NCBI GenBank assembly: GCA_050259635.1
Contig: JBLNBA010000001.1
Location: forward strand, 7,329-71,328
Source: Bacillota bacterium
GTDB lineage: Bacteria; Patescibacteriota; Patescibacteriia; Patescibacteriales; UBA12465
Direction of reading: 5' to 3'
Length of the DNA: 64,000 nucleotides
In this document: positions 1 through 64,000 of the stretch, in pieces
Position numbering within the stretch: position 1 is the stretch's first letter
Layout of the letters: each line of letters begins with the position of its first letter
Notes under the pieces: generated by a model
What the model saw: the letters and a program-made list of their open reading frames with translations, nothing else
Database searches by the model: none
What the model was told of the DNA's origin: nothing
Translations under genes and position numbers: made by a program

Positions 1-204
1 TTTGAGATAATCTATATACCCGATTTGCCGCAGCGTCACTGAAGATCCGTTCATTACCGACGAACCTTGAGGGATCAGTTCGAGGATAAGCTCAAAGGCT
101 TCTTGGCCGCTTACCACGAAATGGGTGCCGATTCCTTTTTCCGAAAAAGCTGCCATCGTGCGGTTCACAGCCTCCTTTCCGGCTAACTGATTGTAGTCTT
201 TCAT
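1..204 (-). CDS. LUD-domain (DUF162, LutC/YkgG-like) protein, N-terminal part; gene runs off the left edge
   Basis: Not in ORF track (no stop in window). Reverse complement of 202-204 is ATG. Translation MKDYNQLAGKEAVNRTMAAFSEKGIGTHFVVSGQEAFELILELIPQGSSVMNGSSVTLRQIGYIDYLK stays open to position 1 and resembles LUD-family N-termini. Confidence 0.45.
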   Translation of the reverse strand, partial: MKDYNQLAGKEAVNRTMAAFSEKGIGTHFVVSGQEAFELILELIPQGSSVMNGSSVTLRQIGYIDYLK

Positions 205-315
205 ATTGTTAAAGTTATATTAGTCGAGATATTATAGCACGAATCGGCACCTTTTCCAAGAAGGTTTAAAAACAGAAAATATATTCAATCCAGGATAGAC
301 TCGGGCTTGATTTTG

Positions 316-324
316 TGCTATACT
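316..324 (+). promoter_or_regulatory. extended -10 promoter element TGCTATACT
   Basis: TGnTATACT lies 35 nt upstream of the ATG at 359. The same TGnTATAAT-type element recurs upstream of several genes in the window. Confidence 0.4.
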
Positions 325-358
325 AGTATCCCCCTTCCTTCTAAACGCTTAGCCTCAT

Positions 359-1192
359 ATGAAAAATAGAGTCATATACTTCGAAATACCCTCTGATGAT
401 CCGGAAAATAGCACCGAATTTTTCAAGAAGGTCTTTGGCTGGGAATTCCGCCGTTTCCAAAGCCCAAATTACTGGCAAGCGATGACCGGCGACCCTAAAA
501 ACCCGGGTATCGATGGCGGCATCACGAAGAAAAGCGAAAACTTTACCCGGATAATCAATACCATCGAGGTAGACAATATCGATGAAACGCTAGCCCTGCT
601 CGAAAAAATGGGCGGGAAGATCGTTTCTCAGAAAACCCATACGCAAGACGTCGGTTGGCTGGCCCAATTCAGCGACCCGGACGGGAATTATCACGGCCTG
701 GTCCAGTTCGATAATCCGGCCGGAATGACCGGCGGACTAGTGATCGAGCGCCATTTCAGAGCTCCTCTCAAATCAGTCTGGCAAAATTGGGCCCTTCCCC
801 AGAATCTCATGCGCTGGTGGGGCCCCAAAGAATATATCTCGACAGAGGCCATCATGGATTTCCAGGAAGGCGGAAAATATATCTTCTCCATGCGCTCACC
901 CGAAGGAAAAGATTTCTATAGCACCGGTATCTATAAAGAAATAGTGCCGATGAAAAAAATCGTCGCCACGGATAGCTTTTCCGATAAAGAGGGCAACATC
1001 GTTCCGGCTTCATATTACGGTCTGGATGGCGATGAGCTGGAACAATACTTGGTAACAATAACCTTTAAAGAAGAAGGTCCGACCACGACGATGACGCTCA
1101 AGCACGAAGGTCTCCCCGAAGATATGAAAAAATTAACGAAGCAGGGATGGGAACAATCCTTTGATAAGTTTGCCGACAGCTTAAAAATTTAA
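359..1192 (+). CDS. fusion protein: N-terminal VOC/glyoxalase-like domain plus C-terminal SRPBCC (AHSA1/Aha1-like) domain
   Basis: N-terminus VIYFEIPSDDPENSTEFFKKVFGWEF is typical of the VOC fold. C-terminal half (RHFRAPLKSVWQNWALPQNLMRWWGP...) is typical of AHSA1-type SRPBCC proteins. Confidence 0.7.
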   Translation: MKNRVIYFEIPSDDPENSTEFFKKVFGWEFRRFQSPNYWQAMTGDPKNPGIDGGITKKSENFTRIINTIEVDNIDETLALLEKMGGKIVSQKTHTQDVGWLAQFSDPDGNYHGLVQFDNPAGMTGGLVIERHFRAPLKSVWQNWALPQNLMRWWGPKEYISTEAIMDFQEGGKYIFSMRSPEGKDFYSTGIYKEIVPMKKIVATDSFSDKEGNIVPASYYGLDGDELEQYLVTITFKEEGPTTTMTLKHEGLPEDMKKLTKQGWEQSFDKFADSLKI

Positions 1193-1203
1193 TTATCAAA
1201 AAT

Positions 1204-1626
1204 ATGAAAATCAATCCTTATCTTAATTTCGAAGGCAAGGCGGAGGAAGCGTTCGAATTCTATAAATCGGTCTTTGGTGGTGAATTTTCTCGAATCCAGC
1301 GTTATAGCGAAACGCCCGAAGCCGGAGAAGTAAAAAAAGAAGACCAAAACAAGATCATGCATGTCTCTTTGCCCGTCGGCGATGCGATCCTTATGGCCTC
1401 CGACAGCGTTGATTCAATGGGGCAAAAATTACTGACGGGAAATAACATCAGCCTTTCGATCGATACCGGGAGCAAGGAAGAAGCTGACCAGCTCTTCAAA
1501 GCCCTTTCTGAGGGCGGTAAGGTGGATATGCCGATGGATAATTCCTTCTGGGGATCATATTTCGGCATGGCTACCGACCGCTTCGGCATCCACTGGATGA
1601 TTAGCTGGGATAAGGACAGAATGTAA
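1204..1626 (+). CDS. VOC family protein, PhnB/YjdN-like
   Basis: MKINPYLNFEGKAEEAFEFYKSVFGGEF... and C-terminal FWGSYFGMATDRFGIHWMI match the PhnB-like glyoxalase-superfamily pattern. Confidence 0.75.
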   Translation: MKINPYLNFEGKAEEAFEFYKSVFGGEFSRIQRYSETPEAGEVKKEDQNKIMHVSLPVGDAILMASDSVDSMGQKLLTGNNISLSIDTGSKEEADQLFKALSEGGKVDMPMDNSFWGSYFGMATDRFGIHWMISWDKDRM

Positions 1627-1644
1627 CAAAGTTCATTACAATTA

Positions 1645-1692
1645 TTCAGGCGCAGCGGAGAGGATTTGAGGATCCTGTCCGCTGCGCCTGAA
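1645..1692. repeat. long perfect inverted repeat (15-bp GC-rich arms), possible terminator or processing hairpin
   Basis: ttcaggcgcagcgga ... tccgctgcgcctgaa, with an inner aggat/atcct pairing. No U-run follows on the + strand, so it is not a canonical intrinsic terminator. Confidence 0.4.
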
Positions 1693-1736
1693 AAGAAGCA
1701 GCAGAACGCGTTATTGTATAACTAAAAAACCTCGAC

Positions 1737-1967
1737 ATGAACAATAATCAACTCAATGGCCACGACGCGATCACGGCCGGGATGCTGGTTAAATTAACCA
1801 GTGAAAAGATTGATAAGCTTCTTAAAGAAAAGAAGTTATCGGACTACCCGGATACTGAAGGACGGGTGTCCCGAGTTTTCAACCGCTTCAAGCCTTCTGT
1901 TTTCTACGTCAATTTCGGAGGCAAGCAAATAACACTCCAGGAAGGAGACATAGAATCGATCAATTGA
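1737..1967 (+). CDS. hypothetical protein (76 aa)
   Basis: ORF only; no motif recognised. Confidence 0.35.
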   Translation: MNNNQLNGHDAITAGMLVKLTSEKIDKLLKEKKLSDYPDTEGRVSRVFNRFKPSVFYVNFGGKQITLQEGDIESIN

Positions 1968-2083
1968 ACAGGACAAGATAGCGGTTAGTTTTTTTGGAGG
2001 GACTCAGGCGTATTGCCAGGGTCCTTTTTTCAATATCCCGTTTCCAAGCAGGCTTTACTTAAGTGCTTTTTTTTGCTATAATA

Positions 2084-2092
2084 CCTGAGCTC
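2084..2092 (+). promoter_or_regulatory. extended -10 promoter TGCTATAAT
   Basis: Exact TGnTATAAT 57 nt upstream of the ATG at 2149, preceded by a T-rich tract. Confidence 0.45.
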
Positions 2093-2148
2093 ATTTAGAT
2101 TTTTCCCAACCGGATAATTGATTTTAGTGAATATAAAGCCCTATCAAT

Positions 2149-3546
2149 ATGAAAAAAACAGGGTCGACCGCTAATAAACGTTTTCTCGCTTATCTGCCAT
2201 TAATGGTGGCTTTTGGCGCCTTGGCCGCTTATCCTAGACCCGCTCTTCAGGCTGCCAACCCCTTCCAGATAGGGGCCACCGTAACGGTAACGGCCCCCAG
2301 CCTCAACGTACGCGACGCCGCCGGGACGACCGCCAAAGTGCTCGGCTCGGTCCCTGCCGGCTCTACCGGGAAGATCATTGGAGGGCCCAACCTGGCGAGC
2401 GGCAGCAAATGGTGGAAAATAGACTACCTTAACGGCCCCGACGGCTGGTCTGCCGAACCATTTTTGCGTGTATCCTCCAGTCTCGCGCCGGCAGTTAAAT
2501 TCAAGGCCGGCGATCGGATAATCTCTACCGATACCATCATCATACGCAACGGCGTCGGCTTATCAGCTAAGATCGTCGGCGTGATAAGCCAAGGATCTAC
2601 GGGCACTATTATCGCCGGACCGAACCGCGCCAATGACAGCAATTGGTGGCTGATAAATAATGATAACGGCGCCGATGGCTGGACCCTCGAGAACCCCCTG
2701 TCTAAAGTTTCTTCCACTCCTACTCCCATCCCCAAGCCTACGCTGAAATGGGGCGCTTATGCCGGCAACAATCCGGGCGATCTTGAATCCTTTGAAAAGC
2801 TAGTCGGCAAGCAAGCGGATATCCAAGCAGTCTTTGTCGGCTGGAACGATCCCTTTCCCTGGGAAATTGCCCGACGCTTAAAAAATTCGGGCAAAACTCT
2901 GCTTATTTTTTGGGAACCATATTCCACTTCTCTTGAATCGATCGACGCCGGCCATTCCGATGGCTACATGGAAGCGTTCGCTACAGAAGCCAAGGCCTAT
3001 GGCGGGCCCATCATGTTAGCCCCTTTGCACGAAATGAACGGGAATTGGGATCCCTGGGGCGGATATGGCTGGGATGATAAGCCCATCAATAGCCCGTCGC
3101 TGATAATCTCCGTATGGCGCCGGATGCACGGCTTCTTTAAGGGAGCAGACAACGTCAAATTCGCCTGGGCGGTGAATAATGATTCCGTCCCGGACATCCC
3201 CGCTAATTCAATTAATACCTATTACCCGGGTGATAATTATGTAGACTACGTCGGCGTCGACGGCTTTAACTTCGGTACTCCTTGGCAAAGCTTTGATGAA
3301 GTATTCGGGAACGCTATTAAATCCGTATCAGTACATAAGAAGCCGATCTATCTATTTTCCATCGGTTCCACGGCTTCCCCAGAAAAGGATAACTGGATTA
3401 AAGAAGGATTGGGAAACCTTATCCAGCACTATCCGGGAGTGGCCGGCTGGGTCTGGTTTAACCAAAATGGGCCCGACCGGAATTGGACGATAAATTCGGA
3501 CCCCGATTCGCTCGCCGCATTCCGCTCCGTCATTCCTTTAAAATAA
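2149..3546 (+). CDS. secreted glycoside hydrolase, GH26-like catalytic domain preceded by two SH3b domains
   Basis: N-terminal signal-like segment. Two repeats of the type SLNVRDAAGTTAKVLG...WWKIDY..DGW (SH3b). C-terminal LAPLHEMNGNWDPWGG resembles the GH26 HE.NG.W..WG motif. Confidence 0.65.
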   Translation: MKKTGSTANKRFLAYLPLMVAFGALAAYPRPALQAANPFQIGATVTVTAPSLNVRDAAGTTAKVLGSVPAGSTGKIIGGPNLASGSKWWKIDYLNGPDGWSAEPFLRVSSSLAPAVKFKAGDRIISTDTIIIRNGVGLSAKIVGVISQGSTGTIIAGPNRANDSNWWLINNDNGADGWTLENPLSKVSSTPTPIPKPTLKWGAYAGNNPGDLESFEKLVGKQADIQAVFVGWNDPFPWEIARRLKNSGKTLLIFWEPYSTSLESIDAGHSDGYMEAFATEAKAYGGPIMLAPLHEMNGNWDPWGGYGWDDKPINSPSLIISVWRRMHGFFKGADNVKFAWAVNNDSVPDIPANSINTYYPGDNYVDYVGVDGFNFGTPWQSFDEVFGNAIKSVSVHKKPIYLFSIGSTASPEKDNWIKEGLGNLIQHYPGVAGWVWFNQNGPDRNWTINSDPDSLAAFRSVIPLK

Positions 3547-3722
3547 AACACCTATGATAAAATCATCACCCCCACCCCAAGCAAACATTACCTGCCTGAC
3601 GGCTAATAGACTAGCCGGAGGGAGCTTTTGCCAAATAACTTACAACTGCTCGGTGATCGATATAAGCATCATGAAAAACCTGCATTCTAATATGCAGGTT
3701 TTTTTGCGCCCATAGTAAATTT

Positions 3723-4751
3723 ATGAAAATCTCGCTGCTCGTACCATGTTTCAATGAAGAGCGCTCTATCGAAGCGACCATCCGTTCCTGCCTCAACCAG
3801 ACACGGAAGTTTGACGAAATCATTTTCATTGATGACAGCTCCACCGACGATACCCCGAATATCCTTAAACGTTATGCGCGAAAGGGAGTGAAAAGCTATA
3901 AAACTCCTCATAATACCGGCAATAAAAGCAGCGCGCAAGAATTCGGCTTAAATTTCCTAACTGGGGACATTATGGTAACGACCGATGCAGATACTTTGCT
4001 TGACCCGCGCTTCGTTGAAGAGATCGAAAAAAGCTTCCGCAACCCGGGGATATTCGCCGTCGCCGGTTACGTTAAAAGCCTTCCCTATAACTGGCTCACG
4101 CTCTGCCGCGCCTTCGATTATGTCATCGGCCAGGATTTCCATAAGCTCGCCCAAGCACACTTGAACTATATCTTTGTCATGCCCGGGGCAGCCAGTGCTT
4201 TTAGAGTGAAAATGTTCCGACGTTATATTACTTTCGACCATGATACGATCACCGAAGATTTGGATTTCACCTATATGCTGCATCGCCGGAATCTGCGTAT
4301 CGAATACAACACCAAGGCGATTACCTACACCCAGGATCCGGCAACGCTTAGCAACTACATCAACCAGATGCGCCGCTGGTATGACGGGGGCTGGCAGAAC
4401 CTCCGGAAGCACTACCGCATCATGAAGAACCCGGTCCGCGCCCTTGAGCTATCTTTGATCTATATCGAAGGCATGGTCTTTTCCGTCCTGATCTTTCTCA
4501 TTCCTCTCCTCAATTTCTGGTTTGCCTTGATGTTTATATTTTCCTCTCTCATCATCACCCTGCTATACGGCATCTGGGCGGCCTGGAGACAACGCCGCCC
4601 CTTGCTTCTACTCGCCCCCTTCCCTTATGTAATCATAGTATTTATAAATTCCGCCCTTTATTTGGAGACATTTACCAAAGAAATATTGCTTCGGAGACGG
4701 AACCTTAAATGGTTCAAGCCCGAGCGGGTAAATATTGAAATTAAACAATGA
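3723..4751 (+). CDS. membrane-embedded family 2 glycosyltransferase, processive synthase type (IcaA/PgaC/NodC-like)
   Basis: LVPCFNEE, DDSSTDDT, TDADT (DxD) and QMRRW (QxxRW) motifs, followed by C-terminal hydrophobic helices. Confidence 0.8.
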   Translation: MKISLLVPCFNEERSIEATIRSCLNQTRKFDEIIFIDDSSTDDTPNILKRYARKGVKSYKTPHNTGNKSSAQEFGLNFLTGDIMVTTDADTLLDPRFVEEIEKSFRNPGIFAVAGYVKSLPYNWLTLCRAFDYVIGQDFHKLAQAHLNYIFVMPGAASAFRVKMFRRYITFDHDTITEDLDFTYMLHRRNLRIEYNTKAITYTQDPATLSNYINQMRRWYDGGWQNLRKHYRIMKNPVRALELSLIYIEGMVFSVLIFLIPLLNFWFALMFIFSSLIITLLYGIWAAWRQRRPLLLLAPFPYVIIVFINSALYLETFTKEILLRRRNLKWFKPERVNIEIKQ

Positions 4752-5361
4752 TATGCCCTTGACGCCTTCCATCGGATTATCCGTCCTTGTCCATCTGATC
4801 GTACTCCTGGTTTACGGGATCAGGAGGGTATTCGGTTCCGCAAAGCGTAATTCACTAAAAAGCATCCGCATCCACCACGCGGTGATAAACAACCGCTTCC
4901 TCGGCATAATTATCCCTATCACCATTTCCGTCGTCATCTTTAGCGGCGCGTTCAAGCTCGTAGAGTTGTCCGTCCAAAATCGCTATTCTTCCATCCATCT
5001 GGTACGCCAATATCTAGACAACCTTCCGCAAGGACCGCAAGCCATAAGCAGCCAAATCGCCTTGCAAAGCCGCTTGGATGAGCAAAGCGTCCCTCCCGTC
5101 GCCGAAGCGGGAAAGGTCGAGGCCGCTTTTGACTGCACACCGTTATTCAATAACTTTGCGTCCGAATACGGCTGGTCTTTGGTCAACTACCTGACAGCCA
5201 AAGGATTGCCGCAAGACCTACCCTTCCGAAAGAACCTGGCGGCCGAAGTAGGAATCCAGGGATATGACGGCAGCAGCGCTAAGAATATTGAGCTCCTCCA
5301 GACTTTATTCATCCGCAACTCGGAGGGAGGGCTGCCAAAAAATGCCATTTGCCGCCTGTAA
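4735..5361 (+). CDS. hypothetical membrane protein, overlaps the GT2 gene
   Basis: Overlaps the GT2 stop by 17 nt. Two hydrophobic segments (SIGLSVLVHLIVLLVYGI; FLGIIIPITISVVIFSGAF). No family recognised. Confidence 0.5.
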   Translation: MKLNNDMPLTPSIGLSVLVHLIVLLVYGIRRVFGSAKRNSLKSIRIHHAVINNRFLGIIIPITISVVIFSGAFKLVELSVQNRYSSIHLVRQYLDNLPQGPQAISSQIALQSRLDEQSVPPVAEAGKVEAAFDCTPLFNNFASEYGWSLVNYLTAKGLPQDLPFRKNLAAEVGIQGYDGSSAKNIELLQTLFIRNSEGGLPKNAICRL

Positions 5362-5447
5362 TGATCGACCGACTAATTAATTAATTACAATACTATGAAA
5401 AAGCGAGAAGACAAACATTTACAAAATTTCTATTTAATAACAACGAT

Positions 5448-8400
5448 ATGAAACAAAAAAAGTTTTTACAACTTGTATCGAAAGCCAGCCTCTTTGCACT
5501 TATGGGGGCGACAATACTAAGTTTCAACGCCGCATTGCCAGCCCAAGCCGCTGGGCCTAATTTAATAACCAACCCTTCCCTCGAGACTGCCGACGGAGCA
5601 AACCCCCAAGGCTGGCTCAATGGTTTTTTCCCGGCCGGCCTGCAAGCAAATTTCACCTACCCGGTTGAAGGTTCCACCGGTACAAGCAGCAAGGCGGCTA
5701 AAGTAGAGATTACCAGTTATCCGGGCGAAGGCGATGCAAAATGGTACTTCCAAGACGTAACGGTCCAACCCGAAACCTACTACGTGATTTCCGATAAATA
5801 TAAGTCCACGATTCCGAATAAAGTAATCGTGCGCTATAACCTTGGCAATAGCGTATATAACAACGTCACCTTAGAACAGCTCCCGGCAGCAGCAGACTGG
5901 ACAAACATGAGCCACGAGTTTTTGACACCGGCCGGAGTAATATCACTCACTATCTTCCATGTGATAGAAGGAGTGGGGACATTGACGGTAGACGACTATA
6001 ATCTAGCCACGAAAGATTCCCCCAATGTCTTCGACAATGGCATGTTTACTTTTACCTTCGATGATGGTTGGCAATCCGTCTATGACAATGCCCTTCCTAT
6101 CCTCGATGCTAAAGGATACAAGAGCACTCAATATATTATTACTGATGTCGTCCAAGATGAAAGGGTGGGTTCCTATATGACTTCGGCTGAAGTACTCGCC
6201 ATGATTAATTCCGGCCATGATATAGCCGACCATACCCGCACCCATACCAGCTTAGCCCTACCCCCCTTAAGCCCGGCAGAACTTGCTAAAGAAGTATCCG
6301 GTTCCCGCCTTGATCTTCTCACCCGCTTGAACGCGAAACCGGTGGACAGTTTAGCTTATACCTATGGGGATTATGATGAGGCCGCCAAAGCCGCCGTTCG
6401 GGATGCCGGTTTCATCGGAGCGCGCACGATCGACGAAGGATATAACGATAAAGCCTCAGACCGCTATGCCTTGAAGGCCATGTCTATCCTCAGGGGCGGA
6501 ATAGACGCGGATAATGGAAACGAAATCGCCACCACCACGATCGAAGAAGTGAGGGCTGCCATAGATAACGCCATTACCAACAAGGCTTGGCTCATATTCA
6601 CCCTTCACCAAATAGACAATATCGATAGCAACGTCTATGGCGCCACCCCCGAATTCCTCCAACAGATGGTGGACTACATCCAGCAAAAGCAAGGCTCCGT
6701 GAAGACCATGTCCGAAGCGCTGCATTTAATGCCTGGAACCCCGGTTAAAGATACTGTTCCGCCTATCCTAGCAACCACTACGGATATTAGCGTCCCAGCC
6801 ACTAGCGGATCGGGTGCAATCGTCTCTTTTTCTTCACCGGCTGTGACCGATAATATTGATACCAATCTTAAATCTTTCTGCTATACGGCTTCCGGCTTGG
6901 CTTCAAGCTCCACTTTCCCTATTGGTAATACAGAAATATCTTGCCGAGCGATGGATTCGAGCGGCAACCTCTCCAGCTTAGGAACTTTTAATGTCATCGT
7001 TATTGATCCGGCTGCGCCTGTCGTCACTTTAAACTCACCGGTAAGCCCCACTAAGCTGAGAGACTTTACCTATAATTTCTCCAGTAGCGACCCCTTAGCA
7101 GTGCTGACTTATAGCCTTGATGGCGCCGCTTACCAAACAGCAACCTCGACAGCCACATCAACGGCAACCTCAACCGTTACTGTCACCGGCCTACTGGAGG
7201 GAAATCATACCTTTAGCGTCCAGGCAACGGACTCCCAGAACCGAGTTGGTATGGCCACCAGCCGTTTCATCGTCGATCTCACGAAACCGGTAATCACCCT
7301 TAATGGCTCCGCCTCATCTACCTTAGCGGTCGGGGCCGGCTTTACCGATCCGGGAGCAAGCGTCTTAGATAACGTCGATGGCGTAATGACCGCCATCGTA
7401 AGCGGTGACACTGTAACCACCAGCACCCCGGCTGGGACGTATAAGATTTACTATGATGCGACCGACAGGGCTGGAAATGCAGCAGATCGCCTGACTCGCA
7501 CAGTTATAGTCGGCGATGGCGGCAGCGGAAATAATAATAACGGCCCCTCAGCCACGGATATCAGCGCCACCGCGATTACCATCCGCTGGAATTCGGCCGC
7601 CTCGTCCACCGGCGCAATTGTTTGGGATAAAGCCTCCCATACAACGGCCTCCAGCACAGCGGCAGGACCGGAAAAATACGGCTATCCCAACCTTACCAGC
7701 GGAGGCAGCAATCCCAGCATTGAACATTCGATAAAGATAGAGAATCTCGACCCTGACACCACTTATTATTTCCGTACGGTTACGATAGCGGGCACCTCTA
7801 CCCCCCTGCTTGGAAACGAGATCAGCGCCAAGACTTTACGCCGGCCTTCAGGCGGCGGCGGTTATATCCCCTCGACTCCGCCAACATATTATGGACAGGC
7901 CAACGGCTACATCGCCTGGAACGGAAATGTCGGGGGCAATGGCAATGGCCAGACGGATTATCTCGCAGAAGCCAGGATCATTTCCTTATATAATGGCGAC
8001 ATTACCCTGACGCCCGCCAACCAAGCTCTATATAACAGCCTGGTCGGTAATAGGGTGGTAACGGAAGGACAGCGTAAAGCTATATCTTATTTCATCCAAA
8101 ACGGCACCGACAGCAGCCGCAAACTCGGCTCCGGTGAGCGAGCCGGAGTGCTCGGTTCCTTCCTGAAAGCATTCGAACGACTCCCGCTCGATGAGCAAGA
8201 TTGGGAAGATGTCTTAAAGGTAGCTTCCGGACGCTGGACTAAAAAGATCAACCAGAAGGCAGAGCAAAACGCCCTTACGATCTTTTCCGTCATCTATAAG
8301 CGTAAGGCGAACCTGAGCGAAGTCCACGACCAGACGGCGGTCAAGCTCATTGCGTATGGCTTACGCCCGGGTAATCGCAATCTTAAAAGTGAGAAAGCTT

Positions 8401-8498
8401 CACTCAAGAGCTTCTTCTCCATCTTTAACCGCCTGCCGAGGCTGGCTGGCGATTGGGACATCGTCCGGGCAATTGCCTATAGCGGCGCGAAGCGCTAA
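5448..8498 (+). CDS. large secreted multidomain polysaccharide deacetylase (CBM4/9-like + CE4 NodB + HYR + Ig-like/DUF5011-like + FN3-like + repeated C-terminal domain)
   Basis: Signal peptide ...LPAQAAGP. CE4 motifs FTFDDGW and DHTRTH. HYR-like DTVPPIL...SCRAMDSSGN. PVITLNG...GTYKIYYDATDRAGN is Ig-like. 1016 aa. Confidence 0.8.
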   Translation: MKQKKFLQLVSKASLFALMGATILSFNAALPAQAAGPNLITNPSLETADGANPQGWLNGFFPAGLQANFTYPVEGSTGTSSKAAKVEITSYPGEGDAKWYFQDVTVQPETYYVISDKYKSTIPNKVIVRYNLGNSVYNNVTLEQLPAAADWTNMSHEFLTPAGVISLTIFHVIEGVGTLTVDDYNLATKDSPNVFDNGMFTFTFDDGWQSVYDNALPILDAKGYKSTQYIITDVVQDERVGSYMTSAEVLAMINSGHDIADHTRTHTSLALPPLSPAELAKEVSGSRLDLLTRLNAKPVDSLAYTYGDYDEAAKAAVRDAGFIGARTIDEGYNDKASDRYALKAMSILRGGIDADNGNEIATTTIEEVRAAIDNAITNKAWLIFTLHQIDNIDSNVYGATPEFLQQMVDYIQQKQGSVKTMSEALHLMPGTPVKDTVPPILATTTDISVPATSGSGAIVSFSSPAVTDNIDTNLKSFCYTASGLASSSTFPIGNTEISCRAMDSSGNLSSLGTFNVIVIDPAAPVVTLNSPVSPTKLRDFTYNFSSSDPLAVLTYSLDGAAYQTATSTATSTATSTVTVTGLLEGNHTFSVQATDSQNRVGMATSRFIVDLTKPVITLNGSASSTLAVGAGFTDPGASVLDNVDGVMTAIVSGDTVTTSTPAGTYKIYYDATDRAGNAADRLTRTVIVGDGGSGNNNNGPSATDISATAITIRWNSAASSTGAIVWDKASHTTASSTAAGPEKYGYPNLTSGGSNPSIEHSIKIENLDPDTTYYFRTVTIAGTSTPLLGNEISAKTLRRPSGGGGYIPSTPPTYYGQANGYIAWNGNVGGNGNGQTDYLAEARIISLYNGDITLTPANQALYNSLVGNRVVTEGQRKAISYFIQNGTDSSRKLGSGERAGVLGSFLKAFERLPLDEQDWEDVLKVASGRWTKKINQKAEQNALTIFSVIYKRKANLSEVHDQTAVKLIAYGLRPGNRNLKSEKASLKSFFSIFNRLPRLAGDWDIVRAIAYSGAKR

Positions 8499-8557
8499 TT
8501 CCCGACAACGAAACCAGGCCTCTATATGAGGCCTTTTCGTTTATCCAGCGTAAAAGG

Positions 8558-8563
8558 TATAAT
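8558..8563 (+). promoter_or_regulatory. -10 box TATAAT, probably giving a leaderless mRNA
   Basis: TATAAT ends 6 nt before the ATG at 8570. The csoR-like gene at 61155 has the same geometry. Confidence 0.4.
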
Positions 8564-8569
8564 ATAAGA

Positions 8570-9385
8570 ATGGAAAGAAGCAACCACAAAGTCTTTTCTT
8601 CCCAGACGGGAATAATGAGCTACGAAGTTTCCGGTAGCGGCCGTCCGATTCTGGTCATTCATGGTTCCGGCGGCGGAAGCGACCAAGGCATCCTCATTGC
8701 CGAACGCCTGCTGCCCCTCGGGAAAGCCCTCTGCCCGTCTCGATTCGGTTACCTCGACAGTGCTTTACCGAAAAAAGCGGATAGCGAAGCTCAAGCCGAC
8801 GCCTACCTCGATCTTCTGAGAGAGGAAAATGTCCGAACAGTGGATGTTGTCGCCTATTCTGCCGGCGGCCCTTCCGCCGTAGAATTCGCGCGCCGTTATC
8901 CCGACTACTGCCGCAGTCTCATCCTTATTTCCGCCGTAAGCACGCCAAGCCTGGAAAAAGGCCTGAAAGCTAAACTAGCCTTTTCGCAACTAAAAGATCG
9001 GACGGTAATATCTGGTTTTCTGCATTCTCTGGGCGTTCCCAAGGAAATCAGCCCGCAACCGAAGGAAGAAGATGAGCATTTTTTACAATTCAGCCTTAGG
9101 AGCCTAAAACAATTCAAATTGCGTTTAAAAGGTTACTTAGCCGACAAAAACATGCTTCCTCTTCCTGATATTGCTTATCAAGAAATATCTTGCCCGGTCT
9201 TAATCATCCATGCCGCTGATGATAAGGTTGTCTCCATCGATAATGCTCAGTATACCCAAAGATTGGTTCCTAATTCCGAAAGCTATATCCTTCCCGAAGG
9301 AGGGCATTTGCTTTTTACCCAGCATTCGAAAATCAAAGATCGGATCGCCCGTTTTTGGAATCTGTCCAAAACGGGAGAAGCTTAA
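8570..9385 (+). CDS. alpha/beta-fold hydrolase
   Basis: ILVIHGSGGG near the N-terminus, nucleophile-elbow-like VVAYSAGG, and C-terminal EGGHLLF His motif. Confidence 0.7.
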   Translation: MERSNHKVFSSQTGIMSYEVSGSGRPILVIHGSGGGSDQGILIAERLLPLGKALCPSRFGYLDSALPKKADSEAQADAYLDLLREENVRTVDVVAYSAGGPSAVEFARRYPDYCRSLILISAVSTPSLEKGLKAKLAFSQLKDRTVISGFLHSLGVPKEISPQPKEEDEHFLQFSLRSLKQFKLRLKGYLADKNMLPLPDIAYQEISCPVLIIHAADDKVVSIDNAQYTQRLVPNSESYILPEGGHLLFTQHSKIKDRIARFWNLSKTGEA

Positions 9386-9401
9386 CAAACGCATCAATTC
9401 G

Positions 9402-9410
9402 TGCTATAAT
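9402..9410 (+). promoter_or_regulatory. extended -10 promoter TGCTATAAT
   Basis: Exact TGnTATAAT 40 nt upstream of the bcp ATG at 9450. Confidence 0.45.
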
Positions 9411-9449
9411 ACCTGGACTAATTTGTCCTTGAATAATAACACGAACCAT

Positions 9450-9899
9450 ATGCTTCAAATCGGAACCCCAGCGCCGGACTTCAAGGCGCCAGACCAGCAC
9501 GGGCAGGTCCAGACCTTGTCCCAGTACCGCGGCTCATGGGTCCTGCTTTACTTCTACCCTCGAGACAACACCCCCGGTTGTACCGAAGAGGCCTGCCGTC
9601 TCCGCGACAACCACCCGAGTTTCGAGAAATTGGATGCCATTGTGTTAGGCGTGAGCACAGATTCTGTACAAAGCCATGCCAGCTTCTCATCCCAACATGG
9701 CTTGCCTTTTACCATCATTTCCGATTCCGAAGAAAAGATCGTCAAAGAATACGGAGCAGATGGTTCGGCAAGGCGAATCTCATATCTCATTGATCCGGAA
9801 GGTAATATCGCTAAGATCTATCCCAGCGTAAAGCCCTCTAAGCATGCAGCTGAGGTTCTCGAGGACTTGGCCACCTTACAAAAAGATCGAGCAAATTAA
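9450..9899 (+). CDS. bcp: peroxiredoxin, Bcp type
   Basis: MLQIGTPAPDFKAPDQHG...LLYFYPRDNTPGCTEEAC matches the Bcp active-site region. Start moved to the internal ATG (aa 81 of ORF 9210) because the upstream part overlaps the hydrolase gene and the promoter. Confidence 0.85.
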   Translation: MLQIGTPAPDFKAPDQHGQVQTLSQYRGSWVLLYFYPRDNTPGCTEEACRLRDNHPSFEKLDAIVLGVSTDSVQSHASFSSQHGLPFTIISDSEEKIVKEYGADGSARRISYLIDPEGNIAKIYPSVKPSKHAAEVLEDLATLQKDRAN

Positions 9900-9922
9900 A
9901 TTAACATACACCGTAGGAGGCG

Positions 9923-10504
9923 GTGATAGCCACTAAGTATATGAAGGAGTACGAATTCTTCAAGGCTGCCGAAAAAGGCACTAAGATTAATGAGTCCGAA
10001 GACAGGGATAATCTTCAATCTCGTGATAGAGAGAAGGATGAAGATGAACTCTTTGTTGAGAAGAATGATCCCCGTAAACATTACACGACCATTGATGATA
10101 TTGCTGATAATTCATATCTGAACTATGGCGAGGAACCCGAACCCGAGCCTGAAGTCCCCGAAGAAGAACCGGATGAAAGGATCATCATGTCAGACGAGCC
10201 GATAATTACTGATATCAGCAATGAAGCCGGCCTGATAGGTGCGGCCCATGCCGACGGTAAATCGGTTCTCATCAATCGTGAAAAGGGAGATCCTCTCGAT
10301 CATCTAGAGATAGACGATGATGGGCTCCAAGAAAAATACGCTCCCGTAAGTGAAGAGATCCAACGCAAGTATCAGCCGCAAAAAGAAAATAGATACCAGA
10401 ATGTCAACGAAAGCCACCACGGCGATAATCTTAAAACCCTGACCTCAAGCAAACAGGAAAGATCACTGAGAGGCAAAATCAGGCAGCTGTTCAAGAGCCT
10501 ATAA
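9923..10504 (+). CDS. hypothetical acidic protein (193 aa)
   Basis: ORF with an E/D/P-rich segment (EEPEPEPEVPEEEPDE). AGGAGG at 9915-9920. The start (GTG 9923 or ATG 9941) is uncertain. Confidence 0.45.
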   Translation: MIATKYMKEYEFFKAAEKGTKINESEDRDNLQSRDREKDEDELFVEKNDPRKHYTTIDDIADNSYLNYGEEPEPEPEVPEEEPDERIIMSDEPIITDISNEAGLIGAAHADGKSVLINREKGDPLDHLEIDDDGLQEKYAPVSEEIQRKYQPQKENRYQNVNESHHGDNLKTLTSSKQERSLRGKIRQLFKSL

Positions 10505-10568
10505 TACAGTTTTTCCTAATGTTATATTAAAAAATTCCCATAACGACTATTGCAAAAAACTGTTTTTT

Positions 10569-10577
10569 TGCTATAAT
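10569..10577 (+). promoter_or_regulatory. extended -10 promoter TGCTATAAT
   Basis: TGCTATAAT is followed by GACAGTAAT. The 15-mer TATAATGACAGTAAT is identical to 18870-18884. Confidence 0.45.
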
Positions 10578-10626
10578 GACAGTAATGGAACCGCGAGGTT
10601 TTATTTATTTTACTAGAGAGAAGTAT

Positions 10627-11019
10627 ATGGAAAAGAAGACCAATTCGATTGATATCAAAATCGTCACAGAGATCAAACAAGAACTGCTAACTCGTAAGCA
10701 GGAAATTTTAGATATATTAGCCGATATCGCTAAATCCGACCCCCACGAAGCAGATAAGATGGGTTCTAAGTTTCCGGAATATGGCAGCAAGCCCGACGAG
10801 AATGCCCAAGAAATCAGCGACTATACCGCTACTTCTGCCACTGAAAAAGTATTGGAAAAAACCTTAGCTGATATCGAAGGCGCCTTGAAACGCATTGAAA
10901 ACGGGACTTATGGCATCTGTAAGTATTGCGGACAACCGATTGCCATCAAAAGACTCCAGGCTCGTCCGGTAGCCAGCGCCTGTATCTCTTGCAAGACAGA
11001 ATTGCAGGAAAATGACTGA
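10627..11019 (+). CDS. DksA/TraR-family C4 zinc-finger protein
   Basis: C-terminal CKYCGQPIAIKRLQARPVASACISC is the CxxC-N17-CxxC DksA/TraR finger. The ORF-track start at 10576 lies inside the -10 box, so the ATG at 10627 was chosen. Confidence 0.7.
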   Translation: MEKKTNSIDIKIVTEIKQELLTRKQEILDILADIAKSDPHEADKMGSKFPEYGSKPDENAQEISDYTATSATEKVLEKTLADIEGALKRIENGTYGICKYCGQPIAIKRLQARPVASACISCKTELQEND

Positions 11020-11524
11020 CTTTAGCAAAAAATATTGGAATTTTTGGAACATAGCTGGGTACACTGCCTTAGCTATGTTTTTTATTGCCGACCGCCTTCT
11101 CAAGACTGCAGCCGTCAAGCAAGGATATGGCGGTTATATGGAACTCGTTGGAGGATTACTGAGGTTCCGTCTCAGCCCCAATAGCGGGCTCGCTTTTTCC
11201 ATAAACAGCGGCCTTCCTGGCCTAACCTGGCTTATTTCCGGGGTCATTTTAGCCCTTTTAATTTATCTTTCTTATTTAATAATAAATAAAAAGAATCAGA
11301 GACACCTCCTTCTACCCTTGACATTTATTATAATAGGTGCTATAAGTAATGTACTAGATCGCATTCTTTTCGGAGCTGTTATCGACTACCTAGATGTCGC
11401 CAACCTCACGGTCTTGAACCTATCTGATGTCTTAATAACCATCGGATTAATCGTCTTGTTCATTCAACAAACAACGTCCAATCATGCAGACACTCATAGC
11501 GAAAAAACTAACGCTAAAGGGTAA
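11012..11524 (+). CDS. lspA: lipoprotein signal peptidase (signal peptidase II)
   Basis: Four hydrophobic segments and the NVLDRILFGAVIDYLDV motif typical of LspA. Confidence 0.8.
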   Translation: MTDFSKKYWNFWNIAGYTALAMFFIADRLLKTAAVKQGYGGYMELVGGLLRFRLSPNSGLAFSINSGLPGLTWLISGVILALLIYLSYLIINKKNQRHLLLPLTFIIIGAISNVLDRILFGAVIDYLDVANLTVLNLSDVLITIGLIVLFIQQTTSNHADTHSEKTNAKG

Positions 11525-11801
11525 AAAGGAAACCTTAGAACTCGCAGGTAAAGTCGCTGATCATTATTTCAAAAAATTCTCGACTAAGTTATTCGATGAA
11601 GAAGAAACTGAAAATGATCAGTCAGAGTTCATGAATTTATTAAAAAGCGGGAAAGACATAGTCCTCTTAGATCCTATCTTAAGCGATTCTGAAAGAACAG
11701 AGATTAATTCTCTGACAGATAAAGCATTCATAGGCCTCCTCAGAGAAGTTAGCCTAAACTTCCTCAGGATGGATAAGAGCCTCTCTTCTCATCTTCGCTG
11801 A
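11484..11801 (+). CDS. hypothetical protein (105 aa)
   Basis: ORF only. Overlaps the lspA end by 41 nt, so the true start may be later. Confidence 0.3.
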   Translation: MQTLIAKKLTLKGKKETLELAGKVADHYFKKFSTKLFDEEETENDQSEFMNLLKSGKDIVLLDPILSDSERTEINSLTDKAFIGLLREVSLNFLRMDKSLSSHLR

Positions 11802-11802
11802 C

Positions 11803-11841
11803 AAAAAAAGTCCCCTTCATTGATTTGAAGGGGACATTTTT
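11803..11841. terminator. bidirectional intrinsic terminator
   Basis: gtccccttca / tgaaggggac 10-bp stem flanked by an A-run and a T-run, between convergent genes. Confidence 0.65.
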
Positions 11842-11851
11842 ATTTTCTCGC

Positions 11852-12631
11852 TTAGGCCGCTTTTCTTAATTCTGCCTCCGCCTCCTTTACCGAGGTCTCA
11901 AGTGCAGTCATATCTGAGTAAAGCTGCATCGCCCAAGAAGCGATGTATTTTCTTTCCGCGTCCGGCTCCCGTGGTATGGCTTTGAAGTCGATGAAAGCCC
12001 CGGCCGAATAAGGGAATTTATAATATTCATGTTCCGCCAAGGCGGCCGCCAGATCAGATTGGGACAAGCCTTCCCGATCCTTGAATTGTGATTCCTCGGA
12101 CAGGCGTCTTTCCTCCGGATATTCGGCATTAAAGGTAATATTTACCATCCGGGCCGCAATCTTTATGTCGCCAATTAGCTTGTTATGATACCTTCGCCTG
12201 GATTCTTCCGATTCTATCTGGCTATCTAAAAACTTCTGTTGGTCTACTTCTTCCGAGCGACGCATCGTCATCATGTAATTTACGGAACCGATATAATTGC
12301 GGATATCTTCATGAATATTCTTGAGCATGCTAAGGATCGCCTTTTTCCTCTCCTCAAAAATCTTCAACTCCCTCATATCACCGGCCGCTTCCGACTTGAG
12401 AGATGAATCTTTTATGATCTCTACCGTTTTGATGAAATTTTTTCCGGCCGAACTGATGATTTCGTGCTTTTCAATTTTAGCTTCACCTACCAAAGCTTCC
12501 TGATCATCCGTTTTCTCTTGATCGTCTTTTAACATCTCATCGATTTCTGCTTTCTCGGGCCTGCCCTCGTTATAGAGATCAGGATTTTTAAACATGTCCC
12601 TGAATTGTTTCAAAGGCGATTCAAATTTCAT
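11852..12631 (-). CDS. hypothetical protein (259 aa), co-transcribed with tsaE
   Basis: 4-nt overlap with the tsaE stop. Charged, helical-looking sequence with no recognised family. Confidence 0.55.
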   Translation of the reverse strand: MKFESPLKQFRDMFKNPDLYNEGRPEKAEIDEMLKDDQEKTDDQEALVGEAKIEKHEIISSAGKNFIKTVEIIKDSSLKSEAAGDMRELKIFEERKKAILSMLKNIHEDIRNYIGSVNYMMTMRRSEEVDQQKFLDSQIESEESRRRYHNKLIGDIKIAARMVNITFNAEYPEERRLSEESQFKDREGLSQSDLAAALAEHEYYKFPYSAGAFIDFKAIPREPDAERKYIASWAMQLYSDMTALETSVKEAEAELRKAA

Positions 12632-13077
12632 ATTTTTGAAATATTAATAATCCTTTCCTCGACCGACACTGCCTCGATCCTGACCTTAATCAGATCGCCG
12701 CTACCGATAATTTCTTCAGCTTTTTCTGCCCACTCGATAGCACAGACAACATCCTTGGCACTGATATAATCGAGAGCGCCGATTTCCCTTAATTCGGAGG
12801 TTGAAGTCAGACGGTATGTATCAATATGGCAAAACCGCCGGATGGCTCCGGTTTTAATCTCATAAATATTCATGATCGAGAAGGTAGGGCTGTTTACGAT
12901 CTGTTTTACCCCTAAGCCTTCTGCTAAGCCCTGCACAAAAGCTGTTTTACCCGCACCTAAATCTCCGTAAAGTGCGATTACTTCGCCGCCCTGGAGAGAA
13001 GGCGCCAGCTCACGGGCAATAGCCTTCGTTTCTTCGGTTGATCGGCTTTTGTAACTCTTATAATCCATATTATCCAT
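12628..13077 (-). CDS. tsaE: tRNA threonylcarbamoyladenosine (t6A) biosynthesis ATPase TsaE
   Basis: [19 protein letters not shown] (P-loop), then [12 protein letters not shown] and HIDTYRL, all typical of TsaE/YjeE. Confidence 0.85.
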
Positions 13078-13106
13078 TTTATCCTACCCCCTGCTTATGT
13101 AAAGCC

Positions 13107-13150
13107 TTGACAAGATGACGGGAAAGGATTATAATTAGATATATATCTAA
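13107..13150 (+). promoter_or_regulatory. consensus sigma70-type promoter (TTGACA-17-TATAAT) with an abutting perfect 16-bp palindrome (probable ArsR-type operator)
   Basis: TTGACA at 13107-13112 and TATAAT at 13130-13135. TTAGATATATATCTAA at 13135-13150 covers the expected transcription start. Confidence 0.6.
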
Positions 13151-13160
13151 ATATAAAAAT

Positions 13161-13433
13161 ATGTCCCTCAGCGATACCTTTTCCGCTCTCGCCGATCCGA
13201 ACCGCCAAGCAATCCTTGATGCTCTAAGAAAAGAGGAGCTGCCGGTATCAGCCATTGCCGAAAATCTCAGCATTACCCTCCCTACGCTCTCCCATCACTT
13301 GGATATCCTCAAGCGTACAGGCCTGGTAAGTTCCAGGAGATCCGGCAGGCAGATATTCTATAGCCTGAACATGAGCGTTCTCGAAGAGATAAGCGAAGCG
13401 CTAATAAAATTCATCGGACCAAAAAAGAAATAA
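13161..13433 (+). CDS. ArsR/SmtB-family transcriptional regulator (SdpR-like)
   Basis: FSALADPNRQAILDAL...VSAIAENLSITLPTLSHHLDILKRTGLV is the ArsR winged-helix signature. Confidence 0.85.
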   Translation: MSLSDTFSALADPNRQAILDALRKEELPVSAIAENLSITLPTLSHHLDILKRTGLVSSRRSGRQIFYSLNMSVLEEISEALIKFIGPKKK

Positions 13434-13440
13434 TAATAAT

Positions 13441-14100
13441 ATGCCAAAGATCACAATGAAAACAGAATGGCGAGCTCTTCTCATTCTCGCCGCCGCTATC
13501 GGACTTAGTGCTTGGGCCTATCCCCAGCTTCCGGAAACTGTCGCTTCCCACTGGAACTTCCAGGGGAACGTCGACGGTTGGACCAATAAGACCTTCCACT
13601 CATTGTTTTTCCCCGGCCTTCTTATTTTTATCTATGTTTTACTCCTTGTAACCCCCTATCTCGACCCGAGAAAAGAAAGGTATGCGGAATTTACGGGCGT
13701 TTACCAGTTAATTCGCGACTCCATCCTCTTTGTAATGGCTTCCGTCTTTGCCATCGCTACCTTTTTTAATCTCGGTTATGATATAAATGTCGGTAAGACG
13801 GTCGCCTTCCTCATCGGCTTGCTCTTCATTGTCCTGGGCAACTACTTCGGCAAGATAAAGCGCAATTGGTTCGTGGGTATCAAGACCCCTTGGACCCTGT
13901 CTTCGGAAAATATTTGGAATAAGACCCACCGGCTCGGTGGCCGCCTCTTCATGGTTTGGGGATTGCTCATGATACTTGCTCCCTGGCTTACTTTCCAGTG
14001 GGGCATGCTCATAGTACTTGGCGGCGTAATCGCCCTGGTCATCGGGGTGTATGCCTATTCATACGTATTGTATAAGAAGGAAAAAAGGGAAGTAAAATAA
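13441..14100 (+). CDS. SdpI/YhfL-family membrane protein (DUF1648 + SdpI domains)
   Basis: HWNFQGNVDGWTNK (DUF1648-like) and KRNWFVGIKTPWTLSSENIWNKTHR (SdpI-like), with multiple TM helices. Confidence 0.7.
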   Translation: MPKITMKTEWRALLILAAAIGLSAWAYPQLPETVASHWNFQGNVDGWTNKTFHSLFFPGLLIFIYVLLLVTPYLDPRKERYAEFTGVYQLIRDSILFVMASVFAIATFFNLGYDINVGKTVAFLIGLLFIVLGNYFGKIKRNWFVGIKTPWTLSSENIWNKTHRLGGRLFMVWGLLMILAPWLTFQWGMLIVLGGVIALVIGVYAYSYVLYKKEKREVK

Positions 14101-14143
14101 AAAAAGGAAGCGTTTTCCTCACCCTAATAATTCTAATAAAAAA

Positions 14144-14165
14144 ACAGGCCGAAAGCCTGTTTTTA
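14144..14165 (+). terminator. intrinsic terminator
   Basis: acaggc-cgaaa-gcctgt hairpin followed by TTTT. Confidence 0.55.
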
Positions 14166-14167
14166 TG

Positions 14168-14241
14168 TGGGCGCACAAGGATTCGAACCCTGGACCCCTT
14201 CGGTGTAAACGAAGTGCTCTAACCAGCTGAGCTATGCGCCC
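14168..14241 (-). tRNA. tRNA-Val (anticodon TAC)
   Basis: Reverse complement GGGCGCATAGCTCAGCTGGTTAGAGCACTTCGTTTACACCGAAGG..GGTTCGAATCC folds as a cloverleaf. Anticodon loop is TTTACAC. Confidence 0.9.
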
Positions 14242-14251
14242 CAATCGATGC

Positions 14252-14338
14252 TGGTGGGCGAAAGAGGATTTGAACCTCCACGGCATTGCTGCCACAAGCC
14301 CCTCAAGCTTGCGTGTCTACCAATTTCACCATCCGCCC
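14252..14338 (-). tRNA. tRNA-Leu (anticodon GAG), long variable arm, CCA encoded
   Basis: Reverse complement GGGCGGATGGTGAAATTGGTAGACACGCAAGCTTGAGGGGCTTG...GGTTCAAATCC...CACCA. Anticodon loop is TTGAGGG. Confidence 0.9.
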
Positions 14339-14390
14339 CTCTATAAAGGGGCTTACGCCCCCTTATGTGTATGAAAATTAATATCCTGAC

Positions 14391-14762
14391 TTAGCGGACA
14401 ACCTTTTCCTTCAAGCGCTTCTTATAGCCCTTCTTAAGGAAATAGAGTTTCGCGCGGCGCACTTCAGCAATCTTCTTCACTTCGATCTTAGTGATAGTGG
14501 GAAGATTAAGCGGGAAGATCTTTTCTACGCCAATGCCATCGGAAACCTTACGGACAGTGATAGTGCCGCCTTTTTCCTTATTATGCTTGCGCGCGATAAT
14601 CATTCCTTCGAAGTATTGGATACGCTCCTTTTCTTCTCCCTTGGAATTAAGTTCTTTGATCTTCTGGTGGATGCGGACCGTCATGCCCGGCTTGAGGTCG
14701 ACTTCGGCCTTTTTCTCCTCCTTCGATTCGGTTTTCTTTTCTGCCATATCGTTATTTATCAA
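14391..14762 (-). CDS. rplS: 50S ribosomal protein L19
   Basis: [12 protein letters not shown]...[15 protein letters not shown]...[23 protein letters not shown] matches the conserved L19 core. Confidence 0.9.
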
Positions 14763-14825
14763 AACTAGAAACGAGATGGTCCCATCCCGTTTGGTTTCTC
14801 TTTCTAAGTATGTCTAATATTATAA

Positions 14826-15395
14826 TCAAACTTGAGGCTTGTCAAGGCGGCTTCTGATGAAAGCGTATACTTGCTGGAAGACTTCTTCTTGGCTAATGTT
14901 AGTTGTGTCAAGAACATAATCAAAATTGGAGCGGTCGTGGACATCAAGGCCATAATACTTCTCATAGCGGAGCCGGTCACTTGCAGTCCGTCTGATCAAA
15001 CTATCTTTTACCGCCTCCTCGCTATTTAGGCCATCCGCTTCATTTCTCGAGTTATTTTGTTTAAGATGAGCGAAAATTCGCTTAGCCCCTTCATCCAAAT
15101 CAACGTCCAAATAAATCTTTAGGGAGTGAGGAATTAGGAAATAGGAAGTTCGCCCTTCAATAATGAAGTTATCGCCATCCTTGCCCAGCTCCCGTTGATA
15201 TTCGTCCACTTCCCGGTCAGTCACCGGATCAGTCTCGCCCAAGCGATTGTAGTCCTCAAGAGTCATTCCCCGGCGTGCTGCCGCCTCCCGGCGCAGGCCG
15301 CCGATATAATATCTTGGCCATCCAAGCTCCCGGGATAGCCGTTCCGCGAAACTAGATTTTCCCGATCCTTGGGCGCCACTGATAGAAATAATCAT
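14826..15395 (-). CDS. cytidylate kinase-like (AAA/NMP kinase family) protein
   Basis: MIISISGAQGSGKSS P-loop and overall similarity to short CMP kinase-family proteins. Confidence 0.65.
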   Translation of the reverse strand: MIISISGAQGSGKSSFAERLSRELGWPRYYIGGLRREAAARRGMTLEDYNRLGETDPVTDREVDEYQRELGKDGDNFIIEGRTSYFLIPHSLKIYLDVDLDEGAKRIFAHLKQNNSRNEADGLNSEEAVKDSLIRRTASDRLRYEKYYGLDVHDRSNFDYVLDTTNISQEEVFQQVYAFIRSRLDKPQV

Positions 15396-15543
15396 ATTAT
15401 AGATAAATGCGGGAAACCTTAGTATAATTCACAAACCATCCATTTTGAATTATGTTCCGATTATACTATAATAATACCATATTTATAAGGCCGCAAGCAG
15501 ATAATCCGCTCGCCCGCCATAATGTCGCGTCTACGCGTTTTTT

Positions 15544-18500
15544 ATGTTTTTAGAAAAACTGGAAATCCAAGGTTTTAAATCATTTGCCAATAAGAACAAG
15601 TTGGTTTTTTCGAATAAGATAGACAGCACCGGGCGCCGAGGCCTAACTGCCATTGTCGGCCCCAACGGTTCCGGGAAATCCAATATTGCGGACTCCATCC
15701 GTTGGGTGTTGGGCGAACAGAGTCTCAAGACTCTCCGGGGAAAGAAGAGCGAGGATGTCATTTTCTCCGGATCCGACCAAAAAAGTAAGCTCAGCATGGC
15801 CGAGGTTTCACTCTATCTCAATAATGAAGGCCGTCTGTTCCAACCAGTCGTTGAAACAGAAGACGAAGAAGGAACCGAAACAGACGCTTCCGGGCACTCC
15901 TTATCACCTTTAGATTATGAACAGATCGTAATCACTCGGCGGCTCTATCGCAGCGGTGAAAGCGAATACCTCCTCAACGGCAACCGCGTCCGCCTGGCGG
16001 ACATCCAGATTCTTCTTGCTAAAGCGAACGTGGGCCAAAAAACATACAGCGTCATCGGACAAGGCATGGTCGAAAATTTCCTTAATACCGGGGCCGCGGA
16101 GCGAAAGGATTTCTTTGATGAAGCAACCGGCGTCAAGCAATTCCAAATCAAACGAGACCTGGCGCTCAATAAGCTGGAGAATAGTTATGAAAACCTTAAG
16201 CAGGTTGAAATGCTACTCGGTGAAATCCGCCCAAGGCTGAAGATCCTGACCCGCCAAGTAGACAAGCTCAAGCGTCGCGGCCAGCTGGAAGATGAATTAT
16301 TATCCCATCAACGCCGCTATTTCCATAATGCATGGCGAGATATTAGCGAAAAGCTTGTCGATGCGAAAAATAAGCTGGAGGCAATCGGAGCCGAAAAAAT
16401 CAATCAGGAAAAACAGCTTGAGCAAGTAAATGCCGATTTGGAAATAATCCGCCAAACCAGTGGCGCCGATTCCGCCGCCCCTCTCCAAGAAGAATTACGG
16501 TCGCTGCAAAATGGACGCACCGAAATCGTAAGAAACATCGCGCGCCTTAACGCCGAACTCGAATTACAGCTCGAAGCACAAGGCCAGTTCGATACCGCCT
16601 GGCTTAATAAAAAACACGAAGAGCTTAAAGCGGAAGCGCAAAAATTAGAAGAGGAGACGGCCGCGATCCGCTCCCAGGCAGATAACCGTGAAGAAGAATT
16701 GCGTGATGAAATGCAGCGCATTGCCGAAGAGATAAGCCTTCGGGACAGCCGCCGACGCCTGGCAGAAAACAGGCAAGAAGAAAAAAACCAGCTTCAAAAA
16801 CATATTGCCAAGCTGGATGCCGTCCTGGAGGCTAATCTGGAAGCACAGGGACAATTCGATATTGCTTGGCTAAATAATAAGCATGACGAGCTAAGCCGTT
16901 CTCTGTCCGCCATCGCAAAAGAAATCGATTCAATCCAGATAGAAGACCTGCGCGCCGAAGCCAGCGGCCTGGATTCGCAGCGCATACAGCTGGATACGGA
17001 AATCGCCAGAGGGAACGGCGAACTGCAGGCAATAAACCGGGATATCCGCTCCAGTGCCAAGCCGGCAGCCGGCAGGGAAGAAATCAACCGCAGCATCGAT
17101 GACTTTTTATCGCGCCTGGATGCTATTAAAAATGAGAAGAGTCTTGACCGGATCAAATCCTTGATCGAAGAAGCCAAGCAGGAATTCCAAAAGCAAATCC
17201 GCACTTTGATCGACGGAGAAAATGAAGCTAAGCTTGAGAAGGCACGCTCCCTGCAGCAAGAGATAATCAAGCAGACAGAACAAAGACAGTCCCTCATCGC
17301 GGAAATAAACGAGATCCGCCTGGAATTGTCTACCCGCCAAGAACGCCGCCGCTTGCTTGATAATCAAAAAACGCAAGCCGAGCGGGAAATTTCCGATATC
17401 AAAGAAAAAATCGCCAAGAGCGAGGTCAAGTTTGACGCGGCTTCGATAAATAAAGAAAAAGAAGAATTGTACAAGAAATTATCGGCACTGGAAGCCGCTA
17501 TCAAGGAAGAGGTCGAAAAGAATCAGGTGGGCGCCTTGATCGCCGATCGCCAGCGCATAGCAAGCGAGCTCAATGAATGCCGACTCGCCGCCTCGTCTCG
17601 GCGGGATAAGATCCAGTTATTCGAAGACAAGCTCCGCCAACTAAGCCGCGAAATGAGCGATGTGAAGGAAAAAATCGCCAAGAGCGAGGTTAAGTTCGAT
17701 GCAGACAAGCTGAACTTAGAAAAGGGCCGATTAGATATCAGCCTTAAAGAGGCGGATAAGGATATTGCGGCGATCCAAGAGCGGCTTCGTCTGGAGAATG
17801 AAAAGCGTGATGACGAGAAACGACGTCTTTTCGCTCTCCAGTCCCAGATAAACAGCTTGCAAACCGAAATTAACCGCCTCAACAGCCAGCAGAGCAGCAT
17901 CCAGATAGAAGCAGCCCGCCAGGAAACCCGTCTGGAAGACTTAGAAAATAGTATTAAAGATGAAGAACTAAACCTGGAAGAAATAAAGGAATATCATCCG
18001 GAAGAGGAAGAGGGCGGCCTCGATGATGAACATCTGCGCAAGCGCATCACCGAACTTAAGAACCAGCTAGAAATGATTGGCGGTATCGACCCGGAAACAG
18101 AAAAGGAATATGCCGAAACCAGCGAGCGTTTCTCCTTCCTGGAAAAGCAGACCGCGGATTTGGATTCGGCCATCCAATCGCTGGAAAAGATCATCGCCGA
18201 ACTGGATATTAATATCAAAGAACGCTTTGAAAAAGAATTTAAGGTTATATCAGAAAAATTCAGCGAATACTTCAAGATACTATTCAATGGTGGAAGCGCT
18301 AAGATCTTCAAGTTGGAGGCCTTAGAGACTAATGAGGAAGGGACGACGGACCAGCAGGCGCCAAGCAATGAAGGAGATGATCGTTTCAAACGCCTGCGAC
18401 TGCTAAGAAAACGCAACGCGCTTGGCTTAGCCGGCATTGAAATCCAAGCCACGCCTCCCGGCAAAAAGATCCAGACTATATCTATGCTTTCCGGAGGTGA

Positions 18501-18783
18501 GAGAGCCCTTACTGCCATCGCCTTGATTTGCGCTATCATCAGCGCCAACCCCTCGCCCTTCGTCGTTCTCGATGAAGTCGATGCGGCTCTCGATGAGGCT
18601 AATTCTGAGCGCCTTGCCCAGATTCTCGACGATCTTTCCTCGAAGACCCAATTCGTTACCATTACCCACAACAGAGCCTCGATGAAACGGGCTAGCATAA
18701 TTTACGGAGTAACCATGAAGTCTGATGGCGTAAGCCAGCTGCTAAGCATCAAGCTAGACGATATCGCCGCTTTCCGCAATTAA
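15544..18783 (+). CDS. smc: chromosome segregation protein SMC (1079 aa; no recognisable hinge domain)
   Basis: N-terminal head LEIQGFKSF...IVGPNGSGKSNI. C-terminal head LSGGERALTAIALICAI...VLDEVDAALD. The central part is all coiled-coil-like. Confidence 0.85.
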   Translation: MFLEKLEIQGFKSFANKNKLVFSNKIDSTGRRGLTAIVGPNGSGKSNIADSIRWVLGEQSLKTLRGKKSEDVIFSGSDQKSKLSMAEVSLYLNNEGRLFQPVVETEDEEGTETDASGHSLSPLDYEQIVITRRLYRSGESEYLLNGNRVRLADIQILLAKANVGQKTYSVIGQGMVENFLNTGAAERKDFFDEATGVKQFQIKRDLALNKLENSYENLKQVEMLLGEIRPRLKILTRQVDKLKRRGQLEDELLSHQRRYFHNAWRDISEKLVDAKNKLEAIGAEKINQEKQLEQVNADLEIIRQTSGADSAAPLQEELRSLQNGRTEIVRNIARLNAELELQLEAQGQFDTAWLNKKHEELKAEAQKLEEETAAIRSQADNREEELRDEMQRIAEEISLRDSRRRLAENRQEEKNQLQKHIAKLDAVLEANLEAQGQFDIAWLNNKHDELSRSLSAIAKEIDSIQIEDLRAEASGLDSQRIQLDTEIARGNGELQAINRDIRSSAKPAAGREEINRSIDDFLSRLDAIKNEKSLDRIKSLIEEAKQEFQKQIRTLIDGENEAKLEKARSLQQEIIKQTEQRQSLIAEINEIRLELSTRQERRRLLDNQKTQAEREISDIKEKIAKSEVKFDAASINKEKEELYKKLSALEAAIKEEVEKNQVGALIADRQRIASELNECRLAASSRRDKIQLFEDKLRQLSREMSDVKEKIAKSEVKFDADKLNLEKGRLDISLKEADKDIAAIQERLRLENEKRDDEKRRLFALQSQINSLQTEINRLNSQQSSIQIEAARQETRLEDLENSIKDEELNLEEIKEYHPEEEEGGLDDEHLRKRITELKNQLEMIGGIDPETEKEYAETSERFSFLEKQTADLDSAIQSLEKIIAELDINIKERFEKEFKVISEKFSEYFKILFNGGSAKIFKLEALETNEEGTTDQQAPSNEGDDRFKRLRLLRKRNALGLAGIEIQATPPGKKIQTISMLSGGERALTAIALICAIISANPSPFVVLDEVDAALDEANSERLAQILDDLSSKTQFVTITHNRASMKRASIIYGVTMKSDGVSQLLSIKLDDIAAFRN

Positions 18784-18796
18784 GGATAATCAAAAA

Positions 18797-18822
18797 AAAG
18801 CCGCTCTCTCAAGCGGCTTTTT
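18797..18822 (+). terminator. intrinsic terminator after smc
   Basis: aaagccgct-ctctca-agcggcttt hairpin followed by a T-run. Confidence 0.65.
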
Positions 18823-18866
18823 CTAATTACAACGCCTCTCCCCGTTTTACTTCAGCACCTATAATC

Positions 18867-18875
18867 TGTTATAAT
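18867..18875 (+). promoter_or_regulatory. extended -10 promoter TGTTATAAT
   Basis: TGnTATAAT. The following GACAGTAAT is identical to the region after the promoter at 10569. Confidence 0.45.
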
Positions 18876-18924
18876 GACAGTAATCGCCTCGAAAATAGGC
18901 GCCCTTATCTTAGCTAATTATCTT

Positions 18925-20292
18925 ATGAAAAAACGGATATTCCTCCTCCTGCTCTTGGGGGCATTCATGCTAAGCGCCGGTTTCGGCTGTAAAACAGTAG
19001 ACAAGGAAACCAAAGCCGCGATGGAGCCCGTAACGCTCACTTATTGGCGTGTCATTGATGACACAGACACCTTCCAACCGATCATCGACGCGTATCGAGT
19101 CCTGCATCCCAACGTCACCGTTAAATATCGGAAGCTTAGGTTGGAAGAATATGAAACCGAACTTCTTAATGCCTTAGCGGAAGATAGAGGTCCGGATATC
19201 CTTTCTATCCATAATACCTGGATTCGCAAATACCAAAGCAAGCTCGCTCCGATGCCTGCCACCATCACCATGGCCTATCCAGTGGAGAAGGGCTCGATAA
19301 AAAAAGAAATCGTCACGGAGCTTAGAAGTATCAAGTCCCCGACTCCAAAAGAAATACGCGAAACCTTCGTAGACGCTGTCCCTAACGATGTCGTCATTGA
19401 TAACCAGATATACGGCCTGCCCCTCTCAGTCGACACTCTCGCTCTCTTCTATAATCGCGATCTTTTAAATAATGCCGGCATCGTCCAACCTCCGGCTTTC
19501 TGGAATAAAGAGTTCCAACAGAATGTAAAGAAGCTCACCAAACAAGATGCTAGCGTGGGGATAGTGCAGTCGGGTATCGCCCTTGGAGGCAGCAAAAATA
19601 TCGAGCGTTTCAGCGATATCCTTTCAGTATTGATGATGCAAAATGGTGCAACCATGATGGATGGCGGCCGCGTTCTCTTTAACACCATACCGGCAAAAAA
19701 CAGCGGCAATAATTATAACCCGGGACTGGAAGCTCTCAGATTCTACATCGACTTCGCCAACCCGGGGAAAGAAGTATATTCCTGGAATGAATCCTTGGCC
19801 AATTCCCTGGAACTATTCGCGAGCGGCAAGCTTGCTATGATGTTTGGCTATTCATATCATTTACCGGCCATAAAAGCTCTCTCCCCTAAATTGAACTTCT
19901 CCGTTGCCAAACTTCCCCAAATAGAAGGCAGTATGGTCGAGACTAATTTCGCCAATTATTGGATCGAGTCAGTATCGAAGAAAAGCCAAAATCCGGAGGC
20001 TGCTTGGGATTTCATCATTTTCGCCACCAAAGAAGCGCAGGCGAAGCAATACCTAGAAAAAACCAAGAAACCGACCGCCCTGCGTTCGCTCGTCACCGCT
20101 CAGCTTGAAGATGATGAAATCGGTGTCTTTGCCTCTCAGGTTCTCACAGCAAAGAGCTGGTACCAAGGGAAAGATGCGAAATCGGCTGAGGCGGCGCTTG
20201 CCGAAATGATCGACACTGCCAGTCTTAATCTCGATAAGATCCTAGAAGCGATTAATGCCGGTGCCTCCAAGGTACAACAAACACTAGAATAA
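18925..20292 (+). CDS. ABC-transporter-type extracellular solute-binding lipoprotein (family 1, sugar-type)
   Basis: Start moved to MKKRIFLLLLLGAFMLSAGFGC (lipobox LSAGFGC). Body resembles sugar-binding SBPs (YGLPLSVDTLALFYNRDLL). No permease or ATPase gene is adjacent. Confidence 0.7.
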   Translation: MKKRIFLLLLLGAFMLSAGFGCKTVDKETKAAMEPVTLTYWRVIDDTDTFQPIIDAYRVLHPNVTVKYRKLRLEEYETELLNALAEDRGPDILSIHNTWIRKYQSKLAPMPATITMAYPVEKGSIKKEIVTELRSIKSPTPKEIRETFVDAVPNDVVIDNQIYGLPLSVDTLALFYNRDLLNNAGIVQPPAFWNKEFQQNVKKLTKQDASVGIVQSGIALGGSKNIERFSDILSVLMMQNGATMMDGGRVLFNTIPAKNSGNNYNPGLEALRFYIDFANPGKEVYSWNESLANSLELFASGKLAMMFGYSYHLPAIKALSPKLNFSVAKLPQIEGSMVETNFANYWIESVSKKSQNPEAAWDFIIFATKEAQAKQYLEKTKKPTALRSLVTAQLEDDEIGVFASQVLTAKSWYQGKDAKSAEAALAEMIDTASLNLDKILEAINAGASKVQQTLE

Positions 20293-20293
20293 T

Positions 20294-20695
20294 ATGAAGA
20301 ATAAAGTCACAAAGTTCGCAATCACGGCCCTTGTCCTTGTATTCTCTTTTGCCCTTATTCAATCCGCTCTAGCCACCTCTACCCCCCAATCCATCGTAGA
20401 CAACACCACGAATGATTATAAATATGGAACTTATGACGTCAATGATGCGGTAATCTTTGTGATCCGCGCCTCACGTTGGGTTCTTGGACTCGTCGGTTCC
20501 CTCGCACTCCTGATGTTTGTCTACGGCGGCTTACTCTTCCTGATATCAGGCGGAAGCAGCGACCAAGTAGGTAAAGCCAAGAAAGTAATCATAGCGGCTG
20601 TCATCGGGCTGGCGATCGTTTTTGCAAGCTATCTGATAATCCAATACGTCCTGTCGATTTTAGGAATAAGCTGGGACGGAAAAATCCCCGCATGA
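20294..20695 (+). CDS. TrbC/VirB2-like pilin-family small membrane protein (paralog 0)
   Basis: Signal-like N-terminus, then LLMFVYGGLLFLISGGSSDQVGKAKKVIIAAVIGLAIVFASYLI. This is the same two-helix module as the 25303-27811 array. Confidence 0.65.
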   Translation: MKNKVTKFAITALVLVFSFALIQSALATSTPQSIVDNTTNDYKYGTYDVNDAVIFVIRASRWVLGLVGSLALLMFVYGGLLFLISGGSSDQVGKAKKVIIAAVIGLAIVFASYLIIQYVLSILGISWDGKIPA

Positions 20696-21351
20696 ATAGT
20701 TTTACCTTCAAAAAGCTCATAACACCCGATCACGCCGGCGAGAAGCTCCGCCATGCAAGAGAGGCCAAGAAAGCAACTTTAGAGGATGCCGCCGCCGTTC
20801 TCCATATCCGGGCGGATTATCTCGAAGCCCTTGAGAATGAAGAATACGACCGCTTACCCTCAGGATTATATGGACGCCAATTTTTTAAAGAATATTGTCA
20901 ACTGCTTAAACTAGACTATCGCAAACTTGTCCGACTCACTCCCTATTCCAAAGAAAAAGAAGGCGCTGACCCCTTTTCCCAAAAAGTATTGCGTCGGCAT
21001 AAATTCCTGGTATTCCCGAAACTGTTCCGAAATGCGCTCTTCATCGGCTTATTTTGTATCTGTCTGCTTTATCTGCTGATATATTTCCGCCGTTTGGCAT
21101 CCGCTCCCGAACTTATCGTAGACTATCCGCCAAGCAACATGGTAACGCACGAACTTTCAATTGAGATCCGCGGGCAAAGCGACCCGGAAACAGAAGTGAA
21201 GATCAATAACACCAGTATCATGAGCACGCAGGACGGTTCTTTCAGCCATGAGGTCCGCCTAAAACGCGGTTTAAACGACATTACGATCAGCGCGCAAAAG
21301 AAATACGGCCGGGAAAGCGTCATTGAACGCCAGATCCTAGTCGAGGAATAA
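20692..21351 (+). CDS. helix-turn-helix membrane protein, RodZ-like
   Basis: N-terminal HTH (LRHAREAKKATLEDAAAVLHIRADYLEALENEEYDRLP), one TM segment, and a C-terminal beta-rich domain. Confidence 0.55.
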   Translation: MNSFTFKKLITPDHAGEKLRHAREAKKATLEDAAAVLHIRADYLEALENEEYDRLPSGLYGRQFFKEYCQLLKLDYRKLVRLTPYSKEKEGADPFSQKVLRRHKFLVFPKLFRNALFIGLFCICLLYLLIYFRRLASAPELIVDYPPSNMVTHELSIEIRGQSDPETEVKINNTSIMSTQDGSFSHEVRLKRGLNDITISAQKKYGRESVIERQILVEE

Positions 21352-21352
21352 T

Positions 21353-21901
21353 ATGGTAAATCCTAAGACCATCCTATTTGACATCCCTGGGATTTTGAAT
21401 AAAATAGCAATTGAAGAAGGCCAAACAGTCGGAGAACTCGGTTGCGGCAATTTCGGCTACTTCGTCTTCCCGGTTGCCAGGCTAGTGGGAGCCAGAGGAA
21501 AGCTTTATGCCGTGGATATCCTCAAATCCACGCTTGAGGAGATTAAGAAGAAAGCTGTAACCGAAAACCTCAAGCAAATCGAGACTATCTGGACCAATTT
21601 AGAGGTATTTAAAGGAGCCAAAATAGAGAGCTCAAGCCTGGATCGCGCTCTTCTCATTAACACCCTCCATCAATCCCAGAAACGAGCGGAAATACTCAGA
21701 GAATCGGTACGCCTACTCAAATCGGGCGGGCGCCTCCTAGTGGTTGAATGGAAGAATGGCGAGAGTCCTCTGGGCCCTCCTACAGAGAAACGGGTCAGCC
21801 GAGATGCTTTAAAGCAAGCCGGACCGCGATTGGGTCTCATCCTTAAAGATGAGTTCGATGCCGGGCCATTTCATTACGGTTTAATATTCCATAAATCATA
21901 A
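21353..21901 (+). CDS. class I SAM-dependent methyltransferase
   Basis: VGELGCGNFG (motif I-like) and a RLLVVEW post-I region. Confidence 0.65.
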   Translation: MVNPKTILFDIPGILNKIAIEEGQTVGELGCGNFGYFVFPVARLVGARGKLYAVDILKSTLEEIKKKAVTENLKQIETIWTNLEVFKGAKIESSSLDRALLINTLHQSQKRAEILRESVRLLKSGGRLLVVEWKNGESPLGPPTEKRVSRDALKQAGPRLGLILKDEFDAGPFHYGLIFHKS

Positions 21902-21906
21902 ACACT

Positions 21907-22287
21907 ATGCAAAACCTGCTAACCTGGCGCTTCTGGTTCAACTTGCGCCCCGAGCCGCTACTCCCGTTATTCAACTATCTTTTCCTCGGCCTCATCGGAG
22001 CTCTAATAATCGCTACGATAGCTACAGGCTTCCTCCAGAGACGCAAAAGCCTCTACAAGGGCGTTTGGCGCCGTGCCTATGTCTTCAGTTTTAGTAATTC
22101 AGTCGTGGGCGTAGCCTTATTTTTCTTCAATTATGAACGAGCAGCATTTCTCTCTGGTCGTTTCTGGATCCTTTTCTGGGGAATAACCATGATTGCCTGG
22201 CTGGCATATATCCTGAAAGGCATAAAAAGGCCAGCTAACAAAGAACAACTGGAAAAAGAGAGAGAATTCAAGAAATACCTTCCCTAA
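21907..22287 (+). CDS. hypothetical membrane protein (126 aa)
   Basis: Three hydrophobic segments; no family recognised. Confidence 0.45.
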   Translation: MQNLLTWRFWFNLRPEPLLPLFNYLFLGLIGALIIATIATGFLQRRKSLYKGVWRRAYVFSFSNSVVGVALFFFNYERAAFLSGRFWILFWGITMIAWLAYILKGIKRPANKEQLEKEREFKKYLP

Positions 22288-22295
22288 AACACAAA

Positions 22296-22321
22296 AGACC
22301 TCCTAACGGAGGTCTTTTTTA
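22296..22321. terminator. bidirectional intrinsic terminator
   Basis: agacctcc-taac-ggaggtct hairpin flanked by an A-run and a T-run, between convergent genes. Confidence 0.65.
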
Positions 22322-23647
22322 TTCCTTCATCTTCCAAACGCTAACCCAGGCATCCTCGAATACAGGTTCATATTTATCATCGATAAGCCGCTCTACCGGA
22401 TTATCCGAGTTATATCGGAAACGATGCAGCGAAGAAGAAAAAGAACGGACAACACATATGGGCATTTTCTCCGCGATCGCCGCCGCCGCGTCTGCGAACT
22501 GAGCCCGAGTCTGGTGTCCAGTTATGAGGATATCGAAGGAAGAAGCGCTTAGTTTTTGAGTTTCATAATAAGCATTAGGAAAAAATGGACCGGCATGCAA
22601 ATATGCCCCCGGACAATTATGCTTTACGTACTCAATGAAACCGGGTTCCATCCCTGGTTCGAGGGCAGCTGAGGCATATCGGCTCACCGGATACAAGAAT
22701 AAGCAGGCAAAAATGGCAAGATATATCCAGGTCCACATAGTCTTTCGATCCGTCATGCCGATTACGACCATCGGCAATACAGGTAAAAGCGCAATTGTAA
22801 GGTGATATGAATCAGGAAGAGGCAGGCAAGACAAGAGGAGAAGCGCAGCGATATAATATAATAGCCATTCTTCTTTACTAGAGCGTCGGCGGTCCCATAC
22901 CAAACAAGCCAAACCGGCTACCGCCCACCAAAATAATGCCAAAGAAAAGCGATTTGCTTCAATATAATTGAATATGGGAAAAATGATTAACTGATCAAAA
23001 ACTAGTTTTGCCGGAAAAATCAAGAATAGAAGTGCTAGCGGAATAAGAGCGATAGATAAGAAGACTATTACCTGACTAAACTTCCTTTTCCAACCATTCT
23101 CTACCCATAATAACCATACCGCTTCTGCCCCCAGGAAGGCCAAGCCTTTCTGTTGCAATAATATGATTGAAAGCCCGGTTACGAAGGCGGCTACTATAAA
23201 TGAGGACATCTTTCTTCTCTCCCGATATGATAGTAAAAAATTTACTGCCCAGAGAATGACAACGAGATTAAAGAAATTATGATTAATAATCCAGTGCCAA
23301 GAGGTCAAAATCAAGAAAAGGATGGGGGAAAAATATGAAGCCTGCCGGGCTCCAAACCTTTTAGTTAACCGGAATACGGCCACCGCCCCCATGATTACAA
23401 ATATAATCGCTAAAGCCTTGGCTGACCAAAAAGCCGCTCCAGTAAGGCTGAAAGCGGCTGCAACTAAATACGACGATAGCGGCGGAATAAAGGTAAAATA
23501 ATCCGTAAACGGTTCTCGTCCGTTAAAGATATTCCAAGCACCATTAAGAATCACGCCTTCATCGGCATTAATCAAATGGTCGCAGTGAATTAACACCGCC
23601 AAAGCACTAATAAACAGCCAATACGCTAATTTACTCAGTCTTTTCAT
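22319..23647 (-). CDS. polytopic membrane glycosyltransferase, GT-C fold (GT39/PMT_2/ArnT-like)
   Basis: First-loop motif ADEGVILNGAWNIFNGREPFTDYFTFIPPL resembles PMT_2/GT39-like enzymes. More than 10 TM segments. Start moved to MKRLSK (ATG 23645-23647). Confidence 0.55.
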   Translation of the reverse strand: MKRLSKLAYWLFISALAVLIHCDHLINADEGVILNGAWNIFNGREPFTDYFTFIPPLSSYLVAAAFSLTGAAFWSAKALAIIFVIMGAVAVFRLTKRFGARQASYFSPILFLILTSWHWIINHNFFNLVVILWAVNFLLSYRERRKMSSFIVAAFVTGLSIILLQQKGLAFLGAEAVWLLWVENGWKRKFSQVIVFLSIALIPLALLFLIFPAKLVFDQLIIFPIFNYIEANRFSLALFWWAVAGLACLVWDRRRSSKEEWLLYYIAALLLLSCLPLPDSYHLTIALLPVLPMVVIGMTDRKTMWTWIYLAIFACLFLYPVSRYASAALEPGMEPGFIEYVKHNCPGAYLHAGPFFPNAYYETQKLSASSFDILITGHQTRAQFADAAAAIAEKMPICVVRSFSSSLHRFRYNSDNPVERLIDDKYEPVFEDAWVSVWKMKE

Positions 23648-25199
23648 AAATAGATGCCAGGCCGTCAAAATAGACCCGGGACCAAAGAGGAGAGCCGTCA
23701 AAATATTCCCTTAAATTATCAGTAGGTGATGGTTTGCTATCTTTAATATTGAAAAAAATTCTTTCCCATTTCTTATACTGATAAGTCCGATCACTTGAAT
23801 ATATGATAGCCGTATCGATGCCATGCTTTTCTATGGCCGCCCCTATATCTTCAAAGCCATATCTCAAAGCTCGATATTCTTCTAAAATCGTTCGGTTCCC
23901 ATATCGCTCCTGAGGCATCCGTCCATCAATGAAATAGTCAAGCTCGGGCGCTGAATAAAGGAGAAACCCTCCCCAATTGAACTCGTTGAATATCCGTCTC
24001 GATTTTACCTGGCTTAAAGATTCCAAATACTCCACAGCTGCGCAAGGGTATTTTTGTCCACAATAGGCCAGAATCGGATGCAGACCGTAAGGTATCTTCA
24101 CGAGAAGGATAATAGACAGGCCCGCTAAGGATATTGCCGCCAATACTCGCAGCCTGGTAACCATCTGGCCACCTAATTTCGGTAAATCGCTGAAGATATC
24201 TTCCAAAAATAACGTACAGAGGGGTAAGGTAATCAAGGCGAACAAAGGGAAATGTCGACGAGAGCGCCAGGCAAGGATATAAAAAATGATGAATACTCCA
24301 TATTCCCAAAGAGTCCCCCTTTTTACTTCCCGCCAGCGATAAATATGCCAAGTTGCCAGGGCTGAAACCAAAGCTAAATAGGCTAATTGAGGATAATATA
24401 AAGGAAGTGAATATTGGCCAAGCCACTCCTGGATATACCCCATATAGGACGTATTGGTATAACCGGCCAATAAGCCATACAACCTGAATCCATACGGGTT
24501 TATTAACGTCGCCGCCAAAGACATGACCCAGGAAGCAGTAATAAACCAGCGATCACGGTTGGTAAATGATATTATCGGAAGTCCAACAGCTTGGCTAATC
24601 CGCCGCACTAAAGGCACAAGCCAAAGATAGACAGTGTATGCCCCTAGTAAGGCTAGCCCCAAAAGGAAGCTACCATGGAAATTAGACCAGAGAAGAAAAA
24701 GGGTGGGCATTATATAAAGGAAGTGCTTGGGTCTGACCCAAGTGATGACATACATAATGACTACCGAAAAAAGCAAGCCAAATTCCTGGACCCTTAAACC
24801 CAGATGTGGCCGACTCGCCCAAACAGCCAAAACCCCAAGAAGGAAGGCGTATCCCAAGCTATTTTTTTTAGCCCCATGCCATACAGCTAAAGCTACGGCC
24901 GTGAGGGCCACTAGAGCAAAGAGCAGATGCAGGACGCCAAACCCGGCTAATTTAGTCACCCCAGCCATACCTGCATTTAGAAGCCACTCATGATCGATCC
25001 AATCTCTTTGGAGCGTAAAATTGTAGAAGTTTTCCCGAGGAGCCTGCCCGCTGTCCAAGATATCGTTACCAACACGAAGATGCCATCCTAGGTCAGAATC
25101 AGAATATGAATAAGAATTAAATATAAGAATAGATAAGAAAAAAATAAGGCCGCTGCCGATCAATATTCCTCTTGACAAGTTCTTTTTTTTCTTATCCAT
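23631..25199 (-). CDS. large polytopic membrane protein, possible GT-C-type glycosyltransferase
   Basis: About 12 hydrophobic segments, an early loop SDSDLGWHLRVGN...DHEWL, and a soluble C-terminal domain. Family not firmly recognised. Confidence 0.45.
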   Translation of the reverse strand: MDKKKKNLSRGILIGSGLIFFLSILIFNSYSYSDSDLGWHLRVGNDILDSGQAPRENFYNFTLQRDWIDHEWLLNAGMAGVTKLAGFGVLHLLFALVALTAVALAVWHGAKKNSLGYAFLLGVLAVWASRPHLGLRVQEFGLLFSVVIMYVITWVRPKHFLYIMPTLFLLWSNFHGSFLLGLALLGAYTVYLWLVPLVRRISQAVGLPIISFTNRDRWFITASWVMSLAATLINPYGFRLYGLLAGYTNTSYMGYIQEWLGQYSLPLYYPQLAYLALVSALATWHIYRWREVKRGTLWEYGVFIIFYILAWRSRRHFPLFALITLPLCTLFLEDIFSDLPKLGGQMVTRLRVLAAISLAGLSIILLVKIPYGLHPILAYCGQKYPCAAVEYLESLSQVKSRRIFNEFNWGGFLLYSAPELDYFIDGRMPQERYGNRTILEEYRALRYGFEDIGAAIEKHGIDTAIIYSSDRTYQYKKWERIFFNIKDSKPSPTDNLREYFDGSPLWSRVYFDGLASIYEKTE

Positions 25200-25302
25200 A
25201 TAGACATTTTATCACACGCCCTCTTGTTTGTCTTTCATGGTTACTTATGATAAAATAAAAGTATTATTTGAAACTATCAACAACTAGAAAGGTGGTGAAT
25301 TT

Positions 25303-25692
25303 ATGAAAAAAAGAATCGCTAAACATCTACTGGCCTTCGCTCTTCTTACCTTATTCGCCCTCCCGATGGTGACTTTCGCCCAATCGGGAAACATCGACGT
25401 GGGTTTGAATGAAATCGAGCAGGGATTCGGAGATAACGGCTTAGGGAACGTTGATCCTCGCGTTACCGTCGCCAAGTTGATTAACACCGCCATGCTCTTC
25501 CTGGGCATCATTGCTGTCGTCATCATCTTGCTGGCTGGTTTCAAGTGGATGACTTCCGGAGGCAACGAGGACAAGGCAGCTGAAGCTCGCAAGCTTCTAG
25601 GCGCTGGCGTCATCGGTTTAGTTATCATTTTGTCCGCTTGGGGCATCGCCACCTTCGTTCTTGACAGACTTATCCAAGCGACCAACGAATAA
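25303..25692 (+). CDS. TrbC/VirB2-like pilin-family protein (paralog 1)
   Basis: SD-like aaaggtgg upstream. Signal segment ends ..VTFAQ. Core is LFLGIIAVVIILLAGFKWMTSGGNEDKAAEARKLLGAGVIGLVIILSAWGIATFV. Confidence 0.7.
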   Translation: MKKRIAKHLLAFALLTLFALPMVTFAQSGNIDVGLNEIEQGFGDNGLGNVDPRVTVAKLINTAMLFLGIIAVVIILLAGFKWMTSGGNEDKAAEARKLLGAGVIGLVIILSAWGIATFVLDRLIQATNE

Positions 25693-25782
25693 CCGTTTCT
25701 AAGATCGATTTTAGAAAAGGAGGCCCTTGCACGCAGGGGCCACCGCCCCGTAAATCAGCACTGCTGGTTTCCGGAGCGGTGA

Positions 25783-26190
25783 ATGAATAATATGAAAATA
25801 CATACACTTCGCCGCCTAGCGGCCTGCTTGATATTAACCAGCGCCTTGTTAGCCGGTTTTTTTATACCCACATCATCCTGGGCACAAACCGAGAACAATT
25901 ACGGCTTAGATGACAGCGCCGAAAAGGTAGGGGCCTACCAAGCGCAGATCAATAGCTCGGATAACTTCCTTACGACCAAGGTGGGAAGTATAATAGGGAT
26001 AGTCCTTTCCTTCGTCGGTGTTATTTTCCTTGTACTTATTATTTATGCCGGACTTAATTGGATGACCGCTTCCGGTAATGCAGATAAGGTTGGCAAGTCT
26101 AAGGATATGATGATTAACGCCGTTATCGGCCTTATCATCGTCCTGGCCGCCTACGCCATAACCGCCTTCGTCGGGGATCGCTTGCTCTAG
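25783..26190 (+). CDS. TrbC/VirB2-like pilin-family protein (paralog 2)
   Basis: Signal segment ends ..SSWAQ. Core is FVGVIFLVLIIYAGLNWMTASGNADKVGKSKDMMINAVIGLIIVLAAYAITAFV. Confidence 0.7.
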   Translation: MNNMKIHTLRRLAACLILTSALLAGFFIPTSSWAQTENNYGLDDSAEKVGAYQAQINSSDNFLTTKVGSIIGIVLSFVGVIFLVLIIYAGLNWMTASGNADKVGKSKDMMINAVIGLIIVLAAYAITAFVGDRLL

Positions 26191-26192
26191 AT

Positions 26193-26594
26193 ATGAAATT
26201 GACTATCAAAAAAGCTATTGCCTCATTATATCTGGTGCTTGCCAGCGGATTTATTATGGCACCAGCCCTTGCCCAGACTTATGATTTCTCTAGCCAAAGC
26301 GGTCTAAATGAAACTGGAGTAGCCGCTGGCTATGACACCGGCAACGAGGCACCGACTGTCGAAGGATATGTAAGCCGTATTATTACAATTGTCCTGTCTT
26401 TGCTGGGAGTTATATTCCTGGGTTTGACCATATATGCCGGGCTTATCTGGATGATGGCTCAAGGCAATGAGGCGAGGGTGAGTAAAGCTAAAGAACTGCT
26501 GACAGAAGCGGTAATTGGCGTACTCGTAGTTTTGGCCGCCTATGCAATAAGCATTTTCGTTCTCAAAGCCACAACAGGCACTTTGCTTAAATGA
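26193..26594 (+). CDS. TrbC/VirB2-like pilin-family protein (paralog 3)
   Basis: Signal segment ends ..PALAQ. Core is LLGVIFLGLTIYAGLIWMMAQGNEARVSKAKELLTEAVIGVLVVLAAYAISIFV. Confidence 0.7.
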   Translation: MKLTIKKAIASLYLVLASGFIMAPALAQTYDFSSQSGLNETGVAAGYDTGNEAPTVEGYVSRIITIVLSLLGVIFLGLTIYAGLIWMMAQGNEARVSKAKELLTEAVIGVLVVLAAYAISIFVLKATTGTLLK

Positions 26595-26595
26595 C

Positions 26596-26940
26596 ATGTT
26601 TTTTAAACTTATACAATCCGTCTCAGCCGCTAATCTAAAAGATGCTTTCGACACTAGCGCCAATAAGCCCTTGTCTACCGTTGCGGAAAAAGGCGCCGGA
26701 TTCTTGCCGGGAATATCACTTGAAACCCAAGCGGGAAATATAATTACCGCCATCTTATCGCTCCTGGGCATCTTGTTTGTTGTCTATGGCGTATATGGGG
26801 GTTTTGTCTTTATGATGGCCAGTGGCAACCCGGAAAAAACAAAGCACGGAGTTGCAATCATCACCCAAGCCTTGACCGGCATGATCATTATCCTGGCCGC
26901 CTATGCGATCTCATATTTTATCATCAAAATCATCACCTAA
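26596..26940 (+). CDS. TrbC/VirB2-like pilin-family protein (paralog 4, shortest, atypical N-terminus)
   Basis: Core is LLGILFVVYGVYGGFVFMMASGNPEKTKHGVAIITQALTGMIIILAAYAISYFI. The N-terminus MFFKLIQSVSAANL is a weak signal. Confidence 0.65.
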   Translation: MFFKLIQSVSAANLKDAFDTSANKPLSTVAEKGAGFLPGISLETQAGNIITAILSLLGILFVVYGVYGGFVFMMASGNPEKTKHGVAIITQALTGMIIILAAYAISYFIIKIIT

Positions 26941-26943
26941 CCT

Positions 26944-27378
26944 ATGAAAACTAGAGCTATCAAGCCAATATTTACCTTCCTCCTACTGACCGCCGTTATG
27001 ATCCTGCCCTATTTCGTCTTTGCCCAGACAACGACGGGTGGGACGATTAATACCGGGTCTCAAGCAAACCCCATCCAGATGCTGGAAAATGTAGCTACCG
27101 GCCAATCCGGACAGGGCGGGCCCTATCAGGCCGCTGATGAAAGTACTCTTCCCCAAATTGTGGGCCTAATCGTTAACGCCGCCCTCGGCTTGCTTGGCAT
27201 CATCTTTATCATCCTCATCATCTATGCGGGCTATCTCTGGATGGCCGCATCCGGGAACCAAGCAGCTGTCGATAAGGCAAAAAAAATCATCACCAGTTCA
27301 ATCATCGGGCTAGTCATCGTTCTAAGCTCCTGGTCCATCTGGGTATTCGTGCTGCAGAATTTGATTTCTAAGTTCTAA
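26944..27378 (+). CDS. TrbC/VirB2-like pilin-family protein (paralog 5)
   Basis: Signal segment ends ..FVFAQ. Core is LLGIIFIILIIYAGYLWMAASGNQAAVDKAKKIITSSIIGLVIVLSSWSIWVFV. Confidence 0.7.
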   Translation: MKTRAIKPIFTFLLLTAVMILPYFVFAQTTTGGTINTGSQANPIQMLENVATGQSGQGGPYQAADESTLPQIVGLIVNAALGLLGIIFIILIIYAGYLWMAASGNQAAVDKAKKIITSSIIGLVIVLSSWSIWVFVLQNLISKF

Positions 27379-27382
27379 CTTT

Positions 27383-27811
27383 ATGAAGAAAATATTTGTG
27401 CCGATCTTCCTCGCCCTCTTTCTTTTTCTGGCCGGCACCAACGTCCAAGCCCAAACAAGCACCGATTTGATAGACACGATAGCCGGACCGGCGGATGCAA
27501 TGCGCTCCACAACCGGTCTAGCCGAATTTACTATTGGTAGCCTGATCGCCTTGATAATCAAGGTCGCGCTTGGCCTACTGGGCGTGATCTTCATCATCTT
27601 GATCATTTTCTCCGGCTACCGCTGGATGACCGCCTCCGGCAATGAAGAAGCAGTTAATAAGTCGAAGAAGACCATCCAAATGGCAATCATTGGTCTGGTT
27701 ATCGTCTTGGCTGCTTATTCCATAACCTACTTCGTGTTTGAAAGACTGCCCTTCGGAGGAATTGGGGCATCTCCTTCGTCCGGCAACCTGCAAGGAAGCG
27801 GTACGGATTAA
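27383..27811 (+). CDS. TrbC/VirB2-like pilin-family protein (paralog 6)
   Basis: Signal segment ends ..NVQAQ. Core is LLGVIFIILIIFSGYRWMTASGNEEAVNKSKKTIQMAIIGLVIVLAAYSITYFV, with a G/S-rich C-terminal tail. Confidence 0.7.
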   Translation: MKKIFVPIFLALFLFLAGTNVQAQTSTDLIDTIAGPADAMRSTTGLAEFTIGSLIALIIKVALGLLGVIFIILIIFSGYRWMTASGNEEAVNKSKKTIQMAIIGLVIVLAAYSITYFVFERLPFGGIGASPSSGNLQGSGTD

Positions 27812-27837
27812 ATTTTATATTTCATTCTTATATTAAA

Positions 27838-27870
27838 AAAGGCCGCCTATAAGGTGGCCTTTATCTTTTC
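27838..27870. terminator. bidirectional terminator between the pilin array and a convergent gene
   Basis: aaaggccgcc-tataa-ggtggccttt hairpin (one G-U pair) flanked by an A-run and T-rich sequence. Confidence 0.6.
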
Positions 27871-28747
27871 AGTTCGCCCACACAATCGTGGATTTTACAT
27901 TTCTCGTTGGGTAGACATACCAATGCAGAATCTCCGCATTAAAGCCTAATTTTGTCTTGTTTGATACGGTGAATACATATTCCTTTTCGATTTGCTGTCC
28001 ATACGCGTAGGAAACCGCGGTATATTTTCCTGGAAGTAAATAGGCCTCGACCGTCTGTCCCGGCTGAAGGATGGCGTCAAATGAATCGACACTTTCCTTT
28101 TCATTTCTGATTCTTATTTGATATAGAGTATTAGTCGGATTATATACCTTTCCCTTATACCCCATTATCGAATCAACCACGACCGGCGACTCTCGCATTT
28201 TAGTAACAGCCATGCTGAAAATTTTCGCTTGAGCCTCCGTTTTGGCGTCATCAAGGACTACCTCGTTACTACTTAACCGGCGTTTTTTATTACAATTTGA
28301 AATTGCGACCGGTACCTTGTCATCCATTGCTTCACTGATGCTTTTTTTCTGGAACATATTAAGCATCCCGTTCATATCCCGGATAGTGTCAAGTAAGAAT
28401 TTCTCTTTAAGGAGTAAGCTTTTGTATGCCCAGGGGTTATCATTAAAGTGATAATTTTTTATCTGGGCATCCAGGATCTTTATGCGCTTCAGAAATGCGT
28501 CTTTCATCTCAAGCGTTAAGCCCGAACCGTCATCCGCCCTCCTCTGAAGACTATCTCTGGTAGCTATTAGTTCAGCCTTGCTTATCGGCCTATTACTGAT
28601 TTCACCCCGGACCTTATTAAGCTCGGCGTTGAAACGGGCAATACTAGCCCGCAGTTGTTGTTCTTCCTTAGTCTGCTGCTTTGTCTGACTTACCGCAGAG
28701 ATGCTCATCAGAACGAAAAGAAGGATGAAAAAATTTAGCTTTTTCAT
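27869..28747 (-). CDS. secreted hypothetical protein (292 aa)
   Basis: Signal peptide MKKLNFFILLFVLMSISAVSQ, an N-terminal coiled-coil-like region and a beta-rich C-terminus. No family recognised. Confidence 0.5.
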   Translation of the reverse strand: MKKLNFFILLFVLMSISAVSQTKQQTKEEQQLRASIARFNAELNKVRGEISNRPISKAELIATRDSLQRRADDGSGLTLEMKDAFLKRIKILDAQIKNYHFNDNPWAYKSLLLKEKFLLDTIRDMNGMLNMFQKKSISEAMDDKVPVAISNCNKKRRLSSNEVVLDDAKTEAQAKIFSMAVTKMRESPVVVDSIMGYKGKVYNPTNTLYQIRIRNEKESVDSFDAILQPGQTVEAYLLPGKYTAVSYAYGQQIEKEYVFTVSNKTKLGFNAEILHWYVYPTRNVKSTIVWAN

Positions 28748-28877
28748 GATTTATGGTTTTTTTGTTGTTAATATACAATTTTTGCTTAATTCTAGTATAA
28801 AAGTTATCAAATACACCAGAATGTAATAATATATCATATTTAGGTTATATTGTCAATGACTTTTCCACAAGGCATTC

Positions 28878-28906
28878 TTGACTTTGTTAGTTAGATATGA
28901 TATAAA
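28878..28906 (+). promoter_or_regulatory. sigma70-type promoter TTGACT-17-TATAAA with TG extension
   Basis: TTGACT at 28878-28883, TG at 28898-28899, TATAAA at 28901-28906. Confidence 0.5.
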
Positions 28907-28916
28907 GTTAAGTCGC

Positions 28917-28959
28917 AAAAATCCCTGCTTGGATTATCCATATAATGTAGGGATTTTTT
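28917..28959 (+). promoter_or_regulatory. terminator-like hairpin in the 5' leader of the 3D-domain gene
   Basis: aaaaatccct ... agggattttt 10-bp stem with a 22-nt loop and trailing Ts. It starts a few nt after the predicted transcription start. Confidence 0.35.
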
Positions 28960-28985
28960 GTTTGAGCAAATAACCTTACGCTAAT

Positions 28986-29594
28986 ATGAAGATTTTCAAG
29001 ATCAGCGAGGAAATCGTGCCCCTCAGTAGACGCCAACAGGCTGTCCTCGCTTTAATAATTACCCTTGTCTTCCAGTTTCTCCTGTTTTTCGCTCCGGTTC
29101 TGGCCGCAGAAGCCGTCGAACAAGATAGGATACAGACTGTTAAGGTAGAGGCAACTAAAGGCGAAGCCGACCCCGTCGTGGCCGCTTTAATAAGCGAAGT
29201 CCAGGCCTCACCTTTACCAGTCGAGGAAATTGCATCCACACCAGAACCGACGGTGCAGCCAGAGGCTGAAACGGTGAAGGTTATCCGCACCAGCACCCAT
29301 GTCATGACTGCCTATAATTCAGAGGCCGCCCAAACGGATGGTTCCCCTTGTATCACCGCCAATGGTTTCAATGTTTGCGAACATGGGACAGAGGATACGA
29401 TAGCGGCAAACTTCCTTAAATTCGGCACCAAGGTTCGCATTCCTGATTTATATGGCGATAGGATATTCGTCGTTCGCGATCGAATGAATAAAAGATATTC
29501 GGATCGCGTCGATATCTGGATGGTCCACAAAGCAGACGCTCTGAAGTTCGGTGTCCGAACTGCCAAGATTGAAGTTGTCGAAGTAATTGAATAA
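28986..29594 (+). CDS. 3D-domain (MltA/YabE-like double-psi beta-barrel) cell-wall-associated protein
   Basis: N-terminal TM/signal segment. C-terminus TAYNSEAAQTDGSPCITANG...TIAANFLKFGTKVRIPDLYGDRIFVVRDRMNKRYSDRVDIWM is typical of 3D domains. Confidence 0.7.
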   Translation: MKIFKISEEIVPLSRRQQAVLALIITLVFQFLLFFAPVLAAEAVEQDRIQTVKVEATKGEADPVVAALISEVQASPLPVEEIASTPEPTVQPEAETVKVIRTSTHVMTAYNSEAAQTDGSPCITANGFNVCEHGTEDTIAANFLKFGTKVRIPDLYGDRIFVVRDRMNKRYSDRVDIWMVHKADALKFGVRTAKIEVVEVIE

Positions 29595-29617
29595 GATAAT
29601 TTTCAGTTCACATACAA

Positions 29618-29642
29618 AAAGCCCGCTTGCCGCGGGCTTTTT
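29618..29642. terminator. bidirectional intrinsic terminator
   Basis: aaagcccgc-ttgcc-gcgggcttt hairpin between convergent genes. Confidence 0.65.
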
Positions 29643-29664
29643 GCTATAAACACAGCCTTTATTA

Positions 29665-32073
29665 TTAAAACAGGAAAGAGAAAATGCTACGGGATAGGGA
29701 ACGTTCTTTTTTTGCAAGGTTTATCGTGGTGGGGATGACAGTATCTGGTATAAGAGAAATGCTATTGATGCCCGCCTTCATCAGGAACTCAGCAAAGTCC
29801 GGAAAATCACTGGGGCCCTGGCCGCAGATTCCCACTTTTCTCTTTCTCTTCTTGGCAACAACCAAGAGCTGCTTGATCATCGCCTTAACTGCCTCATTCT
29901 TTTCATTAGAAACGCCTTCGATTTTGAGACTTCCTCCGGAATCACGGTCGATTCCCAAAAGCAACTGGGTCAAATCATTAGAACCAATCGAGAAGCCGTC
30001 AAAAATATCGCAAAACTTATCCGCAAGTACGATATTCGATGGTATTTCTGCCATTACATATACTTCCAAGCCATTTACTCCCCTCTTCAAGCCATTACGT
30101 GCCATTATTTCCTGCACCCGCTTTCCTTCTTCGACCGTACGACAAAAGGGGACCATCAGTTTGAGATTGGTTAAGCCATAGTCATCTCGCACCTTCTTCA
30201 TCGCCTTGCATTCCAGATTGAAAGCAGGTACAAACTGCTTCGCATAATATCTGCTTGCCCCTCGCCAGCCGATCATCGGATTTGATTCGATCGGTTCGAA
30301 CTCCTTACCCCCGATCAGGTTAGCATATTCATTGGTCTTGAAGTCAGAAAGGCGGACAATCACATCTTTCGGATAAAATGCGGCTGATATTATCGCGACG
30401 CCCTGAGCCAGACGATCGACAAAGTATTGAGCTTTATCCTCATATCCGGCAGTCAATTCTTCGATTTGCTTCTTTGCGTCTGGATCGGCAATATTAGGAT
30501 AATTTATCAAAGCTAAAGGATGGATTTTAATGTAATTATTAATGATGAATTCCAACCTCGCCAGGCCCACGCCGTCATTAGGGATAAAAGACTGGGCAAA
30601 GGCCATTTCCGGCTCTCCTATATTCATCATTATCTTCGTTCTTTTCGGTCGCTTAAGGTTCTTGATGTCGGTGCTCTTGATTTCAAAAGGAAGCTTGCCC
30701 TCATAGACAACTCCTTCTTCGCCCTCTGCACAGCTGATGGTAATATTTTTCTTATTGGCAATCTGTGCCGATCCTTTGTTCGTACCAACAATGCAGGGGA
30801 TCCCTAATTCTCGGGAAACGATCGCCGCATGGCAAGTCCTTCCCCCTTTATCAGTTACAATGGCGGCTGCTATCTTCATGATCGGTTCCCAGTCCGGATC
30901 AGTCATATCCGTGACCAAAACTTCCCCCTCCTTAAATGAATGAATTTCAGCTACATCCATTATCCGATGCGCTTTCCCAGCACCTATCCGATTGCCAACG
31001 CTCTGGCCTTTAATTATTACTTTTCCAGTCTTTTGGAGTCGGAACTCTTCCACAACAGCCAGATTACGGATGCTCTGGACGGTCTCGGGCCTTGCTTGGA
31101 TAATATACAATTCACTATTACGGCCATCTAATGCCCATTCTATATCCATCGCTCTTCCATAGTGTTTTTCAATAACCATGCCCCACTTGGCCAACTGCTT
31201 TACCTGGTTATCCGTGATGGAGGGCTTATTCCGGACCAAAGCAGGAACGGTTATATTCTTTACCGGAGATTTTCCGCCTTTATTATATATCATCCGCATC
31301 GCCTTCTTCCCGATAGAGCGGGATATGATGGCTAAAGTCGGCTTAAAGACATAGAATTCGTCAGGATTAACCCTTCCTTGGACAATATTTTCTCCTAAGC
31401 CATAAATAGAGTTTATAAGGACCGTATTCCGGAAACCGGATTCAGTATCGATCGTAAACATCACTCCGGATGATCCAAGGTCCGAGCGCACCATCTTCTG
31501 GACTCCGACAGAAAGAGCGATGGAAAAATGATCAAAACCCTTATCGACGCGATAAGAAATAGCACGATCGGTAAAAAGGGAAGCGATACAACGCTTAACG
31601 GCTATAAGTAGCGCTTTTTCTCCAACGATATTTAGGAATGTCTCTTGCTGCCCGGCAAAAGAAGCATCAGGCAAGTCCTCGGCGGTAGCGCTGGAACGAA
31701 CGGCCACATCAAGGGATTTTACTTTACTCTCCGCAGATAATCTCTTATAGGCAGAAATAATGTCCTTTTTAAGTTCCAAAGGAAGCTGAACCGACATAAT
31801 CGCCTCTCTAACCTTCTTCCCCCGTGACATGAGATTACGCGTATCTCCAGTATCTAGATCGCTCAAAATTTCCTTAATCTTCGTTTTCAATCCTGTACTT
31901 TCCAAAAAATCAAAGTAGGCCTCAGCGGTAGTCGCGAAACCGTTTGGAACTTTTATCCCTTCTGGTTTAAGTTTCCGATACATTTCGCCCAAAGAAGCAT
32001 TCTTTCCTCCGACTGAGGGCACATCCTTGATGGATAGCTCCTCAAAAAAACGTACATACGCGGGCTTAGTCAT
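29665..32073 (-). CDS. ppsA: phosphoenolpyruvate synthase (pyruvate, water dikinase)
   Basis: VGGKNASLGEM ATP-grasp start, phosphohistidine loop GGRTCHAAIVSRELGIPCIVG, and a C-terminal PEP-utilising TIM domain. 802 aa. Confidence 0.9.
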   Translation of the reverse strand: MTKPAYVRFFEELSIKDVPSVGGKNASLGEMYRKLKPEGIKVPNGFATTAEAYFDFLESTGLKTKIKEILSDLDTGDTRNLMSRGKKVREAIMSVQLPLELKKDIISAYKRLSAESKVKSLDVAVRSSATAEDLPDASFAGQQETFLNIVGEKALLIAVKRCIASLFTDRAISYRVDKGFDHFSIALSVGVQKMVRSDLGSSGVMFTIDTESGFRNTVLINSIYGLGENIVQGRVNPDEFYVFKPTLAIISRSIGKKAMRMIYNKGGKSPVKNITVPALVRNKPSITDNQVKQLAKWGMVIEKHYGRAMDIEWALDGRNSELYIIQARPETVQSIRNLAVVEEFRLQKTGKVIIKGQSVGNRIGAGKAHRIMDVAEIHSFKEGEVLVTDMTDPDWEPIMKIAAAIVTDKGGRTCHAAIVSRELGIPCIVGTNKGSAQIANKKNITISCAEGEEGVVYEGKLPFEIKSTDIKNLKRPKRTKIMMNIGEPEMAFAQSFIPNDGVGLARLEFIINNYIKIHPLALINYPNIADPDAKKQIEELTAGYEDKAQYFVDRLAQGVAIISAAFYPKDVIVRLSDFKTNEYANLIGGKEFEPIESNPMIGWRGASRYYAKQFVPAFNLECKAMKKVRDDYGLTNLKLMVPFCRTVEEGKRVQEIMARNGLKRGVNGLEVYVMAEIPSNIVLADKFCDIFDGFSIGSNDLTQLLLGIDRDSGGSLKIEGVSNEKNEAVKAMIKQLLVVAKKRKRKVGICGQGPSDFPDFAEFLMKAGINSISLIPDTVIPTTINLAKKERSLSRSIFSFLF

Positions 32074-32178
32074 ATGAAAAATCGATGAATATTTTTATCG
32101 ATAGTTATCTGAAAGTATTATAGCACAATCTTTACTTTCTTATAATTTTCCCATAAGATTAAGACGTAATACAAGCTA

Positions 32179-32260
32179 GCGGACGTGGCGAAACTGGTAG
32201 ACGCACTTGGCTTAGGACCAAGCGGGGCAACCCTTGAGAGTTCGAGTCTCTCCGTCCGCA
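32179..32260 (+). tRNA. tRNA-Leu (anticodon TAG)
   Basis: GCGGACGTGGCGAAACTGGTAGACGCACTTGGCTTAGGACCAAG...GAGTTCGAGTCTCTCCGTCCGCA. Anticodon loop CTTAGGA, long variable arm. Confidence 0.9.
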
Positions 32261-32272
32261 CAATCAAAGCCC

Positions 32273-33094
32273 ATGTTGTCATTCTTGCACAATTATCTTC
32301 CCTCTCCAGTGCTTTTAAATTTAGGCTTTTTTTCTCTGCGCTGGTACGGGGTACTCATCACCATAGCAATAGCTTCTGCAATTGCGATGATGGTACGTAT
32401 AGGTAAGAAAGCAGGCATGAAAGACGACGATATTATCGATGTTTCTATAGCGACGACTATTGGCGGAATTATCGGAGCCCGCCTATATGAAATCTTGATT
32501 ATCGAGCCGGCTTATTATTTCCAGAACCCCTTAAGGATGCTGAAAATCTGGGAAGGGGGGTTAGCCATCCATGGAGGCCTTATAGGCGGCGCTATCGCCC
32601 TCTGGCTCTATTGCCACTACAAAGGTCTTTCCCTTATTAAAATGGCCGCATCCGCCGTAACCGGGGTTGCTCTTGGACAAGCCATTGGGCGTCTAGGAAA
32701 CTGGTTTAACCAAGAATTATACGGAAGTCCGACCATTTTGCCCTGGGGTATTCCTATCGCCCCCGAAAATCGCCTGCCCGGATATCAGGATAATAGTTTT
32801 TATCACCCCGTCTTCCTTTACGAAAGTCTCGGTTGTCTCCTGATTTCATGGCTACTTTGGAAGCTGGCAAAACATTACCATTTCAATTTTACCCAAAAAG
32901 CAGGCTTAACCATGATCCTTTCATATTTAGCCTTATATTCCCTGTTGCGTTTTTCTCTTGAGTTTATAAAGATAGATCCCACATTCATGCTCGGGAGATA
33001 TCGCTGGCCTCAATTATTAAGCCTGTTAATTTTTCTTGTTTCAGTCACAATCATTTACTGGAAACACTGCCAACAAAGATCCAAACCACTATGA
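32273..33094 (+). CDS. lgt: prolipoprotein diacylglyceryl transferase
   Basis: LRWYGVLI..., GGIIGARLYE, HGGLIGG and GRLGNWFNQELYG motifs. Start moved to the ATG at 32273 because ORF start 32234 overlaps tRNA-Leu. Confidence 0.85.
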   Translation: MLSFLHNYLPSPVLLNLGFFSLRWYGVLITIAIASAIAMMVRIGKKAGMKDDDIIDVSIATTIGGIIGARLYEILIIEPAYYFQNPLRMLKIWEGGLAIHGGLIGGAIALWLYCHYKGLSLIKMAASAVTGVALGQAIGRLGNWFNQELYGSPTILPWGIPIAPENRLPGYQDNSFYHPVFLYESLGCLLISWLLWKLAKHYHFNFTQKAGLTMILSYLALYSLLRFSLEFIKIDPTFMLGRYRWPQLLSLLIFLVSVTIIYWKHCQQRSKPL

Positions 33095-34269
33095 AATCTC
33101 TCTTTAGCCGGAAAAATAAAAGCCGAAATCTATATATCCTTTATCTGCTGGGGATGGTCTTGGCGATCGCCAACGCTTTGCCCGCTTATATCCAGTCCAA
33201 TTATTTAGGCTCACTATTCTCCATTACTTGGATAAGTATTTTTTTCTTAGTTGCAAATCTGGCGGCAGTCATAGCGATTATTTTTTACCCGAAAATCATA
33301 AGCAAGACCGGTAATTCCGTCTCCACCGAAACCGTCTTGTTACTTTTTATCGTCTCCTTATTAGGACTCAGCGTCGCTCGTAATATCTGGGGGATCCTCC
33401 TTTCTTTTATTGCTCTCAGCGTATCCACTAATTTGATCTGGATAAATATGGATATTCTGGTAGAAAAATTTTCCGATGACGCTTCAACGGGAACGACCAG
33501 AACCATCTATTTTACCGCTATTAATTTGGGGTGGATCATTGCTCCGGCCCTTTCGAGCTTCCTGATAACCGGCGGTAATTACTACTGGGTATTTCTGGCG
33601 GCTGCAATATTCCTCGTACCATTCTTTGCGCTGCTTATAGGGTACCGGCAACGTTTCAAGGATTCCAGAAAGTATCGCACAGATTCGACCAGAAAAACAT
33701 TAGCTTCGTTTATTAACGATCCAGATCTCCGCGGAGCCTATATGCTATCCCTTCTCTTAAATATTTTTTATAGCAGTGCTGTCGTTTATATACCCATCTA
33801 CCTCCACCAGCATCTCGGTTTCGCCTGGACAACTTTAGGCCTCATGTTTTCGATAATGTTGATCCCTTTTATCCTTTTTGAGATACCGGCCGGCTATATT
33901 GCAGACAAGAAGATCGGGGAAAAGGAACTGCTGGCAACCGGCCTGACGATCGTGATCATCTCCTTATTTTTCTTTTTCACTTATCGGGTACCGGATGCCT
34001 TATGGTGGGGCGCTCTGCTATTTATGAGCAGAATCGGCGCCGCTTTAATCGAAGCGATGAGAGAATCTTATTTCTTTAAAAAGGTAGGGGCTTCCGATAT
34101 TCCCTTGATAAACTTTTTCCGTACAACTGCTCCTCTAGGTTACCTTATCGGCACCGGTATGGCCGCCCTAGTTTTCCTTTTTTATCCCCTGCAATATCTG
34201 TTCATATTCGTGGCCTTAGCCATGGCTTCCGGCTATATTTTCCTCCATGGAATGGCAGATAGCCGCTAG
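33091..34269 (+). CDS. MFS transporter
   Basis: About 12 TM segments in a 6+6 arrangement with a central basic loop (RQRFKDSRKYR). Confidence 0.7.
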   Translation: MKSLFSRKNKSRNLYILYLLGMVLAIANALPAYIQSNYLGSLFSITWISIFFLVANLAAVIAIIFYPKIISKTGNSVSTETVLLLFIVSLLGLSVARNIWGILLSFIALSVSTNLIWINMDILVEKFSDDASTGTTRTIYFTAINLGWIIAPALSSFLITGGNYYWVFLAAAIFLVPFFALLIGYRQRFKDSRKYRTDSTRKTLASFINDPDLRGAYMLSLLLNIFYSSAVVYIPIYLHQHLGFAWTTLGLMFSIMLIPFILFEIPAGYIADKKIGEKELLATGLTIVIISLFFFFTYRVPDALWWGALLFMSRIGAALIEAMRESYFFKKVGASDIPLINFFRTTAPLGYLIGTGMAALVFLFYPLQYLFIFVALAMASGYIFLHGMADSR

Positions 34270-34310
34270 TTGACGGGGTAAGGAAAATCACTTATCATAA
34301 CTTTGAATAG

Positions 34311-34382
34311 GCGGGTATCGTATAGTGGTTATTATGTCAGCCTTCCAAGCTGAAGATGGCGGTTCGATTCCGCTTACCCGCT
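34311..34382 (+). tRNA. tRNA-Gly (anticodon TCC)
   Basis: GCGGGTATCGTATAGTGGTTATTATGTCAGCCTTCCAAGCTGAAGATGGCGGTTCGATTCCGCTTACCCGCT. Anticodon loop CTTCCAA. Confidence 0.9.
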
Positions 34383-34390
34383 CAGATAAA

Positions 34391-34415
34391 AAAAGGGCCT
34401 TAGAGGCCCTTTTTT
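34391..34415. terminator. bidirectional intrinsic terminator
   Basis: agggcct-tag-aggccct hairpin flanked by an A-run and a T-run. Confidence 0.65.
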
Positions 34416-34435
34416 GTTATATAAGCGCTTCCACC

Positions 34436-34834
34436 TTAGTCGTCTTTCTTCAAGATCAGGGAAATAAGGATAATGATGAATACCGAATGCAGGAAGAAGT
34501 CTGTCGGTTCAACATTAAAGACGAATAGCTCTTTCGCCCCGTGCCACAGCCCCGGTGCATCGGTCATCAAAGCTAAAAATAAGGCTAGGGCCAAGAAAAT
34601 AATAAGGCTTAAGACAGCAGATCTAAAATATCTACCATTCGCTAAGAGTAACGTTCCGGCAATAATTTCGAAAGCGCACATCAGCCAGGAAAGCACCGCC
34701 GGTAAGCCTAAACTAAGCATCTCACCGGTCGCCTCTGCAGCATTGAAGAGCCGAAAAATACCAGCAGATATAAAGATTGCCGCCATCAAGCCACGCAAGA
34801 GAAAGTCCCTCCGTTTAAAATTTTCCAAAGTCAT
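34436..34834 (-). CDS. DoxX-family membrane protein
   Basis: Four TM segments. FLLRGLMAAIFISAGIFRLFN... and EIIAGTLLLANG are DoxX-like. Confidence 0.65.
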   Translation of the reverse strand: MTLENFKRRDFLLRGLMAAIFISAGIFRLFNAAEATGEMLSLGLPAVLSWLMCAFEIIAGTLLLANGRYFRSAVLSLIIFLALALFLALMTDAPGLWHGAKELFVFNVEPTDFFLHSVFIIILISLILKKDD

Positions 34835-35522
34835 ATTTGATAATATCTTTCTTTATCTTTCGATTGGTAAGCGTATACAACCCCATACGCAACCATGTCC
34901 ATCCTGTTTTCCAGAATCCTTCTTTTTCCATGCGCCGCGATGAATATAATAAGCGCACACTTTCTAGCATCCGGAATCGTCCCACACCGGCCAGCCTTTC
35001 ACAATAATCATAATCCTCGGCCAGCTTGATATTGAGATCAAACCCGCCAATTTTTTCATGGGCGGACCTTAAAGCTGCCAGGCCGGCACCGACAGCCGCC
35101 GGATGGCGGCCATACTGTTTCAAACCGCAAATCACATTGGAAATTATGGCGTAAATACTATAACGGATATTGTTCGGATTGAAACGGATATAGCAGCCAG
35201 CGCCGGTAAGTTGTTTTTTCCCAAATTGAGACACTAAGTCGACAAGGAATCCTTGTCCGATCTCAGAATCAGCATCCAAAAAGAGTAAGATATCTCCCTT
35301 AGCTACTGCGGCTCCTGCGTTCCTTTGAGCTGATGGATGTTTAATTTTAGAATCCGCCGCCAGCTTCACTCCTCGGCTTGCAGCGATTTCCCTCGTCCTG
35401 TCCTGTGACCCGGCATCTGACACGATGATTTCATAATCCTTGAAATCTTGCTTTTCAATGGAGTCTAGAAGTCTAGGAAGATAATGCTCTTCGTTTAAAG
35501 TGGGGATAATGATTGAAACCAT
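34815..35522 (-). CDS. family 2 glycosyltransferase (soluble type)
   Basis: MVSIIIPTLNEEHYLPRLLDSI, SDAGSQDRT, and LFLDADSE (DxD). Confidence 0.8.
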   Translation of the reverse strand: MVSIIIPTLNEEHYLPRLLDSIEKQDFKDYEIIVSDAGSQDRTREIAASRGVKLAADSKIKHPSAQRNAGAAVAKGDILLFLDADSEIGQGFLVDLVSQFGKKQLTGAGCYIRFNPNNIRYSIYAIISNVICGLKQYGRHPAAVGAGLAALRSAHEKIGGFDLNIKLAEDYDYCERLAGVGRFRMLESVRLLYSSRRMEKEGFWKTGWTWLRMGLYTLTNRKIKKDIIKYDFGKF

Positions 35523-35523
35523 A

Positions 35524-36525
35524 TTAGAAAATCGTCCGGGCTAATTCCCAATACTCGGGGTCCCCGTGTTTAAACTGCCAATACCACCATTCTACGCCCC
35601 ATAAATATGCTTTTTTAAAACGCGTCTTCTCAGCGTACCGGAGGTTAGCCTTAAATTGATCAATATTGAATGAATAATCCGCTTCGCTTTTAGAGAGATG
35701 GATGATCTTTCCTTGCGGAACCCAAGGCTCTGCCTGAAGTTCAGCGATGATACGTTTGTCTTTAGGAATACCGGCGAAATATGCTTTCAAACGGTAAAAC
35801 CAAGAAGGTATAGGGTATCGCAGGTACCCTGTTATATTACTCCAGACCACCCGATACATGGTTGTCCCGAAGACATCCCCGTATTTTGCCTCCTTCTTCC
35901 ATAAATTAAGCTCGCCTGGTCCGGAAATAATGACGGGGCGGTCATCAAGCGATTTAACCAGCTCCACCTCCTTTTTTAGGAATGCTTCATCACTCTTGGG
36001 ACAGATACCGAAAGTGTTTAAGAAAGGCTCATTTTCAACCTGCCAATAGATAATTGCGGGGTTATCACGATAACGCTCAACCGTCTTCTGCAGCATCGCT
36101 AACGTATCGCCTTGGATGTCCGTGATGTTTTCTTGATTAGTCCAGGCAGGCGCATGGCATTCCGGCCAGCGAGGAAGACGCCAACCAATATTAATGATAA
36201 AGTGTGTCTGACGCTTGCTGCCTTCCGAGATCAAGTAATCATATTCGGAAAAATCAAAAGTCCCTTTAGTTTTTTCTATTTCATCCCAATATATAGGAAG
36301 CCGGATATGCTTCACTTTAAGGTCATCAAGAATTTGTAGATAAGTTTCGCGCCAGTCTAAGCCGATCTCCTCGGCATACTTCTTAGAAAAAGTCACTCCA
36401 AAAAACTCGGGCTGCCGCTCGATAACGATATTATTCCGTTGGTAATTAAAAATTTTCATGATGAGAACCAGGCTAGCGACCAAAACAATCGCTGACAGCC
36501 AGAATATTTTTACGCGCTTGCTCAT
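35524..36525 (-). CDS. membrane-anchored clan GH-A (TIM-barrel) glycoside hydrolase-like protein
   Basis: N-terminal TM anchor, VKHIRLPIYWDEIE and IIYWQVENEPF (the NEP acid/base motif of GH-A families). Confidence 0.55.
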   Translation of the reverse strand: MSKRVKIFWLSAIVLVASLVLIMKIFNYQRNNIVIERQPEFFGVTFSKKYAEEIGLDWRETYLQILDDLKVKHIRLPIYWDEIEKTKGTFDFSEYDYLISEGSKRQTHFIINIGWRLPRWPECHAPAWTNQENITDIQGDTLAMLQKTVERYRDNPAIIYWQVENEPFLNTFGICPKSDEAFLKKEVELVKSLDDRPVIISGPGELNLWKKEAKYGDVFGTTMYRVVWSNITGYLRYPIPSWFYRLKAYFAGIPKDKRIIAELQAEPWVPQGKIIHLSKSEADYSFNIDQFKANLRYAEKTRFKKAYLWGVEWWYWQFKHGDPEYWELARTIF

Positions 36526-37460
36526 ATCGAAAGAAGATAAAGGCCCGCTCCAATCATTAGGATCGCAAAACCTTTCTGGATTAAAGCTCGAGCACCAATA
36601 TCTTCACGAAGAATGTCTGCCTTGAAGAATGTAACCACCGCCCCTATAAGTATGACCCAGGCATACTGCACGCCTTGTAAAGCATTTACTAAAGTGACCG
36701 GGCCCAAATATATGGCATAGTTTTGTAAAACGAAGCCGCCCGCACCTAGTATTTGATTACCCACTACTAATACCTGATTCTTTTTCTTCCCAGGCTTTTT
36801 TTGGAATAATGATTTAATTTCTGCTCGTGCTTTTGGAGAAAGAAGAATGAAAAGAGCAGCCACGGCCGCAGCCAGCCTCATCCAGAGGAAGGCGCTCAAA
36901 AAGGGTTGCTGCTGGTAAGCTAACTTGCTACCCACAAAGAAAAGCGAATAGGCGAGCCCCGACCCTAAAGCCAAGATGACGCTTGATATCGTGGTCTTGG
37001 GCGAAAACGTAAAGCCGACTACTTTTGTCCAGAAACCTGGTTGTTTTCTAGGTAGCAATGCTACTACCGCCACACCGATCACTAATAATAAGACGGCTGT
37101 CAATTCTGAAGCGGGAAATCTTTCGCCAAGAATTAGTAAGGAGAGGGGGATGGTGAAAACGGGCGTCGATCCTCCAACTATCACCAAGGCACGTGATGCC
37201 TCGCCTCTCCTAAGCGATGCAAATAGTAATAATAAGGCGAGACAGAATATAGCACCTAACAACAAATCAAGGGCAAGCCCGGCAATGCCTGGCCAAGAAA
37301 GCAGCCACGGAGCGCCGATAAAAACGACCGACCCGAGAATACAGGCGACAAAGGCGTAGGCACGCCCGCTACCGATTACCTTTTCCACTAAAAACTTGTC
37401 TATTAAATTAGAAATCGCCAACAGAAAATAGGCAGCGATCGCGACCGGTATCCAGCTCAT
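36522..37460 (-). CDS. EamA/DMT-superfamily transporter
   Basis: Ten hydrophobic segments in a 5+5 arrangement; 4-nt overlaps with both neighbours. Confidence 0.65.
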   Translation of the reverse strand: MSWIPVAIAAYFLLAISNLIDKFLVEKVIGSGRAYAFVACILGSVVFIGAPWLLSWPGIAGLALDLLLGAIFCLALLLLFASLRRGEASRALVIVGGSTPVFTIPLSLLILGERFPASELTAVLLLVIGVAVVALLPRKQPGFWTKVVGFTFSPKTTISSVILALGSGLAYSLFFVGSKLAYQQQPFLSAFLWMRLAAAVAALFILLSPKARAEIKSLFQKKPGKKKNQVLVVGNQILGAGGFVLQNYAIYLGPVTLVNALQGVQYAWVILIGAVVTFFKADILREDIGARALIQKGFAILMIGAGLYLLSI

Positions 37461-38740
37461 AATGCATCATCATTAAATATCTGTGCAATACTTTCGGTAC
37501 CGCTATGCGGGGCAAGCAGATAGGCATTCATAGCGGCGCGAGCCAGCCGTCCATCTCGACGCCAATCTAATAGCCACTCATTTACGAACTTTGGATCGTC
37601 GCTTTCCATGCCTGCACCGATAGCGAGCAACCATTCTCGATTAAATTCCTCCTGTGAACCGACTGGTTCGGACATTAATATCGGCAATCCCAAGCCTGAA
37701 TAAAAACTAAGCTCAGAAGGTTTCGTCCATAAAACATCCGTTTCGCGCAGACACTCATTAAACTGCCGAAAATATTCCATTTTTTTAGGATGATAAAGAA
37801 TATTGAGGTTTTCATTTCCGACTAATGATTCTTTATTTGCCAAGGAAGTAAAATATTCTTTAACGTCACCGCGACTTCCAGCCACCAAGTTGAGGCGCAT
37901 ATTACCATCCCTTATAGCAGGCGCTAATTTTTCCAAGATCTTCCCGCCAATTTCTCTTTGCGCTCCAGCTCCACCAACCGCAAAGGTCAAAGAAAAGGCA
38001 CGACCAGCATTAATTGGAAGATCAAGTCCGCTTAAAAGCGGAGAGAACGAGCTTCTAAAAGCCTCTAAAGGATCCAAAGATACCAAGCGCTTAGCTAAGT
38101 CGGCCTTTAATGTCGCAATATTTTCTTCAGGCAAAGGAAAGCCGGTAACGAAGATATTTCCGGAACTGACGCCATACATTTTTAAGCGTTCGCGCACCCT
38201 TTCATTCGGTGCAAGGTACTTGATTTTCGATTTCTTTGGCTCTATAGGCGCCCACGCACGGGAAATATCAGCATCGCATACTATACAATAGATATCACCC
38301 GGATAATTATAATATTCTGCGCAATAAGCGGCCACAAAAAAGGTCGTAACAAATGGCAAAACCTCGGATTCCTTACCCAGTCTTTCAATAAGCCCTTTAC
38401 CAAGTCCCTTTTTAATCTCCCTAAGGAACATTTTCTGTTGAAAAGTTTGTTCTCCGAGAGGCCGTTTAGGATAGAACGGCTGGATCTTTTGGAAGTGATC
38501 CATAGCCTTAAATACTAAAGATCCCAACAGAGGAATTTTCTTGAAATAAGAAATCTTCTCGTAAGACTTTAAAGTATTAGCCCAATATGTGCGTTCAGAC
38601 TGGCTAATACCTTCATAATCATTCAAATTAATTGTACCTTGCTTGCTTAAAGCTAATAAAGGATAAGCAGCTCGTTGATGGCCGTAACCCATGTCTGCGG
38701 CAACCAGGTTGATCTTTGACATATATAAGAATAAATACAA
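37457..38740 (-). CDS. GT-B glycosyltransferase, GT28 MGDG-synthase/UgtP-like
   Basis: N-terminal AADMGYGHQRAA (compare the G-G-GH motif). C-terminal LWTKPSELSFYSGLGLPILMSEPVGSQEEFNREWL resembles the TKPGG...PGQEE.N motif of UgtP/MGDG synthases. Confidence 0.55.
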   Translation of the reverse strand: MYLFLYMSKINLVAADMGYGHQRAAYPLLALSKQGTINLNDYEGISQSERTYWANTLKSYEKISYFKKIPLLGSLVFKAMDHFQKIQPFYPKRPLGEQTFQQKMFLREIKKGLGKGLIERLGKESEVLPFVTTFFVAAYCAEYYNYPGDIYCIVCDADISRAWAPIEPKKSKIKYLAPNERVRERLKMYGVSSGNIFVTGFPLPEENIATLKADLAKRLVSLDPLEAFRSSFSPLLSGLDLPINAGRAFSLTFAVGGAGAQREIGGKILEKLAPAIRDGNMRLNLVAGSRGDVKEYFTSLANKESLVGNENLNILYHPKKMEYFRQFNECLRETDVLWTKPSELSFYSGLGLPILMSEPVGSQEEFNREWLLAIGAGMESDDPKFVNEWLLDWRRDGRLARAAMNAYLLAPHSGTESIAQIFNDDAL

Positions 38741-38772
38741 AACTCACTAATACGGTACTTAAATTATACTAT

Positions 38773-38801
38773 AAAAAAACCGGCCCTGAAAGGGCGGTTT
38801 T
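38773..38801. terminator. hairpin terminator downstream of trxB
   Basis: ccggccct-gaa-agggcgg imperfect stem flanked by an A-run and a T-run. Confidence 0.5.
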
Positions 38802-38822
38802 TAAATATTTTCAGGTTAAATA

Positions 38823-39755
38823 TCAAGCTTGCTTCGCACTCTCAACATCTTGAATGTGCTGGTAAGCCGCCAAAGCGGCAATTGTGGCCTGCCCCATCGC
38901 TATTGTTATCTGCTTGTACTGACTGTGGACAACATCTCCGGCCGCAAATAAACCAGGCGTCCTCGTTTCCATATTTTCATTGACCAGAATCTGTGCCTGT
39001 TGGTCACGATCCACAAACTCGCATAGGATATCGGTGCTGGCTATCCTGCCAATTTCCACAAAGATACCTTCAAGGGGCAATTCAATTTCATTTTGCTTTT
39101 CATCCCGATAAACAAGCCCCTCGACCTTCTGAGCACCTTTGATAAGGACGGTATCTGCATTAACTAAAATCTTTATATTAGGACGAGATTCTACTTCTTT
39201 AACTAAGGCGTCAAATGCCTTGAATTTATCACCTCGGACGACCAGATATACTTGAGAGGCAATCTTAGACATGACCTCAGCAGCGTCAAAAGCTGAATTT
39301 CCAGCACCGACAACGGCTACGGTTTTCCCTTTATACAAAGGCCCATCGCAATTTGCACAATATGACACCCCCCTACCGGTAAGCTCAACTTCACCAGGAA
39401 CAGTCAATCTCCTTGGAGCCAGCCCTAAAGTGGCAATCACGGTTTTGGTTTCGTACACTACTCCGCCCGCTAGTACCTCAAAGATCCCGTCAGTGCGTTT
39501 GGTTATCTTAGTGACTTCACTATTTTTAATCTCTACTCCGGACTTTAGGGCATGCTCATTAAAGCGGCTGATCAGATCAAAGTTACTTATGCTGGTAAAC
39601 CCGGGATAATTCTCGATTTCGCTTGCCCAAATGATTTGCCCTCCTGGCTCTTTACCGATGATTAGGGTTTTCATTTCCCGCCTAACGGCATAAATAGCCG
39701 CTGTAATACCAGCTGGTCCTTGTCCAATAACGATAGTGTCGTACATAATGTTCAT
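38823..39755 (-). CDS. trxB: thioredoxin-disulfide reductase
   Basis: IGQGPAGITAAIYA FAD motif, redox-active CANCDG, VVGAGNSAFDAA NADPH motif and C-terminal FAAGDV. Confidence 0.9.
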   Translation of the reverse strand: MNIMYDTIVIGQGPAGITAAIYAVRREMKTLIIGKEPGGQIIWASEIENYPGFTSISNFDLISRFNEHALKSGVEIKNSEVTKITKRTDGIFEVLAGGVVYETKTVIATLGLAPRRLTVPGEVELTGRGVSYCANCDGPLYKGKTVAVVGAGNSAFDAAEVMSKIASQVYLVVRGDKFKAFDALVKEVESRPNIKILVNADTVLIKGAQKVEGLVYRDEKQNEIELPLEGIFVEIGRIASTDILCEFVDRDQQAQILVNENMETRTPGLFAAGDVVHSQYKQITIAMGQATIAALAAYQHIQDVESAKQA

Positions 39756-39852
39756 GATAAGTAATAGTAGTATTATTATAAATCCTTATTCGTTTTTTGG
39801 CAAAGAAATGTAGAATTACATTATATTTATTTAATATTAGCACATTATTGAT

Positions 39853-39868
39853 TGTTCTTTGTGGAACA
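39853..39868. repeat. TGTTC-N6-GAACA palindrome, copy 1
   Basis: tgttctttgtggaaca, about 100 bp upstream of the trxB start. Confidence 0.8.
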
Positions 39869-39891
39869 TCGTCAATCTCACGCTACGTTTA

Positions 39892-39915
39892 GTTTTGTTC
39901 TCCGTAGAACAAAAC
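39892..39915. repeat. TGTTC-N6-GAACA palindrome, copy 2 (extended 9-bp arms)
   Basis: gttttgttc-tccgta-gaacaaaac. Confidence 0.8.
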
Positions 39916-40001
39916 TCTATCGGATATTAATTCGGTAGCAACGCGGCCACGCTAACATTCTTTGGCCATTTTCAATTACTTTCTCGCCTTCTGCTATTAC
40001 C

Positions 40002-40017
40002 TGTTCTTCGTGGAACA
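40002..40017. repeat. TGTTC-N6-GAACA palindrome, copy 3
   Basis: tgttcttcgtggaaca. Confidence 0.8.
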
Positions 40018-40111
40018 AATTGATTCGGCAAACATGTTAACAATAAATATAATCGTCGAAGAGATTTACTCACTCTATTTGAATCAATTTCTGATATCAG
40101 ATAAATTGTAA

Positions 40112-40129
40112 TTGTTCCATACGGAACAA
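40112..40129. repeat. TGTTC-N6-GAACA palindrome, copy 4 (7-bp arms)
   Basis: ttgttcc-atac-ggaacaa. Confidence 0.8.
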
Positions 40130-40242
40130 GATTCAAATGTCGCTAAATCGATTTACAACTTGATCACAAGTTTCAAGATCGGTTTATTAAGCATTATTAT
40201 ATGGCACACAAGAGTATAATTGCAGAATGATACTGCTCTTAA

Positions 40243-40265
40243 CAAAAAAGACTCCGAAGAGTCTT
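40243..40265 (-). terminator. intrinsic terminator of the tRNA-Arg/tRNA-Ala transcription unit
   Basis: aagactc-cgaa-gagtctt hairpin. On the minus strand it is followed by a U-run (the A-run at 40243-40249). Confidence 0.6.
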
Positions 40266-40268
40266 ATT

Positions 40269-40345
40269 TGGTGGACCATAAGGGACTTGAACCCTTGACC
40301 TCTTCCATGCCATGGAAGCGCTCTAGCCAACTGAGCTAATGGCCC
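40269..40345 (-). tRNA. tRNA-Ala (anticodon GGC), CCA encoded
   Basis: Reverse complement GGGCCATTAGCTCAGTTGGCTAGAGCGCTTCCATGGCATGGAAG...GGTTCAAGTCCCTTATGGTCCACCA. G3:U70 pair is present. Confidence 0.9.
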
Positions 40346-40349
40346 GTAA

Positions 40350-40365
40350 TGTTCTATGAAGAACA
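40350..40365. repeat. TGTTC-N6-GAACA palindrome, copy 5 (between two tRNA genes)
   Basis: tgttctatgaagaaca, 5 nt from the 5' end of tRNA-Ala. Confidence 0.75.
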
Positions 40366-40404
40366 ATAATATATTTTACTAAAATTGTCAATAGTATATA
40401 GGAG

Positions 40405-40476
40405 TGCCCTCGCCAGGAATCGGACCTGGATCTAGAACTTAGGAGATTCTCGTTCTATCCATTGAACTACAAGGGC
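40405..40476 (-). tRNA. tRNA-Arg (anticodon CCT) with atypical T-loop TCCGATT
   Basis: Reverse complement GCCCTTGTAGTTCAATGGATAGAACGAGAATCTCCTAAGTTCTAGATCCAGGTCCGATTCCTGGCGAGGGCA. Anticodon loop CTCCTAA. Confidence 0.85.
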
Positions 40477-40649
40477 GAGGTCAAAAATATCATAACTGAT
40501 TATATTACTTTTTACAATAGTATTTTTTATTAAGTGTTTTATATAACATTAAATAATTTTTTTGACACTATCCCCTTAGTATACTAAAATGTAAATGATG
40601 AAAGCAATATAAATCATAGCCCGAATCAGGGAGGCGGGCCCTTAAATTT

Positions 40650-41051
40650 ATGTTCAGTAAAGACAACAAAATCGAAAAATTAAAAGATGCGGAGACCATA
40701 ATCGGCGCCTCAATCCGCGTAAAAGGGAACTTTAATGGTAAGGGCGACATTGTTATCGAAGGATTCTTAGAGGGATCCTTAAAGACTGAGGCGAATGTTT
40801 ACATTGGAGAAAAAGCTCGCGTCAATGCCAATGTGGAAGCAACCGAGGCCTTAATCAGTGGAGAAATTAGCGGCAACATCAAGGCCCGTAAATATTTAGC
40901 AATCGGTAAGACCGCTAAAATTGCCGGCGATGTTCATTGTGGTGAAATTTCAATCGAGCGGGGCGCTTCCATCACCGGTCAAATTATTGTTTCCAGTGCC
41001 GACACCAGAAAAACCGAGGCTCGAAAAGCCAGCGACGAAGTCGAGGAGTAA
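40650..41051 (+). CDS. bactofilin-family polymer-forming cytoskeletal protein
   Basis: IIGASIRVKGNFNGKGDIVIEGFLEGSLKTEANVYIGEKARVNANVEA...ISGEISGNIKA is the bactofilin (DUF583) beta-helix repeat pattern. Confidence 0.8.
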   Translation: MFSKDNKIEKLKDAETIIGASIRVKGNFNGKGDIVIEGFLEGSLKTEANVYIGEKARVNANVEATEALISGEISGNIKARKYLAIGKTAKIAGDVHCGEISIERGASITGQIIVSSADTRKTEARKASDEVEE

Positions 41052-41066
41052 GACTTCATAAGCCCT

Positions 41067-41810
41067 ATGAATGCTTATATTTACGATGACTTCTTGAGCA
41101 AGGGCCGCCACCGCCGATCATTAACCCGCGTCGAAATCAGGCTAACGGATCTGGGCCTGAACGGCAAGATTATCCGGCTTGGATCTATTAAGAATGTTCG
41201 AGATGCCGTCCAGATGGAAATCAAGAACGGCACTAAGAACATTGTGGCGGTGGGGAACAACGAAACGGCTAACAAGGTGATCAGCGCAATGGTCAGTAAT
41301 AAAGCCTACGGCCTTTTTCAAAAGGATGTATTATTTTCTATCATCCCAATAGGTGACAATAACTCTATCGCCCACTCTTTTGGAATTAATAAAGAAGAAG
41401 AAGCCTGCAATATCTTATTGGCTCGCCGCATTAAACAGATAGACATTGGCGTAGCCGGCAACCATATTTTTATCAACAAGGCGGAACTCATTACAAACGA
41501 AGCTAAAATCAACGTCGATGGAGATTTTGAACTTGAAATTACCAAGAAGACCTCAGTTAAGGTAATAAACCTTAATGACGACCAAAACCTCTTCTTAAAG
41601 GACCGTATTGATCCTTATGATAACTGTTTAAACCTTGTCATCAGCGGTCGCGGCGATGATAACACCTTTATTTCAAGCAATAACATCAAGCTTTCGGGTA
41701 AAGGAGAATTAGTTCTGGACGATTCTGTTGCCCTGCCTTTACCGGCTGAAATCGGGATAATCCCCGAAAAGATTAATGTAATCGTCGGTAAAGATCGCGG
41801 ATTCGCATAA
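41067..41810 (+). CDS. diacylglycerol/lipid kinase-fold (DAGK_cat, YegS-like) protein with degenerate nucleotide motifs
   Basis: IVAVGNNETANKVISAM aligns to the ..GGDGT..ev.n.l motif. IIPIGDNNSIAHSFGI aligns to iiPlGTgNdfAr.lgi. GGDGT is replaced by GNNET. Confidence 0.5.
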   Translation: MNAYIYDDFLSKGRHRRSLTRVEIRLTDLGLNGKIIRLGSIKNVRDAVQMEIKNGTKNIVAVGNNETANKVISAMVSNKAYGLFQKDVLFSIIPIGDNNSIAHSFGINKEEEACNILLARRIKQIDIGVAGNHIFINKAELITNEAKINVDGDFELEITKKTSVKVINLNDDQNLFLKDRIDPYDNCLNLVISGRGDDNTFISSNNIKLSGKGELVLDDSVALPLPAEIGIIPEKINVIVGKDRGFA

Positions 41811-41812
41811 AT

Positions 41813-41834
41813 AAAACCGGCTTAAGCCGGTTTT
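41813..41834. terminator. bidirectional intrinsic terminator
   Basis: aaaaccggc-ttaa-gccggtttt perfect hairpin between convergent genes. Confidence 0.7.
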
Positions 41835-41854
41835 ATATAACCTTCTTTCTTTAT

Positions 41855-42598
41855 TTAGTTAATAATCTGGCCTTCTATAGGCCCTTTTTTATTACTGCTT
41901 CTAGTAACCCGTTGCTGCAGAATGGTTACAAGAGTAATAACCAACCAATATAGGGTCAGGCCTCCGGGTAAAGTAATACCGATAAATATGGTAATAGCCG
42001 GCATAAAATATAACATTTGCTTATTCATGATCGCTGCCATATTTTCATCCTTCGCCCCTTCGCCTGCAATCTTGGTGTCCACCCGCTTCGCCATCATCAT
42101 TTTCGCCTGCCAAAATTGAGCTGCTCCTGCCAATATTGCTAAAGCTATATTTGGCTTAGACAGATCGAGAAACCCCAAAAAAACCGGATTGATCGTTTCA
42201 GGACGAGGCACGAAGGAATAAACTAAATCCAGATGATTCTGTAGGCCGTCACGAAACACTCTATATACCGCTATAAAAAAAGGTAGTTGGAGTAGTAAGG
42301 GCAGGCAGGAAGAGAATGGATTGACCTTATTCTGCTTATAAAGGTCCATTAATTCCCGTCCCATCTCTTGCTGATTATCCTTGTATTTGACCTTGAGCTC
42401 ATCGATTTTCGGCTGCAAAAGCTGTAAGGCCTTCTGTGAGCGAATAGATTTCCGTGACAGAGGCCAGAGAATCAGCTTAATAATTACTGTTAAGAGAATA
42501 ATGGCCAAACCAAGGTCATGTAAAGTTACGGAATTGTATAAGAATACCAACAGATTCAAGATCGGTTGATAAAAAACTACTTGAAATAGATGGATCAT
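41855..42598 (-). CDS. yidC: membrane protein insertase YidC (short, Oxa1-like form)
   Basis: LWPLSRKSIRSQKALQLLQPKIDELKVKYKDNQQEM..ELMDLYKQNKVNPFSSCLPLLLQLPFF is the conserved YidC core. Lies in rnpA-yidD-yidC synteny. Confidence 0.85.
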   Translation of the reverse strand: MIHLFQVVFYQPILNLLVFLYNSVTLHDLGLAIILLTVIIKLILWPLSRKSIRSQKALQLLQPKIDELKVKYKDNQQEMGRELMDLYKQNKVNPFSSCLPLLLQLPFFIAVYRVFRDGLQNHLDLVYSFVPRPETINPVFLGFLDLSKPNIALAILAGAAQFWQAKMMMAKRVDTKIAGEGAKDENMAAIMNKQMLYFMPAITIFIGITLPGGLTLYWLVITLVTILQQRVTRSSNKKGPIEGQIIN

Positions 42599-42602
42599 AA
42601 AT

Positions 42603-42857
42603 TTATTTTACAGGATCGTAACCTCCTGGATTGAATGGGTTACAGCGCAAAACGCGCCACATTGTCATTAATAGACCTTTTATCGGACCATATTTGCTTA
42701 TCGCCTGCACGCCGTACTCGGAACATGTCGGCGTAAACCGGCAATGTCCATAGGGATACAAAAAACGGAAAGGTCCATGGTCAAAGGACAAGGTTTTCTG
42801 ATATAACCGAATTAAAGCAACCAAGAAAGCCCCGATCGCACGGGACATCAGAGACAT
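42603..42857 (-). CDS. yidD: membrane protein insertion efficiency factor YidD
   Basis: [45 protein letters not shown]. Confidence 0.9.
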
Positions 42858-42863
42858 AATATA

Positions 42864-43199
42864 TTATTTATAAAGACGGTTCAGCATTGCCAACAATTCA
42901 TCTTCTGTTTCCTGAAAAGACGCTTCTTTAAGCGTGGGCAGAGCAATTATAACACAATCGGCTGGAAATGGTAATTTGGTATAATTTTTCTCAATTATCC
43001 CATATATCCGTCTTTTTAGGCGGTGTCTCCCGACTGCACTCTTATCAACTTTCAACCCCAAAATAACGCCAAATCGGCTATAATCCAAGTCATTTTTCTT
43101 TAATCTTAAGCCTAAAAACCGCCCGTATTGGCTACGGCCGGCTTTGAAGGTCTTATCGAAATCGCGGTTTAAATGGAGTTTATGTTTCTTACTTAACAT
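42864..43199 (-). CDS. rnpA: ribonuclease P protein component
   Basis: FGVILGLKVDKSAVGRHRLKRRI (RNR-like motif), positioned between rpmH and yidD. Confidence 0.85.
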   Translation of the reverse strand: MLSKKHKLHLNRDFDKTFKAGRSQYGRFLGLRLKKNDLDYSRFGVILGLKVDKSAVGRHRLKRRIYGIIEKNYTKLPFPADCVIIALPTLKEASFQETEDELLAMLNRLYK

Positions 43200-43211
43200 G
43201 GCAAAAAGCCA

Positions 43212-43349
43212 TTATTTAGATAAAACTTCACGTCCTTTATCACGGCGACGCTTCAAAACATCCCTTCCATCCTTTGTGCTCATCCGCTTTAAGAAACCAT
43301 GTTTCTTGGAAGCGCGCTTCTTATTAGGCTGATACGTTCTTTTTGGCAT
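43212..43349 (-). CDS. rpmH: 50S ribosomal protein L34
   Basis: Below the ORF-track cut-off. Hand translation [45 protein letters not shown] (45 aa) matches the L34 consensus. Confidence 0.85.
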
Positions 43350-43512
43350 AAGTTATGTGATTTCTGAATGATTATTTCAAACATAACACTATAAATACAA
43401 AAGGTCAATAATCAACCGAAAATAGGTTATGCACTTATTATAAACACCTTTTAAACATTGATTCTCCTTGTGACCGCGAGATATATACATTATAATATAT
43501 AGGAATCTACTC

Positions 43513-44916
43513 GTGCTTATGAACAACGACCAAATCTGGCAAGCGGCCCTTGGAGAATTAGAAATAAATCTCTCAAGGGTTAATTTCGTTACCTGGTTCA
43601 AGGACACTTATCTGTCCTCTTTTGAAAATGGCCGAGCGATTATTTGCGTACCCAATGCTTTTGTTAAGAAGTGGCTTGAAGAAAAATACCATAAGAACAT
43701 TGTTTCTTCGCTTGAAAATATTTCGAAGCAAAAACTACAGGAAATAATTTACAAAATTGAACTTCGCCACGCCGGCCCGCATGAACTCGCTCCTTCGGTC
43801 ATGAGCATTAAACAGCCAGAAACAGTAATTACAGACGCTAGACAAGAAGCCTCCCGTTCATCTTCGTCCGGACAGCCGGCTAATCGCTTTGGTCTTAATC
43901 CGAAATATGTTTTCGAAAATTTCATAGTAGGCCGAGGCAACGAACTTGCTCACGCTGCTTGCCGTGCGGTTGTAAATAATCTTGGGAAAGCCTATAATCC
44001 TCTTTTCATCTATGGCGGCGTTGGTTTAGGAAAAACGCATTTACTTCAAGCTATCGGTAATGAAGTCGCGAAACACACTGATAAAATTCTTTATGTTACC
44101 AGTGAAAAATTTACCAATAACTACATCCAGGCCGTACAAACAGGAAAGGCTAAAGACTTTAAAAATATCTATCGCAACGTCGACCTCTTATTAGTAGACG
44201 ATGTCCAGTTTATGGGCGGGAAAGACGGGACTCAAGAAGAATTCTTCCACACTTTCAACGAACTACAGCAGGGCGATAAGCAAATCGTAATGACCTCCGA
44301 TCGTCCGCCGAAGTCTATCCCTGCCATAGAAAAACGTCTTATCTCCCGCTTCGAATCAGGCATGGTGGCCGATGTGGGTAAGCCCGATATGGAAACTAAG
44401 ATCGCGATTCTCGAGAAGAAGTCCTTAGAGAAAGGCTTTCCTTTAGATAAGGATGTTCTAATATACATCGCAAATAATGTACAGAATAACATCAGAGAAC
44501 TTGAAGGGGCTCTTAATAAGGTAATCGTAATCCACCAGCTAAACAACTCCGTCCCGACATTAAAAAGTGTTAGGAACGCCTTAAGCGACTATGTTTCAAG
44601 CCTCCAGGCTAAGTCGCTTACTGCCAAAGAAATCATCGAGGCTGTCTCTCGATTTTACGAAATCAGCCACAAAGATATAGTCGGTACCAGCCGACGGAAA
44701 GAGCTTGTGGGTCCAAGACAGATTGCCATTTATCTTATTAGGGAAGAATTAAATTCATCTTATCCTAGCATCGGCCAGGAAATTGGAGGGCGCGATCACA
44801 CGACTGCTATGCATGCTTATAATAAGATCTTGGGTGAATTGAAAGAAAATGATAATGAACGTTTAAAGCAAGAGATAGAATCAATCAAACAGTTATACGC
44901 CAACCCACTCTATTGA
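43513..44916 (+). CDS. dnaA: chromosomal replication initiator protein DnaA
   Basis: WQAALGELE..., Walker A GGVGLGKTHLLQAIGN, LLVDDVQF, sensor regions, and C-terminal DNA-binding SYPSIGQEIGGRDHTTAMHAYNKI. Start is GTG 43513 or ATG 43519. Confidence 0.92.
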   Translation: MLMNNDQIWQAALGELEINLSRVNFVTWFKDTYLSSFENGRAIICVPNAFVKKWLEEKYHKNIVSSLENISKQKLQEIIYKIELRHAGPHELAPSVMSIKQPETVITDARQEASRSSSSGQPANRFGLNPKYVFENFIVGRGNELAHAACRAVVNNLGKAYNPLFIYGGVGLGKTHLLQAIGNEVAKHTDKILYVTSEKFTNNYIQAVQTGKAKDFKNIYRNVDLLLVDDVQFMGGKDGTQEEFFHTFNELQQGDKQIVMTSDRPPKSIPAIEKRLISRFESGMVADVGKPDMETKIAILEKKSLEKGFPLDKDVLIYIANNVQNNIRELEGALNKVIVIHQLNNSVPTLKSVRNALSDYVSSLQAKSLTAKEIIEAVSRFYEISHKDIVGTSRRKELVGPRQIAIYLIREELNSSYPSIGQEIGGRDHTTAMHAYNKILGELKENDNERLKQEIESIKQLYANPLY

Positions 44917-45185
44917 TGTGTATATCCTGTGGTAAAACCCATTCCCTCCTGTTAATCACCTTGTGGGTAAGCGCGTGCCAATCAGTTGATAAACCAAAGA
45001 TCCTCAAAGAGGTGGATAATAATCCACTTCCAATTCCCGGTAAAGCACCGTTAATCAATAAGGGTAATCACAGCTATTTTTATTTAATATCAGATAAACA
45101 TTTAATGATTTTGAACTTGTCCACTCCGCTTATTATTATTGTTTATTAAATATTATAAATATATATATATTAATACTAATAATAT
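44917..45185. other. candidate oriC: DnaA-box-like sites plus an AT-rich unwinding element in the dnaA-dnaN spacer
   Basis: TGTGGGTAA (44962-44970) and GGTGGATAA (45011-45019) abut TAATCCACT (45020-45028) as an inverted pair. Also TGTGGTAAA (44928-44936) and TTGTCCACT (45117-45125). Positions 45131-45185 are almost pure A/T. Confidence 0.6.
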
Positions 45186-46307
45186 ATGAAGTTCATTTGT
45201 CTCCAAGAAAATCTGAAAAAGGGATTAGCGGTCGTAAGTCATATCAACAACAAGAATATTAATTTGCCCATCTTAAATAACATTTTGATACGAGCAAATG
45301 AAAGCGGCTTAGAACTTGTAAGCACGAATCTTGAAATTGGTATCACTCATCAGCTTAGGGCAAAAGTGGAAGAGACGGGCGAGACCACTGTAGATGCAAA
45401 AATTATAAGTGATTATGTGAATCTTCTGCCCAGTGAAAAGGTGGAGTTAAAGGAAGATAAGGATGACATCGGATTGAAGTGTGGTAATTACAAAACCAAG
45501 ATCAAAGGAGAGTCCGCCAAGGAGTTTCCTTTAATTCCTCAAATCGATAAGAACCGGTTTGCTGAATTCAATGTTTTTGATTTTAAAAAGGCTTTGGCGG
45601 GAGTTGCGTTCGCGGTAGCAAATAATGATAACAGACTTGAGCTTTCCGGGGTCCTCTTTGAATTCAATGAGGAGAACCTGACTTTGGTAGCTACGGATAG
45701 CTATCGCCTCTCTGAGAAGAAGATAGGGGTCAAGGGAGGCAATATAAATGAAGGTCGGGTTATTGTTCCGGCTCGTACTGTGCAAGAGGTTCTTCGAATC
45801 ATTTCCGGTCTTAGTGCGGATGCCCAAACAATCGAATCCGATAAGCTCAAGGTTTACCTGGCTGATAACCAGATAATGTTTGCCTTTGACACCGTTGAGC
45901 TGATCTCCCGGTTAATTAGCGGTCAGTATCCAGATTATAAGCAGATTATTCCCGATAAGTATAAAACCGAAGTGGTTATCAAGAGGCAGGACTTTATCCG
46001 GGCGCTTAAAGCATCATCGATCTTTTCCCGGGTTGGAGTCTTTGATATTTCACTGGTTTTTAAGAAGGGTTTGATAAATGTCTTTTCTTCTTCCAGTCAA
46101 AACGGAGAAAGCTCCATTGATCTAAGCGGGGACCTAACAGGAGATGATAATGACATCACTATAAATTATCGTTATCTGCTTGATGGTTTGAATATTATCG
46201 AGAGCGATACGGTTAATATTAAGGTTATAAATAATAATACGCCTTGTGCTTTGTGTGCTGAGGGTGATGATGAATATCTTTATATCGTGATGCCAATTAG
46301 GAATTAA
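45186..46307 (+). CDS. dnaN: DNA polymerase III beta subunit (sliding clamp)
   Basis: MKFICLQENLKKGLAVVSHI..., LPILNNILI, ATDSYRLSEK and a C-terminal LYIVMPIR-type ending. 373 aa, directly after dnaA. Confidence 0.92.
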   Translation: MKFICLQENLKKGLAVVSHINNKNINLPILNNILIRANESGLELVSTNLEIGITHQLRAKVEETGETTVDAKIISDYVNLLPSEKVELKEDKDDIGLKCGNYKTKIKGESAKEFPLIPQIDKNRFAEFNVFDFKKALAGVAFAVANNDNRLELSGVLFEFNEENLTLVATDSYRLSEKKIGVKGGNINEGRVIVPARTVQEVLRIISGLSADAQTIESDKLKVYLADNQIMFAFDTVELISRLISGQYPDYKQIIPDKYKTEVVIKRQDFIRALKASSIFSRVGVFDISLVFKKGLINVFSSSSQNGESSIDLSGDLTGDDNDITINYRYLLDGLNIIESDTVNIKVINNNTPCALCAEGDDEYLYIVMPIRN

Positions 46308-46326
46308 TATCTTAAAAAGCAATATA

Positions 46327-46353
46327 AAAGAGCCGCATTGGGCGGCTCTTTTT
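46327..46353. terminator. bidirectional intrinsic terminator
   Basis: aaagagccgc-attgg-gcggctcttt hairpin between convergent dnaN and the PBP gene. Confidence 0.7.
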
Positions 46354-46365
46354 GATTTCTCTTTT

Positions 46366-48882
46366 TTAGCGGGTTAGATTTATATTTATGGAGGCGGTTT
46401 CGCAATTTCCAACATCATCACAAGCGGTGGCGGTTATTTTTTGGTAGCCATTATCGATACCGTCTAAAGCGATGGTTATTTCGGCTTCTGGACCGCTTGC
46501 CAAGGCGGTATCATTAAGCCAATACTTAATCGTCTTAATCCCTCTGGGCGCGGAAGCTTCAACTTTTACTAAGAGAGTATTATTGGTCACGATTTCATTA
46601 TTTCCTGGTGCAAGGAAAGATATTGTTGGCTTGTTTTCCGGCTTGATGAGATCAGCCTGTTCGATGAGTTGTTGGTTAGAACCCTGTTTGTTTTTGTCTG
46701 CCCAGTTTTTGACGGCCGCTTCCCAGCCTGCATACTGAGGATCGGCAGCGGCGTCAGTCGGGGTCGCACCTAGAGGATCCTCGCGGTTTACATAATAAAG
46801 AATGGAGTGATGGTTAAAGGCCTCGACTTCCTGCTTTAATTCCTCTGGTGTGTCCTGGGTTGCTGGTAAGCCGGTAGAAATATCCACAATAATCTTCTTT
46901 GAAGTGGCTATGTCTCCGTCAATTGCTGCAATGCCGGTTTTTTTACCATCCCAGGGCCTGAAGGCCTCAGACGGAGAATCGCCCAGTGCGCGCTTCATGA
47001 ATTCATTCCAGATCGGTGCGGCAATAACGCTGCCATCTGCACCGGCGCTCATTTTGGAATTATCAGTATTACCCACCCAGACGCCCGTGACCAAAGATGG
47101 TGTGTAGCCAATCGTCCAAGCATCTTTGTAGTCGTTGGTGGTTCCAGTCTTGGCAGCCACCGGTCTGTTTCCCAAAACTAGCCAGTTCTTAGCTCCGAAT
47201 ATAAATGTCCGAGCTGCATTGTCGCTCAATATGCTGTTAATCTTCTGGGCTGTCTCTACAGAGAGAGCGCGGTGTTCTTCCTGTTTGTATTCCTCTAAAA
47301 CATTTCCTTTACGGTCTTCTATTTTAAGAATATAAGCTAATTCATTTACTTTTCCTTCTCTAGCGAACGCACTATAGGCATTGGCGTGCTCTAACAACTT
47401 TACTTCTCCACCGCCAAGGACTAAGGAAAGGCCATAACGCTCACGTTCATTCAAGGTTTTGTAGCCCAGATTTTGGGCAAGGTCGATGACGTTATTGATT
47501 CCCGCGAGATAGATAGCTTTTACGGCCGGGATATTCAGGGAGCCGGCAAGCGCTTGGCGAATGCTTACAGGGCCATACTCTTTTAAATTATAGTTATGCG
47601 GGATATAAGGGTTGGCTGAATCGGTGGAGAAATTAGTAACGACGTCGTAAAGCTTGGTATTAGGGGTATAACCCAGTTCGAATAAAGCCGCATAGACGAT
47701 AGGCTTCATCGAGGAGCCAGGCTGGCGGGGCCTGTCCGCCACATTTACCTGGCCATCGATTTCATCATTAAAATAGTCGCGTGAACCTACTAATGCCAAC
47801 ACCTGTCCTGTTTTAGGATCAATTGATACCAGCGAGGCGTTGTTCGCATTATATTTTTCTTGGTAGTTTTCTGTCTTTTCAGCGATGACTTCTTCCGCCA
47901 TCTTTTGTTTTTCCCAGTCGATGGTGGTTATGATTTTTAAACCGCCCTGCTCAACTTCGCTCTCGCCGTATTTTTCAGAGACAATCTCTTTTACCATCAT
48001 GACGAAATGGGGCGCGGTGATGCTCGCCTCGGGTTGCTGGAAATTTATTTGGTAGCTCTTGGCGGCATCCCGCTCGGCTTCCGATATATATCCTTGTTCG
48101 GCCATTAGGTCCAAGACATAGTCTTTGCGTCCGATCAAAAGGTCCTTATTCGGTCCATAAGGGGAATAACGGCTTGGTGCCTGAGTAAGAGCCGCTAAGA
48201 GAGCAGATTCTGCCAGGTTGATGTCTTTAACGCTCTTCCCGAAATATTTTTGGCTTGCCGCTTCGACGCCATAGGCGTTTGAACCGTATGGTATTTCATT
48301 TAAGTACATCTGGAGCACCTCATCTTTAGAGAATTTTTTTTCTATCCTTTGCGCGAGTACCACCTCCTTTATCTTGCGAGTATATTTTTTTTCCGATGTC
48401 AGGATGGCATTCTTCACGAATTGTTGAGTGAGGGTTGAGCCGCCAGCCTTGCGATTATAAATAACATTCGTTACTAAGGTTCGGAACATTGCCCAAATAC
48501 TGAAGCCGCCATGGCGGTAAAAGTTTTTATCTTCAATGGCGATAGTGGCGTTTTTCACATTGTCCGGAATATCATCCAAACTCATGAGAGTCCTTTTCTC
48601 ATCGCCATGAATCTCATAAAGCACATGTTCTCCGCTACGGTCATAAATTTTCGTACTTTGGGCGATTTCCCTGTCGATCAATTGGTTTGGATCAGGAAGG
48701 TCGCGTGAAACCCAGGCCACCATAATGAAGGCAGCCAAGGCACCAAGAGAAAAAACTAGAACTGCGGCATATAGGAGTTTCTTCTTCCAGTCTTTTTTCT
48801 GGTTCTTTTGTTCTTTTTTTCCTCTGTTGCGCCAAAATTCTGCTTTCGGTGCAGCGACGGCATGAAGTCTGGGTATAGGCAT
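46366..48882 (-). CDS. class A penicillin-binding protein (PBP1A: glycosyltransferase GT51 + transpeptidase) with a C-terminal Ig-like domain
   Basis: GT51 motifs AIEDKNFYRHGG and GGSTLTQQ. Transpeptidase motifs SSMKP, SLN and KTGTT. N-terminal TM anchor. 838 aa. Confidence 0.88.
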   Translation of the reverse strand: MPIPRLHAVAAPKAEFWRNRGKKEQKNQKKDWKKKLLYAAVLVFSLGALAAFIMVAWVSRDLPDPNQLIDREIAQSTKIYDRSGEHVLYEIHGDEKRTLMSLDDIPDNVKNATIAIEDKNFYRHGGFSIWAMFRTLVTNVIYNRKAGGSTLTQQFVKNAILTSEKKYTRKIKEVVLAQRIEKKFSKDEVLQMYLNEIPYGSNAYGVEAASQKYFGKSVKDINLAESALLAALTQAPSRYSPYGPNKDLLIGRKDYVLDLMAEQGYISEAERDAAKSYQINFQQPEASITAPHFVMMVKEIVSEKYGESEVEQGGLKIITTIDWEKQKMAEEVIAEKTENYQEKYNANNASLVSIDPKTGQVLALVGSRDYFNDEIDGQVNVADRPRQPGSSMKPIVYAALFELGYTPNTKLYDVVTNFSTDSANPYIPHNYNLKEYGPVSIRQALAGSLNIPAVKAIYLAGINNVIDLAQNLGYKTLNERERYGLSLVLGGGEVKLLEHANAYSAFAREGKVNELAYILKIEDRKGNVLEEYKQEEHRALSVETAQKINSILSDNAARTFIFGAKNWLVLGNRPVAAKTGTTNDYKDAWTIGYTPSLVTGVWVGNTDNSKMSAGADGSVIAAPIWNEFMKRALGDSPSEAFRPWDGKKTGIAAIDGDIATSKKIIVDISTGLPATQDTPEELKQEVEAFNHHSILYYVNREDPLGATPTDAAADPQYAGWEAAVKNWADKNKQGSNQQLIEQADLIKPENKPTISFLAPGNNEIVTNNTLLVKVEASAPRGIKTIKYWLNDTALASGPEAEITIALDGIDNGYQKITATACDDVGNCETASININLTR

Positions 48883-49006
48883 AGTATAAAATTATGTTAG
48901 ATTATCCCCATTATATCAGAGATTATGTATATTGAAAAAACGGAAGTGAATTTGATTGGCAACAACGTATTGAAAAATCGGAAGAATAAAGATAATCTTG
49001 TTGTAT

Positions 49007-49777
49007 ATGATTACCAGCTTGCAAAACGAGTTAATTAAGGACATTGTACGCTTAAGAAAGGCTAGGGTTAGGAAAAAGGAAGACCTGGCTATTGTAGACG
49101 GCTTAAGGGAAATAAAGGTCGCTTTTGATTACGGCTACGAATTTGCTGAGATTCTTTACTGTCCTGAGATTAGCGAAGAAAAATGGCATTCTACCCCTAT
49201 TCCCGTTACCGAGGTTTCATTGCCGGTATTCCAAAAAATAGCTTATGCCGAAAACCCTAATGGCTGGTTAGCCCTAATTAGACCTAAGCGTCATTCTTTG
49301 GACGAACTGGCTATTGGGAAAAATCCCTTGATCTTGGTATTAGAGGCAGTTGAAAAACCGGGGAACCTTGGCGCGATGCTCAGAACAGCCTATGCAGCAG
49401 GCATTGATGCGGTTATCCTTAATAATCTGCAGACAGATTTATATAATCCTAATGTAATCAAGGCAAGTTCTGGCCATGTCTTTAGCGATCAAGTAGTAGT
49501 CGCGAAGGCTGAGGATACCTACAATTGGCTTGTAAAGCGGGGGGTGAAGATCTATGCAACAAATCTGAAAGCTGCGGTACCTTATACTAAAGTCGACTGG
49601 AAAGAAGCTGCTGCCATCATCATGGGGACGGAAGCGACCGGCCTCAGTGAGTACTGGATAGGTAAGGCGGACCAAAATATAATCATACCGATGAAACCCG
49701 GTATCGATTCTTTAAATGTTTCTGTTTCGGCCGCGGTGGTCATCTTCGAGGCAAAAAGACAAAGAGATAAAAGCTAA
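49007..49777 (+). CDS. TrmH/SpoU-family RNA 2'-O-methyltransferase
   Basis: LEAVEKPGNLGAMLRTAYAAGIDAVIL, IIMGTEATGLS and IPMKPGIDSLNVSVSAAVVIFE are SPOUT motifs. ATG 49007 is preferred to TTG 48998. Confidence 0.8.
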   Translation: MITSLQNELIKDIVRLRKARVRKKEDLAIVDGLREIKVAFDYGYEFAEILYCPEISEEKWHSTPIPVTEVSLPVFQKIAYAENPNGWLALIRPKRHSLDELAIGKNPLILVLEAVEKPGNLGAMLRTAYAAGIDAVILNNLQTDLYNPNVIKASSGHVFSDQVVVAKAEDTYNWLVKRGVKIYATNLKAAVPYTKVDWKEAAAIIMGTEATGLSEYWIGKADQNIIIPMKPGIDSLNVSVSAAVVIFEAKRQRDKS

Positions 49778-49839
49778 TATTAGATATATATATAAATTGA
49801 CAGGGATAAATTAATCTTGTATTATCAAAAAAGGTTAAG

Positions 49840-49911
49840 GCGCCCATAGTTCAATGGATAGAACACCAGCCTTCTAAGCTGGTTATGTAGGTCCGATTCC
49901 TACTGGGCGTA
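49840..49911 (+). tRNA. tRNA-Arg (anticodon TCT) with atypical T-loop TCCGATT
   Basis: GCGCCCATAGTTCAATGGATAGAACACCAGCCTTCTAAGCTGGTTATGTAGGTCCGATTCCTACTGGGCGTA. Anticodon loop CTTCTAA. Confidence 0.85.
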
Positions 49912-49940
49912 CTTATTTATTAATCATTAATGATCCAAAT

Positions 49941-50084
49941 ATGATAAGTGAAAAGAAAAGCACGAAGAAGGTTGCGCCGAAAACGGCCGCAAAAAAGACC
50001 CGTGAACAGATAGAAGAGATGTTTTCTTTTGATTTTAGCTGTGACTGTGGCCATTGCGCGAATAAGTGCGGAGAAGAAAAGTAA
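49941..50084 (+). CDS. possible small Lys-rich / Cys-rich protein (47 aa)
   Basis: Hand-found ORF between two tRNAs: MISEKKSTKKVAPKTAAKKTREQIEEMFSFDFSCDCGHCANKCGEEK. No obvious SD; coding status unproven. Confidence 0.3.
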   Translation: MISEKKSTKKVAPKTAAKKTREQIEEMFSFDFSCDCGHCANKCGEEK

Positions 50085-50111
50085 AGAAATTCCCTTCATA
50101 GAAGGGATTAT

Positions 50112-50186
50112 GGTGCCTATGGTTTAATGGTAGAACGGCGGGTTGTGGTCCCGCTAGCCTGGGTTCGATTCCCAGTAGGCACCCCA
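50112..50186 (+). tRNA. tRNA-His (anticodon GTG) with encoded G-1 and CCA
   Basis: GGTGCCTATGGTTTAATGGTAGAACGGCGGGTTGTGGTCCCGCTAGCCTGGGTTCGATTCCCAGTAGGCACCCCA. Anticodon loop TTGTGGT; the extra 5' G pairs with C73. Confidence 0.9.
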
Positions 50187-50192
50187 TAAAAT

Positions 50193-50363
50193 ATGAAGAA
50201 TAACATTAAAATAGGTCTTTACGCTTTATTAATATTATTTGGAGTATTTATTTTTGTTTACGGTGGTTATGATGATAGTCCTGGGGCGCAATTACTGGGG
50301 GTCCTGGCGGTTGCCGGCGGTATCATTGGGATTGTGAAAACTACTAAAAAACAAAGACCATAA
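50193..50363 (+). CDS. possible small two-TM membrane protein (56 aa)
   Basis: Hand-found ORF MKNNIKIGLYALLILFGVFIFVYGGYDDSPGAQLLGVLAVAGGIIGIVKTTKKQRP, followed by a terminator. Confidence 0.35.
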   Translation: MKNNIKIGLYALLILFGVFIFVYGGYDDSPGAQLLGVLAVAGGIIGIVKTTKKQRP

Positions 50364-50403
50364 TCAAGGATCATTTTTTGTTAATTTACGAAAAAATTAA
50401 TAT

Positions 50404-50426
50404 ACCTCCAAAAAGGAGGTTTTTTA
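50404..50426 (+). terminator. intrinsic terminator
   Basis: acctcc-aaaaa-ggaggt hairpin followed by TTTTT. Confidence 0.6.
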
Positions 50427-50442
50427 AATACTCTGGCAGTGG

Positions 50443-50471
50443 TTGACATTTCTTTAATAATGTGATATACT
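50443..50471 (+). promoter_or_regulatory. near-consensus promoter TTGACA-17-TATACT with TG extension
   Basis: TTGACA at 50443-50448, TG at 50463-50464, TATACT at 50466-50471, 40 nt upstream of the ATG at 50512. Confidence 0.6.
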
Positions 50472-50511
50472 GAAGGCAGTAATTTAACAAGTTAAACAAA
50501 CCAACACCGTC

Positions 50512-50922
50512 ATGGAAGCAGAAGAAGTATGTATAACAACGCCAAGCTACAAAGAAATTGGCTCTTTTGAGGGCGTATTACTAAAAGTGCCATCGATAGA
50601 TGACATCTACATGAAATGGATCAGTAAGCACAAATTTAATGGTCGCGAAATTCCCGGCCATTATCGACGCGGCGACCTAATCGATGGCAAATTAGCCATA
50701 ACCAGAAATTTCTATACAATCGACGCGCAGGAAGAATCAAGAAATTTGGTCGCTGATATAAAAATATTTCGGAAAACGACCGAAAACGGCAATACGATTT
50801 TAATTGATATCCAGCCATCAAAGAAAATGACTGCTTCATTCCGACTAAAGCTCGGTTCGCCAGGGCGGAGCAATATCCGGATTCCGGGAACAAATAAATA
50901 TATTGTCTTGGAATCGATATAG
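50512..50922 (+). CDS. hypothetical protein (136 aa)
   Basis: ORF behind a near-consensus promoter; no family recognised. Confidence 0.5.
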   Translation: MEAEEVCITTPSYKEIGSFEGVLLKVPSIDDIYMKWISKHKFNGREIPGHYRRGDLIDGKLAITRNFYTIDAQEESRNLVADIKIFRKTTENGNTILIDIQPSKKMTASFRLKLGSPGRSNIRIPGTNKYIVLESI

Positions 50923-51026
50923 CAAAGATACAACTTATAAGGAGTCAGCTAGTCTGGTTCCTTTTTCATTTTCAAAAAACTCTTTATTTGCTATTATGGT
51001 CTTGCGGATAAAAGATTAAATTTATA

Positions 51027-51206
51027 ATGTCTCAGCCGGCCGGAAACGAATCGACCGAATTTAAAACCCGGTATAACTACCGGGTTTTTGATTTGGTCAT
51101 CTTGGCTATAGGAATAGGATTTGGCTATTATCAGATAATAATTTTAAACAAAAAGTATACGCATCCCAAAATAGAAGCGTTTTTATTAAAAAAAGGCTAT
51201 AATTAA
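51027..51206 (+). CDS. possible small membrane protein (59 aa)
   Basis: Hand-found ORF MSQPAGNESTEFKTRYNYRVFDLVILAIGIGFGYYQIIILNKKYTHPKIEAFLLKKGYN. TGCTATTAT lies upstream (about 50989). Confidence 0.25.
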   Translation: MSQPAGNESTEFKTRYNYRVFDLVILAIGIGFGYYQIIILNKKYTHPKIEAFLLKKGYN

Positions 51207-51231
51207 AATATAGTATAATTGTTGTCGTCAT

Positions 51232-51987
51232 ATGAAAAAAATCCATAGCCAGCGCGTTATATTCTTTAGTCTTCTTTCTTTAATCTTCTTTGCAACCGCC
51301 CTTGTGCCCTTCATGTATCGCGGAGGTTTCATAGGTTTGTCCGAGGAACCGGCGGAAGCGATCACTATTGCCATCCTCATGACTGCCGCTTTTGCGGTCA
51401 ACTCTCTGTGCCTTAAAGAATATTGGCGCCTTCACCGCTACCAAGTGAATTTGGAAGACCGCTTACAGGATACATTCAAATATATAGGTTCGGTTAATCT
51501 GCAGATGGAGGAAATGAGACAGGCGTTTAGCAATATTAAAAAATATCCGGAAAACAAGAAGGATATCCGGGCTGTATTTTCATACTTCGGAGAGAAAATC
51601 TTAGGGATGATAAACGCCGATTGGGTTATCATCCGGGTAGTCGACATGATGACGCAACGCACCATCAGAGAAGATCGTTATGCGCGAAACAAGCAAACGG
51701 TTGATTGCGGAAAGATAGAAAACAGCGAGCTTTTATCTGGAAGATGCAAGGATGAGCGTTATACGATTATTAAAACCGAACAAGACAATATCAGCTTTAA
51801 GACCTTCTGTGTCATTCCGACTAAGTTAGCGAACCGTGACCAGGAGTTCTTCATACGGTCCATTATTAATCAGTTAGAGATGCTTTATCTAGTCTTTTCA
51901 TCCCTTAATAAAAATGGTTTAGGAAATCGCTTGGAGGCTCCTATGGCGGAATCCGAACCCGTTACGCGTGATAATAATAATAAATAA
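51232..51987 (+). CDS. hypothetical membrane protein (2 TM + cytoplasmic domain, 251 aa)
   Basis: Two N-terminal hydrophobic helices, a coiled-coil-like linker and a roughly 130-aa globular region. No family recognised. Confidence 0.5.
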   Translation: MKKIHSQRVIFFSLLSLIFFATALVPFMYRGGFIGLSEEPAEAITIAILMTAAFAVNSLCLKEYWRLHRYQVNLEDRLQDTFKYIGSVNLQMEEMRQAFSNIKKYPENKKDIRAVFSYFGEKILGMINADWVIIRVVDMMTQRTIREDRYARNKQTVDCGKIENSELLSGRCKDERYTIIKTEQDNISFKTFCVIPTKLANRDQEFFIRSIINQLEMLYLVFSSLNKNGLGNRLEAPMAESEPVTRDNNNK

Positions 51988-51989
51988 AT

Positions 51990-52280
51990 ATGCCAAGCAA
52001 GAAGACAAAAGCCGGCGCTAAGGCTACCGGCAAATCCAAAAATGACAGTGGTTTCGAAGAAATGAAAATCACCGGCCGGGAGCTGGTGGAAAAGATCAAG
52101 GAATTGATAAAGGAAGGAAATGTAAGGAGAATAATAATCAAGAATGAACGCGGCAAAGTAATGATGGAAATTCCGGTGACCGTCGCTGTCGTAGGAGCGG
52201 TGTTCGCTCCAGTGTTGGCTGCCATTGGAGCATTAGCGGCATTGCTAAATAAAGGAAGTATAGTGGTTGAGAAAAAATAA
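51990..52280 (+). CDS. DUF4342-like protein
   Basis: ELVEKIKELIKEGNVRRIIIKNERGKVMMEIPVTVAVVGAVFAPVLAAIGALAALL resembles the DUF4342 pattern. Starts 2 nt after the previous stop. Confidence 0.6.
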   Translation: MPSKKTKAGAKATGKSKNDSGFEEMKITGRELVEKIKELIKEGNVRRIIIKNERGKVMMEIPVTVAVVGAVFAPVLAAIGALAALLNKGSIVVEKK

Positions 52281-52295
52281 CTGGGAGGTTTAAAA

Positions 52296-52320
52296 AAAGA
52301 GCGCTTGATAGCGCTCTTTT
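52296..52320. terminator. bidirectional intrinsic terminator
   Basis: aaagagcgc-ttgata-gcgctcttt hairpin between convergent genes. Confidence 0.7.
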
Positions 52321-52329
52321 ATATTTGCT

Positions 52330-53700
52330 TTAAGCTTTTTCGATCAATGACAGCACCTCGTCCCGCCGCTTATCCATCGTAGCCTGGTCTAAGGCTTCGA
52401 GATTGAGCCTTACCTTATCCTCAGTATTCGATGCTCGTACATTAAACCAGAAGTCGGGATATGAGATGCTGATTCCATCAAGCCGGTTGATTTCGGCGTC
52501 TTGGTATTTTTCTTCTAAAAGTGCGAATACCGCCGCTTTATCTTTCACTGATCTGTTAATCTCGCCTGAATGGGAATAGCGGCGATAGGGTTTGAGAAAA
52601 TTAGATATTTTATCACCTTTAGAAAATTCAGCTAATAATTTGCCAATCATGATAATTGGCATTTCAAAGCAACCGATAGAAAGGTTGAGAAAGAAGTGGC
52701 CGGATGATTCGCCGGCAAAATAGGCATCTTCTGAAATCATCTGTTCCTTGATCAGTGAGTGCCCGACTCTGCTTAAAACCGGTATTCCGCCCGCTTCACG
52801 GATGAGATCTACAGTTATTTTGCCGGGGCGGACATCGTAACAGATTTTGCTGCCGGGGCGTTCAGCCAAAAAGATGCGAGCTAGCAAGCCACGGATAATC
52901 GACGGGTCTATCACTTCGCCTTTTTCATCCACGAAGAAAACCCGATCGCCGTCACCGTCGGTGGCGATGCCGAGATCAGCTTGCTCTTTGATGACTGCAT
53001 TTGAAAGCTGCTGCAGATTTTCCTTTTTTAAAGGATCTGCTTCATGAGCCGGGAAAGAGCCGTCTAATTCAAAATTCAGCTTGACCAATTCTGCGGGTAA
53101 TCGGGAGAATAGAAGCTCGAGGTATTGCGCCCCCATGCTGTTGGCAGCGTCAGCCACAATCTTGAAAGGCTTGATGGCAGTAACGTCGATATGGATGAGA
53201 TCATGGTGTAATTGCGCCGCTGCCGTGCCCTGTATCGATTGAATAGACCCGGTTCCCATGGGGAAGTTCTTTTCTTCGATGCAGGTTTTCAACCATTGGA
53301 TACCGCTTTCACCGCTTATCGGCTTGCTTTTCTCTCGTACCAGTTTGAAACCGTTCCATTCTTTCGGGTTATGGGAAGCCGACACCATAATCCCTCCGTC
53401 AGCCTCATTCGCTGAGACGGCATAGTAAAAAGCCGGAGTAGATAAAAGGCCGGCGTCTAGTACGTCCGCGCCGGAGGCGACCAAGCCATCGATTAAACAC
53501 TGGCAAAGCTCTGGCGAGGTCAGCCGCATATCGCGGGCCACCACGATTCTGAGTTTGTTTGTCAGGCCATCCCTTTGGCGTAAGGCTACATAGGCTTGGC
53601 CGAGATCGTGTGCAAAAGCAGCATCGAAATCTTGGCCTACTATACCCCTTATATCATAGGCCTTGAAAATAGAGGGAAGAAACATATTATTTTTTGGCAA
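52330..53700 (-). CDS. phosphomannomutase/phosphoglucomutase (alpha-D-phosphohexomutase family)
   Basis: Active-site SASHNPKEWNG, metal loop TDGDGDRVFF and sugar-binding GESSGHFF. Confidence 0.88.
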   Translation of the reverse strand: MPKNNMFLPSIFKAYDIRGIVGQDFDAAFAHDLGQAYVALRQRDGLTNKLRIVVARDMRLTSPELCQCLIDGLVASGADVLDAGLLSTPAFYYAVSANEADGGIMVSASHNPKEWNGFKLVREKSKPISGESGIQWLKTCIEEKNFPMGTGSIQSIQGTAAAQLHHDLIHIDVTAIKPFKIVADAANSMGAQYLELLFSRLPAELVKLNFELDGSFPAHEADPLKKENLQQLSNAVIKEQADLGIATDGDGDRVFFVDEKGEVIDPSIIRGLLARIFLAERPGSKICYDVRPGKITVDLIREAGGIPVLSRVGHSLIKEQMISEDAYFAGESSGHFFLNLSIGCFEMPIIMIGKLLAEFSKGDKISNFLKPYRRYSHSGEINRSVKDKAAVFALLEEKYQDAEINRLDGISISYPDFWFNVRASNTEDKVRLNLEALDQATMDKRRDEVLSLIEKA

Positions 53701-54811
53701 ATAAGCGCAGGAAGGCGCCCAGGCCTATGCAGGTAGCGACTACCGAGAAAAGCCAGCCAATGTAAGGAATAGCAAAGAGCAGCCAGGCAATGATACAGCC
53801 TATAACTAGTCCAAACGTCAGTTGTCGGTCGCTATCATCATTACGAGATATTCTTTTCACAATCGCCTGTCCAAGGAATATTGCAGCGATTACTTTCCCT
53901 ACCCAGAACATGATTAGCCAAAGGGCAAAGAGAATAAGGGCGAGCGGTGCGCCGATGATCGTGAAAGCCAGCATCAAACAGACTAAGGGTATGGCCAGGA
54001 AAGAAAGGATTCCCGAAATGATCGTGGTCCCGGCCTTGCTTTGCATTAATTCTATCATTTGTTTGGCGATTTTGCGTCCTGGCTTTATAATGACAAGTCC
54101 GATGACGATCGCGGCAAAAATGGAATAAATGAGGCCCCAGAGTTTTCCGCTACTATCCGCCTCTGCTGGCTTCCATTCTTTTTTGGCAATACTGCCGGCG
54201 ACCGTGGCCCCCTCCTGGATAGTGAGATTTGAAGACTCAAAATATTTAAGATCACCATTAACTAAAGCTTCCGGTGCGAGGGTGATAGTCCGGCCCTCTC
54301 GGTTTCCGTACCAGTCGAAATTACGGCCGATTTTGCCGGAGAGGATTACGCTGTCTCCGTCACCCATGACATTACCGGCAATAGTGCCGGCGATATCCGT
54401 GCTCACCGCGGCTGTTACCAGGTCCCAACCGATTTTAGCCTCCTTACCGATTGAAATAGAGTTCCCGATATAATTAACATTACGGGCCACTGGGCCTTCA
54501 ATACGGGCACTGTTTGCGGCGATTCGGATATTGCCATTTACTTCCCCGTTCACGGTAATAGTCTGGGCGGCAGCAATGAGGTCGCCCTCCAGCCGTCCGT
54601 TCACGGTAATAGTCTGGGCGGCAGCAATGAGGTCGCCTTTTATTTCTCCGTCAATCGTGATATTGTTTCCGGCGGCATACAGGTTCCCATCTACGGTTTG
54701 TCCGGAAGGAAGGTAGACGCTATTTTGCGTCTTGATTTCAGCAGCGCTGGCGGCTGCCGGGATCGCCAAGAGGGCTAAGAAGGCGATGAAGAGGCTTTTA
54801 GCTTTGGTCAT
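53687..54811 (-). CDS. signal-peptide protein with bactofilin-like beta-helix repeats and a C-terminal multi-TM domain
   Basis: Start moved to MTKAKSLFIAFLALLAIPAAASA (ATG 54809-54811). Repeats GDLIAAAQTITVNGRLEGDLIAAAQTITVNGEVNGNIRIAAN.. are followed by 4-5 TM helices. Confidence 0.55.
   Translation of the reverse strand: MTKAKSLFIAFLALLAIPAAASAAEIKTQNSVYLPSGQTVDGNLYAAGNNITIDGEIKGDLIAAAQTITVNGRLEGDLIAAAQTITVNGEVNGNIRIAANSARIEGPVARNVNYIGNSISIGKEAKIGWDLVTAAVSTDIAGTIAGNVMGDGDSVILSGKIGRNFDWYGNREGRTITLAPEALVNGDLKYFESSNLTIQEGATVAGSIAKKEWKPAEADSSGKLWGLIYSIFAAIVIGLVIIKPGRKIAKQMIELMQSKAGTTIISGILSFLAIPLVCLMLAFTIIGAPLALILFALWLIMFWVGKVIAAIFLGQAIVKRISRNDDSDRQLTFGLVIGCIIAWLLFAIPYIGWLFSVVATCIGLGAFLRLFAKK
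54546..54637. repeat. tandem 51-nt duplication inside the CDS (41 nt identical per unit)
   Basis: ccgttcacggtaatagtctgggcggcagcaatgaggtcgcc occurs at 54546-54586 and again at 54597-54637, giving the duplicated peptide GDLIAAAQTITVNG. Confidence 0.9.
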
Positions 54812-54866
54812 AATAAAAAAATTACAAATATTTGCTATAATTATAAGGCTATTATAACCCATTAAG

Positions 54867-56453
54867 ATGTCCACGGCAATCAATAAATTAATATTAGAAG
54901 CGGTCAGCACGGTGGAAACCCGTGATGATTTATCTGCTCTCAAACGAAAAATCTGTAAGGAATATAAGCTTCATTCTATCCAGAATACCGAAATAATCCG
55001 CGAATATAAGGAAATGATTAAATCAGGACTCATTGATGGAAATCTGCCATTGGAAATGCTTTTGCGAAAGCGGTCAGTAAGGACAATGTCGGGGATTGCG
55101 CCGGTAGCGGTCTTATCCAAACCATATCCCTGCCCTGGAACTTGCGCTTATTGTCCTCGGCTCACAGGTGTCCCGGTAAGTTATCTGCCTAATGAGCCTG
55201 CGGTGATGCGTGCAATCCGATGCAAATATGATCCTTATGAACAGGTGCGGACCCGTTTGCGTTCACTTGAGGACAATGGTCATAGGCCGGAGAAGATTGA
55301 ACTGATCGTAATCGGTGGGACGTGGAGTTATCTGCCTGATAAATATAAATTTTGGTATGTCGCAAACTGTTTCAAGGCTGCCAATGAATTCAATTCAGGC
55401 AAAGAAAGCAGAGCGATGCCTAAAAATTACAGCTTAGCCAAATTAAAGGCTATATTGCTCACCGAACAATCAAAGAATGAGAATGCTAGGTATCGAGTTA
55501 TTGGTCTAACTTTAGAGACGAGGCCGGATTATGTTAGTGAGAAAGAGGCACTGCAAATGCGAGTTTTGGGTTGTACTCGGGTTGAGATCGGCGTGCAGGC
55601 CGTGGACGACGATATTTTAAGGTTAAATAAGCGCGGGCATGGAGTGGATGCGATTGCCCAGGCAACCACACTTCTGAAGAGGTATGGATTTAAAGTTACC
55701 TATCATCTTATGCCTGGCTTGCCCGGGTCAAGCGCTAAGAAAGACCTGATAATGTTCAAGCAGATATTTTCCGACAGCCGCTTCCAGCCTGATCAGATCA
55801 AATTCTATCCAACAGTGGTTACCGAGGGGAGCCTGCTGTTTAAATGGTATAAGGAAGGAAAATATAAGCCGTATAGTGATAACCAGCTAATAAGGCTTAT
55901 TATTGCCTGCAAAGAATCCGTGCCGCGTTATGTTCGGATAATCCGGTTAATCCGCGACATCCCGGCCGAATCTATTATTGCCGGCAATAAGGATACGAAT
56001 CTTAGGCAGTTGGTGCAAAAACAGGGCGTCCATTGTTCGTGTATTCGTTGCCGCGAACCTAAAGAAGGCGTTCTTATCGGCCCGATGTCTATAAATATCC
56101 AAAGGTACCAGGCATCTTTAGGCGAAGAAGTGTTTATCAGTTTCGATAGCACGGACGGTAAGACGTTGTATGGTTTTTGTCGATTGCGTATCGATCCGGC
56201 AAGTCAGGTTGCGCCAGCGATTATCCGGGAACTTCATGTTTATGGTGAATTAGCTCCTATCGGTACGCAAAAAACCGTCCAACATCGCGGCTTAGGCAGA
56301 AAGCTGCTAGCCCATGCTGAAGAGATAGCTATCCAATCAGGAGCGCAAAACATCGCTGTGATATCAGGCGTTGGAGTAAGGGGCTATTATCGTAAGAATG
56401 GCTATCGTTTAAAGGGCGGATATATGTGTAAAAAGTTAATAAATAAAGCCTGA
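54867..56453 (+). CDS. Elp3-like radical SAM + GNAT acetyltransferase (tRNA U34 carboxymethylation enzyme family)
   Basis: Radical-SAM cluster CPGTCAYCP, ELP3-type TIM region (RVEIGVQAVDDDILRLNKRGH), and C-terminal GNAT with IRELHVYG and QHRGLGRKLL. Confidence 0.8.
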   Translation: MSTAINKLILEAVSTVETRDDLSALKRKICKEYKLHSIQNTEIIREYKEMIKSGLIDGNLPLEMLLRKRSVRTMSGIAPVAVLSKPYPCPGTCAYCPRLTGVPVSYLPNEPAVMRAIRCKYDPYEQVRTRLRSLEDNGHRPEKIELIVIGGTWSYLPDKYKFWYVANCFKAANEFNSGKESRAMPKNYSLAKLKAILLTEQSKNENARYRVIGLTLETRPDYVSEKEALQMRVLGCTRVEIGVQAVDDDILRLNKRGHGVDAIAQATTLLKRYGFKVTYHLMPGLPGSSAKKDLIMFKQIFSDSRFQPDQIKFYPTVVTEGSLLFKWYKEGKYKPYSDNQLIRLIIACKESVPRYVRIIRLIRDIPAESIIAGNKDTNLRQLVQKQGVHCSCIRCREPKEGVLIGPMSINIQRYQASLGEEVFISFDSTDGKTLYGFCRLRIDPASQVAPAIIRELHVYGELAPIGTQKTVQHRGLGRKLLAHAEEIAIQSGAQNIAVISGVGVRGYYRKNGYRLKGGYMCKKLINKA

Positions 56454-56507
56454 AAATGAAATTTAACGTTTTTGACAAACGAACGCGGCTAAACTAAGAT
56501 AAAGGTT

Positions 56508-57752
56508 ATGGGCACACAACAAATTATTACCGGTGACATCACCGTAGACGAGATTATTAGAAGAGAAGGCGAACGCCAGGAGAACGAACTGGAGCTGATC
56601 GCTTCGGAAAACTACGCCTCTCCGGCTGTCCGAGCGGCATTGTCGTCTGCTTTAACTAATAAATATAGCGAAGGTTATCCCGGAAAGAGATATTACGGCG
56701 GCAATGCGATAATCGATGAGATGGAAGAATTGGCCATAAGTCGCTTGAAGAAACTTTTTTCGGCGGAACATGCCAACGTCCAGCCTCTTTCAGGTTCTCC
56801 TGCTAACGCTGCAGTATATATGGCCTTCCTTGAGCCTGGCGATAAGGTCTTGGGATTGAGACTAGACCATGGCGGCCACCTGTCACACGGGCATAAGGTA
56901 AACTTTTCCGGAAGATTATATAACTTCATCCAATATGGTCTTGATCCGAAAACCGGGCGGATCGATATGGAAGAAGTAAGGCGGATTGCTCTAGCCGAAA
57001 AACCAAAGATGATCGTTGCCGGTTTTAGTGCATATTCGCGTGAAATCGATTGGGCGCGTTTCCAAGAGATTGCAGACGAAATCGGAGCTTATACTTTTGC
57101 CGACATCGCCCATATCGCCGGCCTTATCGCCGGCAAACAGTTGGCTAACCCCGTCCCTTTGTTCGATGTGGTTTCAACTACGACGCACAAAACTCTGAGA
57201 GGACCCAGGGGGGCAGTCATAATGTGCAAGGAGATTTATGCCAAACAGGTGGATCGAGCGGTATTCCCGGGGATGCAGGGCGGCCCTCATGATAATGTAA
57301 CGGCGGCTAAAGCGGTAGCGTTTGGTGAAGCCTTGAAGCCAGAATTCCAGCGATATGCCAAGCAGGTGATCGATAATGCGCGGGCTTTAGTTCAGGCTCT
57401 CATTAATAAGGCCTATACCGTCGTCTCGGGTGGAACTGATAACCATTTATTTGTAATCGACCTCTCATCTAAGGGTCTTGCCGGGAAAGAGGCAGAAATT
57501 GCTCTGGAGGCAGTGGGTATTTCCGTTTCCCGTTCCACTGTACCGGATGATCCGAACCCGCCTATGAATCCGTCCGGGGTGCGTATCGGCACGCCATCCG
57601 TGACCACGAGAGGCATGAAGGAAGCTGATATGTATGAGATAGCCGATATTATCGATGAGGCTATAAGTAATCGGAACGAGCCGGAGAAGTTGGCGGCATT
57701 AAAACTGAGGACAAGGAATCTTTGCCGGCGTTATCCGGTCTATATTAAATAA
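56508..57752 (+). CDS. glyA: serine hydroxymethyltransferase
   Basis: LELIASENYASPAV, YSEGYPGKRYYGG, and the PLP-lysine region VVSTTTHKTLRGPRG. Confidence 0.92.
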   Translation: MGTQQIITGDITVDEIIRREGERQENELELIASENYASPAVRAALSSALTNKYSEGYPGKRYYGGNAIIDEMEELAISRLKKLFSAEHANVQPLSGSPANAAVYMAFLEPGDKVLGLRLDHGGHLSHGHKVNFSGRLYNFIQYGLDPKTGRIDMEEVRRIALAEKPKMIVAGFSAYSREIDWARFQEIADEIGAYTFADIAHIAGLIAGKQLANPVPLFDVVSTTTHKTLRGPRGAVIMCKEIYAKQVDRAVFPGMQGGPHDNVTAAKAVAFGEALKPEFQRYAKQVIDNARALVQALINKAYTVVSGGTDNHLFVIDLSSKGLAGKEAEIALEAVGISVSRSTVPDDPNPPMNPSGVRIGTPSVTTRGMKEADMYEIADIIDEAISNRNEPEKLAALKLRTRNLCRRYPVYIK

Positions 57753-57757
57753 TTTTT

Positions 57758-58609
57758 ATGCAGATAAACGATAAGGTAATCGACGGCCGCCGACTTTCCG
57801 AAGCGGTTAAGGACGGTATCGTGAAAGAAATTCTAGAGGAGGGCGGAACCCGTCGGCCATCCTTAGCTATTATCTTGGTTGGCGAACGGGCTGATTCCAA
57901 ACTTTATGTTTCATTAAAAGAGCGGGAAGCCAAGAAGGTGGGTATTGATACGCATTTATACGTGCTCGAAGAAGAGATGAGAGAAGATGAACTTCTGGAG
58001 GTTATTAATTTTCTAAATACGGACGTTACGGTTGACGCTATTCTATTACAGCTTCCTCTTCCCTCTCACATGGATGCCGATAAGATGATCGCCGCAATCG
58101 ATCCCCTGAAGGATGCGGACGGGTTCCATCCCCTCCACCCGGAGTATGTTCTTTCCCCGGTGATCGCGGCCGTGGATTATATCGTGAAAGAATATAAGCT
58201 ATCCGGGAAGGCTTGTATTTTTCATCGCTCGGATGTTTTCGGCTCTGCTCTTAAAGAGCACCTGGAAGGAATGGGTTTTTCTGTCGGTTCACGAGCAGTT
58301 TTGCCGGATGCAAATCCTAGCCAAGATAAATTGCTGCGGTCTGAACTCGCCTCGGCCAGCCTTGAGGCTGACCTGGTTGTTACCGCTCTTGGTATCCCCA
58401 TGTTTCTCGATGAAGAATATGTGAAGGAAGGAGCCACGGTTATTGATATCGGTATTAACAATGACCACGGCCACGTACACGGTGATGTTGATTTTACCGG
58501 CGCCGCTAAGAAGGCTAAGTTAATTACGCCCGTGCCGGGAGGTATCGGCCCGATGACTATCGCTTTCTTGTTTAAAAATGTGATGGCAATCTATAAGCAT
58601 CGCCAATAA
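57758..58609 (+). CDS. folD: bifunctional methylenetetrahydrofolate dehydrogenase/cyclohydrolase
   Basis: PSLAIILVGERADSKLYVSLKE, ILLQLPLP, DADGFHP and PVPGGIGPMTIAFL. Confidence 0.9.
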   Translation: MQINDKVIDGRRLSEAVKDGIVKEILEEGGTRRPSLAIILVGERADSKLYVSLKEREAKKVGIDTHLYVLEEEMREDELLEVINFLNTDVTVDAILLQLPLPSHMDADKMIAAIDPLKDADGFHPLHPEYVLSPVIAAVDYIVKEYKLSGKACIFHRSDVFGSALKEHLEGMGFSVGSRAVLPDANPSQDKLLRSELASASLEADLVVTALGIPMFLDEEYVKEGATVIDIGINNDHGHVHGDVDFTGAAKKAKLITPVPGGIGPMTIAFLFKNVMAIYKHRQ

Positions 58610-58635
58610 TAGATAATTAAACGTATGCTTGCGTT

Positions 58636-58655
58636 GAGCCATGCTTGCATGGCTC
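58636..58655 (+). terminator. hairpin between folD and recQ (weak terminator or attenuator)
   Basis: gagccatg-cttg-catggctc perfect 8-bp stem with T-rich sequence after it. It overlaps the ORF-track start of recQ at 58641. Confidence 0.3.
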
Positions 58656-58670
58656 TGCTTGTCTAAAAGG

Positions 58671-60428
58671 ATGATTGATAAGAAGAAACAATTATTAGAG
58701 TTGCTCAAGATCCATTTTGGCTATGAATCGTTTCGTCCCGGACAGGAAAAGGCGATTGATGCCATAATTTCTGGACGAGATACGGTGGCGGTGTTGCCAA
58801 CCGGAGCCGGCAAGTCCCTGATTTTCCAACTACCCTCTTTGCTTCTCGAGGGGGTTACTTTAGTCGTGTCGCCACTTATTGCCTTGATGAAAGACCAGGT
58901 AGACTCCCTAGAAAGAGTGGGGATCCCGGCGACTTTTATTAATTCTTCAATTTCCTTAAGTGAGACGGCAAAAAGATTTGCCCGGATCAAGGAGGGTGCC
59001 TATAAGCTGATCTATATCGCACCGGAACGCTTTTATAACCAAGCGTTCGTAAACGAGCTTAAAAGTATAAAAGTATCGCTCTTCGCAATCGATGAGGCTC
59101 ATTGTATCAGCCAATGGGGACATGATTTCCGTCCGAGTTATTTGCGGCTGAAGGAAGCGATAAAATTTTGCGGCACGCCGGTCGTGGTAGCTTTAACGGC
59201 AACGGCAACCCCGGAGGTCCGGGAGGATATCGCAAGACAACTCGGTTTAAGGGATTATGAATTGGTAATTAGCGGATTTGCCCGCCCTAATCTGCACTTT
59301 GCGGCAATCTTGGCGAATAATGGTAAAAAAATGGAATATATTCTCGATGCTGTCCGCAGTCAGGAAGGTGGAGCCGGTATTATTTATGTCGGCACCCGCT
59401 CAAAAGCCGATGAAATCGTGGAGTATCTTTCGGATTACGATATTGCAGCCGTCGCCTATCATGGTGGGATGGATAGTGAAAGCCGCAATTGGGTCCAAGA
59501 ACAGTTTATGGAAGGACGAGCTCAGATCGTGGTGGCTACGAATGCCTTCGGGTTAGGAATAAACAAGAAGGACATCCGTTTGGTCATCCACAACGACATC
59601 CCGGGTACGATTGAGGCATATTATCAAGAGGCCGGCCGTGCCGGCCGTGACGGAAAACCTAGTTATTGCATTCTTTTTTATTCCCCTACCGATCGTTATC
59701 TGCAGGAATTTTTTATTCAAGGAGATAATCCCGGGCCGCAGCTGATAAAAGATGTTTATCGCTTTTTACTGGAAGCACAGGAAGATGCCGAACCGGGAGA
59801 AGAGACGGTCCTGATCACTTATGGCGAACTAGCCAAACGCCTATCCGAACCGGCGCCAGAGATGGCAGTGGGAACGGCGATCAAGCTTTTGGAAAAGGAA
59901 GGCATCGTTTCGCGTCCGAACGAACGGAATGTGAATAGCTTCTTGAAGCTTGTTGGTAGCTGGGACGACACTTTGGCCGGAATCGGCAAGCGAGCAAAAG
60001 TGCAGTTGGCAGTGGCCGAGAAGTTAAGGGAGAAATATGGTAAAGAGATAATCACTGGCTGGCAGTTTGCCGCCGACGAAGCGGCGGTTAGCCTGCATAT
60101 CAAGAAAGAGGTTCTTAACCGGGCCGTTAAAAAGATGGCAGAACAAGGCTTGGTAGAATATCGGCCGCCGTTTAAGGGAACGGAGATCAGGATCTTGAGA
60201 GTAATGGAACCGGAAGAGCTATCCCTGGATTTCCGCGCTTTGGAAGCGAAAGCGGAGAGAGCTCGAGCTAAACTGGAGGAAATGGAAGCTTACGTTTACA
60301 GCCAAATATGCCGGCAGAAATATATATTGGAGTATTTCGGCGAGCGGGATGCTTCGCCCTGCGGGCATTGTGATAATTGCTTGCGTCTTAATAAGATGCC
60401 GAAAAAAAGTTATCTTGGAGATTATTGA
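58671..60428 (+). CDS. recQ: ATP-dependent DNA helicase RecQ
   Basis: FGYESFRPGQEKAI, PTGAGKSL, DEAHCISQWGHDFRPSY, YYQEAGRAGRDG and a C-terminal zinc motif CGHCDNC. Start moved to the ATG at 58671. Confidence 0.88.
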   Translation: MIDKKKQLLELLKIHFGYESFRPGQEKAIDAIISGRDTVAVLPTGAGKSLIFQLPSLLLEGVTLVVSPLIALMKDQVDSLERVGIPATFINSSISLSETAKRFARIKEGAYKLIYIAPERFYNQAFVNELKSIKVSLFAIDEAHCISQWGHDFRPSYLRLKEAIKFCGTPVVVALTATATPEVREDIARQLGLRDYELVISGFARPNLHFAAILANNGKKMEYILDAVRSQEGGAGIIYVGTRSKADEIVEYLSDYDIAAVAYHGGMDSESRNWVQEQFMEGRAQIVVATNAFGLGINKKDIRLVIHNDIPGTIEAYYQEAGRAGRDGKPSYCILFYSPTDRYLQEFFIQGDNPGPQLIKDVYRFLLEAQEDAEPGEETVLITYGELAKRLSEPAPEMAVGTAIKLLEKEGIVSRPNERNVNSFLKLVGSWDDTLAGIGKRAKVQLAVAEKLREKYGKEIITGWQFAADEAAVSLHIKKEVLNRAVKKMAEQGLVEYRPPFKGTEIRILRVMEPEELSLDFRALEAKAERARAKLEEMEAYVYSQICRQKYILEYFGERDASPCGHCDNCLRLNKMPKKSYLGDY

Positions 60429-60429
60429 T

Positions 60430-61122
60430 ATGGATACGAAGCGAGTATTGGAACTAAAAGATAAAGTCCGTGAGTCATACCGTCTATCGGCTAAGCATTT
60501 TACCGCTACGCGCAAGAAAGGATTAGCCGATGATTTTTTGTGGGCAGCAGGCCAGATTGGCGAAAATGATAGAATCCTGGATGCGGGTTGCGGTAGCGGT
60601 CGTTTACTGGAAGCCGTCGAAATTGGACCGGAACGATACGTGGGGATAGACGGGAGTGAGCTTCTCTTGGGCTATGCCCGTGAGATTTATCCGGGCTACC
60701 GTTTTGAGCAGGGTGAGCTGGAAGACCTTGAGATAAAGGACGAGTTTGATTGCATCTTTTGCTCGGCGGTAATTTCCCATATCCCGGGCAGAGAAAATCG
60801 CACTCTTGTATTAAAAGCGTTTCTTAACGCCGCTAAAGACGGTGGCAAGCTTGTGATCAGCGTTTGGAAATTTCGTGGGAAATATCGTCGTCTGTTACAT
60901 CTTGCCAGGATTAAGAGCTTATTGGGCTTAAACCCATATGGATGGAATGAGATCGTTTTCGATTGGAAGAGCGATGATGGACGTCCTTTAGCAAAGCGGT
61001 ACTATCACTATTTCAGCAAGCGCGCTTTCTTGAGGGAGATAGCTGCTTCCGGTTGGCTAGTTAAGGAACTCCATGATAGCGCATATAATTACTGGGCCGT
61101 TGCGGAAAAAAAAGAATCTTGA
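60430..61122 (+). CDS. class I SAM-dependent methyltransferase
   Basis: ILDAGCGSGRLL (motif I) and FDCIFCSAVISHI. Start moved to the ATG at 60430, 1 nt after the recQ stop. Confidence 0.7.
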   Translation: MDTKRVLELKDKVRESYRLSAKHFTATRKKGLADDFLWAAGQIGENDRILDAGCGSGRLLEAVEIGPERYVGIDGSELLLGYAREIYPGYRFEQGELEDLEIKDEFDCIFCSAVISHIPGRENRTLVLKAFLNAAKDGGKLVISVWKFRGKYRRLLHLARIKSLLGLNPYGWNEIVFDWKSDDGRPLAKRYYHYFSKRAFLREIAASGWLVKELHDSAYNYWAVAEKKES

Positions 61123-61148
61123 CACCCCCCGGGGGTGTATTGTATAAT
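61119..61148 (+). promoter_or_regulatory. promoter TTGACA-18-TATAAT with an embedded C/G-tract palindrome (probable CsoR-family operator)
   Basis: TTGACA at 61119-61124, palindrome ACACCCCCCGGGGGTGT at 61122-61138, TATAAT at 61143-61148. The ATG at 61155 is 6 nt after the -10, so the mRNA is probably leaderless. Confidence 0.6.
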
Positions 61149-61154
61149 ATAGCC

Positions 61155-61400
61155 ATGAAAACCGCCGAACAGAGGATTAATAATATAATCGGGCAGCTTG
61201 AAGGCATTAAGAAAATGCTCAAGGAATCGCCAAATGATTGTTTTCCTTTACTCATGCAAATGAAGGCGGTTAAATCTGCCATTTCTTCTTTGACGGAACA
61301 GATCCTATCTACGGAGTTGGATCGTTGCCTTAACGGGAAGATGTCTTCTGAAAAGCGTGATAAGATGGCCGGGTTATTGAAAGAAGTAATTAAGAAATAA
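61155..61400 (+). CDS. CsoR/RcnR/CstR-family (DUF156) metal- or thiol-sensing transcriptional repressor
   Basis: AEQRINNIIGQLEGIKKMLKESPNDCFPLLMQMKAVKSAISSLTEQILSTELDRCL aligns to the CsoR helix bundle. Cys, Glu and Cys sit at the C-H-C positions. Confidence 0.75.
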   Translation: MKTAEQRINNIIGQLEGIKKMLKESPNDCFPLLMQMKAVKSAISSLTEQILSTELDRCLNGKMSSEKRDKMAGLLKEVIKK

Positions 61401-61439
61401 TTATAACAATGCCCTTAGGAGAAATGGCATTATAATAAT

Positions 61440-61769
61440 ATGAGTAAAGCGATTGAGTTGACCAAAGATGATTTTGAAGAGCAGGTTATGAAAAGCGAGG
61501 TGCCGGTATTGGTAGATTTCTGGGCTCCTTGGTGCATGCCTTGCCGGATGATGGCTCCGATTCTGGACGAGCTCTCCGGAGAATTAGAAGGGAAGGTTAA
61601 GATTTCCAAGCTAGATACAGAAAATCCCGAGAACCAGGAATTGGCCATGAAATATGAGATCCAAAGCATCCCGAATATGAAGCTGTTTAAAGGAGGACAG
61701 GTCGTCGAGGAATTTATCGGTCTCCGCAGCAAAGATGATCTGAAGGCAAGTTTAGAAAAATACGTTTAA
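61440..61769 (+). CDS. trxA: thioredoxin (active site WCMPC)
   Basis: VLVDFWAPWCMPCRMMAPILDEL...IQSIPNMKLFKGGQVV. Confidence 0.88.
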   Translation: MSKAIELTKDDFEEQVMKSEVPVLVDFWAPWCMPCRMMAPILDELSGELEGKVKISKLDTENPENQELAMKYEIQSIPNMKLFKGGQVVEEFIGLRSKDDLKASLEKYV

Positions 61770-61826
61770 AAATGGTTGGAGGAGGCGGACGTTTTTTTGC
61801 GGACGCCTCTTTTTAACAGTAAAAAT

Positions 61827-63053
61827 ATGAGTATATTCCAAGACAACTTAAAGAGGTTGGAGGCAGTAGCTAAGATCGATGGTCTGGGGGCGGACGATTT
61901 AGAATTGATGAGCAAGCCGGCACGGGTCAGTTATAATGATCTTAAGATCGGAGATAAAAGCTATCCGGCGTGGCGTATCCTTTACAGCGAGGATCTCGGT
62001 CCGGGCAAAGGGGGCATCCGATTCCATCCCGAAGTAAGCGAGGATGAGGTCCAGTCCCTGGCTTTTTGGATGGCCATGAAGAACTCTTTGGCGGACATCC
62101 CTTACGGAGGAGCTAAAGGAGGTGTGCGTTTCGATCCTAAGTCAGCGGATAAGACTGAACTAGAGGCGGTTTCCCGGGCATATATCCAGTCATTCCATGA
62201 AGTGTTGGGAGCAGATAAGGACATACCAGCCCCTGACGTCTATACCAATAGCCAAATAATGGGCTGGATGCTTGATGAATTTGAAAAGGTAACCGGTAAG
62301 CACGAGCCCGGAATGATTACCGGCAAACCCGTGGAACTTGGCGGCATTGCCATGCGTTCGGACGCGACCGCTCAAGGAGGATATTATATCCTTCAGGAAA
62401 CGGTGAAGGAATTCATGCCAGCAAAGAAGCCCGCGGGTATCAAGGTGGCGATCCAAGGCTTTGGTAATGCCGGCGCCTTGATGGCCGAAAAAGTGGCGTC
62501 TGATGGCTATAAGGTGGTGGCGGCTTCGGATAGCCGCGGAGGCACTTACAATGCCGATGGGTTGGATATCGCCGATCTCGGGCGCTTTAAGGGTGAAGGC
62601 AATAATGTTAGCTCTTATACGAAAGGCCAAGAGGTCACCAACGCCGCCTTGTTAGAACTGGACGTGGATATCCTCATCTTAGCTGCCTTGGAAAATCAAA
62701 TTACCGCTGAGAACGCCGGACGGATTAAGGCCAAACATATAATCGAGCTGGCTAACGGCCCGATCGATTTAGCAGCTGACCAAATATTGGATTCCGCCGG
62801 TACGGTAATTGTCCCGGATATTTTAGCGAATTCCGGAGGAGTCATCGTCAGCTATTTCGAATGGGCGCAGAACCGGGCGGGACAGATTCTTGATGAAGAA
62901 TATCTGCGCACTCTGCTGGAAAAGAAAATGAGATCGAATTGGCAGAGGATGCTTTCTGTCTATAAAGAGAAGCAAGGAATCAGTTTGAGGCAAGCGGCGT
63001 ATCTCTTGGCGGTTAGGCGCATTTTGGCAGCCAAACATTGGCGCGGAAGATAG
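61827..63053 (+). CDS. Glu/Leu/Phe/Val-family amino-acid dehydrogenase (glutamate dehydrogenase-like)
   Basis: Catalytic-lysine region GPGKGGIRFHP..., ALADIPYGGAKGG and Rossmann GFGNAGALMAEK. Start moved to the ATG at 61827, past a hairpin and T-run after trxA. Confidence 0.85.
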   Translation: MSIFQDNLKRLEAVAKIDGLGADDLELMSKPARVSYNDLKIGDKSYPAWRILYSEDLGPGKGGIRFHPEVSEDEVQSLAFWMAMKNSLADIPYGGAKGGVRFDPKSADKTELEAVSRAYIQSFHEVLGADKDIPAPDVYTNSQIMGWMLDEFEKVTGKHEPGMITGKPVELGGIAMRSDATAQGGYYILQETVKEFMPAKKPAGIKVAIQGFGNAGALMAEKVASDGYKVVAASDSRGGTYNADGLDIADLGRFKGEGNNVSSYTKGQEVTNAALLELDVDILILAALENQITAENAGRIKAKHIIELANGPIDLAADQILDSAGTVIVPDILANSGGVIVSYFEWAQNRAGQILDEEYLRTLLEKKMRSNWQRMLSVYKEKQGISLRQAAYLLAVRRILAAKHWRGR

Positions 63054-63073
63054 ATTATCGGGTTTGCATTAAA

Positions 63074-63100
63074 AAAGGACTGTCTAAGGACAGTCCTTTT
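63074..63100. terminator. bidirectional intrinsic terminator
   Basis: aaaggactgtc-taag-gacagtccttt hairpin between convergent genes. Confidence 0.7.
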
Positions 63101-63119
63101 TAGTAGATCTAGTTATAAC

Positions 63120-64000
63120 TTAGTTGCAGGAAGCAGCATTACTGGCGGCGCTATAGTCAAACCCGAAGCCCGCGGTAGGGGACTGGCTGTTCAGTTCCGT
63201 GTTACATTCTTCGGGTGCTTGGTTGAAGGCAGAGCAGATAGTGGAGAGCAGTGAGGCAGAGTCACGACCTGAAGAGGCTTCGGTGCCGTTAATGATCAAA
63301 GTTGGAGAGCCGCCAACGCCATACTTTTCATTATCTTTCTGGTCAACATTGAATCCTGGGTAGCTGCCGCGGAAATCAGCCTTGTTATCATAATTTTCCG
63401 TGACCTTGTATTCTTTATCCGTCTTGGTTATGCAACTATCCACTTTCTTCTTGTCTCCCGACTTAAGGTCAGCGAGACAAGTCTTGCTGTTTCCATCCTT
63501 CAAGAAGCACTGCAAGTAGCTATTAAGGGAACTGGTCTCTTTTTGGATACAGTATTGGGTTAGGTTCTCATCGATTTCTTTCTTTTCGTGCATCGCGTAG
63601 TCCACGAATTTGAGCTTGAAGTCAATTTTATCTCCCAGCGTTTCCAGAACTGGCAATATCCCTTTTTCTATCTGAGTACCATAAGGGCAATAACTCATGA
63701 CAAAGAGCTCAACGGAAGGTTTGTCGCTTTTAGGGAGATCGGTGGCAGCGGCATTGGCGGTATCACCGCTATCTGATTGCTGCTGGCCGGCTGCATCTTC
63801 CATGTTGATAGCTTGGGGGAAAAAGAGCTTACCGTCTTTAGTCACGTAGGATTCAACCGGGGATTCAGAACCGATATCGATCTTCATTTTATATAATCCG
63901 TATTCTTCCACGGTTTCAGTGATGGTTGCCTTGCTGCCGCTGGGCATCAGGAAATTATTAATGAATTCCTCCGATTTAGCGGCCGCTTGCTCGGCGCTGA
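63120..64000 (-). CDS. DsbA-like thioredoxin-fold protein with monothiol CPYG motif; the reading frame stays open to the right edge of the window
   Basis: VELFVMSYCPYGTQ occupies the CxxC position with Gly as the fourth residue (codons tgc cct tat ggt). GSPTLIING is a cis-Pro loop. No in-frame stop lies between 63947 and 64000. Confidence 0.55.
   Translation of the reverse strand, partial: SAEQAAAKSEEFINNFLMPSGSKATITETVEEYGLYKMKIDIGSESPVESYVTKDGKLFFPQAINMEDAAGQQQSDSGDTANAAATDLPKSDKPSVELFVMSYCPYGTQIEKGILPVLETLGDKIDFKLKFVDYAMHEKKEIDENLTQYCIQKETSSLNSYLQCFLKDGNSKTCLADLKSGDKKKVDSCITKTDKEYKVTENYDNKADFRGSYPGFNVDQKDNEKYGVGGSPTLIINGTEASSGRDSASLLSTICSAFNQAPEECNTELNSQSPTAGFGFDYSAASNAASCN

Follow-up and report, generated by a model that had tools for sequence, protein, structure and literature searches.

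Constraint on an array of parS-like 16-bp palindromes between the bactofilin gene and trxB in Falkowbacteria/Patescibacteria

In the 64-kb window, by which we mean the whole stretch of DNA that was analyzed, the region between trxB, encoding thioredoxin-disulfide reductase (38823-39755, minus strand), and a bactofilin gene (40650..41051, plus strand) contains five exact copies of the palindrome TGTTC-N6-GAACA, with starts at 39853, 39896, 40002, 40113 and 40350. The two genes bound this array to the left and to the right, respectively. An earlier note had listed the five 16-mers, their spacing (core starts 43, 106, 111 and 237 bp apart) and a gene context of two tRNAs, a terminator, trxB and no credible ORF, all of which proved to be correct, and had put forward a divergent parS-like cluster, an operator array and RNA hairpins as explanations. 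Shuffling of the window yields 0.03 expected sites versus the 5 observed. The remark that the motif is seen nowhere else in the window also holds, no exact and no one-mismatch copy being present outside the array, and copies with two mismatches occur at chance level (27 observed vs. 22 expected); the 10 kb to the right of the window contain no further copy either. Adjacent sites show no significant helical phasing (Rayleigh p ~0.12 at 10.5 bp).

Inspection of the individual sites reveals how they relate to the canonical parS sequence, TGTTCCACGTGGAACA. Site 1 (39853..39868, TGTTCTTTGTGGAACA), the centre of which lies approximately 106 nt upstream of the trxB ATG, has a right half, GTGGAACA, that is a perfect canonical parS half-site, and it reads TGTTCCAC on the minus strand. 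Site 2 (39896..39911, TGTTCTCCGTAGAACA) is part of a perfect inverted repeat spanning 39891-39916, with arms of 11 nt (39891-39901 and 39906-39916) rather than the 9 bp previously given, and its half TGTTCTAC departs from the canonical half-site by a C6T transition. Site 3 (40002..40017, TGTTCTTCGTGGAACA), for which a match of 12/16 to parS had been noted, agrees with the Pseudomonas-type TGTTCCACGTGGAACA at 14/16 positions and includes one perfect canonical half-site. Site 4 (40113..40128, TGTTCCATACGGAACA) has 7-nt arms, and site 5 (40350..40365, TGTTCTATGAAGAACA) lies 4 nt, not 5 nt, upstream of the mature 5' end of tRNA-Ala(GGC), where it overlaps the -10-like hexamer of the predicted tRNA-Ala promoter. 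The premise of the earlier note that only the 5-bp arms matter is wrong, all five sites obeying Y6, Y8, R9 and R11; the refined motif, TGTTCYNYRNRGAACA, is expected about 0.004 times per 64 kb.

The tRNA-Ala(GGC) gene (40269-40345, minus strand) and the tRNA-Arg(CCT) gene (40404-40476, minus strand) together form the conserved anchor of the locus. A promoter-like site for tRNA-Ala is present at 40363..40391 on the minus strand (TTGACA, 17 nt, TATTGT), the -35 element TTGACA of which recurs in relatives, and a terminator-like hairpin following tRNA-Ala (40248-40265, minus strand) separates site 5 from sites 1-4. The latter are all located upstream of a promoter-like site for trxB (39775..39803, minus strand; TTGCCA, 17 nt, TATAAT), a similar element being conserved in relatives as TTTGCttt...cTTTATAAT. 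Between this promoter and the trxB-proximal palindrome lies a further conserved block, GCTAATATTA (39832..39841, minus strand), whose core 9-mer GCTAATATT is found in 40/63 distinct relatives. The longest ORF of the array encodes 59 aa, and none is credible; a coding function was rejected, as the small ORFs are not conserved and only those overlapping trxB, tRNA-Ala or the bactofilin gene matched relatives. Searches against Rfam returned only the two tRNAs in the window, and only tRNAs in the loci of five relatives. Genes conserved in the neighbourhood comprise those for a DAGK-like protein, bactofilin, trxB, a glycosyltransferase-like DUF6938 protein and EamA. Elsewhere in the window, a 460-aa membrane protein is encoded at 22.3-23.6 kb.

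The same motif, which the earlier note had proposed to look for in related genomes, is found at the bactofilin-trxB locus across a comparison set of the window and 80 related Falkowbacteria/Patescibacteria loci. This set contains 132 sites, 122 of them distinct, and TGTTCYNYRNRGAACA fits 132/132, with TGTTCYTYRARGAACA as the clade consensus. All 132 are intergenic and fall within the bactofilin-trxB interval (114 kb in total), with none in 911 kb of flanking sequence. In the logo built from the 122 distinct sites, positions 6 and 8 are only C or T and positions 9 and 11 only A or G, position 7 prefers T over G over A and position 10 A over T over C, and the A/T-rich flanks are symmetric. Dyad symmetry thus extends across the centre of the motif, the pattern that a protein dimer bound to duplex DNA should give. 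Individual loci have between 0 and 11 copies; the largest arrays contain 11 (L126), 8 (L203) and 6 copies (L122 and L205), and most relatives have only 1-3. Since the array flanks cannot be aligned even among the nearest relatives, each 16-mer is kept by selection. Bactofilin, tRNAs and palindromes remain linked also in loci without adjacent trxB and dnaA; in the distant Patescibacteria locus L089, the palindromes and the tRNA pair stay with bactofilin although trxB does not adjoin them. With the DAGK-like protein as a probe for more distant orthologous loci, the best 120 matches listed were all from within the clade. No paired sites were detected among 2.9 million viral contigs, and an origin of the array from a mobile element was rejected on this ground.

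These data bear directly on the proposal that the palindromes act as RNA or single-stranded DNA hairpins, serving the tRNA-Ala precursor and a long trxB leader as a platform for processing or for the binding of protein. Each site could indeed form a stem of 5-7 bp (11 bp at site 2), and in many relatives transcription from the predicted promoter would run through the tRNA-Ala-adjacent site, which lies downstream of it. However, the arm sequence is invariant across the 122 distinct sites, with no compensatory changes, and the 6/11 pair is non-Watson-Crick in 43/122 of them, as T..G (26) and C..A (17) on the same strand; the presence of both excludes a strand-specific wobble. Moreover, the "loop" positions 7-10 are themselves dyad-symmetric (T7/A10, Y8/R9), the flanks are symmetric A/T instead of a downstream U-run, and the palindromes have no match in Rfam, so that neither the covariation nor the asymmetry of a structured RNA or intrinsic terminator is seen. 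Sites 1-4 lie between the terminator and the best trxB promoter match and are therefore probably not transcribed. Processing by RNase P would be expected to suffer from a stable hairpin at only 3-4 nt from the cleavage site. We thus consider the hairpin explanation very improbable.

The position of the array relative to the replication origin was then considered. The dnaA gene starts at 43513, and the predicted oriC is located in the dnaA-dnaN spacer (44917..45185), which contains seven DnaA-box-like 9-mers (<=2 mismatches) and, behind them, an AT-rich tract. Cumulative GC skew reaches its minimum at 43-45 kb with the array on the minimum plateau, at 4.6-5.3 kb from the predicted oriC. The array of the window was rejected as being oriC itself, containing only two 9-mers with <=2 mismatches vs. 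the seven and the AT-rich tract of the spacer. Closeness to dnaA, as described in the earlier note, stands for the window's subclade; many relatives, however, have no dnaA within 5-8 kb of the array, and clustering near oriC is therefore established for that subclade only. The corresponding intergenic region of more distant relatives contains a perfect DnaA box, TGTGGAAAA, which is 13-fold enriched and conserved beside the palindromes, together with other conserved blocks. These boxes and the location of the array on the skew plateau, approximately 5 kb from the DnaA-box cluster, would fit, instead of a segregation centromere, sites for an origin-region regulator coupling replication initiation or origin organization to the cell cycle, comparable to the CtrA sites and Spo0A boxes found at the origins of Caulobacter and Bacillus, respectively. 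Such a role seems unlikely, given that the array region of the window itself is devoid of DnaA boxes, that the DnaA-box cluster and AT-rich tract, 4.6 kb off, are too far for direct control of unwinding, and that no candidate response regulator was found nearby.

The motif looks like a derivative of chromosomal parS, the bacterial centromere, in which the sequence has been relaxed. Experiments have established TGTTCCACGTGGAACA as the parS of Pseudomonas and Myxococcus (PMC7022226 Table 1; PMC5450999), and the clade sites share with the Pseudomonas/Myxococcus/Bdellovibrio type the 16-bp dyad and the identical outer five bases of each arm; TGTT...AACA ends are present in 5/5 sites of the window and in 132/132 overall. 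TGTTCCACGTGGAACA itself is a perfect dyad and falls within the relaxed class TGTTCYNYRNRGAACA; among the relatives, TGTTCTACGTAGAACA is found, differing from canonical parS by symmetric transitions at 6/11. Binding of ParB to parS half-sites, GTTCCAC among them, is known from some species (PMC7022226). Canonical parS forms clusters of a few to about 20 copies near oriC and is rare elsewhere; the motif likewise clusters near oriC in the window's subclade and is absent from the flanks covered (911 kb over the comparison set, and the 10 kb to the right of the window). On the other hand, the conserved (N)CACGTG(N) core by which chromosomal parS is defined is lacking: each site of the window differs from TGTTCCACGTGGAACA at 2-4 positions, which all fall within 6-11, no canonical site occurs in 1.03 Mb of clade sequence, and none of the clade sites has the CACGTG core. 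Positions 6-11 are degenerate here, with transitions at 6, 8, 9 and 11 and mostly T/A instead of A/T at 7/10; in the one canonical chromosomal ParB to have been scanned position by position, changes were tolerated only at 1/16 and 5/12 (PMC5450999). The copies also differ from canonical parS in being all intergenic, with one tied to the 5' flank of tRNA-Ala and no parAB nearby.

Indeed, no ParA or ParB was identified by Pfam among 62 ORFs scanned in the window, no par genes are among those called in the 10 kb beyond it to the right, and the 81 related loci (~1 Mb) yielded neither protein by tblastn or by purpose-built HMMs. The HMMs were constructed from 38 ParB and 44 ParA sequences; the tblastn probes were Spo0J/Soj sequences, which recovered ParA/ParB in 45-47 control loci. 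Of the three explanations in the earlier note, a divergent parS-like cluster near the origin is the best supported, in view of the arms, which equal those of TGTTCCACGTGGAACA, and of the distance to the predicted oriC. Since the canonical core is missing and no ParB was found, however, the array does not qualify as canonical parS.

A scan of 185,579 reference genomes places these sites in a wider context. Canonical TGTTCCACGTGGAACA is carried by 89 of the 120 paired TGTTC-N6-GAACA loci listed, and parA or parB lies within 8 kb in 45 of these 89. Two other Patescibacteria loci (L024 and L027) have arrays of 6-8 perfect TGTTCCACGTGGAACA copies, and there too no ParB was found within 8 kb. Four loci (L005, L015, L019 and L100), three of them from Acidobacteriota, L019 and L100 included, have TGTTCC-N4-GGAACA clusters, non-canonical at the centre, adjacent to parA or parAB, showing that divergence of the centre next to par occurs in nature. 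L005 and L019 resemble the clade studied here in having T7/A10 and clusters of 5 copies; unlike the clade sites, those of all four loci have par genes adjoining, and those of L005, L019 and L100 break the Y-R rule at positions 8-9. Comparison of the ParB recognition helix between Acidobacteriota with variant and with canonical centres gave no clear correlate. In the literature searched, we found no experimental characterization of palindromes of the L005/L015/L019/L100 type, nothing on TGTTC-N6-GAACA or on non-canonical parS, and no paper linking ParB/parS to Patescibacteria, CPR, Saccharibacteria or Parcubacteria.

Taken together, the array may well be a parS-derived, centromere-like element whose binding partner is a dimer of the ParB family with altered specificity, a reading to which we assign a probability of roughly one half. 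A dimeric helix-turn-helix protein would bind each 16-bp dyad, and the binder would most likely be the lineage's ParB or a ParB-derived paralogue whose base specificity is altered at positions 6-11. The cluster would nucleate a nucleoprotein complex at a distance of approximately 5 kb from oriC. This complex would label the origin region for segregation and for the organization of the chromosome, by SMC loading or anchoring. As a side effect, transcription in the vicinity may be dampened when the tRNA-Ala-adjacent site and those upstream of trxB are occupied. Both the identity of the binding protein and the function in segregation are inferred.

The location of the sites close to promoters also suits another possible, though more tentative, explanation, i.e. 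an operator array for a dimeric transcription factor outside the ParB family, which would control the tRNA-Ala(GGC) promoter and possibly trxB; a site downstream of the tRNA-Ala promoter would then serve as a roadblock or occluding operator and those upstream of trxB as auxiliary or looping sites. All 132 sites are near the tRNA-Ala and trxB promoters, a site at the position of site 5 is present in the nearest relatives and most of the clade, and in ~35/63 distinct relatives it falls downstream of the tRNA-Ala -10 element and ahead of the mature 5' end of the tRNA; site 5 of the window overlaps the -10-like hexamer. A second recurrent position is 126-152 nt upstream of the trxB ATG. The low copy number in most relatives is also in line with an operator, the 6-N4-6 geometry is common to other known repressor boxes, and the genome encodes HTH proteins (ArsR-type, 13161-13433; HTH_25, 20692-21351; CsoR-like, 61119-61400). 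That part of the operator proposal which places a site between the tRNA-Ala promoter and the tRNA is therefore sustained in most relatives, but the fixed register and adjacent regulator gene of a local repressor operator are not observed: the distance from the -10 element to the palindrome varies from 0 to ~35 nt, and the conserved neighbourhood contains no regulator or HTH gene. Furthermore, the trxB-proximal sites lie at least 55 bp upstream of the -35 element, 6-11 sites over 0.8 kb lacking helical phasing would be unusual for a local operator, the palindromes of L089 remain at the bactofilin/tRNA locus with no trxB adjacent, and the identity of the arms with those of parS would have to be a coincidence.

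Among known site families, the Noc-binding site (NBS) and the Bsr parS of Burkholderiales provide a precedent for the drift of ParB-family sites to new 16-bp palindromes via the inner positions; Jalal et al. reportedly showed in 2020 that NBS and parS are distinguished by positions 2 and 7. NBS and Bsr sites are each a fixed new sequence, the latter keeping the central CG, whereas several inner positions of the clade sites are constrained only to purine or pyrimidine; NBS is also spread over the chromosome, unlike the clustered sites described here. The Rex operator, TTGTGAA-N4-TTCACAA with the clostridial variant TTGTTAA-N4-TTAACAA, shares the 6/7-N4-6/7 geometry, the TTGTT start and the association with redox genes, but differs in bases 5-7 of the half-site; arrays that are restricted to one locus and reach 11 copies are unlike Rex, and no Rex gene was found in the window. 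The LexA box of Verrucomicrobia, TGTTC-N4-GAACA, has 5-bp arms identical to those of the clade motif (PMC4951493); its spacer is 4 bp and tolerates any substitution, vs. 6 bp with Y/R constraints here, and it occurs singly or in tandem at promoters of SOS genes, none of which adjoins the array. The LexA motif of Patescibacteria is cited among direct-repeat motifs (PMC7739468). LexA boxes, of which the array lacks the Verrucomicrobia-type features, and Rex boxes were both rejected on spacing and sequence. In drifted ParB-family sites, the tolerated changes are mostly transitions (PMC5450999).

The constant neighbourhood of bactofilin allows a further variant, in which canonical ParABS has been lost and the array is a centromere for a non-ParB or strongly remodelled ParB-like protein that tethers the origin to a bactofilin scaffold. 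By analogy with Myxococcus, where bactofilins organize ParB-parS complexes (PMC5703909), this is conceivable, if improbable; it would imply ParA-independent anchoring and segregation through the always-adjacent bactofilin in ultra-small cells.

How chromosomes are segregated in the candidate phyla radiation has hardly been studied. Should the array be the centromere of this clade, the near-invariant chromosomal parS could relax to a purine/pyrimidine code at four inner positions, which would entail a ParB with changed readout; the sites would then offer a natural case for the evolution of ParB/Noc-type specificity and a marker by which to locate the origin region in metagenome-assembled genomes of Falkowbacteria. 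Should a transcription factor be the binder instead, they would be among the first defined regulatory motifs of the group, controlling a tRNA gene. On either reading, the motif and its strict confinement to one locus pose a directly testable question.

The pattern TGTTC-N6-GAACA has exactly five matches in the window (starting at 39853, 39896, 40002, 40113 and 40350; sites 1–5) against 0.03 expected from dinucleotide-preserving shuffles, which confirms the positions given in an earlier note. No copy outside this array was noticed there; no one-mismatch copies occur elsewhere in the window, and the 27 two-mismatch copies found are at chance level (22 expected). All five sites lie inside an 894-bp gap between trxB on the left (38823–39755, minus strand; Pyr_redox_2, TIGR01292-like) and a bactofilin gene on the right (40650–41051, plus strand). 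The same gap holds tRNA-Ala(GGC) (40269–40345) and tRNA-Arg(CCT) (40404–40476), both on the minus strand, and a terminator-like hairpin (40248–40265). It had been described as lacking a credible ORF, and this description holds, since array ORFs do not exceed 59 residues and the only ones with matches in relatives overlap trxB, a tRNA or the bactofilin gene. Two details are to be corrected: the perfect arms of site 2 are 11 nt long instead of 9, and site 5 is separated from tRNA-Ala by 4 nt instead of 5.

Scanning metagenomes with TrxB yielded 80 loci (58–73% identity), nearly all of which share a gene order with a DAGK-like gene and the bactofilin gene on one strand, and tRNA-Arg(CCT), tRNA-Ala(GGC), trxB, a DUF6938 glycosyltransferase-like gene and EamA on the opposite one. 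The bactofilin–trxB intergenic region carries 1–11 palindromes in most of these loci, high copy numbers being 11, 6 and 5 in loci L126, L122 and L128, respectively. The two nearest relatives, GCA_030696105.1 and HGW-Falkowbacteria-2, retrieved via the DAGK-like protein, have 8 and 6 palindromes. They show the same synteny as the window with unalignable intervening sequence, of which nothing but the tRNAs and the 16-mers is preserved, a phylogenetic footprint. A sequence logo was built from 132 sites (122 distinct) of the window and the 80 loci. Positions 6 and 8 are C or T only, positions 9 and 11 are A or G only, position 7 prefers T over G over A, position 10 prefers A over T over C, and the flanks are symmetric A/T. 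These base restrictions in the 122-site logo lead to the refined motif TGTTCYNYRNRGAACA, whose dyad symmetry runs through the centre; the six central bases, previously taken as free, are constrained at positions 6–11. The rule is obeyed by all 132 TGTTC-N6-GAACA sites in the bactofilin–trxB intergenic regions (114 kb), including 5/5 in the window, and 911 kb of flanking sequence contain no TGTTC-N6-GAACA; one outlier, matching in the arms only, violates the rule. L089 is a distant relative whose bactofilin is 42% identical; there the palindromes remain with the bactofilin/tRNA locus, and a thioredoxin gene, not trxB, lies downstream. The motif follows the bactofilin/tRNA-Arg/tRNA-Ala locus, and trxB and dnaA not strictly. 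The array is a real, strongly selected, clade-specific feature.

An action as RNA hairpins, one of the readings first proposed, is very improbable. The arms show no compensatory changes, the 6/11 pair departs from Watson–Crick pairing in 43 of the 122 sites (26 T..G, 17 C..A) with no preference for one strand, the presumed loop has a dyad symmetry of its own, and no Rfam family matches. Moreover, sites 1–4 are flanked by the terminator on one side and the best match to a trxB promoter on the other. The palindrome appears to be a 16-bp dyad-symmetric protein-binding site and a relaxed derivative of parS.

The relation to parS emerges from a scan of one genome per species (185,579 species) for two TGTTC-N6-GAACA sites 10–40 bp apart, which matched at least 120 loci. 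Among the matches listed, the site is TGTTCCACGTGGAACA in 89 of 120 loci, and 45 of these 89 loci (8 kb each) also contain parA or parB. TGTTCCACGTGGAACA has been established as the chromosomal parS in Pseudomonas and Myxococcus (PMC7022226 Table 1; PMC5450999), and this canonical parS itself belongs to the relaxed class TGTTCYNYRNRGAACA. Sites 1 and 3 contain one perfect canonical half-site each (TGTTCCAC), a half of site 2 reads TGTTCTAC, and sites 1–4 are the only sequences in the 64 kb of the window within three mismatches of canonical parS. Relatives have TGTTCTACGTAGAACA, which is canonical parS with symmetric 6/11 transitions; this variant also lies as a pair in a Goldiibacteriota genome between a RecF-like and a possible rsmG-like gene, both genes being identified by eye. 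Among the matches listed, four loci, three of them from Acidobacteriota, carry, next to parA or parAB, clusters whose centres are not canonical, so divergence of the centre near par genes exists in nature. In the Acidobacteriota loci (L005:683–1089, L019:3745–4125 and L100:4442–4576), clusters of TGTTCC-N4-GGAACA with centres TGCA, TTCA, TGAA, AATC and others stand immediately 5' of parA. Their role may be that of variant parS sites or of operators of the par operon, and no description of them was found in the searched literature.

Two other Patescibacteria loci (L024:6877–7758 and L027:7008–7813), from Moraniibacteriota UBA11098 and a Parcubacteria MAG, have arrays of 6–8 perfect canonical parS copies. 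These copies fall within one long ORF resembling, by eye, an O-antigen-ligase-type membrane protein, and are translated in its frame into inserts (FHVEQ, CSTWN or VPRGT). It is odd for a centromere array to lie inside a protein-coding gene.

On the other hand, the CACGTG core is missing from every site in approximately 1 Mb of the clade's sequence, and for the sole canonical chromosomal ParB scanned position by position, binding is lost by any change outside 1/16 and 5/12 (PMC5450999). As the core sequence is a defining trait of canonical parS, the array is not classed as such. Neither ParA nor ParB was found among the 62 window ORFs (Pfam), among the genes predicted in the adjoining 10 kb on its right, or in 81 related loci (tblastn and HMMs from 38 ParB and 44 ParA sequences). 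The perfect arrays of the other Patescibacteria likewise have no ParB within 8 kb, so its local absence is weak evidence. The earlier proposal of a divergent parS-like cluster near the origin agrees with the relaxed match and with the distance of about 5 kb from the likely oriC; the canonical core is absent. Our preferred reading, to which we give a probability of roughly one half, is that a ParB-family dimer with altered specificity binds the sites as a centromere-like array, the binding protein being one we infer.

Concerning the origin, the window has rpmH-rnpA-yidD-yidC on the minus strand followed by dnaA-dnaN on the plus strand, and the cumulative GC skew drops to ~39 kb, stays flat to ~45 kb (minimum 43–45 kb) and rises after. 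Seven DnaA-box-like 9-mers, each with at most two mismatches and including TGTGGGTAA, GGTGGATAA, TAATCCACT and TTGTCCACT, occur in the dnaA–dnaN spacer (44917–45185), followed by a long AT-rich tract directly before dnaN, versus only two weak matches in the array region. This spacer, 4.6–5.3 kb from the palindromes, is therefore the likely oriC. Perfect TTWTNCACA is absent from both the array region and the rpmH–dnaA spacer. A 78-aa ORF at 44913–45149, with no Pfam or NCBIfam match, is probably spurious. In the window's own lineage the palindromes are held as an array beside the origin. In many relatives dnaA is not within 5–8 kb of the array.

That the palindromes are sites of an origin regulator is unlikely. 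Rex boxes have a geometry like that of the motif and a different sequence. The Verrucomicrobia LexA box has identical arms, but its spacer is free and 4 bp long (PMC4951493), and for Patescibacteria the LexA motif is listed with those of direct-repeat type (PMC7739468). No paired sites were found in 2.9 million viral contigs, which makes a mobile-element origin unlikely.

In ~35 of 63 distinct relatives, as well as in the two nearest ones, a palindrome lies between the predicted tRNA-Ala promoter (TTGACA-N17-TATAAT-like) and the mature tRNA 5' end, 3–22 nt from tRNA-Ala in relatives and 3–4 nt in the window's subclade. Between the −10 element and the palindrome there are 0 to ~35 nt, and site 5 of the window overlaps the −10-like hexamer. 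A second recurrent position is 126–152 nt 5' of the trxB ATG, upstream of the conserved trxB promoter and a conserved GCTAATATTA block. Such recurrent placement would also suit an operator array for a transcription factor, a reading we consider less probable: the register to the promoters is variable, no regulator gene is linked, and arrays of 6–11 unphased sites occur, all of which argues for a position-tolerant architectural site in scarce non-coding DNA over a classical operator.

In loci L154, L136, L164 and ~40 others, a conserved module located 100–250 nt upstream of trxB, before its promoter, consists of GATAAGTCTACA...TGTAGACTTATC, then TTGGCTAATATTAAATAAATA, then the perfect DnaA box TGTGGAAAA, which is 13-fold enriched there. 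The window keeps the GCTAATATTA block alone (39832–39841). The module may act as a promoter under DnaA control, or as part of an origin in genomes where dnaA is elsewhere.

In four loci (L135, L147, L163 and L075), the intact tRNA-Ala(GGC) is preceded by an incomplete copy of its 5' part (gggccattagctcatccgccagctggcggaggctagagcgc...) that carries an insertion; as the palindrome lies upstream of this copy, it seems to have been duplicated along with the tRNA 5' end. After tRNA-Ala, L154 (~4040–4500) and L136 (~1730–2200) contain, amid AT-rich spacers, a GC-rich, structured-looking segment of ~400–500 nt, absent from the window and with no Rfam match at gathering threshold. A MAG labelled Bdellovibrionales (L017:5593–5646) has two copies of the site 1 sequence, one in each orientation, at a distance of 38 bp (TGTTCCACAAAGAACA ... 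TGTTCTTTGTGGAACA), and a tRNA-Ala(GGC)/tRNA-Arg(CCT) pair ~2 kb from them. The contig may be misbinned, or may represent a further lineage that has this system.

For TrxB and the DAGK-like protein, the closest named homologues among the matches listed belong to Candidatus Falkowbacteria and 'Patescibacteria group' MAGs. The NCBI proteins with 100% identity (P0001, P0121) carry the label of a 'Bacillota bacterium' MAG, their close relatives all being Falkowbacteria/Patescibacteria. L075, a clade member, is labelled Gammaproteobacteria; both labels are probably taxonomic mislabels or misbinning. T4SS-pilin paralogues are typical of candidate-phyla-radiation genomes, and the presence of at least five T4SS_pilin (PF18895) genes, four in the window (20294–20695, 25783–26190, 26944–27378, 27383–27811) and one just to its right (L202:11876–12310), fits such a genome. 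Finally, the window has at 61119–61769 a CsoR-like metal-sensing repressor gene immediately 5' of a thioredoxin gene. L089 (6527–7254) apparently has the same pair, its CsoR-like ORF being recognised by eye, right after the tRNA/palindrome locus, where it occupies the place of the window's trxB.
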